From: Fimicolochytrium jonesii
Taxonomy: Eukaryota
NCBI RefSeq assembly: GCF_025526975.1
Contig: NW_026515699.1
Coordinates: forward strand, 1-64,000
Length of the DNA: 64,000 nucleotides
Direction of reading: 5' to 3'
In this document: positions 1 to 64,000 of the stretch, in pieces
How the letters are laid out: each line of letters opens with the position of its first letter
Position numbering within the stretch: position 1 is the stretch's first letter
Notes under the pieces: generated by a model
What the model was told of the DNA's origin: nothing
Seen by the model: the letters and a program-made list of their open reading frames with translations, nothing else
Database searches by the model: none
Position numbers and translations under genes: made by a program

Positions 1-1497
1 ATCGCACTCCATACGGTGTCCAACACCCACCCCGGCAACTCTTCAAAACAAATCGTACGCATCATACGTAGCGAAAAGGAACAACGCACATTCGCACTCG
101 AAAACCAACCATCGCAATGGTATCCCCGATCCCTCAAGACGTCGCCAAAGACAAGAAATCTGCAGAATCCTCTAGCGCCAACCAGACGCGTAACGACGAC
201 AGCGGACAGAGTCTCGCTGCCGCCTCCTCGTCCCCTTCCACAAGGAACCCCACACCCGGCGCCGCAACGTCCGTCATTGCAGCCAACAACAACAAAACAA
301 CACCTGAAACGACGCTCGGTAACCCCATTGCTCCTGGAGGTGAAGCGGCGCCAGGAGGCGTCAGTGACTGATGAGGAGATGGAGAAAGTAGGGGAGTTGT
401 CGTTCGCTCCGAGTGGTGGTGGGGCGGCGAGGGGGGGGGGGGGGGGGGGGGGGGGGGCGGGGGGGGGAGGGGATCGATACGGCGCAATTAGCGGTACCGC
501 GCAATTATTCGGGAACATATGGTGCACCTTGTAACACTATTCGATCACTTATCTCAAGCTTCCGAAACGGACATTAAGCCTGAAAGCCTTATGAAACGCT
601 TAGCGGGATTTAGCCTGGGTTTGCACTCCCGAACTTGTACACATTGTCAAGTGAAACGTGGACATATATCGAGTCTTCCGGTTCAGTTTCTTCTTTGGGG
701 CGAAATGCTAAAATAAATGATGCAATCAATTTCAATCGAAGACGAGCCCAAGTTCGAGACATCCACATTTCGGAGTTTCAATATTGCGCACTTCGTTGAA
801 AATTAATTTTGAAATATTCCTCGGGTTGATTACCGACACACGACTCCCATAAAGTCCATTTGAATGACGAATTCCTCCTTCTTCATGAAAGGAGCGGAGT
901 ACTCTTCAGGGCAACTTCAGATGAAGAAGATGAAGGCTTCGCCTATGGTCGGTAGCTTTCGTAGTCAGGGTTGCTGGATAGCATCTTCGGAGCATACACG
1001 GGTGAACCAATGCAAAATGCGATGTGTGAACGCTAGCTGGCCAGGAAAGGTAGTTATGAGAACGACACTTCATCTCGGCAACGTTAAGGTGCTCTGGATG
1101 CATACTGTAGCACGCACGTGCAGCAATCAGGAGCAAAGTCTCGATGAAGCCCCTCGTACTTAAGATGAAGGCGTGCTTACAACCATCCAGTCTCAAAAGA
1201 CATTTCAAACAACATCTCTGTTGCGAATGCTGATGAACAATATGTGCAAGAAGAATTCGCAGAACATAGCCGAATCGGGGGCAAGGTCCCAGCCCTCCCT
1301 GGTGTCCATTGGCGACATGTAACCCTTGTCCTATACATCCCAACTGGCTGCGATCTATGTATACGAATACTCCTAAACGAAGACATATAATAATTTCTAA
1401 GAGCCAGCCCAATCTGTCTACAGATCTCATACGTGTGGTCTAGGGCGTATGGGAGGTATATCGTCTATAGTCAATGGTATAGTCTTAGGGGTCAACC

Positions 1498-2300
1498 TTA
1501 TGGAAACGGAAGTCCTATTGACTTCTTGCACTTCTTGCAGATCTTGCACATCTCGGCGGGGTTCATGAGAGTAACAGCACTGCACTGGAACGCCTTGGCG
1601 ACCTCAGGAGTGTTGGCGACAGTTCCGGCAACTCGGAACCTGGCGGGAGCGTGGGCGTCGGAGGCGACGGCAGCGTAAAGGGCTTCGGGATGGATGTTTT
1701 GGCACCAGACTTGGTGAAGGGGAGGAAAAACAGCTGCCCCGGGGGTGTTGGTGATTCCGGGGAGGAGCTGGTTGCGGGTGGCACCGTCGGCGGACTTGTA
1801 TTCCTTGGACCACATGGCGTTAAGGGATTGGGCCATACCGCCGTCGTTAGCGAGGTTCTCGCCAAAGGTCTGCGCGCCATCGACGCTGGCCTTCGCGCCG
1901 TCGGGTGACTTGGAAGGACGAGCATTGGTCTTTGAAGCATACTGTCTTCTGTTCGAACTCAGCCGCAGTCGTCTGGGTCCAGCCGTCTTCGACCGCTCCG
2001 TTTGCACGGTAGTGACGGCCGTTGTCACCGAACCCATGAGTCGATTCATATACGAGGACCACGCCGATACGACCTAGGGGAGGAAAGATAGTAAGCGGAT
2101 GGTATTAATGCGGCGACAGTATGTTGTCGGAAGCGACGGGAAGCCTACCATAGTACAAGTAGTCGGGACACCAGCTCCGTAGAAGGGCGCAGGAGTGTAC
2201 CGGCGGGGAATACGATTTCATTAATGGGGGGGTTGTAGTAGGCGTTAACGGTGGGAGTTAGGTCAGGGTTGTGGCATGCACGTCCTACGAGTGCAAATGA
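1498..2300 (-). pseudogene. M13 (neprilysin/ECE-like) metallopeptidase C-terminal remnant
   Basis: Motifs VNAYYNPPINEIVFPAG, GENLANDGG (canonical GENIADNGG) and DAHAPARFRVAGTVANTPEVAKAFQC are spread over different frames. The zinc motif HExxH is degraded to YESTH. Confidence 0.85.
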
Positions 2301-2828
2301 GGCCACCTGTGAAGAGCCCTCACTCAAAGTGATAAAGTCCCCGTCTTGAAGGGGTAGGCCGGGGCCGACACCGCATGAAGAGACTATGCATCCTGCCCGC
2401 AAGTGTCGTAGGGACAGGGTTGCACATCTTGTGCGAGATGTGCCGACCCACGGCGGAAGCTTCATTTGCACAAGTACAGTGATTGCCACCTTTTGTCCTG
2501 CCAGTGGTTCGGATTGTGGGGTTCATGATTCCTTGAAGTTTGGCTCAATGCACATGGCCGTGCTGTCGTCTGTTTCATTGGTCGACTCATTGTGGCGATT
2601 TGCACAGAAGCAGAAAGCTCTAGTAATGGGAGCTGTTTAGATTTGGCGAATCTTGGAGTGGCGGATGGCACCCGTATTGACCATTACCCCCACCGTTCTT
2701 CTGATAACAAACTTCTACGCTAGCAGTCAAGATGGAAGTTTGCTGAGGAGGTTGAGCCTTTGAGCCTGAAAACGTTTGCACATACATACATACTTAAGTC
2801 GTTTGCCCGTCATGTCGATGTGTGCGCC

Positions 2829-2858
2829 TTAGGGTTAGGGTTAGGGTTAGGGTTAGGG
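2829..2858 (+). repeat. Interstitial telomere-type repeat (TTAGGG)5
   Basis: Five perfect TTAGGG units read directly. Confidence 0.95.
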
Positions 2859-3397
2859 TGTGCACCCCCTCCAATTGAAATCAATATCAGTCACTCACGT
2901 GCATTTGGCTTTGTGGCAGTCGCTGATTTATTTCAGGGGGGTGCACAGCTTTTTGCGACGTGACTGTACTGAAATCAACCGTGAGAGTTCTGTCGACGGC
3001 TTCTCCAGCTTTCTTACGCGGGAGCCCCTAATCTCGTACGAAGCCGCTCGTCTTTGAAGTCAGACGTTCAGTATGTCTAGTATCGTCACGGCTTGCCTGG
3101 GCATTTTGTTTGGCATTGTCTTGACAGACAGCTTGCAGGACCACCATTGGTGGCCCTATCTCAGGCTTCGCTCGGACTCGCTCAGGGGAGACGAACTGTC
3201 TCATGGCGTCATGCAGCGTGCACTGGTACGTTCGAAGAGTTTACGATAGCAGAGGAGTGTGAAGAGAACGTATGAGGAGAACCATTCTCTCCTACGGTTT
3301 ATACCTCTGTTCTTCGACACTATGTCTGGTCAGGTGGAAGAAGATGGATGGTTCCTCAACTCTGCTTGACCCGTAGAGTCATATCGGACAACTTATA

Positions 3398-3826
3398 TTG
3401 ACAAGCGATTTCATCGCTCTTATTTCTCTCTCCTTCTTTTTGGTGTTTACCATTGCGGCCCACACTCAGGCACATTACAAGGCAGGATCCGAAGCCCCTC
3501 CCTACTTCATCTCTGTCATCCTTCTCGTATCCACGACACTGATGGGCGTGCTCGTTCGAGGCATCATCTCGGACAAAATAAATCGTCCGAAGCACTTTCT
3601 CAGTTTCCTAATTTTCCTCGGCGGCACGGGGATCCCCTTCATCACAAAGATCGTACCAGCTGAAGAATGGATGCACAAAAACGGGGCATCGGGCCTTCCT
3701 TCCGAAGTCGCACAGAAACTCCATGAGACCGCTTTCTGGCACATGGTGGTCGGTATCACTACACTGCTGAACATCGCCCTACAGTGTTGCTTTGGATCAA
3801 GGGGCGACAAACGGAAGCTTGACTAA
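3398..3826 (+). CDS. Hypothetical ~4-TM membrane protein (probably a 3' exon or remnant)
   Basis: Open frame with four hydrophobic stretches. No ATG at the start and no family recognised. Confidence 0.35.
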   Translation: MTSDFIALISLSFFLVFTIAAHTQAHYKAGSEAPPYFISVILLVSTTLMGVLVRGIISDKINRPKHFLSFLIFLGGTGIPFITKIVPAEEWMHKNGASGLPSEVAQKLHETAFWHMVVGITTLLNIALQCCFGSRGDKRKLD

Positions 3827-4386
3827 GATGTAAATGTCTACGATCATATCCTGAGCTTAGAGTGATGTTCCTGTACAGAGAGGATTTAGAGGGCACTCAT
3901 GAGGACTTTGTTTAAATTCGACCCTTCTCAAGTTGACTTTGCGTCTTACAATGATTTAAAAGAGTATATGTGGGCCTTCGGATTTCAGGCCCTTGCTGAT
4001 TTCAAACTGCTTGTGTGGCTCAAGATCGAGTGTAAACAGTACTGTATCCGTCGCCTCGTCGTCTGCAAATGTTACAGTCTTGAACGAGAATGCTGTGACC
4101 CCTACCGTCAGTGTCGATATAGGTCCCAGAGTGGCTTCGAGCGGCTTCAGTGCTACCGTCCTGCAACTCAACGGCTTGTCCTCCAGCAACGCGTAAAGTA
4201 ACTGTAAACGCGGGACCAAACTCATCTCCACAAGCCCCGCTTCTTGCTGATGACAAACGCATCTCAGGCGCACGCATATAAATAGCAGACTCGTTTTCGG
4301 CTCCCTCCGAGACTACGTAGAATTTCCTTTTCTCCATAATAAACCTCCTCTTTCATACCCCATTTACATCGATCCAACTATCCAAA

Positions 4387-4683
4387 ATGGTCTACACCCT
4401 CCTCGTCAACGTCAAAGTCAAACCCGAACGCACCGACTCCGTCCGCACCCTCCTCGCCAAAGCCTCCTCAGTTTACACGCAAGACAAGGGAACCCTCTCG
4501 TGGTTCGTCATGCAATCCGCCAAGACACCAACGGAATTCGCGATCGTCGAGCGATACGAATCGAAAGCGGATTTGCAGACGCATATCAAGAACCCGTTTT
4601 ATGCCGAGTTTGGGAAGACTGTGGGCCCGTGGTTGGATGGGGAGCTGAATATTCAGCATTTCGAGGAGATTTCAAGGTTGTAG
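4387..4683 (+). CDS. Antibiotic biosynthesis monooxygenase (ABM, dimeric alpha-beta barrel) family protein
   Basis: 98-aa single exon with the typical ABM pattern (VKVKPE, DKGTLSWFV, FAIVERYESKADLQTH..NP). TATAAAT lies upstream near 4277, and the ATG is in an AAAATG context. Confidence 0.85.
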   Translation: MVYTLLVNVKVKPERTDSVRTLLAKASSVYTQDKGTLSWFVMQSAKTPTEFAIVERYESKADLQTHIKNPFYAEFGKTVGPWLDGELNIQHFEEISRL

Positions 4684-5434
4684 GATGGAGTAAGATGGTG
4701 TGAGAAGTAAGCATTTCGAATGCCAGCGGCGATGGAGTTGGTTCTGTATATGGGAGCTTGTCAGCATTGGGGTTTGGTCGAGTGGTAGCCAAAGGAGACC
4801 TTAATGGGCATGCCGGCCCGGCGCCCCGGTCCGAGATGGAACGTACATATAGTTTTCACGCATACCATTGTAATAAAAATAAGCATGCCGGCCCAGGCGC
4901 TTTCCACAAAGTTTACAAGCACTGTCCACACTTTTGACGACTGAGTTTTTGGTTATTGTAACCCTTTCTCCTGCGCTTGAGGCCGGAACGAGCGATATGG
5001 GCGCAGATGTTGAGATGTAAGGGGAAGAGGAAGCGTACGGCGCGATGCAAAGACCGGAGGCCTTTACGACGGAGCACTGCATCCTGCACGACGCTGTGTA
5101 ATCTTATGTGGGAGCAATGGCTGCTTCGAGCTCGTTTCACATTTTGAAAGGAAAGAAGCTTGTCGTCAGGGCCGGTCGTTCTATTCTACATGACTAAGAG
5201 GACCGATATCTATGTCCGGTGAATCTTAATAGTTTATGATATGCAAGGGGATGCCTTAAATATGGTCAATCGCTCATCGACACTGGCGGTAAGGGACTCG
5301 ATCTGGATGGGACCTCGATTTTGCTGTCATCACACGCCTTCGAGTCGTCCGTCGCCACCTTCAGTGTCTAAACTGTAGTCATTGACATCGCTCATGTCCG
5401 CGAATCCAATTTCGAATAAAACTGCCGTACATCA

Positions 5435-5974
5435 TCATCGGCCGTGAGCGCCAGAATAGAACATACAAAACTCGACCGCAGCCGCGCCCATCTCCATCTT
5501 TTGCGCTTCCGGGACCACACCCACCCCAAAGAGCATCGAGACGCCAGCATCCCTGTCGAGTAAACGCGCAGCAGCTATGGTCAGCTGTTTCCGCTTTGTG
5601 CCATTCTCCTCCGTGACGGTGTAGCCGAGAACGTGAAACCAGTCTGATCCAGTGAACGAATCTTCGACGAAGCCGTTGTAGAGGGCTTCCATCGCTTCCT
5701 CATCACATTCAAATGCCTTCATCTCGACCCCAAAGACCTTTTCCCGCAGCTGCTGTTCGGTTCGCACGATCAGGAACTCCAAATCGCCGTCAAGCGTCGC
5801 GTCCTGCTGCCGTCCAGAAAGCCACGGCCCAGTCTGAATCGCCATTAGCTTTCCGTGAGGGGTTTTTGAGAAGCCGCGATCCAGGAGCGTCGCCCGCATT
5901 TGGAACGGATAAAGAAAGGCGCCGCTAGCGAGATTGTCGCAGATGACGAACTCTACCGAGAGCGGTATCGACAA
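5435..5974 (-). CDS. GNAT-fold acetyltransferase-like protein, partial or degenerate
   Basis: LFGVGVVPEAQKMEMGAAAV resembles GNAT motif A (V.P..R..G.G) but is degenerate. It lacks a clear start and terminates early. Confidence 0.45.
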   Translation of the reverse strand: MSIPLSVEFVICDNLASGAFLYPFQMRATLLDRGFSKTPHGKLMAIQTGPWLSGRQQDATLDGDLEFLIVRTEQQLREKVFGVEMKAFECDEEAMEALYNGFVEDSFTGSDWFHVLGYTVTEENGTKRKQLTIAAARLLDRDAGVSMLFGVGVVPEAQKMEMGAAAVEFCMFYSGAHGR

Positions 5975-6730
5975 TAGAGGCGCAAAACAATTTTGCTCCT
6001 TCGCTGTTTTCGTCCCGGTCCAATGAGCGGGTCTCTTCCTCGGGATCTACGCAGTGGGTGGGGAAGAACCACTTTCCGCTCTGGCTAATGAAAAAGTGCA
6101 TAGCTCCAACGGCACGACGGCAGCGTAAAGCCCTTCAAGTTGTTGGCCTTTGCCCGATGAACAGATAGTCTAACAGTTGATAGCCCTAATTTGTGTCACG
6201 CTCAACGCTCGCGCACGGATCACAAGTTGATTGCGCGAGACGTTGCCTTGTCGAGGAATGGAGGCTACGACATTGGGGAGGTGCGGTCGCTATCGCTGGC
6301 CTTTGAGAGCGTGGTGGAACGTCCTTGGGGTGGCCCGGCTGCTGGGTGCACTGTTAGCATGTCGGGTTCTTTTACCGAGCGGGACGGGGGGCGGTCAACG
6401 GCGGACAACGGCGCGCTGGAGGCGGCTGAAGCCAAAGCCCTGTTGTTAGAATCGCTAACCACTCGAAAGCAGCGTCGGGTCTCGGCAGTCCATGAAATTT
6501 GACTGTTGTTGCAATACTGGCCTGACAGCGTCGAGGGAGCTCGCCCACCAGAGTTATGAGTTCGTTGGACGGGCGACTGCTTGCCCACCGAAGCGCGTGA
6601 GACGTGAACCTCCAGCGGGAATCTGAGCGGGAATATGCATCCCCATGGGTGCGCCCTTGCGCACCATGTCCGGATGGGGATTCTGTGAAGCATTCCGCAA
6701 TTTTGGGGAAAGCTTGCAAGGGGGTAGAAG

Positions 6731-7444
6731 ATGCATATGTATGGGGATGCATACTTGTTGCCTCCTGTAGAAAAATATCCATCCCCATACTCCTTGGCGA
6801 CCGCTGCGGAGGACAACATCATATCCGTCCACAGTGAAGGCAATGAGATGGGGCCGCCTCCTACATCCGTCCCCGCTTCCATTGCCGCAACCGTGCCCAC
6901 AACCGTGCCCGCAACGTGCCCGCAACCGTGCACGTCCGACGTCCCATCCAGCCAGGCGAAGAAGATCAGGCTATTGGCGCTTGCCCAAGTTCGTCAACGA
7001 ATACGCGGTGGTCAGTTCATGAGGGACACGCCGATCGACATCAATGTTTCATCTGTGTTCAATGCCTCCGGAATCGTTGGGAATCGTTCGGATTACAAGT
7101 ACACCATGATGCAGAGCATCCTGCATACAATGAATCCCATGGACACTTCCGCTCTCACCATGATGCACGCATTGTTGTTCAGTCCTTTTGAAGAGGTGCT
7201 GCGAGAAGCACATCTACGAGTTGATCGAGACCATTATCAATCCCACCAAGAATGGCAGGACGCGATCGAGAGTTTCATATTGGAAATAAATCGGAAGATG
7301 GTCGAACTGTTCCACCTGGAGTTGGATTTGATGCGGGACTATCGAGTTGATCTTCTCTCCCTGGTCTTGGCTGAACGTGAGCGCGCGTCAAAGGAGGAAT
7401 GTAAGGAGATGGAGACGGAGATAGAGGACAGGCAGCAAATGTAA
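6731..7444 (+). CDS. Hypothetical protein
   Basis: 237-aa ORF with a natural-looking helical C-terminus, followed by an AT-rich 3' region. No family recognised. Confidence 0.45.
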   Translation: MHMYGDAYLLPPVEKYPSPYSLATAAEDNIISVHSEGNEMGPPPTSVPASIAATVPTTVPATCPQPCTSDVPSSQAKKIRLLALAQVRQRIRGGQFMRDTPIDINVSSVFNASGIVGNRSDYKYTMMQSILHTMNPMDTSALTMMHALLFSPFEEVLREAHLRVDRDHYQSHQEWQDAIESFILEINRKMVELFHLELDLMRDYRVDLLSLVLAERERASKEECKEMETEIEDRQQM

Positions 7445-7961
7445 ATATACCATACAGTTTTCTGTTTATGTTTGAGTCTTGAGTCGAATGAAAATTGAAT
7501 ATCATTTCGTGAATTTCGTGTCAGATCCATTACCTATGCCAGAGGAATGTTGTCGCCGTGCTCGTCGATGCTTCGAGCTCCCGCCCCCAACAACGCCGAT
7601 ACTCGGAGCGACGCACAAACTCCGAAGTGGGTCCCAATTACCCCTGATGGTTGGCTGACCAGATGGTATCGTTCCGCGGCACCGAACGCCTTGGTGTATG
7701 CTGCCACTGAGATAAAGCCGGTGAGAAGGAATGACAAAGTGGCGTATGTCCCATCTCTAAGTGGCGCGAGATGAAGCTAACATCTCTACTTGCTCCAAGT
7801 TCATCTCGAGAAGCTGGTTTTTTATGATTACTACTCAAAACGTACACATAGAAGTAACCTCCCCCTAGAGACTGCACTCCTTTGATAGTAGGATGTTTCC
7901 CTGCAGTTCCCTTTTTCTTTCAACCGTCCCAATATGGTGCGCCTGCAATTCCGCAAGTTTT

Positions 7962-10900
7962 TCAAGTGCTTTGCCCAGCACGGGGAAGAATAGCTCCCGC
8001 ACTGTCAATGAATCGCTAGAAAGAGTCGAAATGCAAAATGAGTCGACATATCGAACAAAATGTTGAGAGTGTCCGTGAGACCGACCTTCAACTCAGGAAG
8101 AGCATTGACCGCATCTGCAGGCAAACTAAAGCACATCCACAGGCAGCCATCAATTTGTGCCTCGAACGTCTTGATCAATCGTCGAATGACAAGAACATAG
8201 CCGACGCCAAAGGCCGTGATTGATAAGGCGAAAAAGGTCACCGTAATCCCCTTCAATTGAGAGTTCCGGTTGCTAACATCGCTGACGATGAGGTTACTCA
8301 TCAGTTTTGCCCCCCCGGACAGATCATCTTGTATCGCATATGCCAGTTGGAGATCGGGATCATAAAGATTTTGCTCAGCCGCTGGTTTAGAGATGAAATT
8401 TTCGAGGCTGGCCACCCATCTTGACACTGAGGTAAACGTGAGCTTGAAGTTAGCTACCTCTCCCTCTGAGGTACAAATCCCAATGTGCTTCCGCCTCCTT
8501 CACGTACTTAGTGCTTCGTAAGGTGACGTAACAAGGTCATAAGTAAGTCCAATGGAAGCATTGAAGTATCTAATGAGGAACTCGATCACATAAGTCCCAA
8601 CACGTCACCAACGATTGCAACAGACGGAATCTCGAACCTTGTACTGGGATTGCAACGGAGGTAGGTCGAAAAGCAATTCCCGCTAGTCGTAAGAAAGTTG
8701 CCCAGACTCGCAAAGGCGAACACTGACGGATAGCCGCCACCGTTGGTGAGAAGGTCATCGTTCTGGGCTTTGAACGCGTTGTTCCAGTACGTCAACCAAG
8801 CTCGGTAAGATTCCGGCGGCACAACATAATTCGTCTCGTTTGATGCTAGCTCCAGCGCGGTTGCTGTAGTGATCATGGTAAGATGGTTCCGATTAGACAC
8901 TCCTGCTATAACACGGGAAATCACGATGGAATCCTACAGGGAGTATAGACAATAGGTGGTCTGTCAGCTCCGCGACGAGATGCAGGCTATGCAATACAAG
9001 TTCCACTCACCGATCCTTGTGACAACGTGGGAATAAACATTGCAATGCCGGGAAGAATAACGGAGAAGAAAAAGATGGCAACACGCTGAAATGGAGATGC
9101 GCAAACGGCTGGCATCAGCCTGCTATAAACATCTGCAGGCAACAACGCCTCAATCCTCATAATACCTTGATCTGTGTTTTGGGTCCATGGCCGAGCATTA
9201 TGCGGGCTGGTGGAAACCCCGCCTCATTGGAAGCTGCAATTTCTGCAAACGCCTCTGAATTCTCCATTTTCTCCATGATCATCTCAATCTCAGCGTCGTA
9301 GGCCTCCATCATCTGCGTGACGTGCTCTCGGGAGATACCGACAAAGAGATTGAGCACAGCTAATTGCTTTTCATGCACTCGCTTTATCATTGGCCAGAAG
9401 TGAAACACCGCACACACGACGCTGGCAACCCCCAAAACGACCAGGATCGCAACTATCATTCAAAGCAGTCGTTATTACGAAGAGACTCTCTTCTCCAAAA
9501 AGTAGTGCTCCGATCACTTACTCATGCCGTTGATGCTTCCAGTGATACTGGTCATGAACGTGGCGGTAGCATCCGACGCCACTTGAGTATAAGCGGTAGC
9601 CATGGTGTTCATGTTGTCGATGAACCACAATGGAGCTAACGAGTACTGGGAGTTGGTAATATCAAGGGCCGTAATGTCGTTGACATGGTTGGTGATTGAC
9701 CGACCCAAGGTGAAAGTACTGTATGCCTCCATGTGATCTAACAGCGAAGATTATGGATGTCAGCCATGGAGAACCTTCACCGGGAACTGCGTAGGTGGGT
9801 TTCAAATACCTCCTCCAGCATTGCGATCGCGAATGACAATATCCAGAGGATCGCCTAGTCGTTCTGCTTCCAGCAGCGCCATACACACTGGCTCCCAAGT
9901 GCGTCCGAGCATGCTGGTTATCAGATTCATGGTGGTGTTGAACTCCGTGGCGGGATTGCCAACAGGAGCAACGCCTCTTCCAAGGTTTCTAATTTGACGA
10001 GCGTACATTGTAACTTTTGAAAGCCACGGTCAGATTCCGGTTGTCGTCCATTTCATCCCTGAAATGAAGACTGCACTTACATCGCGACGAAAAGATCCGA
10101 GGTCTGGCTCGGTCGTAAGCCAGGGGCAAAGCCGAGAGGATTTGGCTGTACACAGACAGACAGAACCCGAAACCCCCGACGATAAGTATAAAAATCAAAC
10201 AAATGAGAGCTGAAGCAGTGATGTTGAAGGTGTCTATGGGATTTTTCAACCCTTTCGCGATGGCGTCCTTGAGGTAGCGCTGGTTGCGTTCCCTCTGACT
10301 GCCGCCCGAGGACAGTCCTGTCACGCTTCGCGGAGCTGGTGGGGCTTTTTTGCTACTCTCTCCGAGTGAAACTTCCGGGTGCGGCATCGTGGTTACTGAT
10401 TTGCCTCCTGGGCGCGACTTCGTGGAATCTCTGGAGGGTTCCGAGAACTTGAACCGCCGACTTGCACCAGCGGCGTCTTCGCCAACTTGAATTTCATCGT
10501 CGTCGTTCGCTATGTTGAACTGGACTGCCGAGTTGGACTCCATGACCATGCTGGGGACGGTGGGCATGCTGGGCATGCTGGAGTACGTTTTTGTTGGAGT
10601 ATTTCGGGCGAGGCCGGCATTCGCCGCTGCCGCCGCTGCGGATCTAGCCTCTTCCTTTTCTAATTCTTGCAATTGCTTTTTGTTTCACAAGTGAGGACAT
10701 GCCAATCAGATTATACTGAATAAAAGCTGGGACAACCCCCTTCAAATACTGTGCTTACCGCAAGAAGCTTCTTGCACTTTTCCGGATCATCCGTTGCCCT
10801 CAGAAGGAAGCTCGCGTAGCTCTGGAGTATCTTCTTGGAGTTCTGTGTTTTCATAAGTCAAAATTAACTTCGAATCAGAACCAATAAAAGCCAATGCAAT

Positions 10901-13197
10901 TAACTAGTATACCGGGAACTTGGCCACCAGGTTCTCATAACGGGAGAGCGCCTTCAATCGCTTTTCCTGCATGTGTTCCAGCAAATAGGGCAGACAAGCG
11001 AATTTGTCTTTTTCGTTCCGCAAGAATTGCCACAGTTTCTTGATGGCGATCAAGGTCTCCACATGATACCGCTCTGCTTCCTCTTCCAGGGCATTCACTT
11101 CTGCGTATCGTGCGACCCCCATGGAAGAGGCTACCAAGTCTTCTTTCCGCCGCTCCTGCTCAAGAGACATTTCTTCCATGAAGATGCAAAAGCGAGTGTC
11201 CACGTGCGGTTTGGCAGCCTATGTAAATGCGTGACGACAGACTAAGTACCGCGCTTTTCCCAGAGGAGGAGAGGCTCGCAGTAGTTTTACTCCAACCCAC
11301 CTTAGCAGCAACAAGGCAGTCCCAGATTTCGCTTGACGGCCCCAACTCAAAGTAGGAAATGTAATGGGCCTGCATCAAATGAACATTTGGAGAACCCGGA
11401 AACTGTTCAGCCCCTCTGCGGAGTAATATTGTGGCGAGTTTCTTGGCGCTCGTATCGGCGTTATGTTGCAAAAATCTGAGAGAGAGCTCCACGTCGTATG
11501 AACTCGCAAAAAGCTTGATCGCCTTCGGCTCGTGCTTCTTTACAATGTTATCGATGGGCTCCATCTGACTAGACTCTAAATCCACATCGTTGCTTCCCAC
11601 AACTGTGTTCGTCTGGAGCAGAGACCCTTTCCTCTTAAGGTTTGTCTTTCGAGAAAGGGTTCCATCTCTGCCTCGAGGGCCTTCCGACTTCATGGCGGCT
11701 GTCAAAATGAAAATAAAAACCGGGTAAGAAGTCCACTTATTTATGGAACACTTCGCTTGAAATGACACTCGGTCCTGACCTTTTAGTTGGGCATAGACTC
11801 GGGCAGCGGTCCGTTCTCTTGACTTGCGGGACAATGCAAACCCAATGGCAATCCCAGGAAGAACGAGAGAGCACACAAACCCGAACGGTGCAGCGCTATC
11901 AGTCCATTCCGGATGGTTATGCACGATAGCTGAAGTAATCCCGCAAATCAAACTCCCAAAGCACATTCCCGCGCGCGCATCATTGATCACCCCCTTGAAG
12001 TAGGGTTGGTAGCGACATGTCAAGTAGAGCATAATCGTTGAGGAAATAATGATGGCGGTAAGCACAGCGGCGGGGTCGTCGGCTGCAATTGTAGCACAGA
12101 CGGACAGAAGCATTCGCAAGCAGCTATATAAAGCATCGATGCGCCCAGTGGTTTTCGCATGAGGGTCCTTTCCCATCGGATCGATCCTGAAGAATATTAG
12201 ACTTATCACGACGCCCTGGAAAAAAGAATGCGATAAGGAAAAATGGCGTTGGGCACCAGAGAGCAATACGGTTGCCAAATTCGATAGTAGACCCTACGAA
12301 CCTGTACAGACAAGTATAGGAGACTGATAATCGAAAGGATGAACTCCGGGAGATACTTTGATGTGAAGCAGCTTGATGGTGAAGAGACAAGCAACACTGT
12401 ATGGTTGGATGTGTCCATACAAGCCAGACCATGCAAGAAAATCTCCAGGAGCGGAATGAAAAGAACCGTTGCTAATAGTGTCGTCATGATACGCAAAATC
12501 TGCAAAGGCCAAACAACTGCGCCGACGGTGTGTCAAAGCCTGGACTGTACTGAATATTCGCGGCGATACATTCAATTTCCCGCTTTACCTCTTATCTGGG
12601 AACCTTTCATAGAGAAGCCGACCACCAAGGTCAAGCCAGCGGTGAAGATTGTAACCACGAAGGCAATGTAGAACAAGGCAGCAAAACGGATGTCGTCGTC
12701 GGGCTTTGCAGACATCGGATTGAATATCAGCGCTGAGGAAGCATTGTAGTTAGCAAAGCGGAGGCTCTGAGCAAAGAGTTATGATCGACCTTCAGTCGTC
12801 ATACGTACGAAACCATGAGGGCATTTTGCCGTATCCCATATTTGGGCGCAAGGCAAAAGAGAACAGCTGCAGGTCCTCCAGAACAGACAAGGCGCATCCC
12901 ATAGTAACGGGGATCTCATTTCCGTGGGTCATGGCTATCCAAAACAAGTAATGTTGTACTCAAGGTTAGCGCGTTAATCACAATATCAAATGCAGTGTGC
13001 TTGAGCTACGTACCATGGAGCAGCCCGAACTAAATATGAAGTGTGGGAAATATGAATGGGACACTCGCGTTTTCACCCATTGAAACACAACCAAAACTCT
13101 CCATCACACTTACTATTGCAGCCACAAAGGGATGCTCACGAATCAGTCTCGTCTGCCCCCTCTTTGAGGACGATCTGCCATCTTCGATGCTGTCCAT
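7962..13197 (-). CDS. TmcB/TmcC-like (tiny macrocysts) multi-pass membrane signalling protein, multi-exon
   Basis: Spliced N-terminus MDSIEDG...AAI|FGLLH|AMTHGNE...LEDLQLFSF. Multi-TM block with GRIDALY and YQPYF..INDARAG, then a helical/TPR-like cytoplasmic region and further TM hairpins with sensor-like helical domains. Last exon RFIDSAGAILPRAGQST*. Confidence 0.7.
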
Positions 13198-14277
13198 TTT
13201 GCTTCTCCTTTTCCACTATTACGGCGAAACTCTTTTGCGCATCCCACGACGAGAAGAGTTACAAGACAGTCTACTTGTGGTCAAATATCTCCGAAGGAAA
13301 CAGACGCAGATATCTATCCATGAAATCTGACTGTTTACCGATACGTAATACTAATCAACATTTTTTTTGCCGCCTGGAGGAGCTTCCGCCGTCTTGGAAG
13401 AAGGCGGACTCGGGCGGAGTCCCACCATAGGTTTCGCGGTTAACCAGCTATCTCCAAATTCGATAGGAATTTGGACCGCCCCCGTGGGCCCAGAATCCCA
13501 GATCCATGTTTCCCCGGATTTCCCGAATGACAAGTTCCAAGAACAAATGAATGGCGACCATCCCCGAGGGGGCCGTGGTACGACCGAGTACTCTGCACTG
13601 ATCAGTTTGCTAATGATACTGCATGCAATTTTAGCGCTGAATACCGCCGGCAGACAAGTTACCCCAAATTCCAAAATGGCAGCTTCGTAGAGAACAAAGA
13701 GCTCAGCCTTGGGTGGCTCCGATGGCATGCAGCTCCGACAACGACAGCATGATTATGTAAGGCGTGGAGACTGTCGAAATGAGGCGCCGTCACTTCTGCA
13801 CTTCTGCTTGCGGTGGATGGAGTTCACAACGTACAGCATATAGTCTACAGGAGAGTTTGTGCATGCGGGAGAGTTCCAAACGCACAGAATAAATGAGTCA
13901 AATCTGTTTCTTTCTGTCATGTTGAACAACATGCTCAGCTGATCGGCGGGATTTATTCTCAGAGCAGACGGGTTCCGAAGGTGGTCGACGTAGCTGCAAG
14001 CTGAATTTACGGGCCTGCAATTCAGGGGTTCTTACGGCCGAGAATAAACAGCAAGCATGTGCTGGTTTAGCCGAAGAAGGAAGAAGGAAGAAGGACAACG
14101 AAGAACAACGACGAAAACTCAGGTTGTCAGCGCCATTTTGGAAATCAATTGTATTCCCTTACTACTACTACATATGACCTATATATCTATGGCCTACATA
14201 TTCCACCTTTGGCCAGTGCAGCGAATGCAAGCTACTTGGCAAAACTCTCCTAAACTACACACGGGAATAAAGAGATC

Positions 14278-14580
14278 CTACGCCGTGAACATTGCCTGCA
14301 ACTCCTGATCGTTGACAAAATGAGTGCCACCCCCACAACGCCAGCCGGAGTGTTTTGTACCAATTGAAACCCGCGGGGCAGGGACAAATGCGACGAATCC
14401 TCTCTTGGACAGCTTGCGCTTTGCGAATCTCCGCTTGCAAGGCCTGTTTACCCATCTCTCTGCGGATGCGCTCCATCTTTTCTGCGTCCGCTAGTTTCGC
14501 TTCTTCGAGCTCAGCCCAGTCTTCATCAGACACGCGCGGGTCACGACCATCTTTGGCCTGGTCTTCGTTCTGCTGTTGAT
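14278..14580 (-). pseudogene. C-terminal remnant of a fungal CbxX/SpoVK-like AAA / NFX1-type protein
   Basis: AQAVQERIRRICPCPAGFNWYK(frameshift)SGWRCGGGTHFVNDQEL* matches the CP.GF.W....GWRC.GG.HF C-terminal motif of that family. No ATPase domain is visible. Confidence 0.65.
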
Positions 14581-15654
14581 GGAATGTGTGAAAGTGGTGG
14601 ATTATTCCCTGAGAAAGGGTCTAATTCGGGTGCCACAATATCCGAATTTCGTCTGGGAAAGCCCTTCTGCCCATGTTCCATGGGCACAGGGCATGTATTT
14701 GGTCCACCTTCAATCAAGCCTCAAGGGCGCATGATGGCTTTAGAAAATTTCAGATGTACGGGGCAGGAACATCCATCGGCACGCCCGCATCGTTAAGACC
14801 ACCGAAGAGTCGAAGACCTTTACCACATCCCCCGGATTTTCTTCACTGAATCAGCGAGAGGCGTGCCGTCGAATATTCCCAAACTTGCCTCAATCTCGGC
14901 AAGCTCTGTCGCCAGCATCGCTTGCGGTTCACCTTCCCGGGCCGGATCTTCATTCGGATCCCCGCTTCCATGCATGTGCGCAAAAACAGAACACCTGAAG
15001 TGGTGTTCCCACAATGTGGCAGACGGGAAGTGGTCCGCGTACGCCGTTCGGGAAATATCCTTCCGGGAGTCGCAGAGCGCGGCCATGGTGTTCGCTGTCT
15101 TCCGCTTATGCCAAAAAACGCGGCACCCCACTTTGTGTGACCACGCCTCAGACGTTGATCGAAATCGTCGTGCAGATTCCGGACAGCCAGAAATCCATTG
15201 CGGCCATTGCACAACCGTATATGTTACGTGGTTTGGTGGTCCGCTTGAGACACTTTTGGCATGAAGGAAAGGCCGACGGACGGCGAGGACCCCGTATTGA
15301 ACTGTATACGGATCCGCCTACACGCAAGTTCATCCCATTACACCAGTTCCATTACGGTCCATTTATGGAAAGATTCATGGAAACCCGTGGGCCGTAGTGT
15401 GGTAGCACAGGGCGCGACTGCTGAGAGGAATGCAGGCAGTTTCTGTACAAAGGACAGTTGTACTGTATCATATGTCCTGTACAGTACGTACGTAGCGGCA
15501 AGTACAGTACATATAAAGTGTATATACAGTACGGTATGTAGCGTCAAGGGCTTGGTATATATACAGTATGGGCAATGGGCGACCCTTCTCGTGTTCGGCG
15601 TGATACTTCCCTCGTTGCCGGCGCTGTGCGAAATCAAAGGTCAGAGAAAGCACC

Positions 15655-18600
15655 ATGACAAGGGAAAGACTGCCTTTACCCAGGGCGAAACTGCCAGTGC
15701 CCTTATCCAAGGCTGAGCTCTCCGACGGTCGCACCGCCATCGCCGCCATCGGAAAAGAGAGCCGCTTCAGCAAAGCAATTGCTGCTCCAATCACAGCCAA
15801 CTCCCGATTCCAGGATGTGATGAAGAGCACCCCCACCTTCCTAAACCAGGCCGCTTCGAAAGTACTTTCGGCTTTGCAACAGGTTGTCAAGGCTGATCCG
15901 GTTTTCGGTCGGATCATAGGGTATGTATAGTTTCACTTCGGGCACTGGGGACGGAGGAAGACGAGGAATCTTGAACGCGTGAGCAATCCTGATGTGCGAT
16001 CCTTGTTTCGCGTGGAATAGCCCATGCCTGGACGTCTTCAAGTGGGCGCTGGAACTGGAGGAACAGAAAGCTTCCGCTACCTCAGCCGGTGAAGGACTTT
16101 GGGCTAAAATTGTTGATGTCATGGGTATCATGGAGACTGTTCAGTCCATAACTTTGGAGGGGCCCACCTCGGAACAACTATCAGCTATCGGGATAATTGT
16201 GGAGCGCCACATCCAGGAGATTCATCGTACGATCCGGGACGCCTACGCATTCATCATGTATTACAGAGAGACTATATGCGGCAAAAGCATTGTCGGTAAG
16301 TAAGCCTCTGAGCTTTTCCATTGTACATTTATGCCCTGTCTAATTGTTTGCTCAGCAAAAAGTCTCCGACGGCTTCGCGCTTCGAAGCATAAGGAGCAGT
16401 TTGATACCTTCACGAATAAGCTGCAATCGCATCAGGAGGGGTTGCTGTTGCAGCACAGCCTTCATGGAAGCGGTCGCATTGCCGAAATTCATGGAAAGTT
16501 GGTGGCTGTACAGGCAACTCTGGCCGATCGTGCAGCAGCGGAAATGGAAGACGATATTCAATCATTCAAGCTAGCAGCAGGCGTCGCCGCTGTCGGCACC
16601 TCGGTCTCACTATCATGGGAAGATATCCAACGCATCATGGGTACCTCTTTCAAGGAAATAGTATCAAAGGAGGGTGAGTTCTGTCACGTCTGCCTACGCA
16701 ATTTCACTATGCCCAAAAAGCTCGAAATTGTTCCTGAATCCATAATCTGATGTGACGTACTTTCGAAGATGCCCACGAAATTCAGGCAGCACTGCAAACG
16801 GAGCTGTCAGATATCATCAGTCGTAACAGCGTGAAATTGCAGGTGGCGATTGATGACTGCAAAAATTTCATGAAGCAACGATTTGGAGACCTCGAAACTG
16901 CCATCAAGAGTGGAGTTCACAGCTCGATCAACGATGCCGGTTTTCAAGAAATGTGGGCAACTGCGGGCTGGCCTGCAGAAGGTGTTACTCGGCCCCTGTT
17001 CAAGGAGCATTTTGCCCGATACTTCGGAATATCGCCGGATTTCTGGATCAAAATGATTGATGCGGATGAATCGGGCAATATTTTCACCACAGAAATAAAC
17101 AAGTTCATTGAAAATATTCCCAAGTGGGTCAAAAAGGCTGTCGAGCTGGATAGCGATATTGCCGATGATCCAAAAACACGGTGCGCTTCCCTTTGCCAAT
17201 ACCGAGGTAGCAGATTACTTGGGCGTGGTCCTTTCTATATCTCCACAGGACTCTGGCGCTTCTCAAGGAGTATGGGGACTATATTCACGTCAGGCACGAT
17301 GAGGCTAGAAAAAGGTAACACCATGAATGCATTACTTCTGAGCTATCATTACCGTGTTGAAGTTGATATCCAACGTTCTATGCAGGATTTTGGCTGACAT
17401 CGCGAAGACTTTGGCATTTTATCTTCCCCGTCTGGCCCATCAGTTGGGTGATCAAAGTGACATATGGGCGGCCCTGCAAGATTTAACACCTGCTGTCCAC
17501 CGATGGTTATATACCCAGTATCACTTCCTCAAACCGAACGTGCCGGCCTTTCCGATGGACCAGAATGCTCTGCATCTTTGCATTCGAGCGCTCAAGAATC
17601 CGTATTATAAACAAAACGCAAAGTACAATGCCGATCTGTTTACGACAGACGAGGAATCTCACACTGGCTCTGTATCGACAAACTCCTACGAACTTTGGAT
17701 CGATGATTTCCTGGAAAACGCGATGACGTACTTCGATGAGCATGCTACCGCAGGCCCGGTCTTCTATTTTAGGGAGGCTTCTTCGTCGTTGCGGGGCGAA
17801 ATCTATCGTCAACGTGGAGCATTTGCGGCCGATCTTGTGGAGCTCGCGTTGTGCCGAGCTGCTCTATGGAACGCATTAGAATTCTTCAAAACGCAAGCGA
17901 AGGACGAATATGCGAATGAGGAAAGAACACGACTGCAAGGAAGCCGACCAAAGGCATCCCTCAAGCGCTTGGAGAGCCATTTCTTCCTTCTTGAAATGAA
18001 GTCAATGTTTTCAAATGACGAACCACAGCTTGATTCCCGCGAACCTCAAACGAAAATTCGAGGGATTTACAATGACTACGTGACGCTTGCTATAGAGGTA
18101 TAGAAAATGATCCTTTAACGCCTTTCATATAATCGGCTGATATGTTTTACAAATGCAGAAACGGGAGACACCCAAGACCGAGGCACCTGCTGATATCAGC
18201 TCCGCGGTACGGCTCTTGATAGGATCACTCAATCTGACAGATTTACTGAAAGAAGCGCCAGCCTCCCACAATTCGGTATGTGGTCTCCATTTACTGTCTC
18301 TCATCTTCTATTTCTCTCATTCCATCTCCGCTTAATTCTGTTCATTCCGCAGAACCTTTCAAATACGCTGCCTCCCACTTGCTCTTTGTCAGACCATGAG
18401 ATCAGAAGCATATATAGCGTCGACACCCCAACAACACCCCACGTCCTTCCACCTCACCTGATCGTCTCTTTGCCTCCAGACTGTTTGAGACCAGTGTACG
18501 CACCTGAGTATGCCCGGCTCGAAGACTTCCGGTATGATTACGATGGAGTTTACGGTGGAGTAAAGAGCGACGTTTCACGTTCAAGCTACGAAGAAGACCT

Positions 18601-18841
18601 ATACGGAGAGATCGAACCGTATGAACTTTATCAAGACATGGCCTGGGAGTTGTACAGTAAGAAATTACTAGTAGGGTTGGCCAAAAGTCCTCACGTTGAC
18701 GAAGAAGAGGCGCAGTTTGTAGCACAAGCTAGAAGTAGGAAGCCTTCGAAGCCGTTGTGGAGCCCGGATGCAGAGTTTGTAGCGGCCCTGCGAAGTGCAA
18801 TGCAAAGAAAGGAAAGAGAGGTGTGCTGGTATGACGACTGA
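15655..18841 (+). CDS. Multi-exon protein with an MLKL/fungal-NLR N-terminal-like helical domain and an EF-hand
   Basis: The chain of ORFs is linked by GT-AG introns. The amphipathic N-terminal block reads ADPVFGRIIG..PCLDVFKWALELE...IRDAYAFI..Y...SKHKEQFDTFTNKL. A canonical EF-hand loop DADESGNIFTTE lies at 17059-17094. Confidence 0.55.
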
Positions 18842-20880
18842 GTACCGTCTGAAATCACATAGTCTCGTTAGCTTCCGGCGTAATTTCTTAATATCTTCCT
18901 CTGTATCTTGTCTACCACGCTTCCGCATGTATGGCCTACCCAATCATGATATATATAGCTAGTTCTGACAACTTTAGTTGTGAAGCGGAATTTTTGCCGT
19001 CGGTCGTAACAAGTTCGATAGTTTGAGCGATGAAAATTCAAGACACCGCCCTAAAATTAATCTTCTTCCGACCCCACCACGCCGCCACAGCATGTGCTTG
19101 AACCACGTCGCACTTTGCCCCAAAAAGTAAAACGGGATGGGGTCTTCTTCGGGAAGTGCAACACCAACCACTTTCGGATGCGCATAGGACCGTGCGCCGT
19201 TTGCGGCGTAGAAATCGAGGATGTACCAGTCGGTTGAAACTGCGGGATCCGTCAAAAAGAGGAGAGTCGATGATGAAGGGATTCAGGTGGTCTGTCATTC
19301 TGCCGTGGTCTTTGATCAGCTTGAGGGGCAAGCTGTACGGATGTCCGACGCGGAGGGATACGTAGCCGCCGAGCCCGTAAGCTAGGGATGAGAAGGTTCC
19401 AAAGCGCACTTCATCGTTCTGCAATCCCGGCATCGCCGTCATTCTAGTGCAGTAACGCTACGAAAGACTATATGTGGACTAAAACGGTTCTTCTTTATCC
19501 GCCACTTCGCCGTCGTCGCCCTGCCACTCAAGCGACAGGTTGACGTTGTTGAACTCGTTGGCGACCTCGACGGCGACGGGCTGGCTGAAACCCCATGAGT
19601 GCATTTTGGCGAGGGTGGTCCGGCGCTCGCAGAGTTGAGTACGAAGTTGTGCATAGGCGTTGTCCTTGCTCCATGTCGGGAGGCCTTTCAGGAAGGGCGC
19701 TGGGCGGAGGGGCCGGTGAGTGAGTGTAACGGGGAGGACATTGTAGACGGTTGTGTGGTGAGAGCTAGGTGGTGAGAGGAGTGTATGCGGAGAAGCAGTT
19801 TCGCCGACAGACCACGGCGACTAGATAGACGGCAGACGTTAGCTCTGGATCTAGAGGTAAAGGAGACGGCGAAAAAGAGATCTGGATCTGGGGTGTGCGA
19901 AGCTCCGCCCAAATTGCCAGAGAGTCATGCTTACGTAAGGCGCGTAAGATCCGGCCGCTGGGACTCCGACCAGAATGCTCAAGGGCCCCTCCATTTCAAG
20001 GCCACCCTCCAAATACAAAAGTCATCCGGCCCATTGGATAGCATGGCAACAGGCCAAGAGTAGTGGCCCTAGAGGAAATCTGACAGCGCGTAGCACATCC
20101 GCTCAACGAACGTTCGATTCGCCTCATCAGCATGCCTTCGTCTTGGGGACGCTTGAAACGCTTGGCAACTATTAGCACGTTTGGGAACGCTTGGAACCTA
20201 TGCACGCTTTATATGAAGCGCTAGACAGCTAGTACTCTCCCCCATTTCGGCGATCAATTTTCGAACGTTCTGACCGATTACTGGACTGGGAACCGCGCGA
20301 ACGTGCGTGCGTGCATGTGATGGGCTGGGAAGAGGCCGCCCGATGGCTCCAACGTTGTCGATCGGCAATGTCCCCTGCTCTGCTCAGCACCCGATGGGAA
20401 TGCACCGGAGAGAGAGATTGAGCGTACCCTACTCAATCGACATCTACTGATCGTTAGATCCCCGCTGTCTCAGCGCGGTAGAAGAAGCGGCGATAGCGGT
20501 GTGAGGGAAAGCGGAGATACAGTTTTACAGTTTTTTTACTGCAGGGGAACCCGGCGGGGGTCTCTGACCGCTGTTAGAGAGCATTTGGCGAGGGCTCCGG
20601 TCAAGGACAAATCCACGGCCAAGACCAAGACTTAGGGACTCAAGGACTGCTGCATATGCATTCCCATCCCAGATGGCGTTGGGGGAGGCCGGACCCAACC
20701 TTGGATGGGCGCGGTGGAGATTGAACGTCCGCGCCGCGGGGCCGCATATTTATGGTGCATAGCCTGACCGTTGCTTTACATGCAACGCACGGTGTTGGCC
20801 TTTGGGTTCACACTCCGGAGGAGCGATCAGGCTTCCTGGTAGTGCATCACGGAGTCTGAAATCCCAACCAACTAGCAAAT

Positions 20881-20890
20881 CTATAAAAAG
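20881..20890 (+). promoter_or_regulatory. TATA box of the secreted protein gene
   Basis: CTATAAAAAG about 110 nt upstream of ATG 20990, followed by a CA-rich 5' UTR. Confidence 0.6.
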
Positions 20891-20989
20891 GCCAGGGGGG
20901 CATCGGTCGGAACCCCACTCACACGTCACCAACACCAAGCACACACAACAACAACAAAGCAACGCTACCTCAACTCCCCCCCACAGACA

Positions 20990-21490
20990 ATGAAGTTCAC
21001 CACAGTCTTCGGTCTCGCCGCTCTCGCAAGCACCGTCTCCGCCCGCTGGGAAATCGCCCGCGGCGGCGATTGCAGCACCTGCGCGGCCAATTCGTGTATT
21101 TACCGAGTTAGCGATATGCGTTCTGATGGTAAGTTGTAACCCGCCATCTCACCCCCGCTCGCCAGAGTCACATCCTCGCTTCATTTCCCCTAACATACCG
21201 CCATCACAGGCAAAATCGACTCCCAATCCTCCGTCGGCTGCTACTCCGGCTCCGTCGCCATCGACCGCGTGCTCGTCAACGTCCCCGGGCCTAGGTGCTC
21301 CATCCGCTTCGAAGGGCCCGGTAACAGCTGCCGCCTAAACGGCAAGCCCGCCGGGTGGAACCCGCCCATCGCTGCGAAGAAGACCACGAAGTATGGGACA
21401 TCCCAGACGGTTGGGGGAGTGTGGTTTAGTAAGGGGTGTAGGTCGGGTGCGACTATTAGGAGTGAGATTAACAACTTTTGTATGTCGTGA
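20990..21490 (+). CDS. Small secreted cysteine-rich protein (2 exons, 139 aa, 8 Cys)
   Basis: Signal peptide MKFTTVFGLAALASTVSA. Intron 21129-21209 (GTAAGT...CTAAC...CAG) joins in frame to GKIDSQSSVGCYSG...NNFCMS*. Confidence 0.85.
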
Positions 21491-23233
21491 ATGAGGATGG
21501 GGAATGTGGGTGGGATGGATGTTGAGTAGATGTCCCCAAGAGCAACACTTTTCCTTTCCCATCATTCGTCTCCGGTTTCGGCCGGACAGTCGTACTGTAT
21601 ATACTAGATCTAGATCTATATAGAGAGTCTTCATTCTGAGAGACACCGAGTCCTCAACTTGTATATCTACACTGGTTTTACTTCAATCTACTTTCACGTT
21701 TAGTCAAGTATGCCACGCAACGTACAATACATTTAGTTCCCCTTGGCGAATCGTCCATCCCTTCTCATGCGGAGGGATGACCCGTTGCCCATACGTATAC
21801 GCCGAGAACACAACTTCATTGCGGACTCACGGCCAGAACTGCCATTACTTTCTTTTGGGGGGAGACAGACTGGGCGGGCTTCAACTGGGGCAGGGTTTTG
21901 CGGCGGCGGCGGATAAGTTCGGCAAAGGACTCCTCGTAGTAGTCGGCCCCAGCCTGCTGGATGCCCCTCGACGTTGTTTCGGCCCAGTAAGGATCCCCGC
22001 TGTTGGGCGATGGGAGCTCATCCAGTTCGTCGATCGCGTCGGTTTGATGCCCCGCTCACCTGGCATTTGAGCCTGTATTTCCTGGAACAGTCGCTTCGAT
22101 GTTTGCGTGCTACGGGGCAGACGGTCCTTGTTGAAGGGTGCAAGTGGGGCCGACGTTCTCATCCACCCATCCCCCATCCGTCGTCATCAACGTTCGAAGG
22201 ATCGTTGCAGTTACTCTGGGCGCACCAAGCCATCCGACGCCTTGTTTTCCCTGGCTAGAACATCTTCAAATAGATCGGACAAACATGTTCAACGCCGCCG
22301 CAGGGTGAGGGATGGGGCGTTTTCCGGCGGTGTTGTGAATTGACTCAATTGACACAGTGTCACTGAAATGGAGCCGTCACGGGTTCCAATGCCGGGTTGT
22401 GATCGCCAATCGTCCTTGATGTTTGTAATCTCTGGCCAGGACGTTGTTATGGATCGTGGTCTGTCCATCGTTCGAGAAACCGAATCCAAACTGGTCCGTC
22501 CCGCGCTTGAAAATATGCGAGACAAATCTCGCGGACGTCCTCTGGTCTGAAGAAGCCTTGGGATCCAAGCTCCTCCCAACGCCACAAGGTCATCCATCCA
22601 TCACTTGTGGATTCTGAAAACTTGAATCGTTCATTCTCCAGTTGTTGCGTGAAGGTGTTCTTATTCTGCCAACCCGCCCTCATGTGTGCTATTTTCCATA
22701 CACGTTTCTGGGTCCGAGGGTTTCACAAAAGCCAAGAACTTGCGTCCCCCAGAGCACCAGCAAAATGGGCATAACACTGACTCGTTTGTGTAACTCCATG
22801 GTTCGTGTTTTTCCTGACCATTCGCCCGCTTTGGCAAGATTCCGCCACCTTGCCGTAGAACGTTGGATAAGGATATGAGCTTTGTTGCGGGTGGAAGGGC
22901 AGGAGTGGTGTGCGAAGCGTAACGATCCTCGACACGCACAGTAGCTGGAGAACGTTGAGGCGTGATGGGGCGATTGCAAGTGAGACATTCCACCCCGCAG
23001 AATTCGTCCGTCGTTATTGGTTTCTTCTCGGGCCAATACACAGGTCTGATGAGCTTCCCAACGTCGCGACTGAGCTTCCCAACATCAAGAACGAAAAGCA
23101 TCTTGCACTCGCATCAGATTTTAATATACAGATTTACACTTTTCCTCGCTTTCCTCGCCACTTTACACACACTACACATAGAAAACACACGCGCTATGTA
23201 TACATTTACAAGGAAGGTCAGAAAGAGACGTGT

Positions 23234-23803
23234 TCACTCCTTCTTCCAGAGACGAGCTTCGATGTTGCGGCGTTCAACCAAATGGGCGGGCTCACGAGCT
23301 TCAATATCGCGGCGTGGAACCCGTTCAGCCTTCCAGAGACGTGCTTCGATGTCGCTGCGTTCAACCAAATGGGCGGGCTCACGGGCTTCAATGTCGCGGC
23401 GTGGAACCCGTTCAGCCTTCCAGAGACGTGCTTCGATGTCGCTGCGTTCAACCAAATGGGCGGGCTCACGGGCTTCAATGTCGCGGCGTGGAACCCGTTC
23501 AGCCTTCCAGAGACGTGCTTCGATGTCGCTGCGTTCAACCAAATGGGCGGGCTCACGGGCTTCAATGTCCCGTGGAACCCGTTCGGCCTTCCAGAGACGT
23601 GCTTCGATGTCGCTGCGTTCAACCAAATGGGCGGGCTCACGGGCTTCAATGTCCCGTGGAACCCGTTCAGCCTTCCAGAGACGTGCTTCGATGTCGCTGC
23701 GTTCAACCAAATGGGCGGGCTCACGTGTCTCCAGGACCGGGACGGCGGCGGCGAAGGCGGTGGAGGCGGAGACGAGGAGGAGGATGGCGGATGTGAACTT
23801 CAT
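23234..23803 (-). CDS. Secreted tandem-repeat peptide precursor (KEX2-processed repeat protein-like)
   Basis: Signal peptide MKFTSAILLLVSASTAFAA, then 6x EPAHLVER and 5x LWKAERVPR(R) plus a terminal LWKKE. The units are separated by [L/I]xxR, PR and RR sites. Confidence 0.85.
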   Translation of the reverse strand: MKFTSAILLLVSASTAFAAAVPVLETREPAHLVERSDIEARLWKAERVPRDIEAREPAHLVERSDIEARLWKAERVPRDIEAREPAHLVERSDIEARLWKAERVPRRDIEAREPAHLVERSDIEARLWKAERVPRRDIEAREPAHLVERSDIEARLWKAERVPRRDIEAREPAHLVERRNIEARLWKKE

Positions 23804-23980
23804 GGTTGATGATCTGCTTGTTGAGAGAGGTAGTGTTGGTGTTGTTGCGAGGCGGTTGTTGTTGGTTGATGAGAAGAGGGGATCTGAATGAGGGTGGCCG
23901 GCTTTTATGCCCTTTTTCGGATTGCATGGTAGTTGGCGAAGTCCTTGCCGGCGTACGCGTCGTCGTCGTAGGGGAAGCTA

Positions 23981-24309
23981 CATTGGCGCGTAGGAAAGGA
24001 AAGGAGAGGCCACAGCGGGCGTTGGGAATAGCTAAGGCACCAGCGGTTGTGGGCGCCGGCGGTTCAGGAGTCGCGCATTGTTGCAGACACATTGGCGCGT
24101 AGGAAAGGAAAGGAGAGGCCACAGCGGGCGTTGGGAATAGCTAAGGCACCAGCGGTTGTGGGCGCCGGCGGTTCAGGAGTCGCGCATTGTTGCAGACACA
24201 TTGGCGCGTAGGAAAGGAAAGGAGAGGCCACAGCGGGCGTTGGGAATAGCTAAGGCACCAGCGGTTGTGGGCGCCGGCGGTTCAGGAGTCGCGCATTGTT
24301 GCAGACACA
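23981..24309. repeat. Three identical-looking 109-bp tandem repeats
   Basis: A unit starting CATTGGCGCGTAGGAAAGG recurs at 23981, 24090 and 24199. Confidence 0.95.
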
Positions 24310-25964
24310 ACGCCCCATGTCCCTAGCCCCTGGGTGTCTGCCTTGCCCCACTTTCCCTTTATAGCGATAGCGGACATGCGCCGCTGGAATCTTGCTTGGA
24401 ACAAGGTTGTCGCATTGTTCGATTGTGCGTCTGCTCCTTCACGCACCCGGTTTCGGGGGTTTGATTGTTCCACAGCGCGGTCTGAATCATGACTTTAGTT
24501 TTCCCAGCCCCTGGCGTGTCTTCCCCGCATTTAGTTCCGTAACGGTGATAGCCCTTTGCGGCCGGTTCTGCATTATCCCCTATTGTTTCTGCTCGGCGCA
24601 CGTCAAAAGTTTACAGCGAAGGAAGTTCCAGATGCAGGCGAACCAGAGTACCCATTGCGCACGATAAGCGGAAAAGAATGCAACAGTCTCCCCGGCTGGA
24701 CGATGCATGGTTGCATTCCGAGGAAGAGCACCATAGCGGAGCTACACGTGCAGAGCCTTATCAGGCCGCGGATAGCAGCTTCGGGTCTTCCTCGGTCTCT
24801 CCGCCTAGCAAAAGAATGCTCCAGGCCTCAAACACCCATCCGGATTCCTTTGGCGGTGTCACAGTCACTCCGAACGATTCATCGCCCAACCTAGACAACG
24901 GATGATGGACCGCGGGAAGGGAAACTCGATGCTTAGCTTCGCTCACAATTGCTCGGATTTCTCCGTGGTGTCTATCGGTCTCGAAAAAAGGAGGTTGATG
25001 CGGGAACTGTCATGCGGAGAACGCCTTGGGCCGGCGTCTCGGAAAAGAGGGATGGATGGACAAACAGCAATGAAAGGATGAAACGGGAACATACAAACGA
25101 TTGGTCGCTGGATCTCACATTTGCTGCTCGCCGTCGATCGCTAGCGTTGCGCCTGCGGCACGGAAGTCACTGCGCTCACGAAGGCGTTTGCAATGGTTGC
25201 GCTCGCTCACGCTCGGGGTCCCAGCGCAACCCAACCCCAGTGTCCACATTAGGGCGAGCATGTGCACAGCACAACTTTCAGTGTCCCAGCATCATCCTTC
25301 TCACCATTGCGGAAACTGACCTCAAAGACCGCTACGTGTTACAAACCACCCTCATTTCTTCCCATGTCGACGCATCCTGGAACTGAGGCTGAATCGTGCT
25401 CGGCTTACCGGGACGTGGAAACTTCACATTGGGAGGGGAGTCTAGATTTCATGCATGTAGTCATCGAGCCTCACGGACCTTGGGTTTGGTTGGAACAGTT
25501 TTGTTGGTCGCGCAAGAGAGCGGAGTTCGCGCCTTAATCCTGAGAGAATTTCGACAGCGCGTCTTCCCGTCAGTTGACTCCCATGCGGTTTTTGGGGACC
25601 GGATTTCAGGACAATGACACCTCCCAATAGTGAATCTCGAGGCGGGGTCGATACGAAAGAACTTCGCGGCCTCCCTCCCTCCCTCACTCTTTCTGACTGG
25701 GAACATTTCTGCCACCTCATGGTGACCGCTCTTTGGGCATACCTTCGGCGCTTGAAGGGGACGCTTTAAGGGGACAGAATGAATAGGGGAGGTAAATAGA
25801 CGTTGGGCCGTTCTGCCCTAGGGGTGTAGTGTGATGTCTCTTCAGACACCTGGCATGCGGCGTGCAGCCAGCATCTCAATACCTTTTTCATCTTACGAGT
25901 AGCGTCGACAGCTGGGTCCTATCTCAAAGATACTAGTACATCCCAATCGCGCTCCTCCAAAAAC

Positions 25965-28900
25965 CTATTCTTCCATCTCTAAACTACTCTGTCTCAAGCT
26001 CTGCATACCCGCCCCCTCCCTGTTCCCTCCCCACCCCTTCCTCCCACTCCCTTGCCCATACCAAACCAAAAGATTCGGGTAAACCCCCAAGCAAAACACC
26101 CAAACACTGCCAATACTCCCCAAAAACATCCGGAAAAACACTTTGCTGACCATCGGCATCGGCGAGAGGGCCAACAGTAGCACGGAGAGTAGCGCTCCCA
26201 CGAGGGCGTAGGTGAGCGATACCAAGGTCGCTGTACACCATTTGGATGTCTTCACTTTGTTGGTGCTGTGCGATACCGTTTCGTGGAAGAGGAGGGTGTA
26301 GGCCTCCGATGTCGATAAGGACTCGATGTAGGCTTTTTGGATATACCCCAGGAAATCGTTCGCGATCGACATCGAGATTAGGGCGTTTGCTATAATCAGC
26401 GGGTTTAACTACACAAATCACACATCACAACACCAGTCAATTCTACGTTGAAGTATCGTCGTCGGTGATATGAATGAACGCACCTGGATATTAAGCACCG
26501 GAAGCGATGCAAACACAGTGATGACGGTCGCGAGCATGATGGGTACGGAGAGGAAGGTGCTGCGGGCGTTGGCGAAGAGGGACAGGTTGACGAGGACCGC
26601 TCCGCCTGGAATGCAATCGTATCATGTAAGTGGTCATGTGGGAACAGAGGGGGTGTGAGGAGGACGTACCGATGAAGAGGAGGAGGCCGGATGCTGCTTC
26701 GGCTGTTAGTGCCTCACTGTAACACGAGAGTAGGAGGGGGGATTTAGTGTGGCGGTTCGGGAAATCCCGAAGCTGTGATATATGCGAGACTTACAACACC
26801 CTCGCAACGATATCCACCCTTCCAAACGTCTACAAGAAATCCACGTTAGCGTAGTATCACCTTTCAAAGCATTAAACACCCTCAAATAACTCACCGCAGC
26901 CTCAACCCCCGCCGAATTCAAAACCCCCCTAACCCCCACAACTGCAGGCGTATACTCATAAACTGTTTTCCTATATTTATAATCCACAAACATCCTCGAT
27001 GCGACCACCTGTCCCTCGTCATCGACCTTGATGTTCGCGCGGTGGCATATCCCGCCGTACGTCGTATCATTCAAAAACAGCGCCAACCACTCCCCGGCTT
27101 TCTCTGGAGGTATGATATCTGCCGCCGGGGGTATTTCCGATTTGTGAGGGCTTGCTGCTGTTAGCCAGAGTTTGAAATCTGCGAGCCAGAGGTGGGAGCC
27201 AGGGTCGACGTAAGGGAGGGTTTGGAGGGCTTGGTGGAGGGAGAGAAGCGAGTGTTGAGTTGGGGCAGACAGTTGGTTGGGGGTTGTGAAGACTATTGTG
27301 AAGGTTTCTGATGAGGGGTATTCCTATGATTGAAATGATTTGATAGGTTAGTCCGAGTGGGATGCAACTGAGTTGGAAATACTGCCGTACCTGCATGTTC
27401 TGCGCCAGATATCCTGCCACAGCACCCTTGGAGTTGACGAAATCGAGCACAAACATGTCTCGCTGGATATACGCCATACCGAGAGGTGCAAGGAGCGCAA
27501 AGGCGGCGAATGTACCTATCTGAAAGGTATGCAAAACAGTGAGAAAAGCAATCGTTACCTATGAGACATGTTTGCTTCGAGTATGACACGGTATTCATAG
27601 ATATGCCCTACCGTAAGCCGCTTCCCCAACGACGTCCCAATTAACGCATCGTAGAAATTGCCTAACTTCCGATCCAGCCACGTCAAACTGGCCTCTGTCC
27701 CAGCATGTGCATGCCCATGTCGTGCGGTGTTGTTAGGTAAGAAAGAGCAAAACAAATCATTCCGCCCTTCCCGTATCCTCTGTTCGTCGAGGACGAGGGC
27801 CGAGCTGACGGAGGTGAGCATGAGGAACATGTTGAGCGCTATTGCCAGCGCGCACTGCATGAAACGAGAAGCTCGGTTGTTAATGTAGATGGGAATGAGG
27901 GGGGAAGCGGAGTTCTTACCATGATGCACATGGATGTGATGAGCCGCATGGGCAGGATGCAGCAGAGGAAGAGCCCCAGTGTCATTTCGATCGTTGCGGT
28001 GAAGAGTGCGTACCCGACGCTGTGCATTGTTGCTGCCATCCTATCCGCTGCCGGTAGCTGCAAATCGGGCAAAACCAATCAGCAATCATGCTACGCTGAG
28101 ACAAGAAAAACTCAAATCCCCGCTCGAATACTTCGACGATACACACCTCCCGACTCCTGTCCGCAAACCCCCTTTTCAACAAAAACACGTTATCCAGCCC
28201 AACCCCAAACACAAAAAACGGCATAATCTGCAACGTCAACGGATGCACCGGCACTCCAAAAACCGATGCCATGCCCACGCCGCCCGCCATAGCCACACAT
28301 GAATTCGCCAAGGCAAACAACGCCAGCCCGGCTCGCGATCGCACACGGTCAAAGTGAAAATCACCGAGGGCTAGCGAGGTGTAGGCGAACATGATGATGA
28401 ACCCGCCGAGGAAGAGGAAGGCGGTCTCGGCGACCGTTTGCGAGAGCTCGTCGGTTATGCTGTTGGTCGTGATGTACGTCAACTGAAAACCAGGCCGACC
28501 GTACGTCTCGTCGGAGCCACGCTCATTCGCCTCTGTGACGATTCGCACAAACTCCCGTTCAAATGCCCGGGTCAAGCGGTCTGCGTTGGCATCGTCGACG
28601 GCGGTGAAGAACGGGATGCTGAGTTTGAGAGAGGTGCCGCGTGAAACGAGGCGTGGGCTGTGGGTTGTCCATTCGAGGTCGCCGATGGTGCTCCCGGAGG
28701 CGGCGGAGGAGGATTTGCAGTAGGAGGTGTGTTGGAATGAAAGGGTGCGGTGGATGTGCTGGTCGGTAAGCAGGTCATGGCGGGTGGCCCAGACGTCTTG
28801 CACGGGGCTGCAATGCACCCGAAGGGGATGTGGGACCGGCATACGCGAGTAGAAGGAATGATGTCGAAATGTGTCAATCGAACACGCTACGTAAACCACT

Positions 28901-29455
28901 CCGCTCACAGCAAGCGAAACAAACCTCTGAATAAAGCATCCCACCTCCCCTCCGCTCGTCAACACTTTGACACAGATATCATCCAACCCCTTCATTCCCG
29001 TCCCCCCACCCGCGTTCACCTTGATCCCCATGATCGTTTCCTGCAAATCAAAGAGCGCAAGAAGAAACTTGTGTTGGATCACGGACGTGCCGGGGACGGT
29101 TGGTCGGAGGATCAGGCTGACGCCGCCACCTCTATAAGGAGATATGAATCAACTTCGGAAACAACGATGGATAGCGCCGTTGGCAGGCATATTTGGACAG
29201 CCAGACTTACTTTCCAAAAGACGCCTCAACCTTCTGCTGCTCCATCTGTACCGCGCTGCCCGCCGCCGAAAGCAATTTGACCGGATCGCTTTCCCAATGG
29301 ACCTGAAAGAGCCCCAGGCACGGAACCAAACTGCAGAGCAAGGCGATGGTGATGCATCGTTTTGGATTCGTTGAGACGTTATGGGCTAGAGCGTCGGCGC
29401 CGCTGTCGACATGCCGGCGGATGGCGGTGTGCAGGTTGACGAGGTACTGGCCCAT
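25965..29455 (-). CDS. Patched-related / NPC1-like sterol-sensing-domain RND protein, multi-exon
   Basis: N-terminal TM followed by ESDPVKL, a luminal loop (LDDICVK..CFIQ), the SSD with MPFFVFGVGLDNVFLL (GxxxD), and a second TM bundle LNPLIIANALISMSIANDF. No NPC1 N-terminal domain. Confidence 0.85.
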
Positions 29456-29817
29456 TTTTCTGTCGATGCTGACGCAATGAAGGCCAACTGTCTTCTGGGT
29501 GGGATAGCAGCTGGGTTAAGTAACATCCATCGAGTCCATCAATCACGTAGTAGGGCGGCGGGCTGAGAAGGAAACCCCACATCCCATGCGATGCGAAATT
29601 TAACTCTATTTCCGTGAAGGACGATCCCTCCTCTTCATACCTACCCGACTCAATACCAAGGCATTCATTCAACACAGCCTGGGCTGAGCACATCGATCCG
29701 CTTAAAAGCAGAGGAGTGAGACTAATCCCCGCACCTGCCCCAAATCGTTATCCTATGATCTATACATCGATCTAGTCCTATTCGCAACTTCCACTCGCAA
29801 TCCCCCACATCTCCATC

Positions 29818-32800
29818 ATGAAAACCTTCTACCTATGCATCGCCGTCGCCCTCCTCAGCGCCAGCACAGCCGTCGCTCAGCCGCGCCACCGCGGGGCGCC
29901 CCAGCCCATCCGGAACATGTTGCGCCCAGACATGCGGGTCCTGCCCGTCAACACCGACAAAGACGCCCCCCCGCAAGATGATAAGACGGGAAGCGTTAAG
30001 CGCCGTGACGGCAGCGGCCTTCTCCCGGATACCTCGGCGTTGCCGGGTGGGAAGGGCTGGACGAGCCTTGTGAGGCATGAGTGTGGTGGGGGGTTTGAGT
30101 TTGCGCCGAATCTACCGGTAGGGATCGGCTGCTCGTGTGATTTGGGGGTTCGCATACGCAATGGACCTGATGTGTGGATGACCCGTGTCTTTCACATGCG
30201 CAGATCGGGTTCAATATTGATGTGCCATCTATCGAACGGGGTTTGAGCGCTGCTGTGAAACGAGCCAAGAAGCGTGCAAAGTGCCGATGCCCAACTCGTA
30301 GGTCGCATTTAATTCTTTCGCTGATGTATCAATGCTAACCACCGATGCACCCACCCCTCATCTTGGTCAAAGTGTCCGACGACGACTATGTGAGTCCCCT
30401 CCACACGCCTGATGCTCAAGTTACCCTCAACGTGATCTGAACGTTATACGAATATATATCACAGGACCTCCTCTTCGACCCAATGACAGCCTGGCTAAAC
30501 GCCGTCGGCAACACCACCGAGCCCACCACCCAATGCCCCGGCCAGTTCCCCGTCAACCTCCTCGACTTCGCCAAGGCCTACGACTTTATCAACTGGCCCA
30601 GTAAGTTCTTTCCTTTCCCCCGTCCCACCGTCCCACCCCAACACATAACCCACCTATGTTGCTAGCAACCTGCACGCTCGCGGGCTGGCGCTCCACGTCC
30701 AAATGCACGCTCCAACAGACCTTCCCAGCCATGTCGGTCTCCATCGGCGCCGCATTCTGGAAATGCCCCAACAGCCCGCTCCCCGGGTTCGCGCTCAACT
30801 GCCTGGGCGAGAACTGCAAGACGATCCTGCAGCCGTGCTCCAAGGACGCGGATTGCGCGGGGGGCAGCGTGGCGTGCGCCCTGTTTCCGTCGTCGACGGA
30901 TCTCGCGGCGGTGCTGAAGGAGCAGGCGGGGTTCCTGAGTGATGTGTTGAAGGGGATGAGTCTTTACGAGGATGGCGAGGTGAGACCTTGCATTGCAACC
31001 CGAGTCACGACAATGTGATTTCGGGCGCGCAGGGTGTTGGAATGCTGACGGTTGTTTATGGACTGCGGTTTAGGCCCCCGGATGCTTCAACGACCCCGCC
31101 GACACGACCATCACCAACAACCTCGTGACCAACATCCTCACCTACGTCCGGTCCTGGTTCCCCAACACAGGCGTCACCGACGTGTTTGGGCTCTGCGGCT
31201 TCGGCAGCTTCAAGAAATCCAACCCCGGTTACGGCCACACGACATCGTTGTTCCCGGTGGGAACGGCGCCGCCGACGTGTTTTGATAGCGTGATGAATAT
31301 GCAGGTTACCGGGAAGGGGTTGGTTGCGTGGGACGGAGCGATTGGGGGCGGGAAGAATGCGGTGGATGCGGGACAGACCGTTTTGGAGCCGACTTTGAGA
31401 GGTACGAGTTTTGACATCACATGTCCTTGCTATTCATCTCGGGGGTGGTGGTGGTGGGTTCAATCCAGCTTGGGGGGTCACCCTCGCAAACGATCTAATC
31501 CGTCGTTTGCGTTTCGACATCTCCCACCCCGATCCACAGGCGTCCTCGACCGCCCGCAAACCACCCTAACCCCGCCCAAAGCCCGTCTCGCGCAAGCCAC
31601 CTGCACGGGCGAATTCCTCTTCCTCGACGGGCTCATCCGGGTCCGTTTCAACCCCACGGGCCTGCCCGCGCTGCTCAGCTACGTCCAACAGCTCGCGAAA
31701 ACACAGCAAGAGTGCCGCATCGGGAAGAGTCTGACCGCGGATCAGTTCAGCGTGCGGTGGGGGATGTACTCGCTCGATCCGTGGTTGTTTGCGGCGGATG
31801 CGGGGAATCCCGGGACGTTCAAACTGGTAGGGCGCCCCCCCCTCGACCACCCCTTTCGATCATACGCTTACGATTTCCTAACCAACCCCTGGATGTCCTT
31901 TCCCCCCATCAGGGCGCGGCTCTGCCCGGCGGTGCGTTGGATTGGATGACCGATTTCAAAAACGGGATAGGTACGTTTTTTCTTGCTACCCCCAACTCTC
32001 GCTTTGCACAGCACATCCCCCCGACAGCGCACAACCACCTTCCCCTCCTCACCACATCTCCCCGCACGTGTCACTCAGCCCCAACAACCCTCGCCCTCCC
32101 CTCGACCTGCTCCTTCACCACCTGGCTGCTAACCGGCACCTGCAACATCGAATACACCGGCCTCGCCGAGCTGCTTCAGCTGGACGTCAAGGTGCAAGGC
32201 AACGCGCAGAAATGCTCGGGGGCCATCTGGCCGTCGTTGAACCTCGATTGTGTGGGGGCCGACTGCCAGTACTTGATGACGGCCAAGCCGTGCGCGACGG
32301 TATGGGCTCGGATCGCTGCTGGTCTTTTTCATATGTGTGGGGACATTTGGAACTCACGGACGTCTATGTATGTAGGGCTCGGACTGCGGGGCCAGCGCGC
32401 TGTGCACTCGGGTTCCTGAAGGCATATTGCCCAACGACAAGGACATCACGATGCCCGATCTTCTCGGGATGAGTCTGTTCACCAACAACGCGAGCGCCAA
32501 CATCTGCAACGTGTTCGACCGGAAGTTCAAGGACGGCTCGGCGTGCGGGGCTGCGAGCGTCGTGGACCAGGATTACGACGTGTTGGCGCAGTTTGTTTTC
32601 GGGGGGGTGCCGAATGTGAGTTTTGAACGTCCCGAACCGACGACGCTCTAGCGCTTTTGATAAGGGGGGCGGATGGGGGGGAAACGATTGCTAAACCGCG
32701 GGGGGCGGGCCGCCCCTCTTTTTCGCGATCCGCAGGAAAACCCCAAGAATGGAAGGAAATACTGCCTTCCCAACACCGACTTTATCCACGGCGGCCGTAT

Positions 32801-34146
32801 CACCGCTTGGGCCAAGAAACAAGCCGTCGTCAGCACCGACAATGTGGTGACGATCCCCAGTCTAGGCGCGCTGACCAGCTACGTTGACCCGGATCCGTCC
32901 TCCTCCTCGGGGACGGCCTCGTCCTCCCCGAAACAAACCTCCTCGGGATCTTCCTCGTCCTCGGAAACCTCCTCCTCTCTCCTCCCCCTCGGCAGCGTCT
33001 GCCTGCAATCCTCGTCGTGCGCCAGCAGCAACTGCATCGGCAGCGTGTGCGTGCAGCCCAACCTCAAGCCCGCCGACGCCGATTGCAACAAGGACAAAGA
33101 ATGCGCCAGCGGCGTGTGCGCCTCGTCCGTCTGCGCCTCGTTCTTCTCCGTCGCGGCCGGCGGGCAGTGCACGATCCACGCGCAGTGCGAGAGCGGGAAC
33201 TGCGTTGACCGGTTCTGCGCGGCGAGGGGGAAGGTGGGGTTGAACGCGGGGTGTGCGGCGGATGGGGAGTGTGCGAGTGGGAGTTGTTATGCGGGGGCGT
33301 GTGTGGTGCCGGGGAAGAAGGGCGCGGTTGGGGGGAGTTGCAAGGCTGCGGAGGAGTGTGAGAGTGCGACGTGTGAGCAGGGGAAGTGTGCGTTGAAGGT
33401 CGCGGCGAGTGGGAAGGCGTCGTTGGTTGCTGTGCTTGTGCAGGTCAAGACTGGTGAGTTTACTCCATCACTGAATGCAAATGTCGAATATCCGGTTGAT
33501 GTACATGTACTCGAAGCGGAAGCCCACTCACCCATTGTTGTATTGTATTTCCCTCGCTTTCTTACGCACAGGCTTCACAGCAAACACAACTGCAACCATC
33601 CGAACCCCCGGCAACCTCGCCCTAACGCTCGTCCCCGGCGACAACGCCCAAGTCAACGTCACCGTGTCCCCGGACCCGCCCAGCGGGGTCACTGCCCTCG
33701 CCAAGGGTCTCAACACGTACTATCACTTTGACACGGACTCAGCGTCGTTTGTCGCAACCTTGGTCGTGTCGTACACCGATGAAAGTAGGTTTGCCTTCAT
33801 AGTCAGACAGCAGGTCAGACTGACGCTGACGATGTAGTCTCACCCAATTCTTCCCTTTTCATTGGCACCAGTGCTAGCCACCCTCGGCGTGACGCCCGAG
33901 AAGCTCAAGTGGGCGCGGGCGTCCTCCTCGGGCGGGGCCTGGCAGGAGGTAGAGACGAAGGTGGACACGAGCAACAAGAAGGTGATTGCGTCGACGAGCA
34001 CGTTCTCGACATGGACGATTGGGGCGTCGTCGTCGGCGGCGGTGATGCGGGGGGTGCACGGTTGGGGGTGGTGCTGGTGGGCGTGTTGGTGGGGATTGTT
34101 GGGCCGAGCTTTGTTTAGGGTGTGGTGTGAGGGGGGTGAATTGTAA
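29818..34146 (+). CDS. Large secreted Cys-rich surface protein, multi-exon, possibly GPI- or TM-anchored
   Basis: Signal peptide, a KRR pro-site, a Cys-rich body, a Ser-rich linker, five C-x5-C-x-S-x2-C-x4-C modules, a beta-rich C-terminal domain and a hydrophobic tail. Confidence 0.7.
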
Positions 34147-34652
34147 CACTCAGTGGTGTGGCGGGGAATGGAATAGTGTCGTTTTTTTGCGTTGACAATG
34201 CCGTCGTGCAAGAACAAGAAAGGGAGGTTTGCGAAAGTCATATTCCCATTGCTATGCATTGATGATGTGAAGTCGGGCTGTTTCCCAACTAGGTTGCCCT
34301 GCCCCCAAGAGTCTTCCTACTAGTGTCCCACGGTGTGCTTGCTTTCCTGCGTGTTTGAGATATGGGAGCGGGAACAAGCGGAGAAGGGCGGTTTGACAGT
34401 TTGACGTGGATGAGTCACCAAACGCGTGAATTCGACAGGCTCCTCCAACGTCAATTCGAAGTTTGGGGTCCAGCACTTGTGGGCAAGCAAGCTCCCCCCA
34501 GTCCCTCCCAACCACTCAACAGCCATCGCATCGCATTATACCCCCCCAATTGCGATGTTTATAAAGCCGCCCGCCCTTCTCCTTTCGCCGCTCCTCAACC
34601 AAGTCACCACCACCACCCGCTTATCCCCGACGAGGAATCAAAAATCCCAAAA

Positions 34653-35518
34653 ATGGACATCGCACCCCGTCAAATCCGACGCCCCAGACCGGCTGCTGCC
34701 CCGGCAACCACCACCACCTCCACCAGCACACCCCCATCGCCACCCAACCCGATGCGCATTGCGATCGCGCACAAGCAAACCCCCGTGGAAAAGATCCGCA
34801 AACGCTACCCCGGCGGGTGCACGATTGTCGATGTGACGTCCAAGGCGGAGATGCCGTGGCGGAAACTATCGCCGTTCTGGCCGCATGGGGGGTTTGAGGT
34901 GCCCACTGAGAAGGGGAGGGTGGGTGAGAGTGTTGAGGGTGTCTGGTGAGTTGTATTCGTAGTAGTCAAATCACACACTCTCCCATTTTTTTTCCTTCCG
35001 CAAACTGACTCTCACCCCCATCCCATCCCATCCCAACGCACGCTACGTGTACTGTAGGCAAGGCCTCAAAGTATTCACCAACGAAGGCCCCGACACCTCC
35101 CGCCTCCACATCACCGACCTCACCAACCTCAAACGCGGCCGTTCCGCACGCCGTGGAGACGTCCTCGGGCACGCTCTCACCTTCGCTCCCCCTGCCTCCG
35201 AGAGTCCACCCCTCATGGACTACGTCACAGCGCGAAAACGTGTATACCTCCCCCTGTACGCACAACAACTAGCGCGTGTGGATGAGGAAGTGGAGGAGTT
35301 GAGGCGGCTGAGTATGGAAGGGACGCTGGTGTTGTTGGATTTCGGGACGAATGGGACGGTGGAGGATTTGAGCAAGCCGTTGAGTCATGCTGCTTTGGTG
35401 GGTGCGGGGGTGTTGCGGACCGATTTTTGGTTCATATAAGACAGACTCATTCTTGTCACCTTCTTTCGATATTCAGATCAAAGCGTTCTTGGAGGATAGG
35501 TATCCCGCGTGCGAGTGA
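34653..35518 (+). CDS. DUF6939-like protein (bacterial-type family), 3 exons
   Basis: Motifs IVDVTSKA..PWRKLSPFWPHGG, SVEGVW|QGLKVF, DYVTARKRVYLPLY and LVLLDF.TNG.VEDLSKPLSHAAL|IKAFLE. Introns 34946-35057 and 35398-35476 restore the frame. Confidence 0.75.
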
Positions 35519-35910
35519 ATGAAGGATTGCAGGAGAGTTAGTCACATGAAGTGGGCTGGACACAGTAGATACTGTAGTTCTCCCTCCCCCCAGACAGTGT
35601 ATGTACAGTAGGCATTTCGAGCGTGCTCCACGACCTCCTATTAGACTCGCCTCCATCAGGGAATCATGTGTCCTCGAGAGTGGGAATGGTGGGATAGAGC
35701 ACGTGATGAAGCGTGACGGGAGCGAAGAAGTAGTCAGACTGCAGTGGGCGCACGCGGGAGATGCATTACGGACCACGGTAGTCATTGCAGCCCCCCCGCC
35801 CCCCCCCCGTGCTCGCTACAGTATGGCAGCCCGCCAGCGCAACCCACCAACAACAACAAAGACGGCGGCGAGAGAGACAAGACACACACACAGCCAACAC
35901 AACTCACAGC

Positions 35911-37165
35911 ATGCTCCACTCCCACTCCCACTCCCACTCCCACCACAACCCACTACTGCTCCCTCCACAACAACAACCACCACCACCGCACTCCCCCTCT
36001 CCTCCTCCCCCTGCTCCTTCCAACCCCGATAAAGAACAAGCAGCAGCAACGAAAATACAAGCCGCTTTCCGCTCCCACCGCACAAACAAAGCACTCGCCT
36101 CCCTCGCCGCATCCCCCTCCCAACTCTGGTCAACCGCCCTGCAAAACGCCCGCATCGCCCTCTTGCACGAACACAACGCTACTTGGACCGCCGCCCAAAC
36201 CCTCCCTTCAGCCCCAAACTCACCAACAACAACAACAACGCGAGCCATATGGAAACGCGGTGCACTCCTCACATCCATCCTCGGCAAGGGCTCAGCTGGA
36301 ATATCCAGTGACAAGTCACTTACCTTACTCACCGAGCACTGGTTGGAGAGTTCAGATGGCTTGCATCGGTATGGGAGTAACTTGAAGCCGTACCATGAGT
36401 TGTGGGTGCAAAGCGGGACCCCACAGCCGTTTTTCTATTGGTTGGATCATGGGGACGGCCGTGACGTGGATTTGGAACGCGAAGGGAGGAGTAGGGAGAG
36501 GTTGATGAAGGAAAGAGTGAGGTATTTGGATGAGGTCGAGAGGAGGGCTTATGAGGTAACGTGTGGTGGACGACCGACCGCGACGACACCCTTTTCATTT
36601 TCTCTTCGCGACTTTTGAATCAATGTTACTATAGGTGACAGTAAACGACGGTCTACTCATCTACAAAGAAAGCGGCGACCCCGTCCACACCCTCCCTCCC
36701 ACCACCACCTCCTCCTCCTCGGGCGATATCCTCCCGGACTCGGACCCCAACGACACGGAAGAAGAGCGCCTGCGCAAAAAACGCCTCCGCAACGCCTACA
36801 AACACATCTACATCCTCTCCCCGACGTCCCAACTCTACATCGCCCGCAAACAAAAGGGCCAGTTCCACCATTCCTCGTTTTTGAACGGGGGCACCGTGTG
36901 TGCCGCGGGCGGCATCGTTGTTGACAGGGGCAGGTTGAGGAAGATCAATACAAAGAGCGGACATTATCGCCCCGGGAAGATTAACGTGGGTGAGGTCGTG
37001 GGCGTCTTGACCGGGTGGGGGGTCAACATGGAGGGCGTTGTTGTCAGTAATCCGTTTGATCAGGAGGGGGATGGTGATAATGGCCATGGCCATGATAGTC
37101 CGTCTGTTGCCGGTGTGAGTCCGACGAGGGAGGAGGGGGACGGGATTGAGGGGCTTTGTATATAG
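35911..37165 (+). CDS. IQ-motif calmodulin-binding protein (IQM-like)
   Basis: IQ motif AATKIQAAFRSHRT, plus HWLE..D..HRYGSNL, QPFFYWLD.GDG and GQFHHSSFLNGG...SGHYRP. Intron 36556-36634. Confidence 0.85.
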
Positions 37166-38312
37166 GTTGTGGGCGCATAATTCTACTCCTGACGCAATAG
37201 ACAGACAGCTAGACATTGCCCGCAAACAAAAGGGCCAGTTCCACCATTCCTCGTTTTTGAACGGGGGCACCGTGTGTGCCGCGGGCGGCATCGTTGTTGA
37301 CAACGGCAGGTTGAGGAAGATCAATACAAAGAGGGGACATTATCGTCCCGGGAAGATCAATGTCGGCGAGGTCGTGGGCGTCTTGACGGGCTGGGGGGTC
37401 AACATGGAAGGCGTTGTTGTCAGTAATCCCTTTGATGAGGAGGGGGATGGTGATAATCGCCATGGCCATGATAGTCCGTCTGTTGCCGGTGTGAGTCCGA
37501 CGAGGGAGGAGGGGGACAGGATTGACGGGCTTTCTATATAGGTTGTGGGCGCATGATTCTACCCCCGACGCAATTAGACAGACAGCTAGACATCGCCCGC
37601 AAACAAAAGGGCCAGTTCCACCATTCCTCGTTTTTGAACGGGGGCACCGCGTGTGCCGCGGGCGGCATCGTTGTTGACAACGGCAGGTTGAGGAAGATCA
37701 ATACAAAGAGCGGACATTATCGCCTGGGAAAGATGAACGTTGGCGAGGTCGTGGGCGTCTTGACCGGGTGGGGGGTCAGCATGGAGGGCGTTGTTGTCAG
37801 TAATCCGTTTGATTAGGAGGGGGATGGTGATGATGGCCATGGCCATGATAGTCCGTCTGTTGCGGGTGTGAGTCCGACGAGGGAGCAGGGGGACGGGATT
37901 GAGGGGCTTTGTATATAGGTTGTGGGCGCATAATTCTTTTCCCGACGCAATTAGACAGACAGCTAGACATCGCCCGCAAACAAAAGGGCCAGTTCCACCA
38001 TTCCTCGTTCTTGAACGGGGGCATCGTTGTTGACAAGGGCAGGTTGAGGAAGATCAATACAAAGAGCGGACATTATCGCCCGGGAAAGATCAATGTCGGC
38101 GAGGTTGACCGGGTGGGGGGTCAACATGGAGGGCGTTGTTGTCAGTAATCCGTTTGATCAGGAGGGGGATGGTGATGATGGGCATGGCCATGATAGTCCG
38201 TCTATTGCCGGTGTGAGTCCGACAAGGGAGGAGGGGGACGGGATTGAGGGGCTTTGTATATAGGTTGTCGCACATAATTCTACTCCCGATGCAATAGACA
38301 GACAGCTAGACA
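36837..38312 (+). repeat. Four tandem copies (~376 bp) of the IQM 3' coding end plus 3' flank
   Basis: Copies start at 36837, 37213, 37590 and 37967. Later copies carry substitutions, a stop codon and deletions. Confidence 0.95.
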
Positions 38313-41300
38313 GCCGCCTTTGTCAGAAACAGTTCCCCGCTTACTCGTAGGAGCCACTCTGCTCTGTTGGTAGCGTATGTGTCCCCTCCTGCGACGATGA
38401 CAAGACCGGGGGTGGACGGGAGGTGTCCGTCCTAACGAGTCGGCGGGTGGGTTAGGCGTTGGAGATATGACGTGATCATGTCCTGCCGGTCGACTTAGGG
38501 AGTGGTATAGTTCCCGCTGCTCTGGTCCAGCTCGCCGGGAACGAGGGGGGCCTTTTTTCAGCGATTCCGCGGATGTTCGGCGACCTACCCTCCTGTGCAC
38601 CCTCCTGTGCTTGCCCGCCCCCACCCAGCCCCTTCCGAATCGTCGTCGGCGTCGGCGCACCCCTCCCCGACGCGGTCTCACGACTCTCACCCGTGAGCTT
38701 CTCTACAGCAGCCCCCACGGCCCCGCACGCCAACACCCTCCCGATATCCAAAACCGCCCATCTCCGCACCCCGTACGGCATCCACGCCCGGCCTGACATT
38801 CACGGCGAGAACAGCGACGTATGCGACCGCACATGTGTCCACCATCTCGCGGCGGTCGCTTCCCTTTTTTCCGGACGCGCGGGATCTGCCTCGTGATCAG
38901 CGCAACCCGCAAGAATCATTTCAAACGCGTATGTGGCCAGGGTTGCGAGTACGGTCACCGTCCCCTGGGTATCGCCAGTGGGAGTGGGTATCCACACCGG
39001 CCACCGCGACACATGCCTCGTGGTGGATCCGAGGGGTGTGGATGGTCCGCCCCACCAGTTTCGTGAACACCGACCACGGCCATACGCGACGATGTAGAAC
39101 ACGACGGAGGAGCGACCACCCCCGGCCGTGACATTTCCACCCTTGTACAGTACGTGCGATGAGGCACGCGAGACCGGTGGGTTGGCCCAGCGTGTGTGTG
39201 TGTGGGACGGTTCGCTGCGCGTGTGTTCGGGTCGGGTCGCGCAACGGGGGATCGCGGCGATCACCACCAAGGCATGCACGGACGCGGGGAGCGGGAGGGA
39301 GGGATACGGTTCCCCCCCGAACATTTGACCCCGGGCGGCCGCGGCGTTCCCGAGCGCGGCGTACCTCCGACACCCGGGGCTCGCACGCTTTGGGCAGATC
39401 GACACGTCGGCCAGCACCCCTTTCGCGCTCGTTTACGATGTTGCGGCGCCGGAGGGGGTGCCGTTGGGGACGACGATGCATGCGGTGAGGATGGGTTGTC
39501 GGGGGGCCTGGCCTGTGCATGTGTCGCTTGGAGCTAGCGGAGACGTATCCGATCCTCCCCGTCAGCGTCCCGGTGAAGGGCGCATTCGCCGCCTCCCACG
39601 CCGAGGGTGGCCATCACGCACTTCGACGCGGTTGTTGTTTGTAAGGTCGCTTTTGGCGGTCGTGCGGGAGTCCGTGGCCGCGTACCGGATGGAGGCGGTG
39701 TCCGTGCAGGATGTGGAGGAGAGGGGGGCGATGGAGAGGCCGCGGAGGGTGGCGGGAGAGGCGCAGGAGGTTGTTATGAGGAGGAGGCTGTGGGGCTGGA
39801 GGGATATGGTTGGCGATGTGGATGTGGGACGTGGACGTGGGTTTGGGTGTCGAAGATGAGGGCGATGATGTACAGCAGAAGATGAAGGGCTTGAGAAAGT
39901 CGGCGACGCGGCACACGAGGGCTGGTACCCGTTCGGGTTCTTGAGCCACCACCACACATCATTATTGCCCTGCGTCGGTGCGGCGGCGGTGGCGGCGGCG
40001 GACGGGGACGGCGAGGTGTCCACGCCCGCGTTGGGGTCCCCCCACCATGCCCTCCGGCTCCTCGGCCACGGTCTGTTCTCTACAGCGATTGCCATGTGGC
40101 GGTCGGCAGCGTTGCGGGGTAGACGGCGGTTGCTGTCCCGCACAAGTCCCATCGATTCGTGTAGGAGTCCCATGTTGCATTGGGGGCCGTGGACGTGGGA
40201 GCGCACGTTTCCCCACCCGTCGGCGGAGAAGGAACGCGCATGTCTGCCGGAGCTGGGTCAGCGTTCCTGAACACAACACTGATTGGCCCGTCGAACACAT
40301 TACAGACGTTTGCTGCCTGTGCAGTTCACCGCGAAATCTCTTCCCCCCCCCCCCCCCCCCCCCCCTCCCCCCGCAGAAGCGGGAGTTCTAGGAACGTTTG
40401 GGTAAAATGGGTTCCATTCGTTGGCTTTGCTGGTGTATGCTTCCGGGCCTGCGATATCCTTTAATATCGCACGACTCCCAGCCACGCTCCGTCTTCACCA
40501 CCACCATCCGTTTCGCCTATGTACGGCTGACCAAAGCCTCTCGACGGTCCTGCCATCGAATCTATGTTTCCGCCCCCCACTACGTTAGCCACATTGCATG
40601 GGCATTGACGGGTTTGGTTGCGAAAACCTGAGCAGATGCGGCAAGCGGTGGGGCTGGCTGTTTCTTGAAGCTGAGGTTCATACGCAAGGACCAGTGCAGA
40701 CCTCCTTAGCACTGGCGTGTCCAATGTACTCGTCATGCGTGTCCTATATCGGGCAGCGTTGTCGGTGTCACGGCTGTGGGTGGTAAGCCATGATGGGGAG
40801 GATCCACGGTGGCCGAGGGTTTGGGGCGGCCACACCATGTTCTTCCAGCACGGAGAGGGGTAGCATCGCCACGCTAGATGTACTGGAAGACAACGCCGAT
40901 GGTGATTTGGAAGTCGAGGAAATCATCCCGCCACTACGGAACATAAGCGCCTATGGGCGACACGGGAGTGGATTAAGACCATTTTACAAGGAGCTCCCAC
41001 ATGCGCCGCTTTCATAATTCAAAAGCGTGCTTCAACGTGGAATGTTGCCGATGAAGATCCGGAAACTTCACGGCTTCTGATGGCGGTGCGTTTGCTGCGC
41101 TTGGCGCACTGACAGTCGTGATGGTCAAGTCTGCATTGGTTTCGTGAAGCACTCATTCGGAAGCACTCATAAAGGACACAGCTGCGCAAAGTTCCAAAGT
41201 TGCCGTGCATTCGACTTGCGGCCTAACATTTATGTGACCAGGAGTTGATGCTGATTGATCCCCAAGGGTGGGCACCGATGTTGCAAGCTGTTCGGTTGTT

Positions 41301-41392
41301 ACTTTGAGAGCCACTTCGACGATTTGGGACGTGGCCGGACATACACATAACCCCACTGTTCCATACCCCGTCAGTCCGTCCCTCCGCATAGA

Positions 41393-42811
41393 ATGACCGG
41401 CACAAAGAAAGGTGCACGGCGCCGCAAACGAGCAGCCGCAGCTCGCTCAAGGCGCTCCAACACCCACACCCGGCGCGAGCATTACGACGACGATGACGAC
41501 GACACCCTCTACAACGACACAACCACAACCGAGCAACACAGGCGAGGAAATGCTTGGACGAAGGGAATAGGGGTGGTTGGGGAGGAGGGCGCTGCGGGGC
41601 GACACGCATTACGGTTGAACCCGGCACAGAAGGCCCGAGAAATCACCGCGGCATTACGGACGGGCGATCTAACAACTCTCCGCCAACTAGCCCTTTCCCA
41701 AGGCGGATTCTTGAACGACCAATTACGGCGGAAGGCATGGCCGGCGCTACTCACTGCCGTCGACGGGACGAATAGCGACACACCATCACGATCCCCACCG
41801 CGCGACGCCCCCCAAGTCGCCCTAGACGTCATCCGCTCCCTCACCCATCTCATCCCCCCTCACTTCTCAACCACCCACCAAATCCAGATGCGCGCGCACC
41901 TCTCCCATACCATCCTCTCCGTCCTTGCGCAGTACCCCTACCTGCACTATTACCAAGGCTACCACGACGTTGCGTCCACGATCCTGCTCACCCTCGGGCC
42001 AACACCCAAAACGATCCGCTGCCTCGAAACAATCTCACTCTTTCACTTGCGCGATTTCATGGCGCCCACATTACAGCCCGCCCTGCAGCATCTCTCCCTC
42101 CTCCTCCCGCTCCTGCGTTGATCCGCGCCGGACGTCCATGCGTTCTTGGCACAGGATGTGGAGGGCTTCACTCCCTGGTTCTGTCTTTCCTGGGTCCTCA
42201 CCTGGTTCACCCACGACCTCGCAGACTCCTCACATACCATTGCACCGCGCCTCCTCAACTTCTTCCTCGCCTCCAACCTGCTCATGCCGCTCTATCTCGT
42301 CGCGGCAACCGTCATCTCCCGCCGCGCGGACCTGTTTGCTCTTCCTGATCCCGATTACGCGATCGTGCATCATTTCTTGTCTAGTTGCGCGCGCTTCAGC
42401 AACCTAGACCATGTCGAAGAGCTGATTCACGCGGCAGGAGAGATGTGCGCGCGCTTCCCGCCCCCGACGCTGCAGGGGGATGTCGCTGCGGTACGGTTAC
42501 CCCCGACGTCGTGTGTGGAGCGCTGGGATGTCGATGTAGTTCCCTTTTGGGAGCCCACAACAACAACAACAAAACGCAAACCCCGCCACCTAACCCCCGG
42601 CGAATGCATGGCCCAGCTAACCGCCTATACCACCGCTCACCAGCATAATCTTTCCACCCAAGCGAGCAGTAAACACACGTTGGGGAAGGTCTTGCGACAT
42701 GTGACACTTGATGGCGCGCGGCAGATGGCGATTGTGGCGGCGATGGCGGGCGCGACGGCTGTGTGCTGGTGGGTGGTAGAGAATGGAGGGGTGGGTTATG
42801 CCGTCGGGTGA
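41393..42811 (+). pseudogene. GYP8: TBC1D20/Gyp8-like Rab-GAP with one in-frame TGA at 42119-42121
   Basis: GGFLNDQLRRKAWP, QVALDVIRS, LHYYQGYHDVAS, LSWVLTWFTHD and a C-terminal TM. The two ORFs are in the same frame, separated only by TGA. Confidence 0.8.
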
Positions 42812-43102
42812 ATTGGGACTCGGAGGATGGTGCCGGAGGATGTCGAGAGCACTGAGGAGGGGGGTTAAACTGATGGTATTGATGCTTCCATTCGGCGTGA
42901 ACAGAGTTTAGGCACTTTCAACGCCTTCCCTCCTTTCCGCCGGCGTCAACCCCCACGCGATTCATGCCCCAATCACACCTTATCGCGGTGCATTGAAACC
43001 AAAAAAAGTTCGCGTGTATTTACAATTCGCACCAGGCGGCGTCCAAACTGTGAGGGGATCTCGGTCTCGCATCGTGTCCCATGACATTGGACCATCAAAA
43101 AA

Positions 43103-44187
43103 CTATCGAGAAACTTCACCACAAAACGCTCCCAACACCACCCTCGCGCCCTCTTTACTCAACGCCTCATTCCCCTCCTTACACCCCGCCCTATGCACAC
43201 ACCCCGGACACCCGTCCTCACATGGACACTCCCTCACAACCACCCACACGCGCCTCAACAGTTCCGGAATATGTCTGAACGCCTTATACACCAACCCGCC
43301 ACCTGTCGTCGTCGGTGTCCTCATCCCGTCATTAGCGGTAGGAACAGCCGACGACAAGTTGTAGATGATCATCCGGGGCACCTGAACCGCCCCGCGCGCG
43401 GATGCTTACAATCCGTCCTGATATCCGTCTGTCCCGTGGTCGGTATCACAACACACGTGGGCAGCAACCCCAACAACGCGTGAGCGGCGGCGTGGACGCT
43501 AAACTCGACATTGATCCCCCGTTCCTTCAAAAAAGTGACGGCCGGGTGGGGAACGTCGACCCAGAACCCCGCGCGATGTTTTGTGATGGGCGGGTTTTCA
43601 AGCCCGTCGACGGCTTCGAGGATTTGTTTGGTCCGCGGGTTGAGCTTGAAGTAGCCGAAGACGGTGGTTTGCAGGCGGAGGAGGCCGTAGTTTACGATCG
43701 TGGGCGGGGGCTGAGTCACTTCATGCGGTGGGGTCTCGGCCTCTGCAGCATCAGCTGCTGGGGTAGATGAGGCTTCCGTAGATGAGGCTTCCGCCTCCGC
43801 AACAACCACCACCTCCCGCGTCTCCGAGATCTGGATCGGATCAACGTCCGTGAAATCCCTATTAGCAGTCACATAGTCCACCGTCGTTGGGCGGACTTTG
43901 GCCAGTTTCTTGTCCGCGTCGACTTCGAATACGATGTAGGACCGGCCTTGTTGGATGAATACCGAGCCTGTGGGGTAAAACCAATGAGACGCGTTGAATT
44001 TGACCAAATTACCAAAGCACACAAGACTTTGGTAATTGAGCAACAACAATTTTAGGGAGACACGCAAAACGCACCTTCGTAAAGCGCGCACGGCACCCTC
44101 GACATCTTCACATCCTCGATATCCCGATGCGTCGTCACGTCAATCACGCGATAATGGTCCTCGTCGATGCTGCGGAGGGAGATCTGA
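43103..44187 (-). pseudogene. HRQ1: Hrq1/MrfA (RecQ4-like helicase) C-terminal region with a DUF1998 Zn-binding domain; helicase core absent
   Basis: ISLRSIDE, YEG|SVFIQQG, VHAAAHALL, DIRTDCKHP and CPCEDGCPGCV...CKEGNEALSKEGA. A 1-nt frameshift lies near 43380. Confidence 0.8.
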
Positions 44188-44362
44188 AAGCTAACCAAAT
44201 GTGTCATTACCATCAAAAGCTTCAAAACATGACGAATCGGTCTCGATTAATTGTTTGTGTCGCTCACATCAAGATGAATAGGGTCGGATCAACACGTAAC
44301 CCCGCTGAGAGTAACTGACGGCACGATCGATCCAGTGCGTGCTTTTCTGGCTGAGATGATTG

Positions 44363-45018
44363 TCATTGCTCTTCCGTCTCCAGTGACCGCTCAGTGCCCG
44401 CAATCCCGTCTTGCTGCTTACTCGTCTTCCACTGTATCGCGTCTATATGCTCCTTCCAATCCCTACTCTCTATCCTCTTGAAGTACTGCGGGTCCAGGGG
44501 TCTATTCCACCGGTAGTAATATACCTGTATTTCTTCTCCTTCCTTCTCCTGAGGGGTCTCTGGTGATGATCGCTTTGCTGCTGCTGCTAATGGTACCGGT
44601 GGCGATGCTAATGTGACTTTTCCCTCTGCACGGATGTACATATTGGAGTTTGACGAGGGTCCGTGGTAACTCTGAAGCTCGTCCAGTTGCATCAAGATGG
44701 ATGTATAGTGTTCTGTGAAAGGGATTACCAGTGTTAGCTCTTGGTCTATTCTCCGCCGAGTGATCTCTCGCGACCAAACGCGCACCTTCAGCAAAGTACA
44801 TCACTTCACCCCGCCTCCGCCGCCTCCGCCTCCTCCCCTCCCCCCGCCTCGACGATGACCGTATACCAGTCGTTTAGGGAATACATATTGTGTCGTTTGA
44901 GGATCGCGCCTCGCACATTGGTAACTTTGTCGGCTAACGAGAAGAGGGAGTGATTGGGGAGGCCGGTGAGGAGGGTGCCGTACACAAAAAGCGGATGGAA
45001 TGCGGTTGGGGAGGGCAT
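44363..45018 (-). CDS. Gamma-glutamylcyclotransferase (AIG2/GGACT-like), frameshifted in a G-rich tract
   Basis: LFVYGTLL.G.PNH motif. GEVMY lies in a shifted frame, followed after a GT-AG intron by LDELQSY...YIR and VYYY. Confidence 0.75.
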
Positions 45019-45789
45019 TGGGCTCGAGGTTAGCGATCCGGCAGTTTGGGTTCTTCGAGGAACGTGGTTCGTTAAGCTTGCTGATGCAAGTGATGAGAGA
45101 ATGGGACTTCAATACCGTGGAAGCCTGGGAACAGTTTTGGGTGAAAGGTTCTTGGCGGAGGTGCCGTCAATTTGCTTAGCGGCACGCTGTCAAAAAGCCA
45201 TTTCGCCAACAAAGCCTGCGGTGAGAAGAACCTTATGTCCGGACGGCTCCCCACGGCTGTTGGGTTGGAGTCAGTTCATCTGCGGTTGCAGGTTCTTGGA
45301 AGGAAAAAAAGACGAAAGCGTCCTGGGATTGTACCGCGGTGGGGATGAGTGTGTACGGGAAGTGGAGTTTAAGGAAGAGGTGGTGGTGTCAATGTTGAGT
45401 AACGGAGGATGGTTACGCCGTATGGGATGGAAGGGAGTGGGGTGGGACGGGATTGATACGTTGGTGGGAAAGGATGGGAGAACGGTGAATTTTGGGGGCA
45501 AGAATGCGACAATGGTTAGGAAGGGGGATGAGGTGAGAATCGAGACCCGGAGGGTGGTGGGTGGGAAAGGAAGGTTGAGGATGTCAAGGCGTAGGACATA
45601 CGTATTCCCTTCTCATTTCGCAAGTGAACCAAACTCTTTCACTTACATATTTTTTCTATCATCACCCAATTCTGTACATCTGTATCCCACTCGCTCTTTC
45701 TTCACAACCAAAAAGGCAGTAATCTCTAATGTGCATGTACAAACGGCTCCCAACTGTATTGGCACATGGGGACATCGTACATTCTTCTA

Positions 45790-46240
45790 TATTGGAATCT
45801 CACTTCCGGGCCGTCTCGTAGTTCTCCAGGAACCATTTCATGGTGGCATCCAGTGTTGTATGATTTCGACATTCAGTTTTTACCTGGACGATGGAATCAT
45901 ATCGCCGCCATGCTTTCTCGCAATCCGATTTATGCACCTCGGTATGTAGATTGTCAACGACGCCTCGACATGCATACGCAGGTTAGTAATACGCTTGCTG
46001 GTGAACCTTTCCTCAACGCTACGACAGACGATCCACAAAACTCACCTACATGCTCAGAAGAAGAATGGAAAAAGGCGCTACGTGAAGATCCGTATTCGGA
46101 TTATCTCGATGAAATCTCACAAAGACCTCAACATGAGAAAACCTCAAGAGAACTACGATATACGTTCGAAAATGGACTCGTACGACATGAAGGACGTTTA
46201 TACGTTCCCGAATCTATTCGCCCAAAGATTTTACGAAAAT
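45790..46240 (+). mobile_element. Ty3/gypsy pol remnant (RNase H end / integrase linker)
   Basis: WW..LYDFDIQFLPGRWNHIAAMLSR and YTFENGLVRHEGRLYVPESIRPKIL. Confidence 0.75.
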
Positions 46241-46321
46241 TCCCTAACCCTAATGGAATTTTGCCAAAGTTAGGGTAAAAAACCTAACTTAGACTAACCC
46301 TAACCCTAACCCCAACCCTAA
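46241..46321. repeat. Degenerate telomere-type CCCTAA/TTAGGG repeats
   Basis: CCCTAACCCTAA, TTAGGG and CTAACCCTAACCCTAACCCCAACCCTAA. Confidence 0.8.
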
Positions 46322-46647
46322 GATGGGAAAAGCGATCCCCGCCGTCTTCGGACAATGTCATCGGAAACCGAAAAAGCGATCCTTCGGACATTCTCATCGG
46401 AATCACCCAAAACCGAACGGCTTTCAGGACGTCGGACTTTCAGGACGCGTCGAATTACATAAGTCAATCTAACCAAATCCGGTTGGCTTGCCAATCGACC
46501 ATCTCCCGACGCGCCTGAATAACTCGCCCACTACCAAAATTCACCGATCATCCTTGCCTCGATCCCAGAATGAAAGGTGAGCCGTTAGATCTTGGACCCA
46601 GCCCAGTGAAAGGACGTGGTCCTGCAGCTATTGAACGTGCGCGGGGT

Positions 46648-47052
46648 ATCGGATCGCTTCTTCTCCTTTGGAGGAAGCGTGATGGCGGACATGAACAGCC
46701 CTGTAACGCCAACAGGGAGGGTGTGTCCGAGGGTATGGCCCCTGACGGGGAAAAACTGATGTGGTCTCGGCTAACCTGGGTGCCCGGTTTTGCAACCCGG
46801 TCCAGGACCCTTGACCAAGGTCTCATACCGGCTGGCGCCGGAGCGCTTTCCCACGTAAGCTCATCGCATCGGATCGCTTCTTGTCTCAGAAAGCGTGATG
46901 GCGGACATGAACATCCCTAACTCGCAATGGGGAGGGTGTGTCCGAGGGTATGGCCCCTGACGGGGAAAAACTGATGTGGTCTCGGCTAACCTGGGTGCCC
47001 GGTTTTGTAACCCGGTCCAGGACCCTTGACCAAGGTCTCATACCGGCTGGCG
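46648..47052. repeat. Two tandem ~190-nt copies of a highly structured element
   Basis: Copies at 46648-46837 and 46868-47052 with near-identical 3' parts and multiple hairpins. Confidence 0.9.
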
Positions 47053-47357
47053 ATGGCGCTTACCTGCGAGGTTGCAGGATGAGAGTCGGTTTTTATTGTT
47101 GAGGAATGGAATGGATGCTAATCATCTCAAACATACTTTTCCTTTGCATTCATACATTGATATTCGTCCCCAACGTATTCATCGCCCATTAAACCGACAT
47201 ACTCTTATCGACGCATCAACCAACCAACCAACCAATTCCTCTGATTCCCCGCCATTCACCTCAATGAACCCTTTACATATGTTTTTGCCACTTGTAAGTG
47301 CAACTGTTTTGGTAATAAGCGTGTTCGAATAAACCACTCCTCCATCGATCATAATCG

Positions 47358-49510
47358 TTGACTTGTCTTGCTCCACTTTTGCTTTTCGGTGATGCCAGCC
47401 GTATTGCAGACACCCATACCCTAACAGAGTACGTCTGGAACAGCATCAAAACTCCGACGTTTACCCTCCGAAAATTCCTTGCGTACGCAAAAATTGAGGA
47501 GGATGATTCGCCGGAGACTGTCCTGATCCAGCTGAAAGAAATGCTGCAGAATATCGAACTCCGCCATCTTCGTACCACCGATTCCGTGGCTTTGAAAAGA
47601 AAAATATTTCACGCTAAAATCATGCTCCTCATAGAGGAGTCAGAAAACGGCAATAATGAGATCTGGAAGGGTTTCTGGGAGGTCCACGAGTCGCGCTTAA
47701 GAAAGAAGGGGACAATGACCAGGCAGGCGGACATTTGGGGAAGAATCTGTGCAGGAGGCACAGCAGGAATCGGCCCGAAAGCTGGGGTCCAAACGAGATA
47801 AGCGTGCCGGCGGGGACGAGGAGGATGAGGAGGGCTCGGCGGCCAAGCGGCGGAAAACTACTGGCAAGGATTCAGTCGACATACAGTCAACGCCAATCAG
47901 CCTCCTGGCCGCCGAAGAGGAATGCGAAAGCAACGACGATGTCAGCGAAGTGGAAGATATCACTGCCACTAGCGAGGGAGTCGCCGGCAATGGTCGCAGC
48001 AACGTCTCTTTTGCTTCAACAGACAATAATCTCATCGATAAGGATCTGGAGATCTCATCAGACGAAGATGAGTTTAACCAACAGCACCGAATCCTGTTCA
48101 CAGAGGCTTATAGCGAGATGGAGCCTAATAACAAATGGATCCTGCGATCCGGCCGCTGCGTCGAAGACGTAATGTACGAGGCTGGCATGAAGTTCAAGTA
48201 CACCAGGTAAATTGAATCTCGCAATATGTTAGAGCTTCCTTGTAAGTCTTACACCGTGTCGTAGCAACATCCATAGTTTCTGCTATGTCAATACCGACCG
48301 AAATATCACGTCGCTATTTACGGACGAAGAGCGAGAAGAGTTAGAAGAAACGAACACGAAATGTGTCCCGCCTTTTACCAAAGGGGGCACCTTCCACAAC
48401 TTCTACAATAAATTCGCCGCCTGTGGCAACGGGGACGCCTTGCGGGACATGCTCTTTAGTGAACAAGAAGAGCTTCAATCTTCTCGAAGCACGGATGAAG
48501 AATTTTGGCATTGTCAGTTGTACCATTCGTTTTTGGTTGACATGTAGGTCAAAACCTGTTTCGTTTGGGTTTCTTTCTTTCACTAATGAACGTGAAGGCT
48601 TCTATTAAGCTCAAAGACCAACAAAATCAGTGAAGACTTATCGGAAGCGTGGCTATTGGCAAATCCGTACCGTGCCCTTCAAATCTTATTTGGCGACAAG
48701 GAGCACATTTTCTTCCTGAGGTGGGAGCACATTTTCTTCCTTGGATTGTCAGTCATGTAGGCGAATGCTCATCATATGTGTTGTGTGCAGCGGCGAGAAG
48801 GGTGGTGTTGCTGTGGCTGATCGAAAGAACATGCAAATGGCATTGCCAGCAATGACGCAGATGGTTAAAAAGTGCGTTGGCAAGAAAGGCGACGGCTACG
48901 TGAGGGCTTTCGACGGCGTAGTCAGAGATCTAGCAGCTACCGAGGCTGGCCTGAAATGGGAAGGGTTCAAGGGAACTAAATTGATGGTGGAGACTGTTAA
49001 AAAGCTCCCAAGAGTCCTGCGGGACATCTTTTCTAGTAACCACAGCCGTGGCGGCTCCCAAGAGACCCTTCTACGCTCCATGGCAGTGCCAGGTCTCGCA
49101 ATATATGGGCCAATGGTCAGCTTACTCCTATTGGATGCCCCAAATGGGTACATCGTGCGGTGCCGAGGCAGTGACTGGAGAGAACTGTCACTGTCAATTT
49201 CACCGGCGGTGATCAAAGCTAACGGCATGATATTCACCATGTTCCTCACAATGCGGGTGGGTATTCTGTTTGAGTTTGTCACTGCTAACAACACGCTAAC
49301 CGGAGACCATCCCTATAGATGCATGTTCTGAGGAACGAAGAGCTGATAGCCCGTGCTGGGGGGGAAGACGAAGAGGAAAATGATCCAGCACTGGAATTGT
49401 TAGCAGCGTTCGGGGGTCGGAAGAAGCGGCGTCCGACGGGACTTGCACTTCCAAAGACGCACCCGACTCCTAGGAAGAAGCGGATGTCTGCCAATGGCAC
49501 CGTCAAATAG
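47358..49510 (+). pseudogene. Multi-exon putative restriction-endonuclease-fold (PD-(D/E)xK, Crinkler-REase-like) protein with a frameshift
   Basis: KWILRSGRCVEDVMY, IHSF...FTDEE, SGE...AVADRKN, GKKGDG...EAG and KLPRVLRDIF resemble expanded basal-fungal REase-like families. Frameshift near 47740. Confidence 0.5.
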
Positions 49511-49648
49511 CATGATGTATCTGATAATCGAGGCTTCGTCGAAGCACGAGCTGCTAGTTCAGCCACTTTGTCGTCCAAATCGCTGTGCCCATATGTGTGG
49601 TGTTTCAGCTTTTCTGCATAATCTGGTGTATGGTAACAAATACGTGTT

Positions 49649-50869
49649 TCAAATTGTAGAATTATTAATGATTGCATTCATGAGTGATAAAGAGGAAGGG
49701 AACTGCCCTGTTTGGTCCATCACTTCCATCTCTAATGAAAGGTCCTTCGCACCTGCCGCATACCACGGAGGGATGTCTTGGAAGACAGTCACCATGCTGA
49801 AGATTGCTCGCTCTGCTCTGGGGCAACCAAGTTGCCTAACCGTCTGAAGGGTGCCAGCACCTGCATCCACCTCGATATAAGTGCATGAGCAATGCTCACG
49901 GTAGTGCTTTTCCAAGTCACCCACGGAAGTCTGTACATGTACTTCACAGAAGAAGCAAGGATACACCTTGAAGCGGCATTCGAGTTCATGAATTTCTCTG
50001 TGCCACGGTAGGAGGACCCTCTCGCAACCCTCAAGATTGTGAAAGAAGCGCCCGCTTTTGCTGATTTCGCATTTCTGCACCCTTGTTTGCATTGAGGACA
50101 AATGTAGTGTGGTCCGTTTGAACACTGCAGAATTGGAAAATCTACATATCCGAAGCATATTTGGCATGTTAAGGAAATCTTTATCGCCCTTTATTTGAAG
50201 AATGATTGATTGGTTTTCTTCTCCGGCAGAAACCGGTTCTTCCTTCATTTTTACTCTTCGTTGGCTATACAATGCCCAGCCGATCCTGCCAAAAATCGAT
50301 AATGCATATACACTGAGGGGATACTGCTTCGCAAAAGCCCGAGTCGTGCTGCGGCGTTGCCGGATCTTTTCGACTCTTCGCTTAAGAAGAGGCCCCTGTA
50401 CATTCTCTGCCAACTTGCGTAGCTGCCGGTTCGCAAAAGAAACCACCAAGCAGTAATGATATCCCATTCCGAATCTCGGGCAGCCTGCAGGGCGTGCGTG
50501 GCCACGTCGTAAAAGGTGTCCAGGAGGAGGGCGTCGTCTTGCAAAACGAAAGGATTGCCCGTTTCCAGCAGGGTCCGGCATGCCATTAGATGCGACTGCG
50601 TAGTGCTCACCATAGCGAGAGTGCAATATGGAAAGGGCATGGATAGTGAATCTGCGTTTTCAACGAGCGCAATCAATTAGGGCTTTGTGGAATCGGACTC
50701 GAGGAACGCGCTGTCGCTTTCTGTCAAGTCGCCGCCCGGATTTCTGTAACGCCCGCTGAGCAAAAAGCGTGAAAGCTTGCACGAGTGATGAAGCGAGAAA
50801 GGGATCCCCTTTTGGCTTTTTGATTCTGCTCTGATCAGGACCATTGGGAAGAGAACCCGCAGCTGCCAT
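49649..50869 (-). CDS. Hypothetical protein with a SIAH/TRAF-type zinc-finger-like segment (fragmented)
   Basis: GCERVLLPWHREIHELECRFKVYPCFFC...DLEKHYREHC. Confidence 0.35.
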
Positions 50870-52131
50870 TTTCGTTTGTCTACGCGCTATCCATGTCCTT
50901 TGTTATTGTCCTGCACAAGGGCAATCATGGCTTCGGGATGGCGTACATATGAAGCCGGAAAGGGGGTTGACTTCCAAACTGAAGTCACACAGAACAAATG
51001 TGTTTTGAACCCTAGGACCCCGAATACATTGGTATACGCGACGTCTATGAGAGTGCATCAGTAACAAGATGCATCCAACGTGGTTGGATTCCGGAGTCAC
51101 CAGATGTGAGCGGCAGAGCGACACTGTACATATATCGCAGCACATCCCGCTAATTAGCGCCGACACCACGGCCAGAAGAACACACCCGAGTCGAATATGC
51201 TCTTCATCCATCAGTCCAAAGCCGGCGCAGCTGTCCATAGAACATGGCAACAAATGCAGGCAACGGCTGTCCAGTCAGGGAAGGAGCATGGCATTCCATG
51301 GCACCCCGCCGGGGCACGACATGTGCAATGAACAGCCGGACTCTATCACGGGAGCATCAGAAATGATTGCGGTGCTAGGCATTCGGTGGGAATGAAGATA
51401 GATCGCAGAAGGGAGCGAAAGAAACAGCCGTGGTTCCTTCCTTCCCGGCTGCTCAGTCACCTCGATTGTTTCTTCCGTCGGACTGGCGTACCCGATAGTC
51501 CCCCCCCCCCCCCCCCCCCCCCCAAATTCTTTGTGTTTGCCCTACCATGCATGTCCTGTCCTGCTGCTCTGGTAACTATTAAAGTAGCCATGCATGCAGT
51601 AGTATAATTTAGTGCGCGTTGGGGAAGCTAGTGAGGGAGACGTGCGGATCAGCAACACGCCAGGCGATGAAGGCCCACACGACACCCCTCTTCGACGCCC
51701 ACAGAGCGCGCCTGGCCGCAGCAAAGCAGAAGGCAGAGGAAGCGCGGGCCTTCACCCCGGCCTCCGACGACGCCGAGGATGACGACGAGGAGTATACGTC
51801 GGTGGAGAGCAGCCTCCCACACTCGGAGTCCGTGTCGTCATACGGATCTACATCTGGTGGCGACGAGACAGCGGGCTCCGAGTTGTGGGAGGAGGAGGAT
51901 TATGCATTTGCGTGAGGGTGAGTTCATCATTGTCTCCGAGACAACTGTCTCCGCCATCTCCACTGCTCCTGACACACGCTCTCTCATCATAGAGCGAATC
52001 GCGAGGCTGCCCCTATTCCGGGCTGTCTCCATCGATCGCGGGAGTTGAGAGCGGAACGTTCCATGAGATCAGAATGCAGAGCGACTACGACGGCGACGGC
52101 GACTGAATTCGATCTGCAGTCTGAGAGGGAG

Positions 52132-53472
52132 TGTTATAAACAACCCGTTTCAGCCACAGCTGCCTTTTAAAGTTACCGTACCCCCCCCTTTTTCTTTTCT
52201 GTGTGTGTGTGTGTGTGTGTGCGCACACCGTCCGATCGAATGTCTATAAAACAAGTGGTGTGTGTGAAAGGGGAATAAAGTAACGAGTTCCACAACACGT
52301 TATCAGCACCATAGACCATTCTACTCTGTGTCCTACTCTAGAGAAAGACCACCTACGCCAAAACCCATTCCACCTACGAGCTAGAGCCAGACCGCCTACG
52401 CCACTACACAAAAAAAAAAAAAAACCCAATCCCACTGGCGAAAAATCTATACATTCTAAAACCACAAAACAAGACGCTTACCCTAAAAATCTGACCATGT
52501 CATCCACCACTAACGCCACTGTTGCCGCCTCCAAATTGAACCATGTAGAAGTCCTTGCTGCCAACGGCGAAAACTACCAAATCTGGAAAGATGAGATTAA
52601 AGCATTCATGGAATGGAATGAACTTCAAACCACTATGCCTCTCGCCTTCAAGGACGAAGACATCAAACTCATCAGAGCGAGAGCCAACACAGTTAACGCA
52701 GCTACTACGCCAAACGCCAGAGAAGCCGCCGCCGCCGCCGCCGCTGCCCTGGAAATCACTCAGATCAATACGCACGACAACGTTGCGGATATATTTACCA
52801 AATCCCTAGATGAAAACAAACACTGGAAGTTTGTTCACGCTCTAGGGTTGCGCCGAAAGGCCGATGTTGCCTGATACAGCGATGCGCTCTTTTCCTACTC
52901 CCAGGATCTATTTTTCCTCACGGAGGTTTTTGCGACTGGGAGAGGTTTTTACCGAGGCATTCACGACTACGACGGCGAAGCGACAACACATCCCATGCCG
53001 GTCGACCTCCCGCAAGCGGCGGTTGTGCTCAGCACTGGAAGCGTCGAGATCAGCGATGGCGGAAGCGATGGCGGAAGTTGATGGCATAAAGTTCAGGGCG
53101 TAACGAATCGCAAGCCCGGCTCCTACTCCGATCTGGACTCAAGCGATCGTGACTTGAAGAGCGAATCGCGAGTCCGGCTCCTACTCCGATCTGGACTCAA
53201 GCGATCGCGGAAGTTGAGAGCGGAACGTTCTATGGGATCATGCAGAGTGACTGCAACGGCGACTGCGGACTGAATTCGATCTGCAGTCTGAGAGGGAGTG
53301 TTGTAAACAACCAGTTTCAGCCACAGCTTCCTTTTTATAGCTACCGTACCCCCCCTTTTTATTCTCTGCAGATAGAGAGCTGGTTGTGTGTGTGGGCAGA
53401 CCGTCCGATCGAATGTCTATAAAACGAGTGGTGTGTGTGTGAAAGGGGAATAAAGTAACGAGTTCCACAACA
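52132..53472 (+). mobile_element. Internally deleted Ty1/copia LTR element (TRIM-like)
   Basis: LTRs TGTT...AACA at 52132-52297 and 53299-53472. PBS-like CGTTATCAGCAC follows LTR1 and PPT GAGAGGGAG precedes LTR2. The ORF has a gag N-terminus and a copia RNase H tail (NVADIFTKSL). Confidence 0.88.
52497..52874 (+). CDS. Copia gag N-terminus fused in frame to the RNase H C-terminal tail
   Basis: LAANGENYQIWKDEIK (gag) joined through a poly-Ala run to INTHDNVADIFTKSLDENKHWKFVHALGL. Confidence 0.75.
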   Translation: MSSTTNATVAASKLNHVEVLAANGENYQIWKDEIKAFMEWNELQTTMPLAFKDEDIKLIRARANTVNAATTPNAREAAAAAAAALEITQINTHDNVADIFTKSLDENKHWKFVHALGLRRKADVA

Positions 53473-53758
53473 CCCACATCCTTTACACGCGTGTAAAAGA
53501 ACGTGGGGATCCCCACTCCACTCTTTGCGCTCCTCACGCTCCTTACTGTACACTGCTTACAGCCTTCACGCTCGGCCTTACCGGAACCCAGCGCAATTGC
53601 GAGCAGATGTGTACTTGCCGACCACCACCAGGTAACAACCGCAATTCCTCACCGTTCTCAGCTTCATTACCACAGCACTGAGTTCTTTGACACACAGCTA
53701 TCAAGGCGATCACCTGCAACACCTGTCTCGGCTGAACTTAAGGCACAGCACAGCCATC

Positions 53759-56700
53759 ATGTCATCACACCAGGCGCTCCAGGGGCACCTGTGGTGTGGC
53801 ATCCTTACCGGAGTAACCACACCACGGCGGAAGAGGAGGAAGGTTACTCCGGTTACCCCGCGGTTGCCCTTTACCCTGCGGTTGCCCATACGTCTGCCAA
53901 CCGCTGTGCAGACACCATTGCAACCCCCGCAATTCGAGTTCCCACCTTCTGTCCAGCGCCACTTGCCCCAAGCAATTGCAGACATGGTTGGCGAGAGCTC
54001 CGGCGATGAAGACGGGCAGCAGCAGCAGCCGCAGCGAGGGCTTTCACCCGTGGACAGGGGTCTGCAGCGCCCACTGAACCTCCCCGCGCCCATCCCTTTC
54101 CTTTTTCCCAGCACACCGGGTGGACCCCTGGTGTATGAACCCCCGCCACCACCACCCCCGCCACCACCACCAGCTCAACGACCCCGCCCGCAGACACACG
54201 CCAGCACGAAGGTTTCCCTTCACTGAATCCAAAATCACAATCAAGTCCAAAGGGAGCGCCTGACAACGTTCATCGCCGATGTTCACGTCCTTGCGCGCCA
54301 CACCACCTTCTTTATCAAGTACTACCTTGGTGAGTTTTTGAGATACACTATACTGTATACTTCCCATTAAACAATGTCCTGACTGCTACATCTGCCCACC
54401 CCATCACAGCTGACCATCCTCTACACGATTTCCCGGACATCACCGACAAGCACATCAGTGTGATGTTTGAGCTGCTCAACAATCCAGGCTACAATGGCAA
54501 TCCGCTCATCGCGCAAGAGTTGCGTCCATGGGTTCAAGACTACTGTAATGTTCACGGATTCGCCCCCATCCGCATGCAAAATTGCCAACAGACCGCAGCG
54601 TACACGGCTACAAGCATCCTCACAAACCTCAAAGTTAACGTACAAGAGCATTTCATGCAAATGTTTCTGCGCTACGTCAATGAAAGGCTTGGTTTGAAGC
54701 AAGTCTAACAGCATCTCCGGAGAGCGCAGCGGCGACACTATTATCGTCGTGTCCGTCAATTTACAAAGTACGCGACGTTTGAAGAGTACCCAACCGAAGA
54801 GGAGCTTGCGCGCCTCACACGACTTGAGCGGACCATCCTCGACGAGTTATGGGCTCTGTTTCCTCCCCGGGATGAGCCGCTTGCGTACAGCCTTGCGGTG
54901 GACGCAATGCCATATTTAGGTGAGCTATGTCCCGTACATTTGCCCCCCCCCCCCCCCCCCCCCTCCAGCTCGTGCGTGACTGCGCAGCGACGCGAGCGAG
55001 CGCCTTGCTTGGTACACCGACCTGGCCAAGTGGCTGCGCGCCGGGACCCGGGCCAACGTGGTCCCCCCCCCGGCCAACAGGAAGCGGAACCCCCCTGCGG
55101 GTTCCTCTTTTATCTAATCATGGTCCGCACCTGCCTCGCCTCATCACAGGTGCCTATTGTGAGCTCTCACGCCTCTATGAGCGCCGTGGAATGCGGCTGT
55201 TTTCCGCTATCCCGCTGCGCAAATCTCGAATCCAGTCATCTGTTCGGATCGACACGGAGATCCTAGGCACTCATATCCTGGGCTTGGGCCAACATCGCAT
55301 GGGGAAACTCACCGATGAACGCAAGCAGGAGCTGTGGGGGCAGTTTCTCAACGTGAATGTAAGTCTCTATCCCTCTGCGCTTATTTCACTCACCTCACCT
55401 CGCTGAATGACGGATTGCAGGACAAGGTCTTCAAGGATCGAAAGAAGCTTGGTCTCAAATTTGATGGGTCAATCAGCACAAACGGGTATTCCGCTACCAT
55501 CCACTTCAAGAAGCCAGGGCTAAAGTACGGCCATCGCGCCCAGAAGCGCAGCAAAGCCCAAATGCAGGAAGAAGTTAAGCAGCTGTATTTTGAGCACCAC
55601 ATCGCCGAACTACGGGAGGCTCCAAACATCGTTAGCATTGATCCGGGCAAGCGTGACCTCTTGCTCTGTCGAGACATCAAGAAGGAGCGGCCATTTCGGT
55701 ACGTTTCAGTTGATTACTACTGCCCTGCTGTCCCCGCCAGCCCCCCGTCTCCGCCCGCCAGCCCCCCGTCTCCACCGCCCAGCCCCCCGTCTCTGCCCCC
55801 CAACCCCCCGTCTCCACCCCCCAGCCCCCCGTCTCCGCCCGCCAGCCCCCCGTCTCCGCCCGCCAGCCCCCCGTCTCCGCCCGCCAGCCCCCCGTATCCG
55901 CCCGCCAGCCCCCCGCCAGCCCCCCGTCTCCGCACCCAGCCCCCCGTCTCCGCCCACCATCCCCCCGTCTCCGCTGCCGCTCCCACCGCCCCTATCCCCA
56001 CCATCCCCATTGCGGCGACATTCCGTTGCAGCGTTCTCACAATGCACCACCCCGTACCAGATACACATCCAATCAACAGGCGGTCGAGACAAAGTCTCGG
56101 TACTTTCAAAGAGACATGAGAGAGCGAAAGATCAATGCCGGCATCGCTGAGATGGAATCACATATTCCATCGCACAAGAGCATGAACATCGAGGCGTTCT
56201 CAGCGTTCATTGTGGATTACGAACATGCGGGTATGATGTATCACGCATCGTCTTCAAATTTGGTAACACATGGGCTGACATCCATCCATATCCCAGATCC
56301 CGCCCTGGATGAGTTTTACCAGGATGAGATTCACGTGGCTCGCAGATTCAAGGCGTTCTCACTGCGGCAAAAGTCCCAGAGCAAGCTCATCAAGAACATG
56401 CGACGCCTGTATGGAAGGCATTTTTCGGTCATCTTGGGTGATTGGAGCGACGCTGGAAAAACCATGCGCTTTCAGGAGTCATCAAAGACCAAAGGGTGAG
56501 TGACTATCATTGGTAATATGTATTACAGTATGTCAACTCATCATGGAAATCAGATTCCGCACACTCTTTGCAAGAAACAGCATTCCATGCTACTTGCTAG
56601 ATGAGTATCGAACGTCCTCCGTGTGCCCCAACTGCCACGGCCGTGTAAAGAAAAACATCCGACAACGGCTGTCATCTCGGCCGTGGCAAGCTAGAAAGGG

Positions 56701-56923
56701 AAGAATGGAATACGTCCATGGATTGGTGGGTTGCCCCAACCCCGAATGTATCAACCAAGACTGGACGCCATTTGAGATTCCTGGAAGACGACGACCACTA
56801 CGACTACGGATGAGAGTGCACAATCGGGACGTCCTGAGCACCAAGAATTTCCTCTCGATTGTGCGTTCGGTGGTGTTTGGCAATGGCCGCAGACCAGACG
56901 CATTCTCCCGTAACCGTAGGTAG
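53759..56923 (+). pseudogene. Fanzor: Fanzor1 (eukaryotic TnpB-family RuvC RNA-guided endonuclease), 7 exons, two premature stops
   Basis: Introns 54330-54409, 54920-55149, 55359-55420, 55699-56060, 56231-56296 and 56496-56553 give a continuous ~768-codon frame. Motifs: FSAIPLRKS..VRIDT, FDGSISTNGYS, RuvC-I SIDPGKRD, ILGDWS, RuvC-II LDEYRTS, CPNC/CPNPEC and RuvC-III NRD. Confidence 0.92.
55731..55975. repeat. 21-bp C-rich minisatellite inside Fanzor intron 4
   Basis: About 10 units of CCGCCCGCCAGCCCCCCGTCT and variants. Confidence 0.9.
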
Positions 56924-57150
56924 TCTAGATTTCACCCCATCCCATTTTCCGTGGTGGTTATCTGCCATCCACATCATTGTACCTCTGCCTGAGGCGTCGC
57001 CGATGATGGCAACTTGTAATTTAGTGCGATGGACGGTGGAATCGGAGGCTCTTCCCGCTGTTTGAGGCGCGCTTTGGCTGTTTCCCGTGCGGTGACACAC
57101 CACCAACGAAGGCCCCGAGAGGCCAACCGCACAAACGGGCAGGCCGCCGC
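56924..57150 (+). ncRNA. Candidate Fanzor omegaRNA scaffold region
   Basis: Lies directly downstream of the Fanzor stop. Stems: CATCATTG/CGATGATG (56972-57008) and CCCGTGCGGT/ACCGCAC..ACGGG (57084-57139) enclosing a GGCC/GGCC hairpin. Confidence 0.4.
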
Positions 57151-57818
57151 AAGAAGCATCTTGGAACCGCATGAACAACAAACACAACACCTTCTTCGAC
57201 TGCTTCCGTCTCTGGCATCTGGCTTCACTCCCCCCACGTCGCTCCGACCACTCGCACGTAAGTATCACTGGACTGCGGTCAACGAGCCTCCCACCAGCAC
57301 CATCCTGTCTGGAGCCCCTGGGAAACGAACGACTGGCGGACCCCTACCAATCTTGTGGGAAACGCTCCTTCTCGCTGTCGGATGCTCAGCGACCGCTAAT
57401 CGGCAACAGTGGCACTGCCGTACGCAGTGTTCTTCTGCCTTTGGTCCCACACTCTAAAGTTTCTCGGGAACATCCAGGCGCCTACTCTTCGGTGGCGTTG
57501 CAAGATGAGCTGCCAGACTACTGGCTGTTTGCGATAGCGGGCGCGACTCACTCTGCCGTAGGCGGTGCCCTACGAAAACGCACAGCAAACTTGCCAAAGC
57601 CGGGGTGATGCCACCTGCCGGGGGTTCTGGGAAGAAGGTCCCGACTGCCGGCCTTTTAGGATGGGACCGATGACCCTGACGCACGCGTGGGAATGGAGCT
57701 CACTACATGACCATAACTACCCGCTCTAATCCTTGCTGGTCAACTCACTCCCTTTATCTGGTTCTGTTTCCACTAGTATCATCCTTACGTACGCTCATAC
57801 TCTTTCCGACGCGCAACT

Positions 57819-60364
57819 ATGTCTCGTTTCGTCAGGGCTTCAAAGTGTAAGTGTTTGGGTCGAAGGACCGGGGATCACGAGCGGCGGAAGGATCGCGCGC
57901 TCTAGGAGGAGCTGGACGCACTTTGCCAGCATCCCAGTCATAGCGAGAACCTCTTCTTCCTGGCGAAAGGATGCAAGCGCCATTGTTCAGCCAGCGAGGA
58001 GGAGTTTTGGCGACGGATAGCGAGCGTAGTCTCCTGTAGCAACACCGAGTTCGTGAGCCTAGGCGAGCATTTCGGATATCTTTTTGGCTCTGTGATTTAG
58101 TGCGATTGATTCAAATTCGTTTCGTCATTCCGTTTCCTAACACGTCTGTATCGCCCACATAACAGACCGCCATGTGTTTGGCAACTCGACGAAGCGCGAC
58201 CAGTGCTTTGATAACTTGAAGGTAAGAGTCGGGATGGCAGGGGAATTCGCAGGATCGTGGACCAACCCTGCAGATGCGCTCCATGGACGAAGGAGAGTTG
58301 ATCGGCAGAGATGGAGGAGTAATCAGGGATCACACGGAGGATAGAGCTTTGCAAAAGATATTACTGCTCTCGGAATCATCACTAAACTCTGTCCCCCACA
58401 AATTCGACAGGTCTCCCGCAGCGCCTGGGATACCAACCTGGTGAAAGCCAACCCGCTCTTCATTTCCGTCAACATCGAAGCCAGCGGCGGTGGCGCCTTT
58501 GCTGTCCTCTCGCACACCAACACGGGCAAGCTCTCGGACAATCTCGCCGTCTACAACGGTCACACCGCCGCTGTGCTCGACACTGATTTCAACCCGTTCA
58601 ACGATCATGTGATTGCCAGTGCGAGTGAGGATACGAAGGTTATGATTTGGACGATCCCGCAGGGTGGGCCGGTGGAGAGTATCTCGACCCCGGCGGCTAC
58701 TCTTACGGGGCATGGCAGGAAGGTACGATCGCGTATTTTGAGGGAGTTCTCTTGGAGTGGCGGTTGATTCGGGCGATGAGTTGAACGTCTAAGCCTGGGC
58801 ACGTTTCTTTCCTCATCTTGATTCACACACTTATCAACCCATTTTCGCCTTGCCACCCCCCCCCCCCCCCCCCCCCCAAATTAGGTCGGCCACGTCCTCT
58901 TCCACCCCACAGCAGACAACGTGCTCGCCTCCGCGTCCGCCGATTTCACCATCAAGTTGTGGGACATTGCGACGGGCCAGGAAAAGACGGAGCTGACGGG
59001 CCACACGGAGATAATCCAGTCGCTTTCCTGGAACTACGATGGGTCATTGCTGGCGACCACGTGCAAGGATAAGAAGTTGAGGGTGTTTGATGTGCGGGCT
59101 AATAAAGTCGTTCAGGTAGGTGGACATGAGCTGTGGAGATTTAACATCCCTTCACCCGGCATTAACAGAGGCATTTTGTTACAGGAAGCGGTCGGCCACC
59201 AAGGCATCAAAGGCGCCCGCGTGCAATGGATGGGCAACGCCGACCGTTTCGTCACCACGGGCTTCTCGCGAACCAGTGACCGTCAGGTGTACATCTACGA
59301 CTCGAAGAACTTGAGCGCCCCGCTTAAGCAGGAGAATATCGATACCGCCTCTGGGTAAGGTTTGGAAATGATGAGGGGTTTGGGGGTAGACATTATGCAT
59401 GGAATGTGATTTTCATGAGTGCCTCTGTGTTTTGCAGTCTGCTCATGCCGTTCTTCGATGCCGACACGAGCATGCTCTACCTTGCGGGCAAGGTACGCTA
59501 TACTATAATGTCGCCTTCCGCTCTCAGAATGAACCATCCATTCGCCATACCACCCATTAATGCCCCCTCTTCCAACACAACAGGGTGACGGAAACATCCG
59601 TTACTACGAATGGGTCGACGACGAAAAGGGCCTGTACTTCCTCTCCGAGTACAAATCCGCCGACCCGCAGCGCGGACTCTCGTTCTTGCCCAAGCGTGCT
59701 GTCAACGTTTCCGAGACGGAGATTGCCAGGGCTTACAAGGTTCATCCGACGTTGGTGGAGCCGATCTCTTTTAAGGTGCCGCGTAAGGTATGTATATATC
59801 TCAGGCTCTTCTGCATCCACCTCCGCTTCGAAGCACACATGACTGACACATGACTTCTTCCACATACCTAGTCGGACGCCTTCCAATCCGACCTGTACCC
59901 AGAAACCCTAGGCGCGGAACCCTCCTTGACCGCCGACGAGTTCTTCAGCGGTAAAACGAGCCCACCAAAGCTCATCTCCCTCGAGACTGGGTTTGCGGCC
60001 GCTACTACCGCTAAAGAGTTTGTGACGACGGCGAAGCCGGTTGAGGCTGTTAATGAGAAGGTGCCGACTACGGAAAAGGAGGTAAGGCAGAGTCTGGCAT
60101 TTGTTGTGCGGGGTTTGCAAGATCACGGAACTGGCTTTGGGGATGCGATGCCTTCTTCGGGAAACTGGCGCATTCGAAGCCCACATACCACCAGCGCATC
60201 ATGGTAATCGACCTCCCTCCCACTCCCTACCTTACGCAACACAGTACCAAGACGCCTACCACGCCCTCCGAAAAGAAAACGAAGACCTGAAGAACCAAAT
60301 ATCCAACCGCGACGCACGGATACGTCAGCTCGAGGCCCAGGTCGAGTCGTTGGGCAAGAAGTAG
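57819..60364 (+). CDS. CRN1: Coronin (WD40 actin-binding protein), multi-exon
   Basis: MSRFVRASK|YRHVFG, GGGAFAV, GHTAAVLDTDFNPF, YLAGK|GDGNIRYYE, QRG..FLPKR, VPRK|SDAFQSDLYP and a C-terminal coiled coil. Confidence 0.97.
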
Positions 60365-61161
60365 ATTGACAGTATCGACTCCAGTCGAATTGCTAGTAGT
60401 ATTGGACCGCATCCTATACCGTCCCATATTTTTGAGACATCCTTGATTGCCCGTGTTCCCTTTGACTCGTTACCTGACAACATTGTGAGCCCACCTTATC
60501 CTATCTAGTGTCTTGAGCTCGACCATGTTTTCGGACCCGCTGTGGACCACAAATGATAAATGCGAAACAGGCCAACCTCGGTTCACTGTTGTGTTTTTTC
60601 TGGCTCACTGTTTGCATGCCCTGGTGAAATGGGAGGGAACTCTTCAAAGTGAGGACGGGGGCGGATGGGAATGGAGTAGCGGACAGTTTGCCGATCGAAG
60701 ACGGTTGGCATGAGAGATCGATCCTCCCACCTACCCAGGACGTGCAGATCTGTATCTAGCCAGATGCCATGGAATTGCGCCTATAAACCACTGCGATCGC
60801 ACCACTAAGACACTGCGATCTACATTAGACGATGATAAGTTTCTCATTCTAGCGGATCCAAAAATAAAAAAACTCCAAAACGCAAAACACAAAGCGATAC
60901 AGCGGGGACAAATCTCAGGGGCTCTAAAGGATCCAAGGCACCCGCATGTGAGAGCGGAAGTAACCTCGGGACCGGGGCTTCCCCAATAGGAAATTCCAGA
61001 TAGCTTTTTTTTCAGAACCGATCACTTGCGTCGTGGTAAGCGTGAAGAGACCCGACACCCGGCGTAAGTCTTTCCTTGCCCTGCGACATGGGCCGAGGCT
61101 GAACTCCACGAGGAGGGCGAGGGGGGACGGCGACGGAAAACACAGCGACAGTAGCGGACCC

Positions 61162-64000
61162 TCAATCACTATCCACGTCCCCGCCCATCGACCGGCCCGT
61201 ATTCCCCACCCTCGACGTCCTCGACTTCGCATCACTCTCACTAATCAACCGTTTCGTCCCCGCCGCGACACCCACAACGCACGCGGCCAACTCCTTCGCA
61301 GCCGCCTCACTCAACACAAACTCCAGCGTCCCGTCCTGGGTCACCACTCTCAGCGTCGTCAACGCGGCCGGGTCCGCTTTCCCCTTCTCCGCGGCCTCGA
61401 CGGTGCTCAGTTTACTCGTGCTCATGTTATCGGTGGACGACGCCCCGGTTCCGTCGAGGGAGGTGGCGTTATTGCGCACGATAGCGTGTTCGGTGCGATA
61501 GACCTCTGTCTTGCTACTCCCGCCCTCGCTTTCAGGCGGGTAGTCCACGCAGAGGTACCCCGTGACGGCAGTAACGTTCGCCGTGCGCCAGCGTGCGACC
61601 CAGTTCCAGTTGAGCATCTTGGACGTCCCGCCGGAGATCTGGAGGGTGGGGACGTTGTGCAGCTGGACGCCCGCGACTTTGCGGACTTCTTTATGGGTGG
61701 TGGTGGTGCTCAGTTTGGTGCCGCCGATGGTTGTGGGGCCGACTTTGCCCCCCGCACCGCCGATGCCGGTGGAGAGCATGTTGCGGGAGCTGGTGTTGGC
61801 GGTTACGGCGCGTTGTTGGAGCGCGCGCGGTTTGTCGATCGGGTTGAGGAGGATGAGGAATTTGGGCCCGTAGACGCAGGATTCGGTTACTGCAGTGCCG
61901 ATGAGGACGGCGAGGCAGCGAAGGAGGTGGGCGAAGCTGGCGAATGTCTGCAAATGCGATGAATGTTAGCGGTAGATCACACAAACACATGTCCAGATCC
62001 CATCCTCTGAAATAGTAGGACAGCATTACCGTAGTATAAACCAACGGCAAAAACAAAGCACAAACCGCCACAATGTTATAGACCGAGATCCCAATCCACT
62101 TTGTCTCATTGAACGTCGACACGACATGACGGGTCTTGTAGCTGAGCAAGGTGGTCAGGAAGAGCAGGATCCCGTTGAACACAATCGAGACGACCGTCAT
62201 CGTGCGCTGAACTTTTGCGTTAGGGGACACGCAGACTTGCACTGTCTCGAGGTCGTTGACGTTGATGGTGGTGGGGACCGGCGTGCTGACGCCGACCCAG
62301 ATGCCGGAGATGATGATTTCGACCAGGACGACTCTGCCGGAGGTGGAGGGAGGGTGATGAGTTTCACGACGGTTTGAGCAGGAAAAGGCTTATTTGAGAA
62401 CTCACAATCCAGCGAAGCCCATGAGGTACATATCCGAGATGGCCCGTTCCATCATTTTGGGATTGTTGAAGATCTGCATCGAGCGATTAGGAACTATATC
62501 AGAGCAACGGTCGGCAAAGGGATGCGCATCATACCTTGTACACACGCCAAGTCTTCGCCATCAAATTCGCAAACACGAGCCCAAACCCAATATTGAAAAT
62601 AAACGGCTGAGCGACACAAGTCCACTTCTTCAAAGTCCCCGTATACAAGAACGGCGTGATATCCAAAAGCAGCAATCCAACCAAAATCAACACCAACGAT
62701 TTCCAACTCGCGCGTTTGATCACGGATTTATTACGGCATGTGTACACCGCCGCCATCGACCCGACGTTGGTGGCGAGGAGGATGGCAGCGAGGACCGTGA
62801 AGAGCAAGCCTTCGGATGATTTCCAGGCTGGGTTGAGTTGGGTTAAGGGAGGGAAATCTGTTGGGATTTGCGTGGATCCGCCGGCGAAGAGGAGGCCGGT
62901 GGTGTTGACTTTGGCTGTGTCTCCGACGAATTCGACGGCGGTTGGGTAGGAGATTGTGGCGGCGTACTTGGAGCCGTAGAGTTGGGGGAGGATCTGGACT
63001 GAGAGGGGGCGATCGAGGGTTTCAGCGGGACATTGAACCAGTCTGATCAGTTCAAAGTCAATCTGGAGAATGGAGCACCTGCTACTCACTCGTTTTGTAA
63101 GCGTAATCCCCGTTGGGCAGGAAGTAATACGGCCCGCTCAGCCCAGTCCTGTTCGTGTTGAAGATGGTGAGATCGGCCGGCGGTGAAGCCCTTATGTTAC
63201 CAGGGGGAGGCACCAAGGATGCTGCAGTGTCGCCAGTGCGTGCGAAATACTGACGATAGACGGGATAGCGTTCTGATTAGTTCAGCTCAGAGAACATGTT
63301 CGAAGACCACGACGAATCATCCACTTACGTCGTGGTATCCCCAGAGAATCGCCATCGTACAATCCCAGTATCGGCTAGAAGGAGCAGAATGCGGAAAGCG
63401 TTAGTTTGTCATCTTATGGTATCTGGCCCATGGTTTCCATACTTCTTCTGGAAATAAACCGAAATCGAACTTACTCATTGGCGATATATTCCCTCCCGAT
63501 ATCACGCGTCGCATTTTCGGCTTTTGAAACGAGTGCGTATTGGGCCTTGAAAGTAGCGTAGATTTCGGTGGTGTAATCTGGGTCTGCGGTGGCTTCCATC
63601 AAAACTCCCGCATTATTGGCAACGTCCTCTCCCAGGATTCCAGCTACCGAGTCACTCATTCCCCAATCGCCGTACGGAAAGTCGATGATCCCTAATGTAT
63701 CGACGGAGCGTCATTGGGCTGTGACTTTTCGACAAAGCGTATGACCCTGCCACGTTACCATTGGAAGTGACCCACACATAATCGGGGCCAGTGAGTCCAA
63801 GCTCGCGCGCTCTGATCCACATGGGGGTAAACTCATCCTCATAGGCTGATAGCATGGGATGTCACCGAAGCAGCGGTGAGTGGAGACTCGCACATTCTTG
63901 ACTCACCTGCGACGACGATGATTTTGACTTTCGAAGCGATGATGGACTGAATACAGCTCTCCATATCGCCCATTTGTCCGTCGCCGTTGAATCCTTGATT
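61162..64000 (-). CDS. Class C-like GPCR (periplasmic-binding/ANF ectodomain + 7tm_3); 5' end outside the window
   Basis: VIKRASW, WTCVAQPF...GFGLVFANLMAKTWRVYK and SYKTRHV.STFNETKWIGISVYN. Ectodomain ARELGLTGPDYVWV. Confidence 0.88.

Follow-up and report, generated by a model that had tools for sequence, protein, structure and literature searches.

Introduction

Fungal KEX2-processed repeat proteins (KEPs) can be recognised from sequence by two published rules. The rule of Le Marquer calls for at least four fragments on cutting at KR or RR, at least three of them alike, with repeats occupying more than 15% of the length (PMC6339444), and that of Umemura for at least three repeats of 8–100 aa lying between KR, KK, RK or RR (PMC7329392). 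Across 19 chytrid strains the second survey lists 178 KEPs, not one of which has a DUF3328 gene beside it; it reports no homologue for 2560 of 7878 KEPs and places no DUF3328 protein in phyla outside the Ascomycota and Basidiomycota (Umemura 2020, PMC7329392). Fimicolochytrium does not appear in the strain lists available from either survey (PMC6339444, PMC7329392), and where PMC6339444 gives examples of lineages lacking KEX2, the passage names other lineages and not chytrids. Mushroom KEPs expressed in Pichia were reported to yield products ending at a single Arg, and the kep knockouts had no phenotype (Vogt 2022, PMC9769878). Kex2 is described as cleaving after Arg at P1 with an aliphatic residue at P4, and as tolerating Arg, Thr, Pro, Glu or Ile at P2 (PMC8528282); acidic residues are reported downstream of cleaved sites (PMC2515848), and the definition of the LxxR site comes from the SnTox3 preprint (10.1101/2020.05.27.120113).

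Here we describe a repeat gene found in a 64,000-nt stretch of DNA (the window) from Fimicolochytrium jonesii. A first-pass annotation had called the host a basal fungus, and this is borne out: it is a soil chytrid of the Powellomycetaceae (Spizellomycetales), with cleanly aligned coronin exons that are 97.5–100% identical to the F. jonesii protein. The best matches to one of the coronin exons are from Spizellomycetales. The encoded protein resembles KEPs (Le Marquer 2019, PMC6339444; PMC7329392; PMC9769878) in having a predicted signal peptide, no transmembrane segment and compact, near-identical repeats separated by RR. It differs from them in that the repeat protein contains no KR, that 28 of its 32 arginines are monobasic (mostly [LIV]xxR) and that its predicted core has only five residues. 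With the chytrid KEPs surveyed it shares the lack of DUF3328, and with the 2560 orphans the lack of a detected homologue (PMC7329392).

Three other classes of precursor invite comparison. The ascomycete alpha-pheromone precursors likewise encode a multi-copy linear peptide within a prepro-protein, with acidic spacers and a core that carries Trp close to its first residue. However, their KR-(EA/DA)n ahead of the core is absent here, and the core here is much shorter. No X-A/X-P run for Ste13 precedes the core, which directly follows IEAR, and after the other [LI]E[TA]R site there is just one Glu-Pro, in all six units. Reliable Ste2/Ste3 homologues were not found in Chytridiomycota, where animal-type GPCR families are present (PMC3251606). 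The label 'pheromone-like' in the first-pass annotation is thus not supported. The K2PP effectors (SnTox3, ToxA, SIX1/4/6; PMC8528282, 10.1101/2020.05.27.120113), share an aliphatic P4, Arg at P1 and a variable P2, at the end of their pro-segments, with the sites described below. Those effectors are folded proteins that lose one pro-domain, whereas here the pro-segment is repeated six times and a folded mature domain is lacking, with five residues after the last site and a pTM of 0.15. Rep1 of Ustilago maydis is similar in being a Kex2-cut type of repeat protein with many peptide copies, cleavage being predicted in the present case. Its peptides are said to form water-repellent surface fibrils (PMC8528282), whereas the repeats here are highly charged and not notably amphipathic.

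Results and discussion

Positions 23234–23803 hold, on the minus strand, an uninterrupted frame of 189 codons. Analysis of the ORF, its repeats and its hydropathy identifies this as a single-exon CDS for a 189-aa predicted secreted repeat precursor of the KEP type. The N-terminus reads Met-Lys, then a hydrophobic stretch (Kyte-Doolittle 2.58 over residues 3–11), then Ala-x-Ala at residues 16–18. From hydropathy and an Ala-x-Ala heuristic the signal peptide is predicted to span residues 1–18 (23750–23803, minus strand), with the cut possibly one or two residues later. There is no further hydrophobic segment in the 189 residues (best 19-residue mean −0.55). Downstream of the predicted signal peptide there is no Cys, Tyr, Gly or N-glycosylation site, and Tyr is absent from the whole protein.

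Of the 15 distinct single-base differences among the repeat copies, 11 leave the amino acid unchanged when read in this frame, where the neutral expectation is a fraction of 0.24 (p = 7e-5), and the sole indel is in frame. The same test gives 0–3 of 15 in four other frames and 10 of 15 in one antisense shadow frame, so on its own it leaves the strand unfixed. The strand was therefore chosen from the signal peptide and from three flanking features. A TATA-like element lies about 100 nt upstream of the ATG (23902–23909, minus strand), the leader that follows it is G-poor and C/A-rich (4 G in 75 nt), and an AT-rich element that may be a polyadenylation signal lies about 105 nt past the stop (23119–23128, minus strand); both elements are assigned by resemblance. 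A rough codon-adaptation score over the first 27 codons is 0.742 for this frame against 0.731, a narrow margin, and over the whole gene the score does not favour this frame. Third-position GC across those 27 codons is 89%. The gene call rests on the combination of these features, and we consider it very probable that the gene is coding and that its predicted product is secreted. Two antisense ORFs were rejected as the annotated product, being absent from a collection of 15 billion proteins. A 109-nt unit is present in three perfect copies at 23980–24309, some 180 nt upstream of the start codon; the rest of the window shares none of its 14-mers, and the triplication is either a recent promoter-region event or an assembly artefact.

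Tandem Repeats Finder reports an 87-nt period at 23243–23725, with 5.6 copies, 97% matches and a score of 882. When the units are begun at Val-Pro there are exactly six, of 81, 84, 84, 87, 87 and 87 nt. The ORF of the first-pass annotation is present as described, with repeats of 84 or 87 nt apart from the 81-nt first unit, and its '5–6 copies' is corrected to six whole units. All units lie on the minus strand. Unit 1 (23663–23743; 27 aa, pro-region) begins two residues past the predicted signal cut, and its start aligns with that of the internal units (for its first 21 nt and those that open unit 2, DNA shuffle p = 0.0015). Units 2 (23579–23662) and 3 (23495–23578) are of 84 nt each. Unit 4 (23408–23494) has an RR site at residues 106–107 and is identical to unit 5 (23321–23407), where the RR site falls at residues 135–136. 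Unit 6 (23234–23320) has a diverged end, carries RR at residues 164–165 and 178–179, and terminates at the stop codon.

The inner units differ from one another by one base and by one codon-sized indel with one adjacent base, and the two outer edges of the array are more diverged, which would be the pattern expected from unequal crossing-over. Two copies of a DIEAR-type cassette, always after R or RR, are found in each unit; they agree at 18 of 21 nt, a score reached in 0 of 5000 shuffles. The idea that the two halves of a unit are homologous in their cores was rejected, as the blocks between the cassettes are unrelated (shuffle p = 0.36). The simplest history would begin with one prepro-peptide, of which the pro-region and core were then multiplied together as a block. 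No second copy of the array exists elsewhere in the window. Directly past the stop, at 23224–23232 (minus strand), nine bases match the ARL stretch of the repeat, a score equalled by 55 of 4220 control tiles; they may be what is left of a seventh unit.

Cutting at the four RR sites divides the protein into pieces of 89, 29, 29 and 14 aa and a C-terminal remainder, each of them with the repeat when judged by eye, which agrees with the rule of Le Marquer. For the rule of Umemura the fragments are 89, 29, 29, 14 and 9 aa. A signal peptide and the absence of a transmembrane segment, the further marks of a KEP, are indicated by hydropathy and the Ala-x-Ala heuristic. By published sequence rules the protein is a KEP, with its cleavage predicted. 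The first-pass annotation had proposed a secreted multi-core precursor of this type, and the ORF, the signal-peptide-like start and the six-unit array support it.

The 32 arginines fall in IEAR (11), LVER (6), KAER (5), RVPR (5), VPRR (3), LETR (1) and VERR (1). Dibasic sites account for four of these, all RR, and units 1 and 2 have none; the KR cleavage sites expected in the first-pass annotation are not borne out, as KR is absent and RR makes up just 4 of the 32 sites. At all 32 arginines P4 is either Leu, Ile or Val (22) or Lys or Arg (10). Kex2 reportedly accepts a basic P4 as well. Shuffling a single unit gives p = 0.010 for an aliphatic P4 (4 of 6 sites) and p = 0.002 for an aliphatic or basic one (6 of 6), values that are optimistic since they rest on one unit and on residue classes that we chose, and since a single cassette, present twice, supplies two of the six sites.

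LETR, LVER and RVPR fit Kex2, since Thr, Glu and Pro are among the P2 residues tolerated and P4 is aliphatic (PMC8528282). The Ala at P2 of IEAR is absent from the top-five P2 list given there, and Leu comes next. After most of the sites the sequence goes on with Asp, Glu or Ser-Asp, in line with the downstream acidic residues reported in PMC2515848. A Ser/Arg swap in unit 6 creates a canonical VERR site. The least canonical site is KAER, followed by Val-Pro, and it is this site that would end the pentapeptide. Cutting at every Arg is predicted to yield LWKAE five times, LWKKE, EPAHLVE six times and small acidic pieces, with calculated monoisotopic masses of 645.349 for LWKAE, 702.407 for LWKKE and 793.397 for EPAHLVE; if KAER were skipped, the predicted product would be LWKAERVP, and cutting only at [LIV]xxR would leave LWKAERVP-led pieces. 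We judge it probable that the precursor is processed into peptides.

Every unit ends in LWK(A/K)E, and the next codon is Arg in units 1–5 and the stop in unit 6. The stop thus stands in the column of the Arg of the other units, which indicates LWK(A/K)E as the core. From this register the predicted cores, all on the minus strand, are LWKAE at 23666–23680, 23582–23596, 23498–23512, 23411–23425 and 23324–23338 (cores 1–5), and LWKKE, the C-terminus of the protein, at 23237–23251 (core 6). LWK(A/K)E is also the sole predicted fragment with Trp or Lys and with a pI above 6. The stop register and this uniqueness favour cutting at every Arg, with KAER as the weakest link. At its final two codons unit 6 bears little resemblance to the other units (the change of Ala to Lys alters all three bases), so the alignment of stop and Arg could be chance. 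A linear product of the LWK(A/K)E type, as proposed in the first-pass annotation, stands as the best guess, and the six-unit register adds an argument for it.

These observations can be joined in a model in which the six-block protein would be secreted and cut after its arginines by a Kex2-type protease. A Kex1-type carboxypeptidase would then trim the Arg from the C-terminal side of the fragments, releasing six short linear peptides, LWKAE five times and LWKKE once; EPAHLVE, SDIEA, DIEA and VP, all of them acidic or neutral, would be left over as spacers. The peptide would probably act outside the cell, as a signal or an antagonist, and the array most likely arose when one entire block of pro-region and core was copied in tandem, raising the dose of peptide per transcript. 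We give roughly even odds to this reading as a whole, that is, to a KEP-type precursor with Kex2/Kex1-type processing into six short linear LWKAE/LWKKE peptides that serve as an extracellular signal or antagonist. That the active product is a short peptide led by LWK(A/K)E is, to our mind, a proposition that could fall either way; its ends are predicted, and longer products are possible. A more specific version, in which LWK(A/K)E is a chytrid signal (a cue for zoospore aggregation, encystment or mating) released mainly at monobasic LxxR sites and sensed by the animal-type GPCRs that chytrids have kept instead of Ste2/Ste3, appears improbable. A likeness to the cnidarian LWamides was rejected, since LW is N-terminal here and the Gly needed for amidation is absent. 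A full-text literature search for LWKAE found nothing related, and in the literature searched, which takes in few subscription journals, no work on peptides released by Kex2 in zoosporic fungi was found.

The main alternative is that only the best sites are cut, giving longer peptides with a helical surface or coat role (cyst wall, adhesion), in the manner of Ustilago Rep1, whose peptides are described as making surface fibrils (PMC8528282). Cutting at RR only is predicted to release two 29-residue pieces (27-mers after trimming), and the Glu-Pro dipeptide after [LI]E[TA]R in six of six units would allow Ste13 to expose 17–20-mers that begin at AHLVER. A single-sequence AlphaFold model of the mature part, of low confidence (mean pLDDT 59.7, pTM 0.15), shows no stable fold and one helix of 16–17 residues per unit, without packing, on the stretch from AHLVER to LWKAE. 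However, the canonical VERR site of unit 6 lies in the middle of this helix, the sequence is highly charged and without a long hydrophobic stretch, and an amphipathic helix was rejected since the best helical moment of the unit is not above that of shuffles (p = 0.33). We therefore regard longer peptides as a possible but doubtful reading. Structure matches from the Atlas were set aside, as the underlying model has a pLDDT of 0.51.

Release of the short peptides at every Arg, the reading that we prefer, also has to be set against the lack of relatives. No homologue was found among proteins of 103–331 aa (7999 candidates, E up to 0.01) or of 30–102 aa (6581 candidates, E up to 10). Searching 1.84 billion representatives with phmmer produced 11 matches at E up to 0.001, all of them unrelated repeat or coiled-coil proteins; nine were inspected in full and two in part, and none holds a copy of the unit. 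In metagenome contigs the unit pattern had 204 matches, none confirmed, and the tandem DNA pattern 12 loci, eight with a single IEARLWK and none with a tandem precursor, and PDB sequences gave no match. The collections searched are thin in chytrids. Motif searches in the supplementary data of the two KEP surveys were likewise empty, a blank of little weight. The exact 189-aa protein is absent from the 15-billion collection, where the window's ABM-domain protein is present, so the repeat protein may be unannotated there. The Atlas does contain the exact protein, and its nearest feature clusters score 0.87, 0.83 and 0.82, all below the bar of 0.9; the third is a cluster of MF-alpha precursors (0.82), which we treat as a lead. 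A Pfam scan of the protein gave three weak, unrelated matches, all below the cut-offs, and none to MF_alpha or MF_alpha_N. The gene is a real-looking, lineage-specific KEP.

The absence of a relative in any search would also suit a young or decaying orphan, in which an LxxR pro-region expanded by unequal crossing-over after the loss of its mature domain and no peptide function was selected. The near-identity of the units implies a recent expansion, the perfect 109-nt triplication upstream shows that the region duplicates readily, the yield would be poor (a five-residue product per 28-residue unit), and the recurrence of nine nucleotides of the unit past the stop weakly points the same way. The synonymous bias and the in-frame indel stand against such an origin (though the bias may partly predate the expansion), as do the intact signal peptide, the 89% third-position GC of the first 27 codons and the intact promoter-like and 3′ elements, and on balance it is unlikely. 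It is a little less likely still that most of the secreted protein stays uncut and that it serves, as a charged repeat protein, in a gel, coat or spacer role. The predominance of monobasic sites (28 of 32) would accord with this, as yeast Kex2 is reported to prefer Lys or Arg at P2; however, the four RR sites, which have Val at P4, come near the ideal for Kex2, and there is no Cys, N-glycosylation site or long hydrophobic segment for anchoring in the wall or membrane. Finally, a dikaritin-like RiPP precursor with a core cyclised by tailoring enzymes is scarcely credible: the outline of signal peptide plus repeats is shared with ustiloxin-type precursors, and Trp or His is reported to replace Tyr in a minority of DUF3328-linked KEP types (PMC7329392), but the protein has no Tyr, DUF3328 neighboured none of the 178 chytrid KEPs in that survey, and no DUF3328 or tyrosinase gene was matched in the scans that follow.

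Pfam scans of 142 ORFs across the window (nearly all of those of at least 125 aa) and of 150 of the 160 ORFs of 60–124 aa between 13 and 34 kb (all save the first three and the last seven) found no DUF3328/UstYa, tyrosinase or transporter. A paired HxxHC motif occurs in no frame of the window. The sole peptidase match in the scans is an M13 domain 21 kb from the repeat gene. The first-pass annotation had noted that no DUF3328/UstY gene was visible nearby, which holds for the ORFs scanned; its inference from that absence carries little weight, since DUF3328 was found only in Dikarya in the survey of Umemura (PMC7329392). The RiPP or dikaritin flavour that it gave the protein is not supported, there being no Tyr and no DUF3328 match. 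The locus is not a RiPP cluster.

As a class the protein is ordinary, since KEPs are common in chytrids and about one third of fungal KEPs are orphans by the survey counts. Its repeat register supplies a specific and cheap candidate peptide for a zoosporic fungus, and the array is a clean natural substrate on which to test whether fungal kexins cut at monobasic [LIV]xxR in repeat proteins. If they do, surveys confined to dibasic sites would miscall products and miss precursors that have no such sites. If the GPCR-signal reading were true, a zoosporic fungus would have a peptide of defined sequence as ligand in signalling between cells, testable with a synthetic peptide of five residues.

The closest neighbours of the repeat gene are a small gene convergent with it, for a Cys-rich secreted product, and an NPC1/Patched-like gene. 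The former, at 20990–21490 on the plus strand, encodes a small predicted secreted protein of 139 aa with 8 Cys, and has one predicted 81-nt intron (21129–21209) and a TATA box at 20882; its exon 2 had no Pfam or Atlas match. The latter (about 26000–29150, minus strand) is a multi-exon gene with a sterol-sensing domain. From 29818 to about 32650 on the plus strand runs a long Cys-rich gene of several exons; its start resembles a signal peptide, a dibasic site, VKRR, falls at about residues 60–63, and its open stretches had no Pfam match. A DUF6939 gene of two exons lies at 34359–35436 (plus strand). At 61694–63137 (minus strand) there is a Class C (7tm_3) GPCR gene, of an animal-type family reported in chytrids (PMC3251606); a link between it and the peptide gene was rejected, as the two are 38 kb apart with no evidence joining them.

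Further repeats and a Fanzor1 homologue are also present in the window. Five internal telomere-like TTAGGG repeats lie at 2829–2859, and a 377-nt unit at 36837–38312 occurs four times at 91% identity, apparently repeating coding sequence. A homologue of Fanzor1 (eukaryotic TnpB-like) lies in pieces at 55319–56920 (plus strand), where two stretches match Spizellomyces punctatus Fanzor1 (PDB 8GKH) with E values of 4e-15 and 1e-29, and a 21-nt tandem array at 55733–55974 separates the two.

Follow-up and report, generated by a model that had tools for sequence, protein, structure and literature searches.

The question raised by positions 53759..56923 (plus strand) of a 64,000-nt stretch of DNA from Fimicolochytrium jonesii, a chytrid of the Spizellomycetales, is whether they encode a working RNA-guided nuclease. 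The whole 64-kb stretch is referred to here as the window. Among eukaryotic RNA-guided nucleases, SpuFz1 has been studied best, and we know of few close natural relatives of it that have been tested. An initial annotation had described the locus as a Fanzor1 gene in which six GT-AG introns join scattered open frames into one frame of ca. 768 codons. The answer reached below is that the locus is, with high confidence, a stop-broken and likely non-functional copy of a Fanzor1 gene with six introns. The gene's family is multi-copy and resides in a Fimicolochytrium-type chytrid; from its intact copies a nuclear, SpuFz1-like endonuclease that cuts DNA under RNA guidance is predicted.

The gene copy extends from an ATG at 53759 to a TAG at 56923 (3165 nt from ATG to stop). 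Splicing and translation of the seven exons yielded 2307 nt (768 codons plus a stop), in agreement with the annotated length. All six introns are GT..AG, with a branch-like motif close to the 3' end. The parts of the gene are given below; the domain names assigned to the exon ranges are in part what we take them to be.

53759..54329, plus strand: exon 1, residues 1-190; NLS-like motif, low-confidence Pro/Gln-rich linker of ca. 110 aa, first WED strand and start of REC; holds stop 1
53822..53842, plus strand: NLS-like motif PRRKRRK, aligned with the N-terminal PPKKKQK of Spizellomyces Fanzors; putative function
54224..54226, plus strand: premature stop 1, TGA, codon 156; from the spliced frame and the paralogue column
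54330..54409, plus strand: intron 1, 80 nt; GT..AG, junction peptides
54410..54919, plus strand: exon 2, residues 191-360; REC region; holds stop 2
54487..54489, plus strand: Gly217, where SpuFz1 has Arg96, the REC-loop Arg in the TAM groove; from alignment, the loop being 5 aa shorter
54706..54708, plus strand: premature stop 2, TAA, codon 290; from the spliced frame and the paralogue column
54920..55149, plus strand: intron 2, 230 nt; includes a poly-C run; GT..AG, junction peptides
55150..55358, plus strand: exon 3, residues 361-430; PLRKS..VRIDT, WED helix
55359..55420, plus strand: intron 3, 62 nt; GT..AG, junction peptides
55421..55698, plus strand: exon 4, residues 431-523; WED sheet and RuvC-I; Asp504 (55640-55642) equals SpuFz1 D383
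55699..56060, plus strand: intron 4, 362 nt; contains a 21-bp C-rich minisatellite at 55733-55974
56061..56230, plus strand: exon 5, residues 523-579
56231..56296, plus strand: intron 5, 66 nt; could be read through in frame without a stop, its removal resting on homology
56297..56495, plus strand: exon 6, residues 580-645; GDWSD, lid region
56496..56553, plus strand: intron 6, 58 nt; GT..AG, junction peptides
56554..56923, plus strand: exon 7, residues 646-768; Glu663 (56603-56605) equals E541, Asp738 (56828-56830) equals D606; stop TAG
56624-56635 (CxxC) and 56732-56749 (Cx4C), plus strand: zinc finger in exon 7; C670, C673, C706, C711

Junctions were examined with 11-aa peptides, 3 or fewer mismatches being allowed. 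The peptides for introns 1-6 were present in 6, 7, 15, 25, 37 and 43 of 52 database proteins, respectively, and most of the non-matching proteins do not cover the junction. The supporting paralogues are automatic gene models, not transcripts, and we infer the splicing of this copy from homology. The motifs named in the initial annotation were located in the spliced product at residues 22 (PRRKRRK), 260 (ILTNLKVNVQEHF), 276 (FLRYVN), 382 (PLRKS), 392 (VRIDT), 446 (GSISTNG), 503 (IDPG), 662 (DEYRTS), 670 (CPNC) and 736 (NRD).

Single exons sufficed to recover known Fanzors: exon 7 alone matched SpuFz1 with an E-value of 1.2e-29 and PpFz1 with 4.2e-9, and exon 4 alone matched SpuFz1 with 3.3e-15. 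A Pfam search with nine exon pieces gave no match above the cut-off (for the zinc finger, Cas12f1-like_TNB reached E 0.04); the long paralogues and the Spizellomyces proteins have a precomputed assignment to a newer family, PF26935 (DUF8286). The paralogue XP_052925929.1 (761 aa; P0036 hereafter) is full length and identical to the spliced window model at 683 of 755 residues (90%); it is stop-free as modelled, the model being an automatic one. P0036 matched SpuFz1 with an E-value of 4.6e-149 over residues 129-759, and it shares 41-44% identity with three Spizellomyces proteins and 53% with one from Gaertneriomyces. Its predicted structure has a mean pLDDT of 74, with residues 1-129 disordered (pLDDT <50). 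When this model was submitted to Foldseek, four SpuFz1 structures were ranked at the top (E ca. 1e-46, target TM 0.83-0.86), followed by PpFz1 and GtFz1, with Cas12 proteins far behind. The fold, WED/REC/RuvC/TNB with an enlarged REC, was found on this paralogue, taken as a stand-in for the window's own product.

The RuvC residues D504, E663 and D738 of the window copy align with D383, E541 and D606 of SpuFz1 (numbering from PMC10432273), the alternative Glu lying beside the four-cysteine zinc finger as had been described. This triad is kept in the paralogue models (D504 in 34/36, E663 in 47/47, D738 in 42/42), and each zinc cysteine is kept in 44-47 of them. With matches to SpuFz1 in sequence and, for the paralogue, in structure, and with an alignment to the Fanzor RuvC domain, the product predicted from this gene belongs to Fanzor1.

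The frame is not continuous, however, as the initial annotation had it: codons 156 and 290 are in-frame stops (TGA and TAA, respectively), which were passed over there in silence. In the column of the first, 13 of the 16 covering paralogue models have Arg, and CGA to TGA is one CpG transition; in the column of the second, Glu is found in the two models of the closest subfamily and Val in 13/17. No in-frame intron with a consensus donor that would skip either stop was found within 200 nt. The first ATG after stop 2 is Met357, and a product begun there would be expected to lack most of REC as well as the first strand of WED. Both stops precede the RuvC domain, and this copy is therefore likely a dead pseudogene. 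Among 24 differences from the paralogue majority (629 columns), nine, stop 1 included, are compatible with a single CpG transition; since CpG is not depleted overall in the exons (CpG o/e 0.93 vs. 0.98), decay driven by methylation is at most suggested.

That the copy nevertheless functions, its stops being assembly errors, read through, edited or spliced out, is very improbable. Although its six splice sites and every catalytic residue are intact, the stops are two unlike ones, each a single substitution away from the codon of a close paralogue; no intron removes them in frame; and the adjoining coronin gene uses the standard code at its start. Broken copies look common, moreover, because just 4 of 63 paralogue models span the whole core (residues 140-750), two of these with internal gaps. 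The reading as a broken copy is accordingly kept.

The family was assembled from a large protein search with exon 7, in which 13 of 13 matches were F. jonesii models (70-98% identical). Clusters of these matches added more members, and 3 of 47, unrelated short proteins, were dropped. There were 63 database proteins at least 65% identical to the spliced window model, 57 of them named F. jonesii; these 57 are spread over 31 contigs (one locus can give two models), and all six junctions were supported among them. Multi-copy status was thereby established at the protein level. Neither blastn nor tblastn detected a second Fanzor copy elsewhere in the window, and the flanks of the window gene were not matched by any of the chimeric paralogue models. 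Scans of viral and metagenomic sequences returned three and four loci, respectively, all distant (21-46% identity). A tree was calculated by a quick method from 38 rows (35 database proteins from the nearest matches, two single metagenome exons and the window model). It placed the window model inside an F. jonesii clade with a support of 100, sister to the Gaertneriomyces protein, in a group containing the Spizellomyces proteins.

One F. jonesii model, P0072 (EV422DRAFT_623327), fuses a tyrosine-recombinase-like region to a Fanzor fragment. It is a single case; the recombinase-like part matched Phage_integrase with an E-value of 5.6e-4, below the cut-off, and the fusion could reflect nesting of a DIRS/Crypton element or else be a candidate link to a transposase.

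That the gene is a single domesticated one, serving the host cell, is hardly credible in the face of dozens of copies, 88-95% identical, on 31 contigs and many of them fragmentary. The closest protein of another genus, too, reaches just 53% identity; what agrees with domestication is a host-like intron density (2.6 per kb of coding sequence) and the length of the N-terminal extension. Under the preferred reading, a decayed member of a multi-copy family, the way in which the copies multiplied can be addressed through the introns. Peptides derived from introns and matching window introns 2, 4 and 5 were found in 1, 2 and 2 of the 63 paralogue models. Because other copies carry the same intron sequences, the family likely spread as DNA and not via spliced RNA.

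The introns also separate the family from its relatives. Expressed in residues of P0036, the window introns lie at 179, 354, 424, 516, 573 and 639, whereas SpuFz1 is a 1917-bp ORF with no introns. Two metagenome relatives (L004 and L005; 44-46% identity) carry a common intron close to residue 274 of P0036, and a further one is found in L005 close to residue 698 (ca. 647-702 in L004; 1235-1293 and 2575-2638 in L005); none of the six window introns coincides with these positions. Other full-length relatives are located on short contigs, e.g. 624 aa on 2160 nt, with no room for six introns. A lineage-specific gain would be the simplest reading of this distribution; intron gain in Fanzors has been published in general (PMC10530073). 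The N-terminus of L005 is long, basic and Pro-rich.

Target recognition was considered next to the residues that contact the TAM in SpuFz1. Q129, Q130 and Y345 are retained in the window copy. N133 is replaced by Ala (Ala in 18/19 models) and R291 by Gln (Arg in P0036). R96 is replaced by Gly, which is found in 14 of 16 paralogue models, the other two having Arg; the match of this column is approximate, because the loop is 5 aa shorter. In alignment A1, all nine covering rows from outside F. jonesii have Arg (8) or Lys (1) in the REC-loop column; one relative outside A1, P0076, has neither of the two in its loop. The REC-loop Arg has been called conserved, and the equivalent substitution in GtFz1, R85A, abolished cleavage (PMC11423790). 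Given the change at R96 and those at the other TAM contacts, the TAM of the F. jonesii family is predicted to differ, likely, from CATA; Gly at this position may also mean that even stop-free copies cut poorly.

A stronger form of this argument would hold that the whole family has altered or weakened target recognition, most copies having spread after the TAM-groove Arg was lost, either as poor, hitch-hiking nucleases or with a different and possibly looser TAM. We regard it as possible but somewhat unlikely. The Gly of the window copy and of most models, set against Arg or Lys in all covering A1 rows from outside F. jonesii, the loss of activity in GtFz1 R85A (PMC11423790) and the near-uniform Ala at N133 point towards it; against it stand the shortened loop with its approximate column, the example of P0076, and catalytic residues that are nearly invariant, as in a working enzyme or after recent copying. 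We continue with a family in which this copy is broken and intact members would be nucleases.

A guide RNA for such a nuclease would be expected in the 3' flank, where one candidate was found.

56945..57032, plus strand: candidate omegaRNA scaffold, predicted; first hairpin 56951-56972; 3' end approximate (ca. 57030)

Its 5' motif, at 56945-56962, begins 21 nt past the stop codon, is of the omegaRNA type, and occurs once in the 64 kb, where 0.10 occurrences would be expected over the two strands; the motif was, however, drawn up with knowledge of the window. A similar 5' motif with a hairpin after it is found in published omegaRNAs, five from Spizellomyces and two from Parasitella (supplementary table), and the first stem-loop is the conserved part of the omegaRNA (PMC11423790). 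In the window, an 8-bp hairpin is predicted around the loop common to the published omegaRNAs, with different stem letters. This first hairpin scored z -3.9 (0/200 shuffles) over a 32-nt stretch chosen after the sequence had been seen. The whole 90-nt candidate scored z -1.6 (17/200 shuffles), its second stem closing at ca. 57031. Rfam returned just a chance match (E 0.8). The motif was present in none of seven relative loci, among which the sole close one with a full 3' flank is L005, and neither the 5' nor the 3' flank of L005 resembled the flanks of the window gene. An omegaRNA 5' start near 56945 is likely, as a prediction. A guide scaffold and a TAM of the family's own, both proposed in the initial annotation, are plausible predictions from the scaffold-start candidate and the differing TAM-contact residues.

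With the 5' motif and first hairpin intact, the dead protein gene could still be a live guide donor, its 3'-flank omegaRNA being loaded in trans on the protein of intact copies, like the ghost Spu-1 elements, whose omegaRNAs work with SpuFz1 (PMC10432273). We consider this unlikely: an LTR element that ends 286 nt upstream of the ATG may have changed transcription, and the scaffold's 3' end is approximate. It is compatible with the main reading, that of a broken family copy, and alters just the role of this one copy.

The neighboring LTR element is not part of the gene.

52132..53472, plus strand: Ty1/copia-like element with an internal deletion; LTRs at 52132-52297 and 53299-53472

It contains a short ORF in which a gag-like start (DUF4219, E 0.08) is joined to an RNase H-like end, and the 3' remnant of a second copia-like copy precedes it (stretch 51991-53472); the 'copia PBS/PPT' labels are in part presumed. 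An imperfect hairpin right after the second LTR (53473-53506) was not significant against shuffles (z -1.6) and was discarded. It is possible that the LTR element disrupted the left end of the Fanzor element.

No terminal inverted repeats or target-site duplication were found for the Fanzor element with right ends tried at 57030, 57045, 57135 and 57253, the best scores being at or below the 95% levels of shuffled sequences. The 3' flank gave no inverted match to 45000-53758 above shuffles, and no transposase was found within the element. With neither repeats nor a duplication found, the label "transposon" rests on copy number. A 10-mer, ATTTAGTGCG, occurs at 51607, 57019 and 58095 and nowhere else in the 64 kb (0.06 expected). 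It resembles the start of the Spu-1 repeat, and its last seven letters are the reverse complement of the end of the Spu-1 omegaRNA scaffold. It was rejected as a target-site duplication and as a left or right end, since the sequences upstream are unlike apart from the motif (378 and 38 of 500 shuffles were as good).

Elsewhere in the window, a coronin gene (DUF1899 + WD40) starts at 57819, 896 nt past the Fanzor stop, and has a long first intron (57847-58167). A 336-codon open frame at 49649-50659 (minus strand) has a weak Sina zinc-finger match (E 0.001). Tandem arrays with periods of 87, 109 and 377 nt are located at 23243-24309 and 36837-38312, and a TTAGGG repeat at 2829-2859.

Three known systems were compared with the window copy. 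SpuFz1, encoded by SPu-1 of Spizellomyces punctatus (PDB 8GKH, 9CEU-9CEZ; PMC10432273, PMC3627910), shares with it ca. 43% identity over the whole core, the fold (as modelled on P0036), the RuvC triad, the zinc finger, Q129, Q130, Y345 and an N-terminal basic motif. Both are multi-copy in a Spizellomycetales chytrid, with an omegaRNA-like motif and first hairpin, predicted in the window copy, directly past the stop. The window copy differs in having six introns in place of a single 1917-bp ORF, a Pro-rich insertion of ca. 110 aa after the NLS, Gly, Ala, Gly and Gln for R96, N133, N385 and R291, respectively, and two stops. SPu-1 is ca. 2.1 kb, with one ORF, 30-33-bp inverted repeats and a TA duplication (PMC3627910, PMC10432273); such repeats were not found here. 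PpFz1 of Parasitella parasitica (PDB 9CF0-9CF3), also a fungal Fanzor1, has DPG at RuvC-I and the 5' motif and first-hairpin loop of the candidate omegaRNA in common with the window copy, but identity is ca. 20%, and PpFz1 has an FRI insertion and the TAM ATN. The Chlamydomonas elements CRe-1,2,3 / CrFNuc, likened here by description only, are also multi-copy and carry a multi-exon Fanzor1 (5 and 10 exons; PMC3627910), but they are Helitron2-associated and algal.

The gene had been called hidden, and divergent and probably uncharacterized. As a family it is not hidden, with ca. 57 database gene models and entries in the supplementary hit tables of PMC10711439, where F. jonesii is named 33 times. 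The family already appears under "NCBI Fanzor HMM hits" in Table S2 of that paper, mostly as fragments. Among the matches listed there, KAI8816250.1 (P0032) shares 94% identity with the window model and ten are C-terminal fragments; in the accessible part of the table these are hits only, without gene structure, omegaRNA or assay. Four long models, including P0036, were not found by accession in that part. At ca. 43% identity to the Spizellomyces Fanzors, the family is not very divergent either. The remaining epithet held up, as no characterization was found. No paper was found whose main text deals with a Fanzor of Fimicolochytrium, and one co-mention cites Fanzor in its references alone. Fimicolochytrium was absent from the supplements of PMC10432273 that were searchable as text, one scanned supplement aside, with Spizellomyces as a positive control. 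Three family-specific peptides were absent from the tree table of PMC10432273 and from Data S1 of PMC10530073 (first 400 characters per cell); the family could be mentioned in the large PDF supplements to PMC10530073 and PMC11423790, outside the scope of the search. It is thus catalogued in fragments and uncharacterized, and both Fanzor1 in chytrids and introns in Fanzors are already published. The candidate omegaRNA start, the contrast of six introns with none in SpuFz1 and the Gly in place of the TAM-anchoring Arg are new here.

For the family, the spliced mRNA would be translated into a WED/REC/RuvC/zinc-finger protein of ca. 760 aa. Its guide would be an RNA taken from the ca. 90 nt past the stop codon and ca. 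15 nt of flank, and the complex would cut TAM-adjacent sites and so help to keep the element through break repair. The boldest version of this scheme is an active, recently spreading Fanzor1 that gained its six introns after splitting from intronless relatives and recognizes, in spite of lacking the "essential" REC-loop Arg, a TAM that is different or relaxed; a natural stop-free copy with the predicted ca. 90-nt scaffold would then amount to a new editor of the SpuFz1 class whose targeting range is new, and the dozens of broken copies a guide library in trans. Taken as a whole, we think that version quite improbable.

As a locus, the window copy is an ordinary dead one, moderately useful as a lead with natural variation at a TAM contact. 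Six introns against none make it a close-range example of intron gain. The family, at ca. 43% identity to SpuFz1 and with a natural model free of stops and a scaffold whose start is predicted, offers a lead to a SpuFz1-class nuclease. With these features and with natural Gly/Arg variation at a residue reported to be essential for target binding, it would therefore afford a cheap test of a change in TAM recognition, and the same variation would allow a test of whether the spread of a Fanzor transposon depends on a working nuclease.

Follow-up and report, generated by a model that had tools for sequence, protein, structure and literature searches.

The 64,000-nt stretch of Fimicolochytrium jonesii DNA analyzed here (the window) carries a SpuFz1-like Fanzor1 gene, the reading frame of which is broken in this copy, and directly behind it a non-coding tail. 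On balance, we favor reading this tail as the omegaRNA of a SpuFz1-type Fanzor1 transposon, with a scaffold of about 190 nt, lying behind a Fanzor1 gene that contains two stops. The locus is described as a decayed SpuFz1-like element with a probable omegaRNA. The original prediction had placed the scaffold and the right end of the element in the tail, and this placement is supported, for the scaffold and probably also for the right end, by a hairpin at 56945-56972 that it had not named, and not by the stems on which it relied.

The Fanzor1 gene occupies positions 53759-56923 of the plus strand and was modeled as seven exons (53759-54329, 54410-54919, 55150-55358, 55421-55698, 56061-56230, 56297-56495 and 56554-56923) separated by six GT-AG introns, with 768 codons and a TAG stop codon at 56921-56923. 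Over the REC, WED, RuvC and TNB regions, 277 of 604 aligned residues (46%) are identical to SpuFz1, and the last two exons match the SpuFz1 structure (PDB 8gkh) with E values of 1.2e-29 and 4.2e-26. The RuvC D-E-D triad is intact (D504/E663/D738, corresponding to D383, E541 and D606 of SpuFz1), RuvC-I is of the DPG type (SIDPG) and the glutamate motif, LDEYRTSSVCPNC, stands just before the zinc finger. A low-complexity N-terminal extension of about 140 residues precedes these regions. The frame is interrupted at 54224 and 54706 by premature stop codons, which the original prediction did not mention; the paralogue models have residues at both places, and this copy is accordingly a pseudogene. 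At the level of RNA recognition, the three SpuFz1 residues that contact the 5' UCC are all identical in the model, as are three of the four stem-2 contact residues, among them the readers of U35 and G37, Q482 and K312; considering all named scaffold contacts, 13 of 25 are identical to SpuFz1, near the 46% background. The SpuFz1 TAM residues R96, N133 and R291 are not kept and, consequently, the sequence of the protein makes it likely that its TAM differs from the CATA of SpuFz1. Intron 4 contains a C-rich tandem repeat with a 21-bp unit in about 9-12 copies (55733-55974).

This copy is one member of a large family. Protein searches and cluster look-ups identified at least 63 Fanzor1 gene models labeled Fimicolochytrium jonesii, a number that is a lower bound because only eight clusters were expanded. 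Four long paralogue models are 86.6-94.1% identical to the Fanzor1 model, and all five protein motifs tested are present in 3 of the 63. None of these 63 models extends into the tail. Within the 64-kb window no second copy of the tail was detected, an 18-nt match at 35076 lying in an unrelated host exon; a protein search with the minus-strand translation of the tail gave no relatives among 25 candidates, and viral scans for more relatives found none. Contigs from one DNA sequencing run, which says nothing on expression, cover bits of the Fanzor1 gene and none of 56596-57400. A single model of the 63 (P0043) joins a tyrosine-recombinase-like region (Phage_integrase, E 5.6e-4) to a Fanzor fragment, the former probably representing an adjacent element.

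The evidence that carries our reading is located at the beginning of the tail. The omegaRNA is predicted to begin with a 5' leader, ATTTTCC (56944-56950, plus strand), that shows the T[TA]TCC start of SpuFz1 and PpFz1 and whose TTCC lies 26 nt past the Fanzor1 stop. It is followed by stem-loop 1 (56951-56972, plus strand), in which 7 bp (GTGGTGG/CCA.CCAC, with one bulged T) enclose the loop TTATCTG; the sequence of 56945-56972 is TTTTCC GTGGTGG TTATCTG CCA(T)CCAC. It has been reported that the omegaRNAs of SpuFz1 and of PpFz1 from Parasitella start with T[TA]TCC followed by a 7-bp stem with a TT[AG]TCG loop (PMC10432273, PMC11423790), that stem-loop 1 consists of seven pairs in all three Fz1 structures (PMC11423790), and that in SpuFz1 U5, C6 and C7 together with the loop of stem-loop 1 contact the RuvC and TNB/NUC domain (PMC10432273). 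A descriptor of stem-loop 1 with the loop TT[AG]TCG or TTCACG plus one base has a single match on both strands of the window (128 kb); in shuffled sequence it matched 1 of 3000 versions of the first 400 tail bases and 2 of 30 versions of the entire window. This descriptor is partly post hoc, since one extra loop base and one bulge were allowed after viewing the window, and the shuffle figure is therefore optimistic. Among 14 loci screened, 6 of which provide independent usable tails, the descriptor matches three (L003, L006 and L009), in each case no more than 33 nt from the Fanzor stop, that is, half of the six independent related tails; the copy in L006 was recovered blind, its position not having been inspected beforehand. 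The non-matching loci are L001 and its duplicate L002, with a variant loop, the distant viral relatives L012 and L013, without stem-loop 1, and seven loci without a usable tail. The stems of the window, L003, L006 and L009 differ in sequence and keep their pairing, and in the window the pair probability of stem-loop 1 is 0.65-0.82 in four of five folds and 0.29 in the remaining one. When a covariance model was built from four relatives with the window excluded, stem-loop 1 ranked second of nine hits (E 1.4 over 128 kb), behind one better chance hit, a weak result by itself; rescaled to the 400-nt tail by simple arithmetic, this E value becomes about 0.004. Beyond stem-loop 1, similarity to the relatives is at chance level (207-1605 of 2000 shuffles as good), and when the tail was aligned without an anchor to four related tails, none of the scores was significant (31-282 of 300 shuffles). 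Finding an omegaRNA-like hairpin just behind a Fanzor1 copy makes it likely that the tail encodes a guide RNA, and that an omegaRNA locus begins at stem-loop 1 is a conclusion in which we have high confidence. A second scaffold starting with TTCC at 57052 was also considered and rejected; its pattern appears in only 3 of 2000 shuffles, but the family loop is missing. In L006, stem-loop 1 sits inside the Fanzor coding end and belongs to a candidate very short scaffold of about 55 nt (3190-3244).

At the 3' side, the end of the scaffold is assigned to 57132-57135, with 57134 as best guess, an assignment on which our confidence is evenly balanced. The predicted 5' arm of the terminal stem, TAGTGCG (57022-57028, plus strand), matches the T[AG]GTGCG of SpuFz1 and L009, and the predicted 3' arm, CGCACAA (57128-57134, plus strand), which would also be the right end of the element, aligns with the GGC..ACTA ends of L001, L003 and L009. 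Six of the seven positions pair between the two arms, and GGCCAACCGCACAA ends at 57134; the omegaRNA of SpuFz1 is closed by TGGTGCGG/CCGCACTA (PMC10432273). The pattern T[AG]GTGCG..CGCAC.A, which was written post hoc and allows a free base at 57133, has a single occurrence in the window and is seen in 8 of 5000 shuffles; it is also present in L009, where a TGGTGCG/CGCACTA terminal stem is accompanied by a genuine inverted repeat at the left end. The common region of L001 and L003 ends in GGC-N5-ACTA; this strict family end, shared by L009, is absent from the window, which has GGC-N7-ACAA, with A at 57133 in place of the family form ACTA. A CACTA end at 57026 was ruled out, there being no CACTAAAT in the window. 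In naked folds the 57022/57134 stem has a pair probability of 0.00-0.02, with 57087 preferred as partner, and forcing its register costs about 2 kcal/mol (-69.7 vs -71.8). The preferred alternative partner of ACCGCAC is GTGCGGT (57087-57093, plus strand), the core of the multibranch stem, and the pairing GTGCG(57087)/CGCAC(57128) reaches a probability of 0.79-0.92 in the three longer folds and 0.02 if the fold ends at 57134. Either partner of CGCAC, 57022 or 57087, leads to an end at 57132-57135, which would make 57135-57149 the guide and the outer pairs of the multibranch stem accidental. This predicted 15-nt guide from flanking DNA (plus strand) follows the SpuFz1 geometry (PMC10432273), and its best other match within the window covers 12 of 15 positions. 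The resulting scaffold would probably measure about 190 nt, roughly double the usual length and about twice the 55-109 nt of the candidate scaffolds in related loci, and a GGCC-loop-GGCC hairpin (57111-57124, plus strand) would lie inside its terminal domain. Longer scaffolds are known, namely 150 nt in GtFz1 (PMC11423790) and 229 nt in the RNA given for a Batrachochytrium Fanzor1 (PMC10432273).

The alternative that survives best is a short scaffold that starts at stem-loop 1 and ends at about 57008-57032 (65-89 nt), everything beyond about 57030, the multibranch stem included, being host flank. Such a scaffold, which we consider possible and rather unlikely, might be closed by the hairpin at 56973-57007 or by TTGTAC(56977)/GTGCGA(57029), the latter giving 86 nt. 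In size and in its short linker it agrees with SpuFz1 (75 nt) as well as with L003 and L009 (87-91 nt), CATTGTAC/GTGCGATG is present in the MFE of 56944-57149, constraining the fold costs no more than 1.6 kcal/mol, and the best matches to L001, L003 and L009, all of them non-significant, fall at 57014-57037. However, the end would not be (C/T)TA or CA, unlike those of the relatives, the SpuFz1-like arm pair 57022/57134 with its 8 of 5000 shuffles would be left to chance, and the matching TTGTAATTAGT of L003 is an internal arm and not an end.

A test for inverted repeats detected that of L009 (1 of 200 shuffles) as positive control; between the tail and the upstream 3-9 kb, the same test gave no terminal inverted repeat of the Spu-1 type (about 30 bp, with TA duplication) above shuffles. 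A deleted LTR-retroelement remnant (51991-53473, plus strand), which may have disrupted the left end of the element, is located upstream of the Fanzor1 start, with LTR-like copies at about 52132-52297 and 53299-53472. Its segments 51991-52298 and 53158-53473 agree at 85% over 320 nt, a 3' region plus LTR being duplicated upstream. The short ORF of the remnant is presumably Copia-like, and its DUF4219 match has an E of 0.077 only. In the paralogue model P0068, a peptide matching 52970-53035 precedes the Fanzor start (E 6e-9), and judging from sequence other Fanzor1 copies may share this neighbor. A weak left-end candidate is located at 51605-51622 (plus strand), where TAGTGCGCGTTGG at 51610 is similar to the 57134 end read in reverse complement, an inverted match that is not significant (121 of 200 shuffles as good). 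Between this candidate and the LTR remnant there is an acidic 98-aa ORF (51619-51915), for which no Pfam domain passed the cut-off. A position near 53610, which looks like L003 by eye, was rejected as left end, 35 of 500 shuffles being as good. L009 itself carries (2846-3417) a 570-bp Spu-1-like mini-element whose Fanzor1 content is limited to the 3' part of the gene. Its inverted repeats are short (1 of 200 shuffles), its scaffold folds well (z -3.98), and the genes in its surroundings are intronless and AT-rich.

A 12-bp direct repeat, TAATTTAGTGCG, occurs at 51605-51616 and 57017-57028, at chance level (60 of 1000 shuffles) and in one copy only. Were it a target duplication, its first bases would be the TAM and its last seven the guide seed, the scaffold would end near 57021, and the element would copy itself, with cargo, into cleaved sites. 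This would describe a high-copy, intron-bearing Fanzor1 family that lacks TIRs and spreads by its own RNA-guided cut, an idea that we regard as improbable and that, if true, would account for unclassified MCi-2-type elements.

Folding energy was dropped as evidence. All ten motifs of the stems in the original prediction are indeed present (CATCATTG at 56972, CCTC at 56982, GAGG at 56991, CGATGATG at 57001, GGCTG at 57076, CCCGTGCGGT at 57084, GGCC at 57111 and 57121, ACCGCAC at 57126, ACGGG at 57135 and CAGGCC at 57140), but the tail folds no better than its shuffles. For 56924-57200 the plus strand gives z -0.94 (32 of 200 shuffles equally good) and the minus strand z +0.24; z is -0.59 for the first-hairpin region (49 of 200) and -0.27 for the multibranch piece 57070-57150 (74 of 200), and it ranges from -1.11 to +2.25 when the tail is divided into sixteen 120-nt windows. 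When the first 400 nt of the tail were shuffled, 204 of 300 versions contained a perfect 7-bp stem, and an Rfam scan returned no match at E<=5. Since most of the four candidate scaffolds from related loci do not stand out either (z -0.29, -1.65, -3.98 and -0.31), folding energy argues neither for nor against an omegaRNA. The hairpin with inner CCTC/GAGG that had been named first is the second in the tail (56973-57007, plus strand); the pair probability of its outer stem varies between 0.02 and 0.67 by context, a hairpin occupies the corresponding place in L003, and the hairpin of the window is likely to be an insertion peculiar to its lineage, placed between stem-loop 1 and the terminal stem. 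Together with stem-loop 1 it is framed by a 14-bp inverted repeat (56928-56941/57028-57043; one wobble, a 2-nt bulge), which is the dominant pairing in long folds.

The possibility that the tail holds no functional RNA at all has also to be weighed. In that case it would be a decayed 3' UTR plus intergenic DNA before the downstream gene, which we take from its translation to be coronin-like, and the resemblances would be due to chance or to a dead remnant. The folds within shuffle range, the covariance-model E of 1.4, the broken gene and the extra bases in the loop and stem of stem-loop 1 are compatible with this explanation, which we nevertheless judge very improbable, since the stem-loop 1 match is the only one in the window and lies as far behind the stop as expected. 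Moreover, in the sections covered of PMC10432273, PMC11423790, PMC10530073 and PMC10711439, the characterized Fanzor1s all have such an RNA.

Least probable of all is the full multibranch structure, with a scaffold reaching 57145, closed by GGCTG/CAGGCC, and a guide from 57146, since in spite of being the MFE of isolated 57070-57150 and of a partial pairing of 57076-57086 with 57136-57145 in longer MFEs it has z -0.27, its CCCGT/ACGGG register falls from the MFE of the isolated 81-nt piece to a pair probability of 0.00 in the three longer folds, the related tails end at ACTA, aligned with 57131-57134, and there is no upstream inverted match above chance (121-198 of 200 shuffles). The multibranch stem stands only in part: up to CGCACAA (57134) it would be scaffold, while the pairing with ACGGG.CAGGCC (57135-57145) likely uses guide or flank and would likely not be conserved.

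Returning to the favored 190-nt omegaRNA, a sequence of events can be proposed. The RNA would start at about 56944, and stem-loop 1 would dock on the RuvC/TNB surface as in SpuFz1. TAGTGCG(57022)/CGCACAA(57134) would close the scaffold of about 190 nt, with the extra hairpins accommodated in the linker and in a dispensable distal part. By analogy with SpuFz1, the transcript would be read through the right end and trimmed to the scaffold plus about 15 flank bases (PMC10432273). The host-flank guide at 57135-57149 would then direct Fanzor to the empty insertion site beside the TAM, where cleavage would take place; that cleavage of the empty site favors retention or spread of the element is itself put forward as a hypothesis only (PMC10432273). 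Because the protein encoded in cis is truncated, any activity of the RNA would be exerted only in trans, as for the ghost RNAs of S. punctatus, together with the intact protein of a paralogue, and the RNA itself may be decayed.

Few Fanzor1 omegaRNAs have been mapped, and the tail adds a candidate from a close relative of SpuFz1. The blind recovery of the L006 copy suggests that such RNAs can be recognized across fungal Fanzor1 by the sequence and structure of leader plus stem-loop 1. Since the family comprises at least 63 gene models, its scaffold, guide boundary and TAM should be easy to fix by alignment, and those paralogues that are intact, their TAM likely being a different one, might be of use in editing. 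A scaffold of 190 nt, if true, would show how freely the distal stem grows. The value of the present copy is limited by its pseudogene state. Elsewhere in the window there are four tandem copies of a 377-bp unit (36837-38312, 91% matches), in which the final exon of a host gene is repeated together with the 3' region of that gene, an interstitial TTAGGG array (2829-2859, 5.2 copies) and tandem arrays at 23243-23725 (87 bp) and 23980-24309 (109 bp).

Regarding previous descriptions, the literature covered on Fanzor in Fimicolochytrium or Chytridiomycota has Fanzor in a reference list only (PMC12247965), although these loci may be listed in the supplementary tables of Jiang or Yoon, and eight of the nine supplementary files of Saito leave the genus Fimicolochytrium unnamed (PMC10432273). 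The closest known system is SpuFz1 with its element Spu-1 from Spizellomyces punctatus (PMC10432273, PDB 8GKH), with which the window shares 46% protein identity, the D-E-D triad and zinc-finger region, a TTCC leader and stem-loop 1 in a predicted RNA directly behind the stop, and predicted terminal-stem arms that, compared by eye, agree at 12 of 14 positions. Unlike SpuFz1, which is a single 638-aa ORF, the gene in the window has six introns, about 140 extra N-terminal residues and two premature stops, and unlike Spu-1, with a 30-bp TIR and a 75-nt scaffold, it is associated with no detectable TIR and a predicted scaffold of about 190 nt. Introns in Fanzor1 were already known (PMC10530073, PMC3627910). 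Like the ghost Spu-1 elements (PMC10432273), the window contains a probable omegaRNA locus that has no functional protein of its own and whose RNA could act in trans for paralogues; in those elements, however, the gene is absent and the TIRs are kept, whereas here the gene persists as a pseudogene. The 7-bp stem-loop 1 is common to PpFz1 and GtFz1, the PpFz1 loop TTATCG being nearly that of the window, and in GtFz1 additional stems separate stem-loop 1 from the guide, as proposed here (PMC11423790), although both proteins are more distant (PpFz1, E 4e-9) and the distal RNA sequence is different. The Chlamydomonas elements CRe-1/2/3 are likewise multi-exon, multi-copy Fanzor1s with a conserved 3' non-coding RNA in CRe (PMC3627910, PMC10530073); they are carried by Helitron2, whereas no Helitron ends were identified in the window. 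MCi-2 of Mucor circinelloides also lacks TIRs, and its 11-12 bp duplications beginning ATAATT resemble the 51605/57017 repeat (PMC3627910), which in contrast is a single chance-level case (60 of 1000 shuffles) with no Crypton gene seen. Taken together, these comparisons make it likely, on our analysis, that the RNA of the tail is a further omegaRNA of the known SpuFz1-type system.
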